A stretch of 64,000 bases of DNA from the human T2T-CHM13v2.0 reference genome, Homo sapiens, in assembly GCF_009914755.1 (NCBI RefSeq), contig NC_060929.1; one strand, given 5' to 3'. The stretch's first letter is position 1. Each line of letters opens with the position of its first letter. A program made the translations under genes and the position numbers. Shown here piece after piece: positions 1-64,000 of this stretch. A model generated the notes under the pieces. It did no database searches. It was not told where the DNA came from and worked only from the letters and a program-made list of their open reading frames with translations.

Positions 1-590
1 GCCGGCAGATCACTTGAGCCCGGGAGTTTGAGACCAGCCTGGGCAACAAGGTGAGACCCCCATCTCTACACAAAATAAAATATAAAATCAGCTGTGCATG
101 GTAGCACACGTCTGTAGTCCCAAAACTTGGGAGGCTAGGTGGGAGGATCACTTGAGTCCAGGAGGTGGTGGCTGCAGTGAGCTGTGATTGTGCCATTGCA
201 CTCCAGCCTGGATGACAGAGCGAGACCCTTAGAAAGTAGGAAAAGAATATATGAAAAAAAAATAAGTGATCAATTAATTACTCACCTGAATAGTGGGAAT
301 ACCAAAAGAGTAAAAAGAGAGTAACAGACAGTAGGAAGTTATCAAATAAATAATAGAAGGTAATTTCCCAGGCTTGATGGGAGACCCAAGAGCTCAGATT
401 GAAAATGCCCATTGAATACCCAGCCCAATGAATGTAGAGAGGTCTACACTTAGGAGAAAAGATCCTAAAAGCTACCAGAAAGATAGAAACTGTTACTATA
501 ACAGAAATAAGACACTAGCACCTTAACTATTAACCAATCTTAACAAACTAGAATAAAGGCCGGATGTGGTGGTTCATGCCTATAATCCTA

Positions 591-764
<174 letters not shown>

Positions 765-864
765 TCATTACTCCTTTGGGGTCCTGATTAAATCCTGTTG
801 ACTCAAGACCTTAGAGCATTTACTGGTAAAGTCTCTGACTGCGCGATTTTTTTTTGCATTTTAG

Positions 865-990
865 TTCCTTAAATATTTTCTCACTGCTTCCTACTAAAGG
901 ACGGACAGAGCATTTGTTCTTCAGCCACATACTTTCCTTCCACTGGCCAGCATTCTCCTCTATTAGACTAGAACTGTGGATAAACCTCAG
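865..990 (+). pseudogene. NAIP: NAIP 5'UTR exon (126 bp; normally spliced to the ATG exon)
   Basis: ttttag|TTCCTTAAAT...GGATAAACCTCAG|gtaagt; matches recalled NAIP mRNA immediately upstream of AAAATGGCC; contains no ATG. Confidence 0.85.
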
Positions 991-1390
991 GTAAGTAAAT
1001 TACTATCCCTGGCAAAGGTGCTTTTCTTCCACACCTAAACCTATGGTCCCTTCTTTGTCTTGCTATTGTTTCTCTCTTTGGAGGCAGGATGGTATGGAGG
1101 AAAGAGGACAGACACTGGAGTCACACAGACTTGGGTTTAAATCCTAGCTCCATGGCACAGTTGCCTCAATGGCACTCTTAGCACTGTAGTCAAAGAATAT
1201 TAGACCTGGAAAGGGCCTTGGAAATTACTTCTCCTCCCCCAGAAACAGCCTCTAGACTGGCATGATTGACCACCAAACTTCGTTGTGTCAGACAGGATCA
1301 ATGTCTGCTGGTCTGCTGCAACTCTGTACTCATTTATCTCTGGGGAGGCCTGAAGCCTTGGTGCTGTTCCTTGGCCAAACCTAAATGAAA

Positions 1391-1925
1391 TGTACTAGCC
1401 AGTGATTAATAGAGTCCTGTGCTGGGGTGGGAGACAGACCAGGGAGCAGCCTGTTTCTTGCTTCTTTCTTTCTTTTTGGAGATGAAATCTCATTGGCTTT
1501 GAACTTCTGGGCTCAAGTGATCCTCCCACTTCAGCCTCCCAAGTAGCTGGGATTACAGGTGCATGCCACTGCCCCAGCTTGACTATACCAGCTTGTTTCT
1601 GGTTTTGAGCCCTGGTATGCAAGCTAGTGTTGGCTACCTGATCAGAGGAGTATAAAAGAGCCTCAGATGAGGTTACAGTTCTCTTGAGACCAAGGTGTCT
1701 TGCATGTATCATCTAGCTGGTTCATTGCTTAAAGATGAAGCACATCTTCCACATCCTCTGTGGCTGCAAAAGGACCCTAGGAACTGGGTGTGGTGTTTCA
1801 CTTGCCTTTTGGTTTGTTGGGTTTTTTTTTTTTGTATCTATCCTTTACCTTTATTAAAGCCTTATGTGAGGATACTATGCGGAGTCTTCTAAGTCTTTTC
1901 AATGATCCAAACCTGTGTAATTGAT
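1391..1925 (+). mobile_element. Possible old ERVL-type solo LTR interrupted by an Alu monomer (~1468-1578)
   Basis: TG start, TATAAAA at 1651, ATTAAA at ~1853 and LTR-like 3' end; family not identified. Confidence 0.35.
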
Positions 1926-3868
1926 GAAGAGGGTACTGTGAATAGGATCATTACTTTTTTTTTGTTTTTGAGACAGGGTCTCTCTCACTCTGTCACCCAA
2001 GTTGAGTGCAGTATCTTGATCACAGCTCACTATAGCCTCAACCTCCTGGGCTCAAGAGATCCTCCCACCTCAGCCTCCCGAGTAGCTGGGTCTATAGGCG
2101 CACACCATCACGGCTGCCTAACTTTTAAAAAAATTATTTTGTAGAGCTGGAGTCTTACCATGTTGCCCAGGCTGGTCTCGAACTCCTGGGCTCAAGTGAT
2201 TTGCCTGCCTTGGCCTCCCAAAGTGGTGGGATTACAGGTGTGAGCAACTGCGCCTGGCCCCAGGTTTTTTTTTTTCTTTTTTTTTTTCGAGACAGGGTCT
2301 CACACTGTTGCCCAGGCTGTAGTGCAGTGGCACTGAAGCCTGAAACCTCTGCCTCCTGGGTTCAAACAGTTCTTGTGCCTCAGCCACCCGAGTAGCTGGG
2401 ATTACAGGCATGCACCACCACACCCGGCTAATTTGTTTGTATTTTTAGTAGAGATGGGGTTTCGCCATGTTGGCCAGGCTGGTCTTGAACTCCTGAACTC
2501 AAGTGATCCGCCCGTCCCAGCCTCCCGAAGTTCTGGGATTACAGGTGTGAGCCACTGCGCCTGGCCCCCCAGTTTTTTACTTTATAATTTAAATGATAGC
2601 TAAGGCTTTGTTTGGGAGAAAGATGAAAAGTGGGGAAAGATTTAGAGCCACTGGTGCCAGGCTAGTTGCTGGGGAATCCCTGTTTGAATTTGCTGAAGTG
2701 CTACAACTCTCAATGGGAAGAAAGGGATGACAATGGAACTTGAAGGTGGTTGATGCAGAGCAAGAGGAAATCGCTAAATAGATTTAAAAAGAAATCCAGA
2801 CACAGAGGAAGTCAGCCAAGAATACAGTTCCCTGGCTGGTTAGGCTGCTTTGGCAAAAATGAAAGTAACTAAAAAAGAGCCTGTGTTGCCAAGTCCACCA
2901 ATTTCCTTCTGTAAAGGGAAGGAACATGATGCCAAAGAGGAGTTGGGCAGATATTTCTTCTGATGGGAATGTGACCCTCATCGGGTAGATAATCACCAAC
3001 GAAACTACAGTGGGAGGGCATCAAGAGACAACTGAAACAGGGAACTACACAAGAGTGAAGTTGCCTGTGGACTGACAGAGCTTCCTGCAGAACCACTGCT
3101 GGGTTGGATATACATGAATGACAAAGGAGCTCTTTTCCTTGTATTAGGTACTGTCAAATGTACCTTCAAATGAAAGGGTGTGTTTGGTCTTAATTAGCTG
3201 AATTCGTTGAAGATCTTCAATTAGCTGCAGCTTTTGCCGGAATGTGGTTAGCTGGGCAAATTCCAAATCGGTTGAGCTGCACAAAGGTGGCAGTACATAA
3301 AACATATCTTGTAAAGGGGAACTGCCCAATTCCACCCATAATTGTTAGAAGAAATACTCCCTAGAGGTTACTGAAATGTTGAGAATGCAAACAAACACAT
3401 TTGGACTGGTTCTGTGATGAAACTAAGGTATCCCTTAATTTTATGTCTTTGACTTAAGTGATGATTGTTGCTGTGATAAGAGGGCCTCTACCTTCGTAGA
3501 CTTTTTGTATGACCCTACTACTGGGGGAGCAGGATGAAGTGAAAGCCTGTTGAAGACTTACTAGTTCCTTTGCTCCAAATTGTGCTGAATGATGAACAGA
3601 TTAATATCATTCAAAAGAAAGGAGGCCGGGTGTCCTGGCTTACACCTGTAATCCCAGCACTTTGAGAGGCTGAGGCAAGAGGATTGCTTAAGCCCAGGAA
3701 TCTGAGGCTACAGTGAGCTAGAATCATGCCACTGCACTTGTACTACAGCCTTGGCAACAGAGTGAGCCCTTGTCTCCTATTAAAAAAAAAAAAAAAAAAG
3801 GAAAGGGCTGGGCATGGTGGCTCACACCTGTAATCCTAGCACATTGGGAGGCCGAGGCGGGTGGATCA

Positions 3869-4198
<330 letters not shown>

Positions 4199-4537
4199 TA
4201 ATGTATCCTAGTCTTGATGAATTAAACAAATAAACCTTTAGGATGATGCAAAAGCAGAATCTACAGTCACTTTAAAGCAGTGTGATGTAAAGAAAAGGGT
4301 GGCAGAGTCTCTTGGTGCTATGGGACCCAAGGACATTTACATTGGTGTGGATAAAATGCCCGGAGTGGTGAAAAACTTTATTGTCATTGTTGGACCATGG
4401 TGCATAATGTATTGTTATACCTGCTAATAAAAAATTAAACGGCAATTAACTTAGTTTAGTATGACAATACAACTGTAAGTTTAAGAGTGAAAAATGGGCC
4501 AGGTGTGGTGGCTCAGGCCTGTAATCCCAGCACTTTA

Positions 4538-4756
<219 letters not shown>

Positions 4757-4799
4757 CTAGGTGACAGAGCAAGACCCTGTCTCAAGAAAAAAAAAAAGT

Positions 4800-5335
4800 G
4801 AAAAATGTCCATATAAAAACTTGCACACTAATGTGCACAGCGGTATTATTTATAATAGCCAAAAAGCGTAAACAATCCACACATCCATCAACTGGGTTGA
4901 GGAATAAAATATGGTATATGTGATAATAAAGTGTGGTATATCCACATAATGAAATATTATTTGACAATGAAAAGGAATATGAAGTACTAAAACAATACAA
5001 CATGGATGAATTTCGCTTCCTTTTTTTGTTGTTCTTTTTATTTTATTTTTTAAGCACCTCTACCAACATGAACATTTTGCAAAGTGAAAGCAACCAGACA
5101 CAAAGGACCACGTACTGTATGATTCAATTTATATGAAATGTCCCCAGTAGGCAAATCTATAGAGACAGAAAGTAACATAGTAGTTGCCTAGGGCTAGGAG
5201 GGTAATGGGGGACATGGAAAGCAACTGCTAATGGGCACAGCGTTTCTTTCTGGGGGGATGAAAATGTTCTAAAATTGATTGTGGTGGTGGTTGTGCATGT
5301 TTATGAATATGCTGATATTTATTGAACTGTACATT
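4800..5335 (+). mobile_element. L1M-type LINE-1 3' fragment
   Basis: Typical L1 3' phrases (tatttataatagccaaaaag, actgtatgattcaatttatatgaaatgtcc, tttctggggggatgaaaatgttctaaaattgatt). Confidence 0.8.
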
Positions 5336-5675
5336 TTATTTACTTTTTTTAGAGACAGAGCCTCACTCTGTTGTCCAGGCTGGAGTACAGTACTGCAATC
5401 ATAGCTCCCCGCAGCTTCATATTCCTGGGCTCAAGAGATCCTTCCACCTCAGCCTCCCACGTAGTTAGGACTACAGGCACATGCCACCATGCCCTGCTAA
5501 GTTTTCGTTTTCTTTAAAAAAAAGTTTTTTAGAGACAGGGTCTAGCTATGTTGCCCAGGCTGATCTCAACTCCTGGTCTCAAGCAATCCTCCCGCCTTGG
5601 CCTCAAGAGCATTGGGGTTATAGGTATGAGTCACCGCACCCTCAGTTGTTCATTTTAAATGGGTGAATTTTATGA

Positions 5676-5869
<194 letters not shown>

Positions 5870-7077
5870 TAGTAGAGATGGGGTTTCACCATGTTGGCAA
5901 GGCTAGTCTTGAACTCCTGGCCTCAGCCCCCCAAAGTGCTGGGATTATAGGTGTAAGCCACCACAGCCAGCCCCAACTAGCTGGGACTACAAGCACGTGC
6001 CACCACACCTGACTAATTTCTTTTTTTTTTTTTTTTTTTTTGTATTTTTAGTAGAGATGGGGTTTTGCCATGTTGGCCAGGCTGGTCTCAAACTCCTGAC
6101 CTCAGGTGATCCACCCACCTCGGCCTCCTAAAGTGCTGAGATTACAGGCATGAGCCACTGCTCCCGATGGATTATATTTCAATATAATTCAATTATGCAA
6201 TATAATTGCATAATTGTTATCATCTCTCCCTGATATATTATCGGAATGGATGTGACATCTGAATGGGGATGCTGTTGAGGAAAGAGATTTCATGAAATGT
6301 ACAGTGAGTGGCATAATTGTGGCTCACTGTAACCTTGAATTCTTGGGCTCAAGTGATCCTTCTGCCTCTGCTCCCCGAGTAGCTGGGACTACAGGCATGT
6401 GCCACCACATCTGGCTAATTTTTGTAATTTTAGTAGAGATGCGGTTTCATCATGTTGCCCAGGCTGGTCCGAAATTCCTGGCCTCAAGTGATCCACCTTG
6501 GATTCCCAAAGTGCTAGGATTACAAGCATGAGCCACCTGTGCCTGACCAAGATTTGTTGTTTTCTTTCTTTTTTTTTTTTTTTTTTTTGAGAGTGAGTTT
6601 TGCTCTGTTGCCCAGACTGGAGCCCAGACTGGAGTTTAGTGGTGCAATCTCAGCTCACTGCAACCTCCACCTCTCAGACTCAAGCAATCCTCCCACCTCA
6701 GCGTCCTGAGTAGCTGGGACCACAGGTGCCTACCACCATGCCCAGCTAATTTTCATATCTTTTATAGCGACAAGGTTTCACTTTGTTGCCCAGGCTGGTC
6801 TGGAACTCCTGGTTATACAAACTCCTGGACTCAAGTGATCCTCCCACCTCAGCCTCCCAAAGTGCTGGGATTACAGGCATAAGCCACTGTGCTCAGCCCC
6901 TTAAGATTTTTAATTCGTAGATTTCCTCTTTATCCATCTCTTTTTTCTTGTCACTTATTTGTTAAAGAAGCCATGTAATCTGTCCTGTAAAATTCCCTCT
7001 ACTCTAGATTTGGCAGAATGTGTTCCTCTGGCATAGTCTAACATGTTCCTCTACCTTCTGCATTTCCAGGAACCTGA

Positions 7078-7257
<180 letters not shown>

Positions 7258-7524
7258 TAGGTGCGCACTGCCACACCTGACTAGTTTTTGTATTTTTAGT
7301 AGAGACGGGGTTTCTCCATATTTGCGAGGCTGGTCTCGAACTCCTGACTTCAGGCAGTCCACCTGCCTCGGCCTCCCAAAGTGCTGGGATTATAGGCATG
7401 AGCCACCGTGCCCAGCCTCAGATTCTATTTTCTTTAACAAATATTTGTCACACACCTACTACATGCAAAGTTGTTGGTTGGATACTAAATTAACTACAAA
7501 ACTGGACACAGTTATTTACATTTA

Positions 7525-8166
<642 letters not shown>

Positions 8167-9174
8167 TCACTCCACTGCACAGCAGCCTGGGCAACAGAGT
8201 GAGACTCCATCTCAAAAGAAAAAAAAAGTGAATGGATATCTTTGGTATGTTTTGATACGTTGTGTGGGAAAGCAATATGCACAATAAGTGCAGTGTGAGA
8301 CTTTGAAAATGTTTAAAACCACTCAAACTATATATGGAGTTGCTTGAAAATATATAGAAAACCTTATGAAAATATGTAAACCAAACTGTAGATACTTCTG
8401 GATCTGGATTTGTCAGGGGGTGAAGTAGTGATGGATTTTCACATTTATTTTGTTCATTGCTGTCTTGTTTAAATTTTTGGAAACAAGTATATATTACTTT
8501 CATAGTTGAAAAGAAAGTGAGGAGATTAGGAGGGAGGAAGTAAACAAGGGAGGAGAGGAGAAAGGCAGGAAGAGGAGAGAGAGAAAGTTAGACAAGTAGA
8601 TGAGATGGTTATAGGGACGAATGAAGCTAGAATTGAGAAATCATTTGACAGTCACTCTGGCTCCCTGACGAATCAAAACAGCCACCCAGGCAGTCCTTGT
8701 CCATGCTGACAGTGCACCATATATGCATATGTAACAGGGAACAGCAGCCCCGGCTGGAGCACAAGCCGCTGCTCGTGGGCACCTGTCTCAGCTCTAGCCT
8801 CAGCTCAGGCTTCACTTAGCCTCAGGGTCACTGTGTTTAGTGTCGCTGGGTTATACACTGGACAAGTACCAGTGGCACCACTCACACATGATCACATTAT
8901 CATGTGACTAGCACCTACTAGAGCCGCACATCCTGTCTGCAGGGGCCTTCATATGCCTTCTCTAACATAGTCAGAGGGTAAGGTAATAAGCACAGGGAGG
9001 GGAGACAGCAGTCCAGCAACCACTCCTAGAGAGGAAGGAGTTCAGGCCAGCAAACAAGGGCAGGGGGTAGTGCAGAGGCTTAGGAGATAGAGCCAGGCTT
9101 GAATCTGCTGCTACCTGACTACCAGACCCTAGGCAGGTGACTGACCTTGTCTGAATCTCATATGTAAAATGCAG

Positions 9175-9937
9175 TGTCAACAACAACAAAAAAATTAGAG
9201 ACAGATATCCCCAAATATGTCAAATTTATTCAGGAATAAGAAAAGAGGGTTATGATTTGGAATGCACTACTGTAAACCACAGGCACGTGCAGTGAGGGAA
9301 GAGTAAAGGGAATTTTTCTTGGCAAAAGGGAGAAGTTCACATAAGCTGCTTAGAAACAGAGTTCATAGCTGGGCATGGTAGCTCATACGTGTAATCACAG
9401 CTATGTGGGAGGCTGAGGCGGGAGGGTCTTTGGAGGCCAGGAGTTTGAGACCAGCCTGGGCAATGTGATGAGGCTCCAGTTTCTTTAGAGAGAGAGGAGA
9501 GAGGGGAGAGGGGAGAGGAGAGAGAAGACAGGGGACGGGGGAGAGGGGAGAGGAGAGAGGGCAGAAGAGAATTCCTTGGTTCTGAAGGCTCAAAGCCTTC
9601 TTGTGTGTTCTTGTGTGTTCATTGGTGGAGATGCTGTTCCTGGGCAGGTGTTCTTTTGACAGCATCTCATCTCATGTTATCTTATCTGAATTGCTGCAGT
9701 CCAAAAGAATGTGCAGTGATAAACCTTGCCATAGAAATATGTGCGTACATGCAAGCAATGCAAAGCAGGAGATGCGTGACAGGCGTGAAGGGATTTCTTA
9801 TGGGATTCTTAGAAAGTCTTTGGAACCGTTCCTGTCTTGGACATGAAAGCCTGAACCCCACTCCTTCGTGCCTTCCCAGCCCTATTTTGTGTGGGTCTGA
9901 TAAAAGTGATTTCATCTTGGTATCTGCGACTTCCACA
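9175..9937 (-). mobile_element. ERV1-class solo LTR (MER67/MER89-like) with an Alu monomer and GA-rich tail inserted at ~9367-9570
   Basis: Minus strand begins TGTGGAAGTCGCAGATACCAAGATGAAATCACTTTT and ends ...TGACA, with AATAAA near its 3' end; subfamily uncertain. Confidence 0.55.
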
Positions 9938-10496
9938 GCAGATAATAATGTACAGCTTGTCTGGTGGTTGTAAGGATGAGAAACAAAGTATATGGATCAA
10001 ATGCTTTGTAAAAATTACCATGTATAATGTGAGGATGACAGATGACCAACTGTTTTGCCTTTCATTTGTTTGTCGTCATAAGCACATGGTCAGTCAATAA
10101 AATCTAAGAGCTGGAATTAGAGCAAGAATCCCCAAGTTTCTTGTTGGGTTACTCTGTCTTTAGCTTTCTGGACTTCAATTTGTTGCTTCTTTTTATCAAC
10201 TGTCAACAAAATGAGTATACCCTTACACTTTTTAAAATGTGGCACTCCATAAATGTAAGATGATTTTATGGTAACTTTTTAAGGTACTGAGTTCCTCCTC
10301 AATCCATATAAATCATGAGGACAGGGAACCACCCCGTGCATTGTGTGCCATGTAGGTTATGTGCAGACTTACGGCAATCCTTGGAAACATTTATACACCT
10401 GAAAACTGGGGACCCTGGCTGCCTATCACATAGAATCATGGCCCTGGGGAAATATGCAGATCATCTGATGGCATCCATGTTCTCCTGTGATTATAA

Positions 10497-10949
<453 letters not shown>

Positions 10950-11029
10950 TAAAAGTTAATTTTAAAACTGCTTCTCTTTTATGGGAAAGGAATATGTTTT
11001 TAAATGGTATTCAGTGTGCTCTTTTTTAA

Positions 11030-11302
<273 letters not shown>

Positions 11303-12085
11303 TGATCCACCTGTCTCGGCCTCCCAAAGTGCTGGGATTCCAGGCGTGAGCCATCACGCCTGGCCTAATAGCCATTACTTTTTAATGCATGGTAATTTTT
11401 TGTTCAGTAGATAAATATATTGTTATCTTAAAAAGATTTTTTGTATTTACTTTTGAGACTGGGTCTCAGTCTGTTGCCCAGGCTGGAGTGTAGCAGCCTG
11501 ATCATGGCTCAGTGCAGCCTCTACCTCCCCGGGCTCAGGTGATCCTCCCCCTTCAGCCTCCTGAGTAGCTGGGACTACAGAGGTGTGGCACCATGCCCGG
11601 CTAATTTTTGTATTTTTTGTGGAGATGGGGTTTTGCCATGTTGCCCAGGCTAGTCTTGAACTCCTGGATGTGAGCCACTGCGTCTGGCCTATTATTTTAA
11701 ATATAGTTCTCTTTACTGCCAGTAGCTTTCATATAACCCTAGCGACTAGATTTAGTCACCACTGCTTAATTCCAAAAAACAAAAGCTCCATCCTATATTT
11801 ACTGTAAATCAGTCTCTTTGATTGTATTGCATGTTTTATTTCAAGAAAAAAGTTAACCTGAAGATTTAATTTTAAATAACTACACATGTTGTCACTAATA
11901 GAAATAACAAATAATTATATGAGAATAATGGTAATTCTCCTAAGTTTTGTGGTAAATTTTTTGGCAATTTTATTGAAGTATAATAAAATTCAACAATTCA
12001 ATACGTCTTTATAAATGTTCATTGTGATATAGGACAGCTCTATCACAGTACTGGGGTAAATTTTAATTATATTTATTAATTACAG

Positions 12086-12167
12086 ATGTGAATTTCTTCG
12101 GAGTAAGAAATCCTCAGAGGAAATTACCCAGTATATTCAAAGCTACAAGGGATTTGTTGACATAACG
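12086..12167 (+). pseudogene. NAIP: NAIP coding exon (82 bp; BIR2 end/linker)
   Basis: tacag|ATGTGAATTT...GACATAACG|gtaatg; encodes CEFLRSKKSSEEITQYIQSYKGFVDIT. Confidence 0.93.
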
Positions 12168-12905
12168 GTAATGTATAACAGCAATTTTTTTCTCAAGTTT
12201 TTGGATTACCTGTAAGTGTCTGACTCAGAAGGGCATAGGCATTCTTTTTATGTCATGGGTTTGATTTCTTTCTTCCTTTCTCCTTTCATTCCCCTGGCTC
12301 CCATCTTCAAAGTGAAAAATATCACATTCACTTGCTGACCTAGAGCCTTTTTCTTTTTCCAGGGCTGGCTTCTGACGGGCTCTGCTTGCCTTCCTGATAG
12401 TCTTCCCCTTTATGAATGAAGCCACTTGCCCCAGCTTCCCTCTGCTGCCCCTATCTGCAGGCTTGCTAAGATCTCCTGACCTAGGCGCTGTCACCCACAG
12501 TGGGCTGCAGAGCTGGCTCTTCCTAGCTGGCTAACTATCCTGAATCAGTAAAAATTTCCTAGTGGAGAGTGATGGGAAATCGAATCCAAACTGGCTTAAA
12601 CAAAAATGAGAATTTATTGATTAACATGACTCAGGAGACCAGAACTCTATAGAGAACATGGCCTGACAGTGGGGGAAGAGAGGTGTTTCCTCAAAAAGAA
12701 ACTGGGTGCAGCTTTCCCAGAAGAATCAGTTGCTCAATATATAATACCCTGATGAATTTAGTTACCATTCTATGTCTCTTACTTCCTCATTCGTCAAAGT
12801 ACATCTGTGATATTTAAATGCAGGTCTGTTTTCAAGGTCAGTTTCCGGAAACAGTGACCCTGAGAAGGCTTCCTCCTGAGTATGCATAAACATTCACAGC
12901 TTGCA

Positions 12906-12908
<3 letters not shown>

Positions 12909-12948
<40 letters not shown>
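12909..12948. repeat. (GT)20 microsatellite
   Basis: Direct reading of sequence. Confidence 0.98.
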
Positions 12949-12952
<4 letters not shown>

Positions 12953-13225
12953 TTGCTTGCACTGCATAAAAACAATTGCAACATCAACAGAAATAAAAAT
13001 TAAAGGAATAATTCTCCTCCGACTCTGCCGTTCCATCCAGTGAAACTCTTCATTCTGGGGTAAAGTTCCTTCAGTTCTTGTTCATAGATAGGTATATACT
13101 TCATAAGTCAAACAATCAGGCTGGGCGCAGTAGCTCATGCCTGTAATCCCAGCCCTTTGGGAGGCCGAGCTGGGCAGATCACTTGAGATCAGGTGTTCGA
13201 GACCAGCCTCAAGACCTCCAACATG

Positions 13226-13646
<421 letters not shown>

Positions 13647-13792
13647 TCACTTGAACCCAGGAGGCGGAGGTTGCAGTGAGACGAGAACCTGCCACTGCAC
13701 TTCAGCCTGAGCAACAGAGTGAGACTCTGCCTCAAAAAAAAAAAAAAAAAAAAAGTCAGATAATCAACAACTTGAATTTTAATTTCCCTCAG

Positions 13793-13844
13793 GGAGAACA
13801 TTTTGTGAATTCCTGGGTCCAGAGAGAATTACCTATGGCATCAG
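13793..13844 (+). pseudogene. NAIP: NAIP coding exon (52 bp)
   Basis: ccctcag|GGAGAACAT...ATGGCATCAG|gtaaaa; [17 protein letters not shown]. Confidence 0.93.
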
Positions 13845-14118
13845 GTAAAAACTCAAACATTTTCCAAAGGCTTTGCTTGTTTATTTCTTCTTTTGATTTT
13901 TTGTCCCTATCTCTTTTTGTCGTCCCCCCCGCCCCGCCCCGTTTATTTTGAAGCAAACTCTAGACATCATTCCATCTGTAACTGTGAAGGGACAACTTGA
14001 ACGCTGATACTTGCAATATCAAAGCCTACTGGTCTCTTTAATTTGTGCAGCAGCAATAAAGATATAGAAAAAAAAAAGACTAAAGCCTGCTGGTCTCACC
14101 TTGTGCTTTTTATTCAAG

Positions 14119-14238
14119 CTTATTGCAATGACAGCATCTTTGCTTACGAAGAACTACGGCTGGACTCTTTTAAGGACTGGCCCCGGGAATCAGCTGTGGG
14201 AGTTGCAGCACTGGCCAAAGCAGGTCTTTTCTACACAG
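14119..14238 (+). pseudogene. NAIP: NAIP coding exon (120 bp; BIR3 N-half)
   Basis: ttcaag|CTTATTGC...TACACAG|gtgagt; AYCNDSIFAYEELRLDSFKDWPRESAVGVAALAKAGLFYTG (BIR RLxSF..W and AGFY-type motifs). Confidence 0.95.
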
Positions 14239-15063
14239 GTGAGTCAGTAGGTTGTGCCCACTTGCTTGCTTGACCTTTAATTCCCACATAGACTTTATGC
14301 TCCTGGGCTTACGTTTAGCTACACTCAGCAATGTCCACTAGCTTCAGCGTTTCTTTTTCTTTTCTTTTTTTTTCCCCCTTGGAGACAGAGTTGCCCAGGC
14401 TGGAATGCAGATCTTGGCTCACTGCAACCTCCACCTCCTGGGTTCAAGAGATTCTCCTTCCTCAGCCTCTGGAGTAGCTGGAACCACAGGCGCCTGCCAC
14501 CACGCCCAGCTACTTTTTTGTATTTTTAGTAGAGACAGGGTTTCACCATGCTAGTCAGAATGCTCTTGATCTCCTGATCTCGTGATCTGCCCGCCTTGGC
14601 CTCCCAAATGCTGGGATTACAGGTGTGAGCCATCGCGCCAGGCCTCTCTTCAGCATTTCTTATAGATTCGTTTTCTTTTCTTTCTATTTTTTTTGAGACA
14701 TGGTCATCCAGGCTGGAGGGCAGTGGCGAGATCATGGCTCACTGCAGCCTCAACCTCCTGGGCTCAAGTAATCCTCCTGCCTTGGCCTCCCAAAATGCTG
14801 GGATTACAGGTGTGAGCCACTGCACCTGGCATACATCTCTTTTCTTTCCTGCATCATAAATCCTCTCCCAGTTTTCTATTCCTCCCTTAGGTGGTAAACC
14901 TTCAAATTTGAAACCTTAAGGTCTGGACTAACAATGAATACAAGTATTCTATTTGTGATAATTATCATGTCTTTTCTTTCTACACATTACTCTCCTCACC
15001 TCTTGTCCCCTGACAAAGTGCTCCTAGAAACTGTCACAGGACACTTCTGCTTATATTTCTTTA

Positions 15064-15364
<301 letters not shown>

Positions 15365-15369
15365 TCAAA

Positions 15370-15415
15370 AATAATAATAATAATAATAATAATTATTATT
15401 ATTATTATTATTATT
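15370..15415. repeat. (AAT)n(ATT)n perfect 46-bp palindrome in an Alu tail
   Basis: Base-by-base pairing around the centre 15392/15393. Confidence 0.95.
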
Positions 15416-17111
15416 AGTCAGATGACCATACCTAGCTGTAAGAGGAGCTGGGAAACCTAATCTTTTTCCTGGGTGACAATGTGCCCAGCTAAATATTGGG
15501 ATTTCTATTAGTATGGAAGGATTTGAGATAATAGGAACATGGATAGCAATCTTTGCCACATTCTGCCTGCAGGAGAAAATCAGGAAATTAATTTTCATGA
15601 TTCCTAAACACGTAGAGCCTTCCACCAGATTGTGGCATTTTCTCTTTAGCTGCTGGTCATTAGGAAGCACCTCTGCAATCTATAAATGATGGGCTGGTTC
15701 CTGTCAGCTAAATCTCTGCCTGAAATACAAGATGATCAGGGAAAGGTTCCTAGGTACCTTGCTGGTCTTGCTCAAACCGAACACATGCATAAGTTACAGT
15801 GGAGGTTAATGCAGATCTTTAACTGAGAGATCAAGTAGTTGTCACAAATACCATAGAGCAACACAGAGAAGCAGAATATAGTTGTCACTCTACCTAACAG
15901 ACATGTGCCATTGGAAAAAAAAAATCTGACTGCCTCACAATCTTAAGCCTTTGGAAAGAGTGTTTGCCATTTCTCCCTACTCTACTGTGTCTTCCTCTTG
16001 TCAGCCTTCCGCAAGACCCCTCTGACCAGTGTGCTCCCCCTCTTCCTTTCCAATCCTCCACCACTCCACACAAATCCTAATCATCTCTGACTGTTTTCAG
16101 ATCTTGCAAGCTCTAGGATCTCATATTTCTGGGAGGCTTTCCTCTGCCCCAGCTTTCCCAGAGTGGAAGGAAGATGAGAAATGCTCTGTTTCTAGTTTGA
16201 TCCTTTTGCAGAGCTAAATACCAATTTCTTTCCAAAGAAATATAATTTCACAAAGAGACTTAATCCTATTTCTGGTGTAATAAACATGGCAATAATGTGG
16301 TAAGAGGCAATTAATTCTTCATGCATTCACTTACATAAGGGCTGCTAGATTTGCTGGTATTTTTTTTTCCGTGAGCTCTAAATATATTCTTTCTGATTCA
16401 TTCATTAAACGAATACTAATTGAGTGCCACATGAGTGTCAAGCACTTTTCTAGGTTCATGTCATTCATTAGTGAGCAAAAACCTCTACCCTCATAGAGCT
16501 TATTTTTATTTTTATTTTTTGAGACAGTTTCACTCTTGTTGCCCAGGCTGGAGTGCAATGGCGTTATCTTGGTTCACTGCAACCTCCGTCTCCTGGGTTC
16601 AAGCGATTCTTGTGCCTCAGCCTCCTGAGTAGCTGGCATTACAGGCATGTGCCACCATGCCCAGCTAATTTTTGTATTTTTAGTAGAGACAGGGTTTCAC
16701 CGTGTTGGCCAGGCTGGTCTCAGACTCCTGACCTCAGGAGATCCGCTGGCCTTGGCCTCCCAAAGTGCTGGGATTACAGGCATGAGCCACTGCGCCCAGC
16801 CCCCTCATGGAGCTTCAATTCCAGATTCTGGTTGCCAATCTGTTTGTTGATCAAAGGAGAATGGGGCAGAGGGATGGTGTGCATCAAAGTGCATGGTGTG
16901 TAGGAGCATTCAATGACTACTTGCCAGTTACCCCATTGGTGGACAGAGTCTTATATAGAAAATTGCCTCACTGGTAACCAACTTCTGACTGTCACAAAAC
17001 CCAACTGGAGACTGAATAGGCTTTCACTATTACAGGTCTGGTGGTTATTATCTGCATGTTAATGGACAGATGCCCATGCCAGTGGCACTGATCAAGTTTC
17101 CTTACTTTTAG

Positions 17112-17211
17112 GTATAAAGGACATCGTCCAGTGCTTTTCCTGTGGAGGGTGTTTAGAGAAATGGCAGGAAGGTGATGACCCATTAGACGATCACACCAGA
17201 TGTTTTCCCAA
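17112..17211 (+). pseudogene. NAIP: NAIP coding exon (100 bp; BIR3 C-half)
   Basis: ttttag|GTATAAAG...TTTCCCAA|gtgagt; IKDIVQCFSCGGCLEKWQEGDDPLDDHTRCFP with CxxC-x16-H zinc ligands. Confidence 0.95.
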
Positions 17212-17606
17212 GTGAGTGGAATGAATGTTAACCATCTGCAACTTTGGATGCACTTCAACAGTTTTTTTCTTTTTCCTCATTTCCTGCCTTATTTTATCTT
17301 TAGATTGAGTCTTTATCCACTCCTCGGATTCAGGCTATGAAGGATGAGTCTTCATGTCTTTCATCCCTTTGCTCCATGACCCCCTTCCTGTACTAGCCTT
17401 CCCCTCTTTATAGTTATGGCATAGTTTTGGCTAGATTCATATATTCACATTACATGTTTACATTATCATGACTATACAAATGCTATGTGGAGCTGAAGCT
17501 TGTGGTAAATTTTTATTTATTTTCCCTTCCTGTATATCCTTTTATTTTTTTAGGAAGTAATAACTGTCCTGTTGGTATGTTAGCTTATTTTTTTTTCCTG
17601 AGGTAA

Positions 17607-19115
<1,509 letters not shown>

Positions 19116-19119
19116 GCTT

Positions 19120-19160
<41 letters not shown>

Positions 19161-20361
19161 AGATGGAGTCTCACTGTGTTGCCCAGGCTGGAGTGCAGTG
19201 GCATGATCTCGGCTCACTGTAGACTCTGCCTCCCAGGTTCAAGCAATTCTTCCTGCCTCAGCATCCCAAGTAGCTGGGACTACAGGCATGCACCACTATG
19301 CTTGGCTAATTTTTGTATTTTTAATAGAGATGGAGTTTTGCCACGTTGGCCAGGCTAGTTTCAAACTCCTGACCTCAAGTGATCCGCCTGCCTCAGCCTC
19401 CCAAAGTGCTGGTATTACAGGCGTGAGCCACTGCGGCTGGTCCATTTTCATCTTGGAGGAGTCATCCATCATTTTCACCTCCTTGAATGAGTTTCCCTGG
19501 AAGTCTTCTGGCCTGCTGGATTATGAACAACTTGTCCTATAATCATCCTGGGATCCAGGGATCTTTCTTCACAGGCATCCTGGAGATTATCTCCTCTGTT
19601 GTATCTCCTGGATCTAATGTCATCCTCTTCTTGGTTCACTCGCTCATTTTGTTGGAACACTTCATCGGAGTTCCCTGGGAAAGACTGCATAAGAAATACA
19701 CACTTTTAGTTGCATATAATGCATATACAGACATATAGATCTATCTAGATATATGTTTTTCCTGTATTCTCACACTTATTTGATAGTTTAGCTAGGTGTA
19801 GAATTATAGGTTGGAAGTCATTTTAATTCTAAATTGTAGAGGCACTGCTACATTTCTACTGGTTCCTAATGTGCTGTCGAGAAGTTCCATGCCTTTCTGC
19901 TTGTCAATCCTTTTACTGCAAACAAAATTTTTTTTTTTCCTGTGCTGGAAGCTTTCAGAAAAATATCTGTTCTAAAATTTTACGAAGAAATATTTCTTTT
20001 CTATGAATCTTTAAACTTAATTTTTTTTACCCATCAAACTCTTTAGAAATGTTTAATTGCAAGAAGAAATTTGTGTTTTCACTATGTAATTAGTAAGAGT
20101 TTTTTTTTTTAGAAATGAATATGAACACATACAGATTTTAAAATGAATGCTTCCTGCTCATTTGTATAGTGGTAAAAACAAAAATAAAACAAAATGAATA
20201 CTTCTATCTAATTTTATTGCCTTGAAGGTATTTTGATAGCAGTAGTTACCTCATTTTTCTTTCTTATTTGGGCTTAGTGTATAATAAATTATTGAGAACA
20301 ATGGGGACATTCTACTTAATTCTTGGAAGGATAAGCTAGGATGCAGTCTAGTCTTATTTAG

Positions 20362-20741
<380 letters not shown>

Positions 20742-21335
20742 TAAGAGACTGGGTCTCGGCTCTGTCACCCAGGCTGGAGCAAGTGCAGTGGTACAATCCT
20801 AGCTGACTGTAGCCTCAAATTCCTGGGCTCAAGTGATCCTCCCACCTCAGCCTCCCAAGTAGCTAGGACTACAAGCATGTGTCACCATGCCCGACTAATT
20901 TTTTAAAGTATTTTTTTGTAGAGATGGGGTCTTGCTTTGTTGCCCAGGCTGGTCTCAAACTCCTGGCTCCAAATGATCCTTCTGCTTCAGCCTCCCAAAG
21001 TACTTGGATTACAGGCATGAGCCACTGCTCCCAGCCAACTCCTTTTTGGATTTTTACTCTTCCTTTGCCTCTTAAAAAAACTGCAAACCAGTATGTCTCC
21101 AAATGATTACCTAAAATTTTTATGTATGCTTTAAAGAATGAATAAAAAGCAACCTATGAACCTCCTAGTAAAGTCAAGAAATTGGACATTATCAATGCCT
21201 TAAAAGACCCCTGCGGCCGGGTGCAGTGACTCACGCCTGTAATCTCAGCACTTTGGGAGGCCGATGTGGGCAGATTGTCTGAGCTCAAGAGTTCGAGACC
21301 AGCCTGGGCAACATGGTGAAACCCCATCTCTGTTA

Positions 21336-22356
<1,021 letters not shown>

Positions 22357-23371
22357 TAGTAGAGATGGGGTTTCTCCATGTTGGTCAGGCTGGTCTCGGA
22401 CTCCCAACCTCAGGTGATCCACCCACCTCAGCCTCCCAAAGTGCTGGGATTACAGGTGTGAGCCACCGCGCCCGGCAGTTGAGCTTATTTTCATATTTTC
22501 CTGCAGAATAGTCTTGTTCTTTCTCTTCAAGAGTGTGTCTTAGCTATTTTTTTGCCCTTTGGTCTTTCATATTCCAGAGAATATATTAAATATCCCAAGC
22601 AGGCATGGTGGTTCACACCTATAATCCCAGCACTTTGGGAGGCTGAGGTGGGAGGAGTGCACAAGGCGAGGAGTTTGAGACTAGCCTTTGCAACATAGCT
22701 AGACTCCATTTCTACAAAAAATTTTTAAAACAAACAGGGTGTGGTAGCATGCATCTGTAGTCCCAGCTACCTGGGAGGCAGAGGCAGGAGAATCGCTTGA
22801 GCTCAGGAGTATAGGTTGCAATGAGCTATGATTGTGCCACTGTACTGTGGCCTGGGTGACAGAGTAAAACTTTGTCTCTAAAAAACAGAAATATCCCTCT
22901 TTATCCTTGATAGTATTTTTTAGGCCTTTATTAGTTTTTTCATGTTACATCTTTTAGATTATTTTCTTTTTAATCTATCTGTGACTATATTTAAAGTCAA
23001 TTCTTGTTTTTTCCTTTTCCTTTTTGTGGGTAACGGGGTCTCACTATGTTGCCCAGGCAGATCTCAAACTCCTGGGCTCAAGCTGTCCTCCCACCTCTGC
23101 CACCCTAAGTGTTGAGATTACAGGCATGAGCCACTGCACCCAGCCTTAAAGTGAATTGTTATAGGCAACAACACAGTGGGGTCTTTTATTTTATTTTTTA
23201 TTTGTTTATGAGACAGACTCGCTCTGTTGCCTACGCTGCAGTGCAGTGGTGCAGTCTTGACTCACTGCAGCCTGGACTTCCCAGGCTCAAGCAATCCTCC
23301 CACCTCAGACTCCTGAGTAGCTGGGACTACAGGCACATGCCACCATGCCAGGCTAATTTTTTTTTTCTGGG

Positions 23372-24770
23372 CCTAGAGATCTGTGGAACTTTGAACTTGA
23401 GAGAGATGATTTAAGGTATCTGACAGAAGAAATTTCTAAGCAGCAAAGCATTCGAGAAGAAGCAGAGCATAAAATTTCAGAAAATTTGTAGCCTGATGAT
23501 GCAACAGAAAAGAAAAATCTATTTTCTCAGGAGACTGGGTTGTAGAAATTTGCATAAGTAATGAGGAGCCAAATGTTAATCACCAAGACAATGGGGCAAA
23601 TGTCTCCAGGGCATGTTAGAGACCCTCACAGCAGACCCTCCCATCGCAGGCCAGGAGGCTTAGAAGGAAAAATGGTTTTGTGGGTCCAGAACCCCCTGCT
23701 GTGTGCAGCCTAGGAACTTGGGGCCCTGCATCCCAGCTGCTCCTGCCATAGGTAAAAGGGGACAAGGTACACCTCAGGCCATGGCTTCAGAGGGTGCAAG
23801 TTCCAAGCCTTTCAGGTTCTAGGTGGTGTTAAGCCTGCAGATGCACCGAAGTCAAGAATTAACGTTCATGAACCTCCGCCTACATTTCAGAAGATGTATG
23901 AAAATGCCTGGAAATCCAGGCAAAAGTTTGCTGTGGGGGGGAGGGGAGGGGGGGGCCCTCATGGATAACCTCTGCTAGGGCAGTGTCAAAGGGAAATATG
24001 GGGTTGGAGCTCCCACACAGAGTCCCCACTGGGGTACTGCCAAGCAGAGCTGTGAGAAAAGGGCCACCATCCTCCAGACCCCAGAATGGTAGATCCACTG
24101 ACAGCTTGCACTGTGTGCCTAGAAAAGCTGCAGACACTCAATGCAGCCAGAAGGGGGGCTGTACCCTGCAAAGCCACAGGGGCGGGGCTGCCCAAGACCC
24201 TGGGAACCCACTTCTTGCATCACCTAGATGTGACACATGGAGTCAAAGGAGGTCATTTTGGAGCTTTAAGATTTGCCTGCTGGGTTTTGGACTTGCATGG
24301 GGCCTGTAGCTCTTTCGCTTTGGCCAATTTCTCCCATTTGAAACGAGTGTATCTACCCAATGCCTGTATCCCTGTGTATCTAGAAAATAACTAACTTGCT
24401 TTTGATTTTACAGGCTCATAGGTGGAAGGGACTTGCCTTGTCTCAGATGAGACTTTGGACTATGGAATTTTGAGTTAATGCTGAAATAAGAGTTTGGGGG
24501 ACTTAGGGGAAGGCACGATTGCTTTTGAAATATGAGGACATGAGATTTGGGAGGGGCCGGGGAAGAATTATATGGTTTGGCTCTGTCCGCACCCAAATCT
24601 CATCTTGAATTGTAACAATTCCCATGTGTCAAGGGTGGGGCCAGGTGGAGATAACTGAATCATGGAGGCAGTTTCCCCCATGCTGTTCTCATGGTAGTGA
24701 ATAAGTCTCATGAGGTCTGATGGTTTTATAAATGGATGTTCCCCTGCACATGCTCTCTCCTGCCCACCAT
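23372..24770 (+). mobile_element. 5'-truncated THE1 (MaLR) internal region plus truncated 3' LTR (from 24568)
   Basis: cctagagatctgtggaactttgaacttgagagagatgat (MaLR-int); polypurine tract gggaggggccggggaagaa followed by LTR start ttatatggtttggct. Confidence 0.9.
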
Positions 24771-25863
24771 GTCTGACTAAATTTTGTATTTTTACTAGAG
24801 ACGGGCTTTCACTATGTTGGCCAGGCTGGCCTCCAACTCCTGATCTCGTGATCCGTCCACCCCGACCTCCCAAAGTGCTAGGATCATAGGCATAAGCCAC
24901 CACACCCGGCCTCTTTTTTTTCTTTTTCTTTTTTTTATCTGGAGACTGAGTTTTGCACTCGTTGCCCAGGCTGGAGTGCAATGGTGCGATCTCAGCTCAC
25001 TGCAGTCTCCACCTCAGCAGGAGAGCAGGAATCTTCAGTGATCCACGGGCAAATATGCAGCCATTGTGGGCACCTGTTCCTCCCGCGACCTTTGTGCCCA
25101 CGTCTCTCCCTCCAGTACCTACTGCACGACCCCCCACGTCCGCCTCCTGCCATTGCCAGCAGGTGCCTTGCGCCGGTACCTGGCTGCGCTTATTCATCCA
25201 TTATGGTCGCTCTGTCACTGGTGCCATTATGTGCTCACATGCCCACTCCCTCAGGTTTAGAAGTCGCGTTGCCCGGCAACAGAACAATCTGCTGGCTTAG
25301 CCTTTGGCCAAGTTGGCAGCTGGACGAGGACGCTCAGAGCCCAGCTCTTGAGAGTTCAAGTATCCGACAGTTCCCCACTGCTCCCAGGAGCGGTTACCCG
25401 GGCACTCTGTGCCCCTCATTCCTGTTTGGGCCAAGGCCGAGGACCTGCGAGTAGGGCTCAGTTGCCTGGAGCCCCTTCAGCCCATCCCCCAGTTCACTTT
25501 GCTTGTGGGATCTCCCCGTTGCTCCTGCCCCTGGACTGAGTGGCAGGCCATCCTACAAACACCCGCACACTCGACATCAGTGGTGTCAAGACAACTCTAA
25601 GAAGGTTTTCCGTGATCCTGCAAGACCTGTGTTCCATCCTGGTGATTCTGTCTTCAACTTCACTGCACAGGTACCACAGTAAGCCAGTGCTGTGTGCTCT
25701 GAGTTCCAGGGCATCCCCCAGCTCAGCCACTACACTGAGCACAAGGACTCTGTGGGGCCCAGGAGCAGGTAGTCACCCCTTTGGGGTCCACAACACCCGG
25801 CTGTCCCCAGACTTGTGTCCAGGGAAGATAGTGTTGAGGGCCCTCAAGGAGAGCGGGGCAGGG

Positions 25864-28800
25864 ATGCCTGAGCAGCACAAGGACCCCAGAGTCCAAGAAA
25901 ATCCTGATGATCAGAGAACGGTCCCCGAGGTCACCGGGGATGCACGGTCTGCATTTTGGCCCCTGCGGGACAATGGAGGCCCCTCTCCCTTTGTGCCCAG
26001 GCCCGGGCCTCTGCAGACAGACCTCCACGCCCAGAGCTCAGAAATCAGATATAACCACACATCCCAGACATCCTGGACGAGCTCGAGCACCAAACGAAAT
26101 GCCATCTCCAGCTCCTACAGCTCCACGGGAGGCTTGCCGGGGCTAAAGCAGAGGAGGGGGCCAGCCTCATCCCGCTGCCAGCTGACCCTCAGTTACTCAA
26201 AGACAGTGAGTGAGGACAGGCCTCAGGCTGTCTCTTCGGGTCACACACGGTGTGAAAAGGGGGCAGATACATCACCAGGGCAGACAATCGCCCCAACGGG
26301 TGGCTCCCCCAGATCCCAGGACTCTAGGCCCCGTAGACGCAAGATTCCCCTGCTGCCACGCAGGCGAGGGGAGCCTTTGATGCTGCCACCTCCCTTAGAG
26401 CTGGGGTACCGGGTCACGGCTGAAGACCTGCACCTGGAAAAAGAGAAGGCATTCCAGCGCATCAACAGTGCACTGCACGTTGAGGACAAGGCCATCTCGG
26501 ACTGCAGACCCTCACGGCCTTCCCACACTTTGTCCTCACTTGCAACAGGGGCTTCGGGTGGGCCTCCCGTTTCTAAAGCACCCACTATGGATGCACAGCA
26601 GGACAGACCCAAGTCCCAAGACTGCCTGGGCCTACTGGCCCCCCTAGCATCTGCAGCAGAGGTCCCCGCTACAGCTCCCGTGTCTGGGAAGAAGCACAGA
26701 CCACCAGGACCCCTGTTCTCCTCCTCAGATCCCCTTCCGGCCAACTCTTCCCACTCCCGGGACTCAGCCCAGGTCACCTCGATGATTCCTGTCCCCTTGA
26801 CAGCTGCAAGCAGGGATGCCGGCATGAGAAGAACAAGGTCGGCTCCTGCAGCTGCCGCAGCAGCCCCTCCCCCCTCCACATTGAACCCCACGTCGGGGTC
26901 ACTACTCAATGCAGTGGATGGAGGCCCCTCACATTTCTTGGCCTCAGCCACAGCTGCAGCACGTGTCCAGAGGTCAGAAGTGAGATATAACCAGAGATCC
27001 CAGACCTCCCGGACCAGATCGTGCCTCAAACGAAATGCCAGCTCCAGCTCCCACAGCTCTACGGAAGGCCTCCAGGAAGTAAAGCGGAGGAGGGGGCCAG
27101 CCTCATCCCACTGCCAGCTGGCCCACAGTTCCTCAAACACAGTGAGTGAGGATGGACCTCAGGCTGTCTCTTCGGGTCACCGCTGTGAAAACAAGGCAGG
27201 TACAGCACCAGGGCAGACACTTGCCCCCAGGGGTGGCTCCCCCAGATCCCAGGCCTCTAGGCCCCACATCAACACTGCACTGCACGTTGAGGACAAGGCC
27301 ATCTCGGACTGCAGACCCTCACGACCTTCCCACACTTTGTCCTCACTTGCAACAGAGGCTTCGGGTGGGCCTCCCGTTTCTAAAGCACCCACTATGGACG
27401 CACAGCAGGACAGACCCAAGTCCCAAGACTGCCTGGGCCTAGTGGCCCCCCTAGCATCTGCAGCAGAGGTCCCCTCTACAGCTCCCGTGTCTGGGAAGAA
27501 GCACAGACCACCAGGACCCCTGTTCTCCTCCTCAGATCCCCTTCCTGCCACCTCTTACCACTCCCGGGACTCAGCCCAGGTCACCTCGCTGATTCCTGCC
27601 ACCTTCACAGCTGCAAGCAGGGATGCCGGCATGAGAAGAACAAGGTCGGCTCCTGCAGCTGCCACAGCAGCCCCTCCCCCCTCCACATTGAACAACACGT
27701 CGGGGTCACTACTCAATGCAGTGGATGGAGGCCCCTCACATTTCTTGGCCTCAGCCACAGCTGCAGCACGTGCCCAGAGGTCAGAAGTGAGATATAACCA
27801 GAGATCCCAGACCTCCCGGACCAGATCCTGCCTCAAACGAAATGCCAGCTCCAGCTCCAGCTCCCACAGCTCTACGGAAGGCCTCCAGGAACTAAAGCGG
27901 AGGAGGGGGCCAGCCTCATCCCACTGCCAGCTGGCCCACAGTTCCCCAAACACAGTGAGTGAGGACGGACCTCAGGCTGTCTCTTCGGGTCACCGCTGTG
28001 AAAACAAGGCAGGTACAGCACCAGGGCAGACACTCGCCCCCAGGGGAGGCTCCCCCAGATCCCAGGCCTCTAGGCCCCACATCAACAGTGCACTGCACGT
28101 TGAGGACAAGGCCATCTCGGACTGCAGACCCTCACGGCCTTCCCACACTTTGTCCTCACTTGCAACAGGGGCTTCGGGTGGGCCTCCCGTTTCTAAAGCA
28201 CCCACTATGGACGCACAGCAGGACAGACCCAAGTCCCAAGACTGCCTGGGCCTAGTGGCCCCCCTAGCATCTGCTGCAGAGGTCCCCTCTACAGCTCCCG
28301 TGTCTGGGAAGAAGCACAGACCACCAGGACCCCTGTTCTCCTCCTCAGATCCCCTTCCTGCCACCTCTTCCCACTCCCGGGACTCAGCCCAGGTCACCTC
28401 GCTGATTCCTGCCACCTTCACAGCTGCAAGCAGGGATGCCGGCATGAGAAGAACAAGGCCTGGCACCTCGGCTCCTGCAGCTGCCGCAGCAGCCCTTCCC
28501 CCCTCCACATTGAACCCCACGTCGGGGTCGCTACTCAATGCAGTGGATGGAGGCCCCTCACATTTCTTGGCCTCAGCCACAGCTGCAGCACGTGCCCAGA
28601 GGTCAGAAGTGAGATATAACCAGAGATCCCAGACCTCCCGGACCAGATCCTGCCTCAAACGAAATGCCAGCTCCAGCTCCCACAGCTCTACGGAAGGCCT
28701 CCAGGAAGTAAAGCGGAGGAGGGGGCCAGCCTCATCCCACTGCCAGCTGGCCCACAGTTCCTCAAACACAGTGAGTGAGGACGGACCTCAGGCTGTCTCT

Positions 28801-30183
28801 TCGGGTCACCGCTGTGAAAACAAGGCAGGTACAGCACCAGGGCAGACACTCGCCCCCAGGGGTGGCTCCCCCAGATCCCAGGCCTCTAGGCCCCGCATCA
28901 ACAGTGCACTGCACGTTGAGGACAAGGCCATCTCGGACTGCAGACCCTCACGGCCTTCCCACACTTTGTCCTCACTTGCAACAGGGGCTTCGGGTGGGCC
29001 TCCCGTTTCTAAAGCACCCACTATGGATGCACAGCAGCACAGACCCAAGTCCCAAGACTGCCTGGGCCTACTGGCCCCCCTAGCATCTGCTGCAGAGGTC
29101 CCCTCTACAGCTCCCGTGTCTGGGAAGAAGCACAGACCACCAGGACCCCTGTTCTCCTCCTCAGATCCCCTTCCTGCCACCTCTTCCCACTCACGGGACT
29201 CAGCCCAGGTCACCTCGCTGATTCCCGCGCCCTTCACAGCTGCAAGCAGCGATGCCGGCATGAGAAGAACAAGGCCTGGCACCTCGGCTCCTGCAGCTGC
29301 AGCAGCAGCCCCTCCCCCCTCCACATTGAACCCCACGTCGGGGTCACTACTCAATGCAGTGGATGGAGGCCCCTCACATTTCTTGGCCTCAGCCACAGCT
29401 GCAGCACGTGTCCAGAGGTCAGAAGTGAGATATAACCAGAGATCCCAGACCTCCCGGACCAGATCCTGCCTCCAAGGAAATGCCAGCTCCAGCTCCCACA
29501 GCTCTACGGAAGGCCTCCCGCAACTAAAGCGGAGGAGGGGGCCAGCCTCATCCCACTGCCAGCTGGCCCACAGTTCCTCAAACACAGTGAGTGAGGACGG
29601 ACCTCAGGCTGTCTCTTCGGGTCACACCCGCTGTGAGAAGAAGGCAGGTACAGCACCAGGGCAGACACTTGCCCCCAGGGGTGGCTCCCCCAGATCCCAG
29701 GCCTCTAGGCCCCGCATCAACACTGCACTGCACATTGAGGACAAGGCCATCTCGGACTGCAGACCCTCACGGCCTTCCCACACTTTGTCCTCACTTGCAA
29801 CAGGGGCTTCGGGTGGGCCTCCCGTTTCTAAAGCACCCACTATGGATGCACAGCAGGACAGACCCAAGTCCCAAGACTGCCTGGGCCTAGTGGCCCCCCT
29901 AGCATCTGCTGCAGAGGTCTCCTCTACAGCTCCCATGTCTGGGAAGAAGCACAGACCACCAGGACCCCTGTTCTCCTCCTCAGATCCCCTTCCTGCCACC
30001 TCTTCCCACTCCGGGGACTCAGCCCAGGACACCTCGCTGATTCCTGCCCCCTTCACACCTGCAAGCAGGGATGCCGGCATCAGAAGAATGTTTCGTGTTC
30101 GAAATTGTTTGAGGGGTTTGGGTTTATTTTTGTTGGTTTTTTCTTTTTTTTTTTTGCTTACGTGGGCATCCTTCAGCTTTTAA
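25864..30183 (+). CDS. Intronless POM121-like (POM121L1-family) ORF, 1439 aa from first ATG (frame open from 25540); Ser/Pro/Ala-rich, 4 internal repeats, hydrophobic C-terminus; coding status unproven
   Basis: POM121 central-region motifs: SAFWPLRDNGGPSPFVPRPGPL, RNAISSSYSSTGG, RRKIPLLPRRRGEPLMLPPPLELGYRVTAEDLHLEK; upstream in-frame SPDLCPGKIVLRALKE resembles POM121 APDPCAKETVLSALKE. ATG context gggATGc; no N-terminal TM or FG repeats. Confidence 0.7.
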   Translation: MPEQHKDPRVQENPDDQRTVPEVTGDARSAFWPLRDNGGPSPFVPRPGPLQTDLHAQSSEIRYNHTSQTSWTSSSTKRNAISSSYSSTGGLPGLKQRRGPASSRCQLTLSYSKTVSEDRPQAVSSGHTRCEKGADTSPGQTIAPTGGSPRSQDSRPRRRKIPLLPRRRGEPLMLPPPLELGYRVTAEDLHLEKEKAFQRINSALHVEDKAISDCRPSRPSHTLSSLATGASGGPPVSKAPTMDAQQDRPKSQDCLGLLAPLASAAEVPATAPVSGKKHRPPGPLFSSSDPLPANSSHSRDSAQVTSMIPVPLTAASRDAGMRRTRSAPAAAAAAPPPSTLNPTSGSLLNAVDGGPSHFLASATAAARVQRSEVRYNQRSQTSRTRSCLKRNASSSSHSSTEGLQEVKRRRGPASSHCQLAHSSSNTVSEDGPQAVSSGHRCENKAGTAPGQTLAPRGGSPRSQASRPHINTALHVEDKAISDCRPSRPSHTLSSLATEASGGPPVSKAPTMDAQQDRPKSQDCLGLVAPLASAAEVPSTAPVSGKKHRPPGPLFSSSDPLPATSYHSRDSAQVTSLIPATFTAASRDAGMRRTRSAPAAATAAPPPSTLNNTSGSLLNAVDGGPSHFLASATAAARAQRSEVRYNQRSQTSRTRSCLKRNASSSSSSHSSTEGLQELKRRRGPASSHCQLAHSSPNTVSEDGPQAVSSGHRCENKAGTAPGQTLAPRGGSPRSQASRPHINSALHVEDKAISDCRPSRPSHTLSSLATGASGGPPVSKAPTMDAQQDRPKSQDCLGLVAPLASAAEVPSTAPVSGKKHRPPGPLFSSSDPLPATSSHSRDSAQVTSLIPATFTAASRDAGMRRTRPGTSAPAAAAAALPPSTLNPTSGSLLNAVDGGPSHFLASATAAARAQRSEVRYNQRSQTSRTRSCLKRNASSSSHSSTEGLQEVKRRRGPASSHCQLAHSSSNTVSEDGPQAVSSGHRCENKAGTAPGQTLAPRGGSPRSQASRPRINSALHVEDKAISDCRPSRPSHTLSSLATGASGGPPVSKAPTMDAQQHRPKSQDCLGLLAPLASAAEVPSTAPVSGKKHRPPGPLFSSSDPLPATSSHSRDSAQVTSLIPAPFTAASSDAGMRRTRPGTSAPAAAAAAPPPSTLNPTSGSLLNAVDGGPSHFLASATAAARVQRSEVRYNQRSQTSRTRSCLQGNASSSSHSSTEGLPQLKRRRGPASSHCQLAHSSSNTVSEDGPQAVSSGHTRCEKKAGTAPGQTLAPRGGSPRSQASRPRINTALHIEDKAISDCRPSRPSHTLSSLATGASGGPPVSKAPTMDAQQDRPKSQDCLGLVAPLASAAEVSSTAPMSGKKHRPPGPLFSSSDPLPATSSHSGDSAQDTSLIPAPFTPASRDAGIRRMFRVRNCLRGLGLFLLVFSFFFLLTWASFSF
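26461..30088 (+). repeat. Tandem array: units of 807, 813, 816 and 819 bp plus a partial fifth unit
   Basis: atcaaca(g/c)tgcactgcac recurs at 26461, 27268, 28081, 28897 and 29716. Confidence 0.97.
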
Positions 30184-30247
30184 TAATCTGAAAAATTGTA
30201 TTTACCCATTGTCAATGTGTATAAATTAATCTCAGTCAATTTTATAC

Positions 30248-30253
30248 AATAAA
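30248..30253 (+). terminator. Candidate polyadenylation signal AATAAA for POM121-like copy 1
   Basis: AATAAA 65 nt after the TAA stop; AT-rich context makes chance occurrence possible. Confidence 0.4.
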
Positions 30254-31275
30254 AGGTGAACTTTTATCCATCAAACAATAATTTAACAAAAAATGTACCG
30301 GAAGAAGAATGTTCATTACAAATATAGGAAACATAAATATTACCAAATATTGGCAAGCACTAAAATGTTCAGAAATATAAGTCTATTACAGTTATAGCTC
30401 TCTCAAGCAAAAAAACAGCAGAGAAAAACTTAGTTTTCCTGAGGGGCTATTTATTTACTTAGGGATTTGTTAAAAGGTCAAATGGGGTCACACAGAATAC
30501 TAAGAAGAGCTGTTCACTCAGGCCTCACTAAGAACTCTTCTTCATGCAGTAGCTATATAGGAATATGACAACTGCTCCTACGACCCAAAGAGGAACTACA
30601 GCAACTACTCTTTAGCATCTGTTGCTCCCAACTCTGCTTTGCAATTATATGACTCAAGCATTCTGGCTCCGTTAACTATTACTGCTGTTACTCCCAAGTA
30701 AATTCCCTCTAAAAAATAAAAAATTTTCAAGCTGTAATTTAAGCTCTCTGCTGCCTCATGACTTCAATTCCATCAGAGTTACGCATTGTTTCCTCTGTAC
30801 ATCTTTGCTCTGCTTCCATTGCTAATTCCCTAGTAAAGTGTTGTATATTCAAAGTTCCAAAGAAACAGAATATCCAAGACATCACCAATCATCCAAAACA
30901 CAGTGTAGGAGGCCACAGTTAAGAGAAGCAAGACCATTAGCTCTTTTTATAGGCTCGAGAACAACAGGATGCTTTGGTCCTGTATCAGCAGGACGCTTTT
31001 TGGGTAGATCCTACTGCCACCCTACTATCGGGTAGATCCTACTGTCACCCTAGCTATGGGCACATGTCAGAGTCCCATGTAATAAAGGAGACAAAAGGAA
31101 ACCACCACGAGTATAAACTAAGAAAAGTACTCCAAGGTTTCTAAGAATGGAGCTGTATAACTCACTTTGCCCCGTTTGTTACTTCTCCACGGTACTTACC
31201 ACCACCTATTACATATATTTTGTTTATAGTCAGTCTTCCCCCATTAGAATGAAAGTTCCGTGAGGATAGGACTAT

Positions 31276-31578
31276 ACAGTCAGCCCTCAGTATCCATGGG
31301 GGACTGGTTTCAGGATCTCCTGAGGGTAACAAAGGATACTCAAGTCCCTGATATAAAATGACATAGTATTTGCACATCACCTTTGCACATCCTCCCATAT
31401 ACTTCATATCAACTCTAGATCACTCATAATATCCGATGTAAATGTCATGCAAATAGTTATTGTACTATATTGTGTAAGGAATAAGGACAAGAAAAAAGTC
31501 TGTACATGTTCAGTACAGACGCAATTTTTTTTTCCAATATTTCCAATCCTTGGTTGCCTTAACGGATGTAGAACCCAG
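31276..31578 (+). mobile_element. MER2 (Tigger-derived DNA transposon), followed by an L1MA 3' fragment to ~31820; duplicated at ~49323-49870
   Basis: ta-cagtcagccctcagtatccatgggggactggtttcagga...ctcaagtccctgatataaaatg...aaaaagtctgtacatgttcagtacagacgca matches recalled MER2. Confidence 0.85.
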
Positions 31579-32074
31579 GAATAAGTTCTGGTGTCCTATT
31601 GCATAGTAGGATGAGTATAGTTAACAATAACATATTATATATTTGAAAATAGCCAGAAGAGTAGATTTTGAATTTTCTCCCTACAGAAAAATCATTATGC
31701 AAATTACCCTGATTTGATCATTACACATTGAGTACATGTATTAAAACATCACATTCTACCCCATATATATGTACAGTTATTATGTGTCCATAAAAATTTA
31801 ATGTCAATGTGTGAAATAAAATGAAAAAATAAAAATTTTTAAAGCTGTAATTATCTCCATCTGGTAGGAATATATACAATCTGAAATAAAAAATATATTT
31901 GTAATTGTTAGGACAAAATAGATTATACATTAAGTCTGCAAATTATAAATTATAAAATTCTCACAGAACCTGAAAAATTATTGATACTGTTAAATATTTA
32001 AAAAGCTGTCCTTGGAGAGAAAGAAACCTATCAGATTTACATCAACAAGTGTAATATGTCAGCCTATTACCATC

Positions 32075-33077
<1,003 letters not shown>

Positions 33078-33097
33078 CCATCCTATAAGCTACAGAC

Positions 33098-33594
<497 letters not shown>

Positions 33595-33977
33595 CTGTAG
33601 ACAATACGAAATAAATATAAAGCAGTCTCAACTTTGGAAAAACAGAAGACTCTTACTGCCTCATAATATAGATGAAAAATGAAATACTAAGATAAGTAAA
33701 ACGTTCTTTAAAGAACAAAAACAAAAGAAAACCTAATGAAAGCTATAAAAGTCCATTGGATAATAATGCTACCAGTACTAAGGAAGTACAGCCCCTAAGA
33801 GTGACTTGCAGTCACAAATATAAAAATGACTATTCAACTGAACTCCTAAGGTGAAAATTTCTTATTCACCATGCTCCAAAATGGTCTGTAATATTCTTCA
33901 GAGATGGCATGGTGGGGGAGGCAAGTGGCATCTCTGCCCAGAGAGAATACACAAGCAGAAAGTTCAACACCGCTTAC

Positions 33978-34152
33978 CTGGTGAAACCCTACAAGCGTTT
34001 CCACTCCATACGCGCTCTGAATAATGGGATTGTGATGTCTTACACCAATTCTCAAACTGGGCGGCCAGCTGCAGCTGAATCAACTCCAGGTGCCCGTAGT
34101 TGCGATACCAAGAGTAGTAGCTGTTCACACGGATCACATCCACATACAGAGC
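33978..34152 (-). pseudogene. GUSBP: GUSB exon 10 homologue (175 bp, frameshifted)
   Basis: ctag|GCTCTGTATG...TTTCACCAG|gtaagc; [36 protein letters not shown] then [17 protein letters not shown] in another frame; the GUSB SEYG nucleophile motif reads SAYG. Confidence 0.93.
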
Positions 34153-34211
34153 CTAGGACCAGAGCAGCAGAGCCCGTTCAGCAACCACAAGACCGCATGA
34201 CTCAGTACTCA

Positions 34212-34601
<390 letters not shown>

Positions 34602-34830
34602 TCACAAAGTGGCCCAAAGGAGGCAGGCCTGTGATTGCACACTGACGCTCACGACGTGTGCAGCTGGGAAGGGCTGTGAGAGGCAGAGCAGCTGCCAACA
34701 CGCAGTCCTCAGCCAAAACCCAGGGCCCCCGCCACTGGAACTGACTCCTCTCCAGGCAGCACTCCCAGCACTGGGCATCCCCTCACCTTGCCCTGGAGAA
34801 GCCCTCCCACCCAAGGGGCCAATGCAGTCA

Positions 34831-35160
<330 letters not shown>

Positions 35161-35706
35161 TTAGGAGGCTAAGGCAGGAGGATCACTTGAGCTCAAGAGT
35201 TTGAGACTGGCCTGGGCAACATAGTGAGATCCCATCTCTACAAAAACATTTAAAATTAGCCGGGCACAGTGGTGTACCCCCGGAGTCCCAGCTACTTGGA
35301 AGGCTGAGGCAAGAGGGTTGCTTAGGCCCAGGAATTCAAGGCTGCAGTGAGCTGTGATCACACCACTGCACTCCAGCCAGAGCAACAGAGTAAGACCTTG
35401 CCTTCACACACACACACAAAAAAACAAAAAACTCAGGTTCCAACCCTGGAGTTACTAAATCAGGATCTCAGAACGCAGAGATCTGGCATTTCAATAAAAC
35501 TTCCCCTGGAGATTCTGATCAGCCAGGTTTGGGCCAGATCAACTCTAAGCTCACTTAAACCTTTGACATTTTATGAGTCTATTAAATCGAGTACAAAAAA
35601 TGCTGAGTCCAAACCGGGCAAACAAATCCCATCTCCCTATGCCCAGCCTCCTTGGATTCAGAAAGCCACACTGCCTGGAGAGTAAGCAGAGAGAGAATTG
35701 TCATTA

Positions 35707-35886
<180 letters not shown>

Positions 35887-35990
35887 TCAGACTGGCAGCA
35901 CATGGTTCTTTCCAGCTGTTCCCATGAGCAGGCTTCAGGACAAGCCCAGGCAAAGGCAGGGAGAAATGGGGTGGGGACCCCCAGGCTCAC

Positions 35991-36075
35991 CCCCTTGTCT
36001 GCTGCGTAGGTGGAGTTGGTCACAAAGGTCACAGGCTGGGAGGGGTCCAAGGCTTTGGTGTGAGCAATCACCATC
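35991..36075 (-). pseudogene. GUSBP: GUSB exon 9 homologue (85 bp)
   Basis: acag|GATGGTGATT...ACAAGGGG|gtgagc; [28 protein letters not shown]. Confidence 0.93.
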
Positions 36076-36323
36076 CTGTCCACAAAAGAGAGAAGACACA
36101 GGTTCCGTCAGTCCGGGAAAGGCTCAGACACCCTCCCATCCTCTCTGTCCCATCTTCCCCTGCCAGAACACAACTGGGGGCCAGGCACGATGGCTCACGC
36201 CTGTAATCCCAGCACTTCAGGAGGCTGAGGCAGGCAGATCACTGAGGTCAGGGGTTCAAGAACAGCCTGGCCAACATGGCAAAACCCCATTTCTACTAAA
36301 TATACAAAAATTAGCCAGGCTTA

Positions 36324-36578
<255 letters not shown>

Positions 36579-37228
36579 TTACATAAGGGCACGTTCCTCT
36601 AGTCCTAGACCGAGCTCTCTAACAACACTCTTTCTCCCCCACCCCTGAATCCAACTCCCCCAGAGGCGTAGCCACCCTGCCGGGTACACAGAGCTGAGGT
36701 CACTGGACTGAACACTGCCAGAAATGAGGTTCACTTCCTGAAATAGCTCTTGAACACAGGAGTGAATGGGCTGTGGATTCAGGTGGAATATTTATTAATG
36801 CATCAAGCAAACAGGTAGTGCGAGGTGGGAGGTAGGCATGAGGCTGGGTGCTAGGTGCTCAGTAATGACTCAAATCTAAGTCCACAGGTCCTGGGCAGTG
36901 GGAGTGGAGATGCATGCACAGAAAAACGGTGCAAGTGCCAGGCGAGGTGGCTCAAGCCTAGAACCCCAGCACTTTGGGAGGCTTACTTGAGACCAGGCGC
37001 TTGAGACCAGCCTGGACAACATAGCAAGACCTTGTTTCTACAACAAATTTAAAAATTAGGGCCGGGCATGGTGGCTCAAGCCTGTGAGCACTTTGGGAGG
37101 CCAAGGCAGGTGGATCACGAGCTCAAGAGTTCGAGACCAGCCTGGCCAACATGGTGAAACCCCATCTCAACAAAAAATAAAGAAGAAAACTAGCTGGGCA
37201 TGGTGGCGTGAGCCTGTAATCCCAGCTA

Positions 37229-37651
<423 letters not shown>

Positions 37652-37954
37652 TCAAGTTAACCAGGAGGGATGAAGGGAAGAGGCTCCCAACAGAGGGACC
37701 AGTCCGTGCTCAGAGCTCCCAGCATCTGCCCAAGGCCTCCACAGAACAGACTGTTGTGTTTTTGTTTTGTTTTGTTTTGTTGAGATACAGAGTCTCATTC
37801 TGTAGCCCAGGCTGGAATGCAGTGGCATTATCTCAGCTCATTGCAATCTCTGCCTCCTGGTTCACCTGAGGCGATTCTCCTGCCTCAGCCTACCTGGTAG
37901 CTGGCATTACAGACGTCCACCACCATGCCCAGCTAATTTTTGTATTTTTAGTAG

Positions 37955-38191
<237 letters not shown>

Positions 38192-38611
38192 TAGCCTCAA
38201 GTTCCAAACCCACACTCTCCAATAGCCAGGCTCTCAGATGGGAAGCTTCAAAGCCTTGTGACAGCCTGGCTGAACCTCTCCAGCCTGGGCCCTCCCTCCA
38301 TTTCCTGCCCCGGAAACAGGCATCTCCTCTGGCCACCTCCCAAAGCCTGTCTGGAAGCCTCAGGCACCCGCTCCTGGAAGCCTGTACGATTCACAACAAA
38401 CGGCCTGTCCACCCAGTCGTGCTGAGCACACCCCTATTCCCCCGAGCTCTGAACTGTCCTTTGCCCAGGCTAGGACAACATCTCAGAGCCTTCTGCCTGC
38501 TGCAGACTCGGCTCAGCCCAAATCACTCCATGAAATTGGGGTGTGGCATCTGCCTCAAGGAGCATTTCTACAACCTCTGCTGCCTCTACCGCAAATGAAA
38601 CTGGCTCTCAC

Positions 38612-38703
38612 CCACTGGCTCTCGGTGACGGGCACAGTGCGGAGCCCCACAGGGAGTGTGTAGAAGTCAAAGGCCCCAGTGACTTCTGTGCAGTCAGCCG
38701 CAC
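38612..38703 (-). pseudogene. GUSBP: Truncated GUSB exon 6 homologue (92 bp)
   Basis: tag|GTGCGGCTGACTGCACAG...GACTTCTACACACTCCCTGTGGGG...GAGAGCCAGTGG|gtgaga; VRLTAQKSLG then DFYTLPVGLRTV in a shifted frame. Confidence 0.85.
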
Positions 38704-39016
38704 CTACGACAGCCAAAGCGCCAGGTGTGAGCGCCCCGACAGCCTGAGCCCCATCTGGCCTGCCCTACAGCAGGAAGACCCCTCGTGCATGCACCCCAGA
38801 AGTCGCCACTGGGCCTGCAGAGAAGCAGCAACCAGAGGCTCTGCCCTTCACTGGCTGACCCTGGGACCTGCCCTTCAAAATCAGGCCTTCTCCTTGACCA
38901 GACGAGGTGGCTCATGCCTGGAATCCCTACACTTTGGGAGGCTAAGGCAGGAGGATCACCTGAGTCCAGGAGTTCAAGACCAGCCTGGGCAACCTAGTAA
39001 GACCCCAACTCTATAA

Positions 39017-39247
<231 letters not shown>

Positions 39248-39480
39248 TAAAGTGATCCGCCCGCGTCAGCCTCCCGAAGTGCTGGGATTACAGGTGTGAG
39301 CCACCATGCCCGGCCTACAAAAAAAATTTTTTTAATTAGCCAGGCATGGTGGCATGTGCCTGTAGTCCCAGCTACTCAGGAGGCCAAGGTAGGAGGATTG
39401 CAGCTCAAAGCTGCAGTGAGCTGTGATCAGGCCATTGCATTCCAGCCTGGGTGACAGAGTGAGACCATCACAAAAACAAA

Positions 39481-39519
<39 letters not shown>

Positions 39520-39668
39520 AAAATCTGGGCCTCCCACCAAGGGTGGGAAACATCAGAAAGCTCAGAGGACCACACCTGCCCGTTCACCTGTCCTGGGCTC
39601 CTGCTGAAGCCAGGGCTACCAGATGGGGGCAAAAGACCTCCCTTACGCAAGTCCCAAACCACCATTAC

Positions 39669-39856
39669 CTCCCACGAGTACAGGTAGGCGGGGTGTTCGT
39701 GCATCAGGTACGGCCACCAGAGGTTGGCACCCAGCACCTTCAGCTGGCCCTGGGTCCCAGCCTGGTTGTCCACGACTTTGTTTTCTGCATTCAAAAGACA
39801 CACTTCCAACTTGAACTGGTTACTGCACTTGACGGAGATCTGGTAATTCACCAGCC
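39669..39856 (-). pseudogene. GUSBP: GUSB exon 5 homologue (188 bp)
   Basis: gcag|GGCTGGTG...TGGGAG|gtaatg; [62 protein letters not shown]. Confidence 0.93.
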
Positions 39857-40303
39857 CTGCAGGAGGCAAGAGAGACCAGGGCTTAGGGAGGGACATGACC
39901 TGGGTCACACAAACGGGAAGGCCCCACAATGACCACTCCCAGGCACTCTCATTTGCTTCTGTTGCTTTTTTTTTTTTTTTTTTGAGATAGAATCTCGCTC
40001 TGTCACCCAGGCTGGAGTGCAGTGGCATGATCTGGACTCACTGAAACCTCTGCCTCCCAGGTTCAAGTGATTCTCCTGCCTCAGCCTCTGGAATAGCTGG
40101 GATTACAGGCACCTGCCACCACATCCAGCTAATTTTTGTATTGTTAGTAGAGACGGGGTTTCACCACATTAGCCAGGATGGTCTTGATCTCCTGACCTCG
40201 TGATCCGCCTGCCTCGGCCTCCCAAAGTGCTGGGATTACAGGCTTGAGCCACCGTGCCCGGCCCTGAACCAATGCGCCCAGCCCGCTTTTAATTTAATTT
40301 TTT

Positions 40304-40348
<45 letters not shown>

Positions 40349-41110
40349 AGATGGAGTCTCACTGTCACCCAGGCTGGAGTGTAGTGCTGCGATCCTGACT
40401 CGCTGCAACCTCCACCTCTGGAGTTCAGGTGATTCTCCTGCCTCAGCCTTCCGAGTACCTGGGAATACAGGAATGCACCACCATGCCCGGCGAATTTTTC
40501 TATTTTCAGTAGAGACGGAGTTTTGCCATGTTGGCCAGGCTGGTCTCGAACTCCTGAACTCAGGTGATCCACCCGCCTCAGTCTCCCAATAGATTACATA
40601 TATTATTAATGAATTGCTTCCTTTAACACCCTATTCATTGAATTTTCCAGTAAACCACAATTACTAATTACTCCTGAAATCAGAAAAGAGGTTAAAAAGA
40701 TTTTATAACAGTATCCTATGAAATCTACTACTTTCAAGTAATAGTAGTTGAATTACCAAAACCCGTCACTCAAGCCAATGACTACAATTAAGATATGAGT
40801 AACATTTCCTAGATAAATAAAGTCAATTAATTATATTTGCATCTGGGAAATAGAGAAAGTACATATAAGCCATGATTTTGAAGTCAAAAGAGAGAGAATA
40901 TTTGCCAAGGAGGGGTGAGTTATAGTATGTAATTATAACATACAGAAGTTTTTTGTATGCTGGTAACTAATTTTAATTTCCTACATTTTTATGTAGATTT
41001 CTGCTATTCTTGTCCTATTTTCCTAATCATCTTTCTATATGAATGACTACATAATTCTGAGAATACCAAAAGAGACAGACACAGAACCAATCGGATTCCT
41101 TTCTTCTTGA

Positions 41111-41430
41111 AGCTTCTGCACAGCAAAAGAAACTATCAACAGAGTGAACAGACAACCTACAGAATGGGAGAAAATTTTTGCAACAATGCATGTGACAAAG
41201 ATCTAATGTCCAACACTGATAAGGAACTTAAACAAATTTACAAGAAAAAAAAAAAATCTCATTAGAAAGTGGGCACAGGACATAAACAGACACTTCAAAA
41301 GAAGACACACATGCGGCCAACAAGCATATGAGAAAAAGCTCAATATCACTGATCATTAGAGAAATGCAAATCAAAACCACAATGGCATACCATCTCACAC
41401 CAGTCAGTATGGTTATTATTAAGAAGTCAA
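41111..41430 (+). mobile_element. L1 ORF2 C-terminal fragment, followed by AluS (~41432-41731)
   Basis: agcttctgcacagcaaaagaaactatcaacagagtgaacagacaacctacagaatgggagaaaatttttgca. Confidence 0.92.
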
Positions 41431-41911
41431 CGCCGGGCATGGTGGCTCACGCCTATAATCCCAGCACTTCAGGAGGCCAAGGCAGGCAGATCGCATGAGG
41501 TCAGGAGTTCCAGACCAGCCTGGACAACCTGGCGAAACCCCGTCTCTACTAAAAATACAAAAATTAGCCCAGCGTGGTGGCGGGTGCCTGTAATCCCAGC
41601 TACTCAGGATGCTGAGGCAGGAGAATCGCCTGAACCCGGGAGGCAGAGGTTGTAGTGAGCCGAGATCATACCACTGCACTCTCCAGCTTAGGTGACAGAG
41701 CGAGACTCTGTCTCAAAAAAAAAAAAAAAAATATTTGAATTTTGTTTAAATCGCTAACACATACTGGGCATTTAATAACAAAAAAAAAGGACATGAGATT
41801 GTGATCCTTATGAAGGTTTGAGAGGCATTTCACTAGGGTTCAACATACAGCAGTCTGAAACATACTGTAATAATTTAATCCAATGGCTCATCTACAGCAC
41901 CTAAAAAGATT

Positions 41912-42822
<911 letters not shown>

Positions 42823-44668
42823 TATTTTCGTAGACAATCTAATCTCAGAAGATTTCAGTTCAGACAAAAATCATGATAATTACTGTATTACAAAAGGGCA
42901 CTAGATAGGGGGGAAAGAGTAAAAATCACAATTAAAACAAAGGTTCAAAATTCTGCAGCAACCATATCCAGTTACACTTTAATATGTTTGCGGCAGACTA
43001 CATTATTGTTCCCAACTCATCACCCCTCCCTATATCTAAAACCTTTCCCCAAGACAATGCAGTTCCTCCTGCTAGAGATCAGGTATATTTATCTATACTA
43101 TCAATGTTAGCCATGGACAAGGTATGTGCTTTGGCTGACTGAATGTTAGTGGACATGAGAGAAGCAATGGCTTAAAATGTACTTCCAGAACTGGAGTTTC
43201 CTTGTGATTCTATCACTGTGACAGAAACACATTCTCAGGTAGTCCACTGATCCAAGGGGGAACAAACACACAGAAAACATACCTAGACTCTATCTGCAGC
43301 TTGCAGCCTCACCAAGCCAACAACAGTCAACTCACAGATATGTTAGCAAAAATAAATGTTTTTCGTACCTTAAGTTTTATATAATTATTGACCTGCAGTT
43401 AACTGATATACAATATACATTAATCTTAAAATATCAGTATCCCATTAAAAATATTTACATTAAAAACTGAGACCACTTTCTTTCCTCCTTTTTTTTTTTT
43501 TTTTTTTTTAAATTAAGAGACAGGGTGTCTCAATGTTGCCCAAGCTGGAGTTCAGTGGCTAGTGGCTATTCACAAGAACGATCATCGCACACTACCTCAA
43601 ACTCCTGGGATCAAGCAATCCTCCTGCCTCAGCTTTCCAAGTCGCTGGGACTATAAGTGTGTACCACAGCATGTCAGCTCTCTCTCTCCTTCTTGACCTA
43701 AAGCCTAGCATAAAATTAGCTAAGTAGAATGTTTCCAAAGATGGCTGCATCAGTATCTCCCATCCCACATAATTTCTGTTTGATTTTGCCATTCACCCAT
43801 AAAATGGTGGGATCTACCTCCCCTCCTTGCAAATTTGAGCTGGCCCTCTGATCCTGTCTAAGATCTGAAGCCAGATATTAAGGTACTTCATTAATTTCCA
43901 TGTTTGTCCTCTATGCAACCTAGCAATCAAGCAAGAAGTCAAAACATACTGACATAGTTTGGATGGGTCCCCACCCAAATCTCACCTTGCATTGTAATAA
44001 TTCCCACGTGTCAAGGGTGGGGCCGGGTGCAGATAACTGAATCATGGGGATGGTTCCCCCCATACTGTTCTCGCGGTAGTGACTAAGTCTCATGAGATCT
44101 GATGGTTTTATAAATGGGAGCTCCCCTGCACATGCTCTCTCCTGCCTGCCACTATGTGAGACATGCTTTTGCACCTCCTTGCCTTCCACCATGACTGTGA
44201 GGCCTCCCCAGCCATGCAGAACTGTGAGTCAATTCAACCTCTTTCCTTTATAAATTACCCAGTCTCAGGTATGTCTTTATTTGCAGTGTGAGAACAGACT
44301 AATACAATAAGTTGATACCAGTAGAGTGGGGTGCTGCTGTAAAGATACCCGAAAATGTGGAAGCAACTTTGGAAATGGGTAACAGGGAGAGGCTGGAACA
44401 GTTTGGAAGGCTCAGAAGAGGATAGGAAAATGTGGGAAAGTTTGGAACTTCCTAGAGACTTGTTGAATGGCTTTGACCAAAATGTTAATAGTGATATGGA
44501 CAACAAGGTCCAGGCGGAGGTGGTCTCAGAGGCAGATGAGGAATTTGTTGGGAAATGGAGTAAAGTCACTCTTACTATGCAAAGACACTGCAGGCATTGT
44601 GCACCTGTATTAGAAACGGGCATAAGATAGGCGGGAAAGAGGGAAAATAAGAATTTTTTTCTAGAGTT

Positions 44669-51959
<7,291 letters not shown>

Positions 51960-52337
51960 AAAGTACGATAAAAGGGTAATAGTAACAGTATGCTGTCACA
52001 GGTGCCATTCTCTTAAAAAAGAAATCCAAAAATAAATATAAATGGAAAGCAAATAATTAATGGAGTTTTGACGGTCAATCAATGGTAAATATTATTGGCA
52101 TTAGATTTTTCTATTAATTATAGTTTACCTATGATCATGTATTTTTCCATTTAAAAATTACCCTAAAACTTAATGGCTTAAAATAACAAATATGTATGAC
52201 ACAATTCATAGAAGTCAGGGAAATGATGGATTTGGGTAGGTGGTTCTGACTCGAAGTCTCTCATGAGTAAAGGTTGCTGTCATGTTGTTGACCCAGGCAG
52301 CATCCCCTGAAGCCTTTAACTTGTGTTGGAAGGTCCG

Positions 52338-53015
52338 TGTCTTAGTTTGTTTGCACTGTCGCTACAGAATACCATAGACAGGGTAGCTTATAAACAACAG
52401 AAACGTTTCTAATGGTACCGGAGGCTGGATGGTGCAAAATCAAGGTGCTTGCAGATTTGGTGTCTGGTCAGAGCCCATTTTTTAGTTCATAGATTACTGT
52501 CCTCTAGCTCACATGGCAGAAGGGGCAAGGACGCTTTTTGGGGTCTCTTTTATAAGGGCACTAATCCCCGGCTGGGCACGGTGGCTCACATCTGTAATCC
52601 CAGTACTTTGGGAGGCTGAGGCAGGCAGATCACGAGGTCAGGAGTTCCAGACCAGCCTGGCCAGTATGGTGAAACCCCGTCTCTACTAAAAATACAAAAA
52701 TTAGCCAGGTGTGGTGGTGCGTACCTGTAGTCTCAGCTACTCAGCTACTCAGGAGGCTGAGGCAGAAGAAACACTTGAACCCAGGAGGCAGACGTTGCAG
52801 TGAGCTGACATGGCACCACTGCACTCCAGCCTGGGTAACAGAGCAAAACTCTGTCTCAAAAATAAATAAATAAATAAATAAAAATAAAAATAAAAACAAA
52901 AAATAATAATCAAGGCACTAATCCCCAACATGAAGACAGACTATCATCTACCAAAAGCTCCACCTCCTACTATCATTACACTGGGGGTTAGGATTTCACA
53001 AATTCAGTGCATCAT
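52338..53015 (-). mobile_element. MLT1A-like LTR with AluS insertion (~52570-52910)
   Basis: tgtcttagtttgttt...gcttataaacaacagaaa...ctcacatggcagaagggg; ggcactaatcccc repeated on both sides of the Alu. Confidence 0.8.
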
Positions 53016-56000
53016 AGTCTGCTTCTAGAATGTTTAATCATTTGGCTGGATATCAGATAGGATGCCTCGGTTCTTCATGTGAGCTTTCTAGAAAAGATAG
53101 TTTGGAATTATTTGCATGGTGGCTGGGCTCGTAAAGAGTTGAAGGAGAGAAAGAGAGAGAAACACCAGTAAGGAGCAAATTAGTTCACTCAAAATTAAAA
53201 CCCTAGCCTTTGTGACCTTGTCTCACAAGGTAACATTCCAATCCTGCGGTGTTTTATTTCTTAGATGGGAGTCACTCAGCTTAGCCTGCCTTCAAGGGGA
53301 GGAGTATGAAGCTCCACTTCTTAAACTGAGAAGAATCAACAAATATGTAGATATATATATATTTTTAATAGTATTACAGCTCATGAACCCATTTAAACCC
53401 ATTTTAGAACTTTAAAGAAATATTTTAAAACGGAATTTTCAATTAAGCAGAAGAAATTGCCAGCTGTGGAACAGTGAACTTTATCGCTGAAATCACACAC
53501 ATATATACACACACACAGTGCAAACTCATACATGATCAAATCTATAATCTTATTACACAAAGTTTTGTGAGAGGAAAAATGCTTGACTTTTCAAAAGGGC
53601 TCATTTATTAAAAATAAAATGACCATTGTGTTCATTTTAGCTGCAACCTTTAAGCAATCAATGACTATATACTTGCTGTAATCATCCTTTAAAATTAGAA
53701 TTATTGAAAAGCTTTATCACTGATGAATGAAAGAAAGTAATATTGATTTGTGGCCAAGAGAGATAATCTCAGGCAATAAACAGGTGCAGTCTTTGAAGGA
53801 ATCATTTTATTTTATTACTTTCTGACATTATTGAAGCCAATTTTAAATAAATTCATCATGTTTTTAAATTTAATCACGTATTATTTTATCATACATTAGG
53901 TAAAGTTTCAATCTAAGTAACTCCTGGATAAAAAATGAAGTATATCAATTTACAATTACAAATACCCAAATTGTACAGGCATGCATTTTTCAATGACATT
54001 TATAAACTGTGTTTTGTTGTTTGTGCCTTGTGTTTGTTTTATTAATCAAATTAATTTATACAGATATATGTATGGAAATGAGACAGATATAACCAGTTCT
54101 CTATAAGTAAGCATTATTTAATGGAGTCTTTCCTTTCACTAATGATCATCAGGACAGCTAGGGAAGTGAGTTGAAATTTTCAGGCCATTAGGTTAATAGT
54201 TCTAGTAATTCTAGTAATGTTTCGACAGTCATAATATAAATGATACTATGTGGCTTGAATTAATGCATTTTCTTATGTAACAAATAATAAGACAATTTTT
54301 AAAAGTGGTAATTACTATTTTTAAATATGACAATTAAAAATAATGAAAGAAAAGAGGTTGTACATTGAGTAGCCATAACATTATCTTTAAACATATTTAT
54401 TCTTCATTTCCTAACTTTTCCCACCTTTTGGCTAAATCGTATGTTCTTTCTCTAACCTCACTTCTGTTTTATTACTCTCTGGGAAAGATTTTTATATAAA
54501 ACGTCTAAGCAATCAAACCTAACACAGGATGAATTTCTACACATTACTATACCCTCTGGTCACTATTTTTTTCTTCTCTTTATTGCCCATTTCCCTGTTC
54601 TTGAAACATTCCAATTATTTGCCTTCCATGACATTCTACTCTTACTTTTACTTTTCTGTCTCTGATTACTCATTTCCAGTTCCTTTTGTCATCTCCTTGT
54701 CTTCCTACACCTGCCAATTAAATTTGAATTTCCTCTGCATTTCATCTTATGTCTCCTTTTCTTCTGCCAAATTCTCTCCTTAGACAAATACAGTCATTCC
54801 CATGGTTTTATATCCCACTTATATTCAGGGGCTCTAGAATGTATAGCGCCAGGCCAAATCTATCTTAAGAACTTACTTTACTTAACCAATTACATCTGCA
54901 TCTGCTCAGGATCATGTAACCCACATCAGCATTTGGCTCTTCTGTAGACCCATTTTTTCTTTTCCTGGAAGTCTATTTTGACACCTACTTTCTGTCACTA
55001 CCCACGTTTTAGCATTTAGCCTTGTCAATTTACTCTCATCCATATGTAACTCTATCCATTTTCTTCTCTCTATTATGAACAGCAGTTTGAGCCATCATGA
55101 CCAATTTTGCAGTATCCCTTCTTAAATTAGCCTCCTGTTTCGCATTGGACATTTTCACCCCCCAGCAATTCCACCGATTTCATTCTCGGAAAAATATAAA
55201 TGAAGAGTTACATTTTTCAATAGCCATAATCATTAAATTTCCATGTGTAAGAAAATGTTCAGAACAGTATCAGTGCATTTATAATAAAATTTTAAAACTT
55301 GACCCACAAATCTCTACTTGTCCTTCTAGTTTTATTTCATTTGTCTCTCGTCAATCTCTACATTCTGATCACCACAATCTTTTAATTCATCTGAAAGCTA
55401 AGCTCTCTCTTAATTTACATTCTCTATACTTGCAATTTTGTCTACCTAGAAGTGTCTTCTTCCATCTTTGGATTGTTATTGCAAATCCATTGAATAGTTC
55501 TCATCTGAATTGTTTCTTCCTTGGGATGACTTATAAACACTTCATCCTACAGCCAAATCAGAAGACCAATATCAAAATCTTTCATCACATCCTAAATTTG
55601 CTTATATGTAATTATATGGCAAGAATCTCTTTGTCTTTATAATCATTATTCACTTATCTATGTTTTTTAAAAACTCTTCTAGGTGGTGATGCTAAGCTCC
55701 GTAATGTTGGGCTTTGTTACCTGTCTCAACTATCTTCCACACCTACCACAGTACCTGCTACATAGATGTATTCAATATATATTTTTAGAATTAGTAAATG
55801 ATGAGCAAGCGTGTACTTTTGTTCTCTTTCATTACAGTGTTAGAAATGCTATTACAGCATTAGAAAAGATAATCAGAAAGAAAATTTAATAGATCATCAG
55901 AAAAAATCCCAAGACTTTTAGGCAAATGAGCCTACAAACACAGGTGGAATGGACTTGCAATTTACCAAGAAATAGGTTTGTCATACTTAGAAACCAACTG

Positions 56001-57599
56001 CATAAACATGTTTTTATCTATTAATAACTTCATTTTCCAAAACGCTCTACTTTATATGAGACGATTCTTGATGGAAATACCATTTGCTTCTAGGCTCGTT
56101 GCTTAAACATAAAGTTAAAAATCTTTGTATGACACATAAAATTGTGGTGACTGCTTAACTTTGCAACTATAGTGCTCCTGAAATGCTCATTTAACCAGTC
56201 TGTGTTCCAGACCTACAGAACTTAGATGGTGCTAAAATTGCGCAAAAATTGTGTATTTCTTCTACAACTAACTTCTGATAAAAAGGGGGCAGAGAAGGTT
56301 AACTCTCTCCCCCTTTAGCTTTATTTGCTTAGTGAATTTCTACAAAACATAATTTAAGTGCTATATTTTTCCAAGGTTTTAATAAGGAAATAAAAACCGC
56401 AATAGGTATCTTAAGCAGAAAGTGCATTTCATACATATACAATAGGAAGGGCTAAAATAACTAAAGTAGCTGTGGCATGGAGGAAGGTTTTGAGTTCTTG
56501 AATTCAAAGGCACGCAATCATTTCTGCAATCCTGGGTCAAAAAGATGCTCCTGCTATTAAAACTTTAAGCCTCTTATGCCCATGAAACTGGGGATTAGGC
56601 ACAAGGATATTGAATCCTACCACTTCCACTACTTCTGAACTATTGTCCCCATGATTTCACTTGCCAGAATCAACAATAGCAAGACAGGCTTTGATCTCTT
56701 CCATTTTTCTAAGTCTGATTCATATGCAAACAATCGGTAAGTGGTCTAAGCTGCATTCATAAAGCTAGCTCAAGGGAAGCTGCATTGCTTGTTTTCTTTT
56801 GTTTTAGTTTTCTAACCTCTTCAAAGAGTGGAACGAAAGTTGAGGAAACCTGTCCAACAGTCTACCACACACCTTCCATGAAAGGTTCCCCAACACCTCC
56901 AACAAAATAATGTAAACACATGCTGGAACCTGTATTACTCTCGCACCATAACACTTCCCACACTTCCCACGATACTTTTTCTCTTCATGGGAATATCCTT
57001 CCAAAACATGCTGATATCTCCTAAGCATTATTCATCTGTCGAATTTTCCCACCTATTGTAAGGTCTTCCAATTGTTAGGTTCTTAATAAATATATTTTAA
57101 ATTATTAAAATTCTGAACTAATGGGTAATCAACTGTACAACCCGAATTGCTGATTTGCATACAGCTGAAGTCCCTCCTCAAAACTTCTGTAATACATGAA
57201 ACTTAGGCAAATGGTTGGGTCATTACCATATATTACTTTATATTTTTATTTATCAGTATATGTGATTACAGTTATGCTTATGTTAATTGATATGTATATG
57301 TACATTGTATTATTCTGTTACATAGCACAGCATTTTGTACTCAAAAAGTGACCAATAATAATAAGCTACATACTTTGGGAAGCATTGCAGGCTAGTCGTA
57401 CAGTTTTGTTTTGTTTTTTTCCCTGCAGCCTGACAACCTTTTTAGTCATTCACTAAACCTCTCTCAGCTTCAGTTTCTTCATCTGCAACATATAGCAAAT
57501 AATAAAACTTAACTCAGATGGTTCTAGTGTGAAATAATACAGAGTAAATGTGCCACCAAATACAAACCAATGGCTTGATTGACATAACTCACTGCTAAT

Positions 57600-59365
<1,766 letters not shown>

Positions 59366-59951
59366 TTGCCTTCTGTACTTACTTTAGCCCAGTTATTGTT
59401 AGGTTCAACATTCAGCACTTTACTCAAATTTTCTATAGCTTTCTGGACCTTTTTTTGATATTTATATATAGTAGTGTGGCACAGAAGTGCTAATATTTAC
59501 CAAAATAAAAGTTATATTTTTAATTAAAAATTAATTAAAAGGTTGTAGAATCTCAGGATGGAATGCAGACTGTTACAAATTTATCTAGCTCTATTATGAA
59601 CCATACAAAATAACTTCAGTGAGGGACTTAAGGGAAAGGGTGCTAGTCAAAGTGATATTGAAAATGAGTGCAGTCTCTTAAGATGAAAGGCAAAAGAAAC
59701 TTGTACGAAGGCATTTAATTTAGTTGATAAAGATGTTCTTCTACTAAGGGCAGGTTATCAATTCTGGTACAGCTATATACATATACTGGAAGTGAACAAT
59801 TAACTAAATAGATGTCACAAAGTAAGAGTCAGGATTTTTATTGTTGGAGTGGGGGTTTAGAGATACAGGAAGGCATTGATGCTTGCGGGACTAGGTTAGA
59901 GGTAGTGACATCAGTAAGAACCCATGTTTAGCTTAATATAGACATAGATGG

Positions 59952-60334
59952 TGATATGGTTTACATTTTGTCCCCTCTCAAACCTCTCGTCCAATTGTAA
60001 TCGCCAGTGTTGAAGGAGGGGTCTAGTGGGAGGGGATTGGATTATGGGGGCAGATTTCCTCCTTGCTGTTCTTGTGATAATGACTTAGTTCTCACACAAT
60101 CTGGTTGTTTAAAAGTGTGTAGCATCTCCCCCTTAGTTCTCTTCCTCCTTCTCCAGCCATGTAAGATGTGCCTGCTTCCTCTTTGCCTTCTGCTATGACT
60201 GTACGTTTTCTGAGGCTTCCCCATCCTTGCTTCCTGTACAGCCTGTGCAACTGTGAGGCAATTAAAGCTCTTTTCTTTATAAATTACCTAGGATCAGGTA
60301 GTTCTTTATAACAATGGGATAATGGACTAATATA
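59952..60334 (+). mobile_element. MST (MSTA-like) MaLR solo LTR
   Basis: tgatatggttt...tctggttgtttaaaagtgtgtagca...ATTAAA...ggactaatata. Confidence 0.85.
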
Positions 60335-62374
60335 GATGTTTACATATAGAAATATTTAAAGATATGTGTCTACATATGTGTAAGAATATACACATTGTTT
60401 CTTTGCTCTCTCATCTTAGAGAGCTATGAAAAAATTGATACTCCCTTAGCTACAGGCACAGCTAGCACTTAAATATTGATTTCATATATAGAAAGCAGGG
60501 CGTCTTTGAAAGTGGCTGATTCTAAGAATGGGGAAGAAAATACACAAGATGAGCCTGGGACATCCTCTAGTGCCAGAAATTATGAAAATACTAACAAAAA
60601 TCTATTTGTGAGATATGTCAAACAAGCACAGGGGCCAGGTGAAAGGTCTTTCAATTTCTAGAATAATTTTAGCAACACAATACATTAATTGGTAGTATAT
60701 TTGGATTATACCCAAAAATGTAATTTTCCTTAGTCCATATTGATATCAATAAATGACTGAATAAACAAATGAATGAGATAAAAGAGGTAAATCTCCTCTG
60801 CAAATAATTTACATATGTATTCCAACTAAAGGAAGTCAGCTCTTAAAGACATCTTAAGCAATACTGCAACTGAATTAGCTTTCCAAAGATACTGTCACAA
60901 TTCATCTATTCCAAGACCTATACATTTCATATTTTAATATCTCCTGAAAATATAATGCATTTTACAATTCAGTGGTATGTCTTAGTTTAATTAGCCACAA
61001 TGCGAATTACTTGCTTAACGGGACATAAAATAGTGCATTATACAATCTATGGGCTCTTGGACTCAAGAAAATACGATAGAAAGGAGTTTATGTTAGAGTC
61101 TGCGCACTGACTAAAGATCAGAGCAGAAAGCAGATTCTAGGAACAGTCACATTTGTGGCAGTCACTGGTCTCGGCATGCAACAAAATTCAAAGTAAATAG
61201 TGGTAAGGTGGGAAATGGACAAAGCTATGTAGCTAGAATCAGAAGTCCTTGAAATCAAAACATCAAGATTCAAACTATTTAGGGGCAGTGGGGCTGACGT
61301 GGTGACCGTGGGCCTGATCAGATAAAACCTTTACAAAGAAACAGTAGCTCTCAGACTCACCTCCTGAGACAGAGTTGTTCTGAGGGGAAAATGGGTAAGT
61401 TTCCACAGTAACATACAGTACTTAAACATACAGTAAGATACAGTACTTAAAGCCCTGACCTGTCCAGTTCCCAACACATCTTTCTTGATGGGCACCTAAA
61501 TGTCACCTTTTGGTTTTATTTTTGTGTTTTTCTCATCTAAGCTCGGAGAGCAAAGCCTGACAGGGTGAGCCCCCAAAGTGTGTTCATGTCTTAAGAGTGT
61601 CCAGAAGCCACCTAGGGAGTGTGCAAGTTTTTCATTTTCATGCCAGGGACAATGTCTCTCTTTATTGAGCTAATGGCAAGGTATGGGCCTCAGAATATGT
61701 ACAGTTTGAACATATTTGCATCTTCCCTTTAATTAACTGTGAAATCTGTGAGGCTAATGAGAAGAAAATTGATGGGTAGTCGGTGGAAGAATTTTTTTTT
61801 CATTGTCATATCTTCAACTTTCCTGGGGTATAATAAGAGATGCACAGTCAATTCAGTATACTTGAAATGTGTGATGTGGTCAAATTTGAGATATATATAT
61901 ATATATATATGTATATACTTTTGGAAATATCACTACATTCACAACCATCATTATGAAAAGTTTTCTTGTGCACCTCAGTAATCAGTCTCTCCCTCCATGC
62001 TGTCTCCAGGCAGCCATTTGATTTTCCATCAGGTAACATGAGTGAGAAGAAAATGTTTGTTGCAAGCTATTGAAATTTTGTGGTTGTTCACTTTTTAGAA
62101 ACTCTTTGGAATTTTCTTTCTCATATCTTTATTAACATATAAAGTGTCTGTCTGGCATACTTTCAGATAATGTAAATAATATACTCAGCAATTGTTTTGT
62201 GCTGGGCTTCCATTTAATCTTTCAAGATCATATGGATTTTTATAGCTTTATATGTTGTGTTTGGCATCTTAAGCTCACTATCTACCTACTGACTCTTAAA
62301 TCCCAAACTCTAAAGAGGTTCTGAAGATTCCAAACAATGGCTTGATAGCTTAAAGTAAAAAAAGCTCAGGATAA

Positions 62375-62706
<332 letters not shown>

Positions 62707-63527
62707 TTGAGAAAGTGCATTTAAGCTCCTTCCTAAATGAATGATTATTTAGTCTTGCAGTGTCCATAATTTCTTTAGGTCACTTACGGAAGTCTCAAAC
62801 TTGTCTGTAACACCTGATAATAACTTCCAGTACTATTCTAAAATGTAGATTTACTTTATCACATTTTCTTCTAACTTCTACTTGCCCCTGTTGTAACAAT
62901 CTTCATTCTTCTTTTGTACTTATATTTTCTCCTTTTAAAACTCAATATCTAGGTCCTCTCTTATAATTGTGCTTAAAATTCATCCTGCAGTAGTGTCAGA
63001 GCAGGGTTTCTCAAAGTCATTGTGGGGAACTATCGTGTACATTGTAAGATGATTAGCAACATCCCTAGCCTCGACCACCAGATGCCAGTAGCACACCCTC
63101 TCTTTCACAGTTTTTTTTTTTTTTTAATCAGAAATATCTGCGCACATTGACAAATGTCCACCGGATGGGAAGAAGAATGTGGGGTGTAAAATTCCCATTT
63201 TTGAGACCCACTTGCTTAGAATGTATTAAAGACCTATAATTGAAAATACCTTGGCAAAATCTCCCAAAATTGTCTCTCAAAATAACAGTATATACAGTGT
63301 AACATACACAACATCCTGTTATACTAATGAAAAAATCTAAGAAAAACTCTATAGGATGATATTTAGATATTACAGTCACTATATTAACTATTAGGATAAT
63401 GTGCCACTAATTCCCAATCGTCACTGCTTTCATGTAGTGCTTGCTCCATATTGTCTTAATGTTAATCCTTAACATACACAGCCTAACATATTTATTGATG
63501 TGAAAGTTTTTGTTTTATTTTCAACAA

Positions 63528-63742
63528 CACGGTCTCAACCAGGGGTGATTTTCACTACCAGGGACAATTTGTCAATGTTTAGAGACAATTTTAGTTTTTA
63601 CTGCTGTAGGTAGTGGAGTGTGCTATTCACATCCGGTAAGTTTAGGGCAGGAAAACTGGTAAACCTCCTATAATATGAGGCTAGAGCCCAGAACAAAATT
63701 ATCAGGTCCAAAAATGTCAATAGTATTGAAGGTGAGACAATT
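63528..63742 (+). mobile_element. MER20-like hAT DNA transposon
   Basis: tctcaaccaggggtgatttt...agggacaatttgtcaatgt...aaaatgtcaatagt. Confidence 0.7.
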
Positions 63743-64000
63743 TCTAGGGAGATATTACACCTTGATATTCTCATTTAATATGCTGGTAATGTAATCCAGC
63801 ATTTTTCCAAAAATGAGAATAGCCTGGTGGCCTTAAATGTCATTGTTTTACTCTTACTTACATTGGACTAAAGAATGAGATCAAATGCAGCTGAATAATT
63901 TGGATATTTAAAGCAATAACATTTTTCACTAACGCGCATAGGCTTAATGCCTGGGTGACAAAATAATCTGTATACCTATTTACCTATAGGTTTACCTATA

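What the first reader, a model, noticed from the sequence alone, without database searches (positions are those of the whole stretch)
25864..30183. 4.3-kb open POM121-like ORF with a coding tandem array in which every indel keeps frame
Seen: no stop over 4644 bp; units are 807/813/816/819 bp; they differ by a 6-bp (SS), a 9-bp (PGT) and a 3-bp (T) indel, and all lack a 126-bp block (26335-26460) present in the lead-in. All four indels are multiples of 3 although units also differ by many substitutions. Known: POM121L1-type copies are usually annotated as pseudogenes. Inference: this may be a translated, length-variable, disordered protein hidden in a hard-to-assemble region. GC richness and recent expansion could also keep the frame open neutrally.
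Basis: partly seen in the sequence, partly recalled or inferred. Interest (0 to 1): 0.8.

Follow-up and report, generated by a model that had tools for sequence, protein, structure and literature searches.

The report
Open POM121-like repeat gene, already described
This is an intact copy of a known ape-specific gene family derived from the nuclear-pore protein POM121, whose reading frame has been kept open across many chromosome 5 copies even though its amino acids change freely.

Summary
Window 25540-30183 (+) has no stop. From the first ATG (25864) it encodes 1,439 aa: a POM121-family head, four units of 807/813/816/819 bp plus a 373-bp partial unit, and a 31-codon non-POM121 tail ending in a hydrophobic helix.

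It is not new. PMC12679747 (2025) describes these chromosome 5 "POM121L1P-like" repeat ORFs (UniProt A6NNC1), reports peptides from cancer lines and sperm, and says GENCODE v49 annotated nine of them as coding. RefSeq calls this copy a pseudogene but models a near-identical sister copy as a protein.

I added a paralogue test in T2T-CHM13:
- 21 of 21 heads and 57 of 58 units of the closest chr5 copies keep the frame; one unit has a 68-bp deletion.
- No stop arose among 258 substitution events (7.25 expected, P=0.0004).
- ORF indels were 8 in-frame to 1 out, against 3 to 12 in flanks and dead copies (P=0.0017).
- Amino acids look unconstrained: omega is 0.95 in the head and 1.36 in the units.

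The main published peptide (64 observations) is absent from this ORF. It is present in the 354-aa sister ORF at 47166-48230. Translation of this particular copy remains unproven.

The parts
25540..25863 (+). In-frame, stop-free stretch upstream of the ATG; probably 5' UTR rather than coding
   Evidence: A 1-bp insertion sits here in the 5q21 copies, and 1-bp and 2-bp indels sit here in the chr22/chr20 copies, whereas indels downstream of the ATG keep frame. Primate homologues start at MPEQDKDPRV.
25864..30183 (+). Single-exon ORF of 1,439 codons plus TAA
25864..26460 (+). Head of 199 aa holding the full POM121-family domain (PF15229 positions 9-229 of 235) and an RPRRRK basic cluster
26334..26459 (+). 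126-bp (42-aa) block present in the head and absent from every chr5 array unit. It is present in the chr22/chr20 927-930-bp units and in the orangutan 315-aa units.
26461..27267 (+). Unit 1, 807 bp (codon register)
27268..28080 (+). Unit 2, 813 bp (+6 bp CCAGCT)
28081..28896 (+). Unit 3, 816 bp (+9 bp)
28897..29715 (+). Unit 4, 819 bp (+9 and +3 bp)
29716..30088 (+). Partial fifth unit; the POM121-derived sequence ends here
   Evidence: query positions 1-374 match; GC falls from 61% to 35%
30089..30183 (+). 31 codons plus stop from AT/T-rich non-POM121 DNA. Residues 1414-1439 (30103-30180) are the only hydrophobic segment and a putative tail anchor.
   Evidence: Kyte-Doolittle 19-residue mean up to 2.21, found only here. 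The same tail forms a helix at pLDDT 92-96 in the model of the sister ORF. The tail is shared by all 21 close chr5 copies and by Pan and Gorilla proteins.
30248..30253 (+). AATAAA 65 nt after the stop; a possible polyadenylation signal. This is weak evidence because the region is AT-rich.
47166..48230 (+). Second family member in the window: a 354-aa ORF with head, partial unit and tail but no full unit. It carries the 64-observation PeptideAtlas peptide.
47543..48127 (-). RefSeq predicted CDS of LOC124900997. It is a 194-aa antisense ORF nested inside the + strand POM121-like ORF.
   Evidence: together with the hub annotation

Best explanation
[quoted passage not shown] This is an intronless POM121 derivative that travels with the SMA-GUSBP segmental duplications of chromosome 5.

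Shown:
- It encodes a basic, Ser/Ala/Pro-rich protein. The parts shared with the modelled sister ORF are predicted mostly disordered.
- The protein has a POM121-domain head, 4.5 in-frame repeats of about 271 aa (each with a KRRRG basic cluster), and a C-terminal hydrophobic helix taken from flanking DNA.
- Across the chr5 copies the frame and the absence of stops are kept better than neutral expectation, while amino-acid changes accumulate at or above the neutral rate.

Inferred:
- Selection acts on having a long translatable product (its length, composition, repeated short basic motifs and membrane tail), not on residue identity.
- The product is made at low level in germ cells, blood cells or tumours. 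It sits as a tail-anchored protein in the ER or nuclear-envelope membrane, presenting NLS-like motifs.
- Unit number changes by unequal exchange between units. This keeps frame automatically because unit lengths are multiples of 3.
For: - Domain: Pfam POM121 at E 1.4e-77, with the full domain in the head and partial domains in the units. The domain is contiguous here but split over at least 3 pieces at the chr7 POM121 loci.
- Close chr5 copies (SMA x8, 5p14 x6, 5p13 x7): 21 of 21 heads, 57 of 58 units and 21 of 21 tails are open and in register.
- 5q21 copy L042 is open for 1,564 aa.
- Stops: 157 substitution events gave 0 stops against 3.69 expected (P=0.021). Adding 5q21 gives 258 events, 0 stops, 7.25 expected (P=0.0004). 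Counting only alleles absent from this ORF gives P=0.079 and P=0.0016.
- Neutral control: the dead chr6 copy has 3 stop substitutions in 139 differences (2.2%), which matches the null rate.
- Indels: in intact chr5 lineages 8 are in-frame (6, 9, 3, 3, 6, 126, 18, 12 bp) and 1 is out of frame (68 bp). In flanks, upstream of the ATG and in dead copies the ratio is 3 to 12. Fisher P=0.0017.
- Other species: predicted proteins in Pan (898 aa) and Gorilla have the same start, units and tail. Orangutan has five or more 315-aa units in frame, 99-100% alike among four of the five full units (fifth about 88%) and 81-82% identical to human.
- Published record: PeptideAtlas peptides for the family and GENCODE v49 coding status (PMC12679747).
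- RefSeq models sister copy L024 as a protein.
- Hydrophobic tail and helix.
Against: - No residue-level constraint. ML omega is 0.95 for the head and 1.36 for the units, with an LRT against 1 of P=0.052.
- Columns conserved in Old World monkeys, New World monkeys and non-primates vary as often as other columns: 6 of 66 against 14 of 133.
- Broken copies exist. These are one 5p13 unit (68-bp deletion), chr6, chr22 and chr20, plus a stop in the tail of L040.
- If chr6 and the L040 stop are counted, the deficit of stops is only 4 observed against about 10.4 expected (P=0.023).
- Choosing which lineages count as 'intact' is partly post hoc.
- Many copies are near-identical recent duplicates, so independent events are few.
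- The 64-observation peptide does not map to this ORF.
- The paper's authors found no conservation support and saw most peptides in cancer lines.
- Ape proteins are gene-model predictions, not DNA that I could check.
- I examined no RNA or ribosome data.
- Membrane insertion and NLS function are inference only.
Confidence: 0.6

Rival explanations
1. It is a young, neutrally drifting pseudogene copy. The frame is open because the copies are recent, GC-rich and derived from a real coding sequence. Unequal exchange between in-frame units cannot break the frame. The few small in-frame indels and the lack of stops are luck plus ascertainment. The peptides come from aberrant translation in tumour cells.
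For: - Omega is about 1 or higher, and family-conserved positions show no constraint.
- The ORF diverges at least as fast as its flanks: 2.9% against 1.5-2.3%.
- Within the SMA region the copies differ by less than 1%.
- Restricting to the closest copies and to alleles not in this ORF gives only P=0.079.
- Broken relatives exist.
- The paper judges the family 'unplaced', without conservation, and mostly seen in cancer experiments.
Against: - There are 0 stops in 258 events against 7.25 expected.
- ORF indels run 8 to 1 in-frame against 3 to 12 in controls. Only one of the eight (the CCAGCT hexamer) is a simple 3n-period slip.
- Frameshifts are tolerated just upstream of the ATG but not downstream.
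- Orangutan, chimpanzee and gorilla models also have open multi-unit ORFs.
- Some peptides were seen in sperm.
Confidence: 0.3
2. The element matters as DNA or RNA, for example as an enhancer cluster or as part of a non-coding transcript of the SMA-GUSBP duplicon, and the ORF is incidental.
For: - RefSeq lists three 'enhancer' elements tiling 26853-28851 (hub annotation; I did not check them).
- A predicted minus-strand transcript overlaps the sister copy (hub annotation).
- Array probes named LOC728488 report RNA in neutrophils (PMC2701925, passage seen).
Against: - An enhancer or lncRNA role predicts no preference for 3n indels or against stops in one frame.
- There is no Rfam match in 22000-33000.
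- Peptides exist for the family.
Confidence: 0.1

Closest known systems
[quoted passage not shown]
   Same: - Same start (MPEQ.KDPRVQENPDDQR), POM121-domain head, long ~270-aa repeats and chr5 location beside GUSB pseudogenes.
- The A6NNC1 length of 897 aa equals the ORF of paralogue L023.
- The peptide AGTAPGQTLAPR occurs 4 times in this ORF.
   Different: - This copy has 4.5 units (1,439 aa).
- It lacks the main peptide because of an Ala to Ser change.
- RefSeq labels it a pseudogene (LOC728488).
- I could not tell whether it is one of GENCODE's nine, because those are given on GRCh38.
POM121 / POM121C nucleoporin (chr7)
   Same: Shares the PF15229 region. By recall, this region holds the POM121 NLSs and nucleoporin-binding parts.
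   Different: - No N-terminal membrane segment and no FG repeats (0 FG).
- The domain is contiguous here instead of split over exons.
- It has a coding tandem array and a C-terminal hydrophobic tail.
POM121L2 and POM121L12 (one- or two-exon, male-reproductive-organ-enriched paralogues)
   Same: PF15229 near the N-terminus and few exons. The chr6:27.18 Mb match has a 1,140-aa open frame; its identification as POM121L2 is from recall.
   Different: - Only 38% identity and no tandem array.
- The mouse knockouts are fertile (PMC13253961, passages seen). That says little about this primate-specific branch.
Core-duplicon gene families of ape segmental duplications (NPIP, NBPF/Olduvai, RGPD from nucleoporin RANBP2; SMA-GUSBP on chr5), reviewed in PMC6920530
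   Same: - Expansion along one chromosome inside segmental duplications.
- Omega at or above 1.
- Coding repeats that vary in number.
- It physically rides with the SMA-GUSBP core.
   Different: - That review does not mention the POM121-like ORF and lists no selection signal for SMA-GUSBP (search listing shows 0 occurrences of POM121).
- Positive selection is not established here (P=0.052).

Membership tests
POM121 family (Pfam PF15229) | Match above the curated gathering score | tested here: met
   261 bits against a cut-off of 27, E 1.4e-77, 5 stretches. The head alone scores 181 bits over profile positions 9-229.
POM121 nucleoporin proper | N-terminal transmembrane segment | tested here: not met
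   The only 19-residue window with Kyte-Doolittle mean above 1.6 lies at aa 1414-1439.
POM121 nucleoporin proper | C-terminal FG-repeat region | tested here: not met
   0 FG dipeptides in 1,439 aa.
POM121L1-like / A6NNC1 family (PMC12679747) | POM121-derived head followed by several long repeats, on chr5 beside GUSB pseudogenes | tested here: met
   the hub annotation (GUSBP3 starts at 33249 on the minus strand), and the paper's description.
POM121L1-like / A6NNC1 family (PMC12679747) | Carries the published discriminating peptides | tested here: inconclusive
   1 of 2 is present. AGTAPGQTLAPR occurs 4 times and GADTAPGQTIAPTGGSPR 0 times.
Protein-coding gene under purifying selection | dN/dS clearly below 1 | tested here: not met
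   Omega is 0.95 for the head and 1.36 for the units. The site-based ratio is 1.12-1.23. Conserved columns are not spared.
Protein-coding gene under purifying selection | Frame and stop-freeness kept among diverged copies beyond neutral expectation | tested here: met
   (P=0.0004 to 0.02 for stops; P=0.0017 for indels). The signal is weaker if dead lineages are pooled (P=0.023).
Protein-coding gene under purifying selection | Copy-specific transcript, ribosome or peptide evidence | not testable with these tools
   No RNA, Ribo-seq or MS data are on hand. 7 of 38 tryptic peptides are unique to this copy and could be searched for.
Tail-anchored membrane protein | Single hydrophobic helix of about 20 residues at the extreme C-terminus and none elsewhere | tested here: met
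   (helix 320-353 of the 354-aa sister ORF, pLDDT 92-96).
Tail-anchored membrane protein | Post-translational membrane insertion | not testable with these tools
   Needs cell biology.
Neutrally decaying pseudogene | Stops and frameshifts at the neutral rate | tested here: not met
   Not met for the chr5 copies. Met for the chr6, chr22 and chr20 copies.
Core-duplicon gene family with positive selection | dN/dS significantly above 1 | tested here: inconclusive
   Units give omega 1.36, 2dlnL 3.76, P=0.052.

The most novel reading that the evidence does not exclude
The real protein cargo of the chromosome 5 'SMA-GUSBP' core duplicon may be this POM121-derived gene rather than the GUSB fragment. 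On this reading it is a tail-anchored, NLS-studded, disordered protein. Its repeat number and sequence diversify quickly (omega above 1) while selection keeps it translatable. That pattern would fit an arms-race or germline-conflict factor acting at the nuclear envelope, parallel to the RANBP2-derived RGPD family.
Probability: 0.15. Interest if true: 0.7.

Novelty: already known. Interest (0 to 1): 0.4.

Why it matters
The family sits in the medically important and hard-to-assemble SMA region and in two 20-kb arrays on 5p, so its copy number varies with those rearrangements.

Annotation is inconsistent. RefSeq calls this copy a pseudogene, models a 98%-alike sister as a protein, and predicts an antisense ORF as the CDS in the second copy in the window.

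The paralogue test adds an argument the published account lacked. The frame is protected even though residues are not. That pattern is typical of fast-evolving ape duplicon genes. It also yields copy-specific peptides that would let proteomics assign translation to individual copies.

Tried and rejected
- TRF found nothing because its period limit is 500 bp. The repeat finder was used instead.
- The first substitution test used a nucleotide alignment and included the 324 nt upstream of the ATG. It gave 1 apparent 'stop'. That stop arose from misaligned columns beside the 3-bp indels and occurs in no real sequence. A codon-aware analysis replaced it.
- An earlier hand count of 11:1 indels was wrong. 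It was recounted as 9:1, then as 8:1 after dropping the 324-bp head insertion, which unequal exchange between in-frame homologous segments can produce without selection.
- PDB sequence search found no match at E up to 1.
- Rfam found no family in 22000-33000.
- The upstream 190-aa ORF at 24882-25454 looks partly Alu-derived; that reading is my recognition of the translation plus the hub's repeat mask, not a tool test.
- A test for constraint at family-conserved columns was negative.
- Structure search, complex prediction and the ESM Atlas were not used. The model is mostly disordered and no allowed partner sequence was available.
- I did not compare A6NNC1 full-length, because only part of it was shown and it is not a stored sequence. 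A few short motifs were checked instead.
Full report
**Observation**

Window 25540..30183 (+) is free of stops for 1547 codons. The other five frames of the same stretch hold 16-70 stops. The first in-frame ATG is codon 109, at window 25864, which leaves 1,439 codons plus TAA. Direct-repeat analysis finds five copies in register at 26460, 27267, 28080, 28896 and 29715. They are spaced 807, 813, 816 and 819 bp and are 97-98% alike.

These are a 6-bp CCAGCT duplication, a 9-bp indel, a 3-bp CAC indel, and a 126-bp block (26334-26459) that closes the lead-in and is absent from all units. TRF reported nothing only because its longest period is 500 bp.

**Anatomy**

- The translation matches Pfam POM121 (PF15229) at E 1.4e-77.
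- The 199-aa head covers profile positions 9-229 of 235. Each unit holds only positions 41-146, preceded by about 150 aa of sequence that in the gene lies downstream of the domain. The last 155 aa have no family match.
- POM121-like sequence stops at 30088, where GC falls from 61% to 35%.
- The final 31 codons come from T-rich flanking DNA. They encode the only hydrophobic segment of the protein, aa 1414-1439, with a Kyte-Doolittle 19-residue mean up to 2.21.
- An AATAAA lies 65 nt after the stop. This is weak evidence in AT-rich DNA.
- The protein is Ser 16.7%, Ala 12.5%, Pro 10.5% and Arg 8.6%. It has an RPRRRK cluster in the head, a KRRRG cluster in each unit, and no FG dipeptide.
- I modelled the unit-less sister ORF (354 aa, window 47166-48230) with AlphaFold2 and a 24-sequence alignment. 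Mean pLDDT was 53 and 217 of 354 residues were below 50. There were two confident helices: 186-210, spanning the end of the 42-aa block and the unit start, and 320-353, the hydrophobic tail, at pLDDT 92-96.
- No PDB chain matches by sequence, and there is no Rfam family in 22000-33000.

**Paralogues in the same genome**

The unit has 109 matches in T2T-CHM13. The head finds 35 near-full-length (or longer than half) copies:
- 8 in the SMA region, two of them in this window
- 7 at 5p13, spaced 20.4 kb apart
- 6 at 5p14, spaced 20.3 kb apart
- 2 at 5q21
- 2 on chr6
- 9 on chr22
- 1 on chr20

More distant family members also appear. I fetched 25 loci.

Among the 21 closest chr5 copies, 21 of 21 heads, 57 of 58 full units and 21 of 21 tails are open and end at the same stop. 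Unit lengths are 807, 810, 813, 816 or 819 bp. The exception is one 5p13 unit with a 68-bp deletion. Copies carry 0, 2, 3 or 4 full units, giving 354, 895-897, 1164-1166 and 1437-1439 aa.

The other copies behave as follows:
- 5q21 copy L042 has four 819-bp units and is open for 1,564 aa. L040 has one unit and a stop substitution in its tail.
- The chr6 copy has 3 stop substitutions and 2-bp and 1-bp frameshifts.
- The chr22 and chr20 copies are broken within their 927-930-bp units, which still contain the 126-bp block.

**Test against neutrality**

I counted each variable site once among unique sequences, a minimal event count. I compared outcomes with a null that redistributes the same base changes (with CpG status) over the consensus.

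| Data set | Events | Nonsyn | Syn | Stops observed | Stops expected | P | N/S vs null |
|---|---|---|---|---|---|---|---|
| Closest chr5 copies, ATG to stop | 157 | 117 | 40 | 0 | 3.69 | 0.021 | 1.12 |
| Adding 5q21 | 258 | 196 | 62 | 0 | 7.25 | 0.0004 | 1.23 |
| Alleles absent from this ORF, closest copies | 118 | 92 | 26 | 0 | 2.46 | 0.079 | 1.36 |
| Alleles absent from this ORF, with 5q21 | 221 | 171 | 50 | 0 | 6.21 | 0.0016 | 1.34 |

The dead chr6 copy serves as a control. It has 3 stop-creating changes in 139 differences (2.2%), close to the null rate. If the L040 stop and the chr6 lineage are pooled in, 4 stops are seen against about 10.4 expected (P=0.023). The signal therefore depends partly on which lineages one calls intact.

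Indels:
- In intact chr5 lineages downstream of the ATG, 8 are in-frame (6, 9, 3, 3, 6, 126, 18, 12 bp) and 1 is out of frame (68 bp).
- I left out the 324-bp head insertion of the 5q21 and chr6 copies, because unequal exchange between in-frame homologous segments yields it automatically.
- In the flanks, upstream of the ATG and in the dead copies, 3 of 15 are multiples of 3. The lengths are 1, 2, 28, 1, 1, 1, 1, 2, 3, 2, 1, 3, 1, 2 and 3 bp.
- Fisher P=0.0017.
- Only the CCAGCT insertion is a simple 3n-period slip.
- Frameshifts occur just upstream of the ATG in the 5q21, chr22 and chr20 copies. This marks 25864 as the start.

**No amino-acid constraint**

- ML omega is 0.95 for the head, from 14 unique sequences including chr6 and chr22.
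- ML omega is 1.36 for 36 unique units. The LRT against omega=1 gives 2dlnL 3.76, P=0.052.
- Columns at least 85% conserved in Old World monkeys, New World monkeys and non-primates vary among human copies as often as other columns: 6 of 66 against 14 of 133 in the head.
- The ORF diverges at least as fast as its flanks: 2.9% against 1.5-2.3% between the SMA and 5p copies.
- C<>G transversions are unusually common, 46 of 157 events, and are also common in the flanks. By recall, this fits the mutation spectrum reported for segmental duplications.

**Other species**

- The hydrophobic tail ...LLTWASFSF occurs in human, chimpanzee, bonobo and gorilla entries. Some gorilla and bonobo entries read the T-run in another frame, which is still hydrophobic.
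- A chimpanzee 898-aa protein has the same start, units and tail. It is 93-94% identical to the human 895-897-aa forms.
- Orangutan models have five or more units of 315 aa (273 + 42, so they keep the block). Four of the five full units are 99-100% alike, the fifth is about 88% alike, and all are 81-82% identical to human units. This points to independent homogenisation or expansion with the frame kept.
- These are gene-model proteins. I could not inspect their DNA.

**What is already in print**

PMC12679747 (BMC Genomics 2025; I saw passages and rows of the supplementary tables) says the following:
[quoted passage not shown] - They lie inside GUSB-pseudogene duplications.
- They have no conservation support.
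- Peptides come mostly from cancer lines and some from sperm.
- GENCODE v49 annotated nine chr5 ORFs as coding.

The two listed peptides map as follows in CHM13:
- GADTAPGQTIAPTGGSPR (64 observations) is in 7 of 8 SMA-region copies, including the 354-aa ORF at 47166-48230. It is not in this ORF, which reads GADTSPGQ.
- AGTAPGQTLAPR (2 observations) is in 6 of 8 SMA copies, 4 times here.
- Neither peptide is in the 5p14, 5p13, 5q21, chr6, chr22 or chr20 copies examined.

Other published context:
- The 897-aa length of A6NNC1 equals the ORF of paralogue L023.
- A RefSeq protein on the CHM13 chr5 record ('isoform X2', 1166 aa) aligns 1166/1166 to the ORF of sister copy L024 with one unit skipped. 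RefSeq therefore treats near-identical copies differently.
- The core-duplicon review PMC6920530 (passages seen) describes SMA-GUSBP as the chr5 core, with no selection signal and no functional analysis. It does not mention POM121 (0 occurrences in the listing).
- Array and RNA-seq lists mention LOC728488 and ENSG00000250138 RNA in neutrophils and blood (PMC2701925 and PMC9868882, passages seen). Such probes cannot tell the copies apart.
- Mouse Pom121l2 and Pom121l12 knockouts are fertile (PMC13253961, passages seen).

**Interpretation**

Shown:
- This is an intact member of a known POM121-derived, intronless family. The domain is contiguous here and split over at least three pieces at the chr7 POM121 loci.
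- It has a coding tandem array of variable length, a disordered basic body and a C-terminal hydrophobic helix.
- Its frame is protected but its residues are not.

Inferred:
- Selection acts on a long translatable product.
- The product is tail-anchored in ER or nuclear-envelope membranes.
- The repeated basic clusters act like the NLS-type motifs of POM121. That property of POM121 is recalled, not tested here.

I put 0.6 on the coding-family reading, 0.3 on neutral drift with aberrant translation, and 0.1 on a DNA or RNA role. Translation of this particular copy is unproven.

**Verdict**

Noticed in passing
window 47166-48230 (+) and 47543-48127 (-): RefSeq's predicted protein-coding LOC124900997 uses a 194-aa antisense ORF nested inside a 354-aa + strand POM121-like ORF. 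The + strand ORF carries the 64-observation PeptideAtlas peptide, so the RefSeq CDS is probably on the wrong strand.
   Followed up: partly
window about 25540 and about 46842; G000 chr5 71672167, 71693468 and 71714747: The POM121-like copies in the SMA region recur at about 21.3 kb spacing: two in this window and three at 71.67-71.71 Mb. The last copy of each series is the unit-less 354-aa form.
   Followed up: partly
G000 chr5:21.487-21.591 Mb and chr5:34.312-34.438 Mb (L027-L039): Two large tandem arrays with 20.3-kb and 20.4-kb periods hold 6 and 7 copies. Each copy carries an open 895-1165-aa POM121-like ORF. One 5p13 copy (L038) is broken by a 68-bp deletion.
   Followed up: partly
ORF and 1.5-kb flanks of all chr5 copies: The substitution spectrum is unusual. 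Transitions are only 66 of 157 events and C<>G transversions are 46 of 157. C<>G changes are also frequent in the flanks (6 of 22 and 7 of 33).
   Followed up: partly
window 26241-27158, 27990-28787, 28806-29603 (-): Each unit also keeps a 265-305-aa antisense open frame, conserved in length across paralogues. This is probably a by-product of the GC-rich sense frame.
   Followed up: no
protein P0030: A 299-aa 'hypothetical protein' on an 899-bp contig labelled Stenotrophomonas rhizophila is a POM121-like unit. This is most likely human DNA contaminating a bacterial assembly. Several unnamed 'ena' entries look similar.
   Followed up: no
units of chr22/chr20 copies (L043-L045) compared with chr5/chr6 units, unit positions about 445 and 517: A 4-bp and an 11-bp indel lie 72 nt apart and sum to 15 bp. 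This would be a compensated frameshift between the two branches of the family, or else an alignment split of one 15-bp event.
   Followed up: no
G000 chr2:68.54, chr10:31.39, chr13:76.89, chr8:27.29, chr1:151.20 Mb and several on chr9: Dispersed loci match PF15229 positions 2-213. Five have identical 427-aa open frames on five chromosomes. They look like retrocopies of another family member and were not identified.
   Followed up: no
window 26853-28851: RefSeq lists three abutting 'enhancer' elements tiling units 1-3 of the array. I could not see their experimental basis.
   Followed up: no
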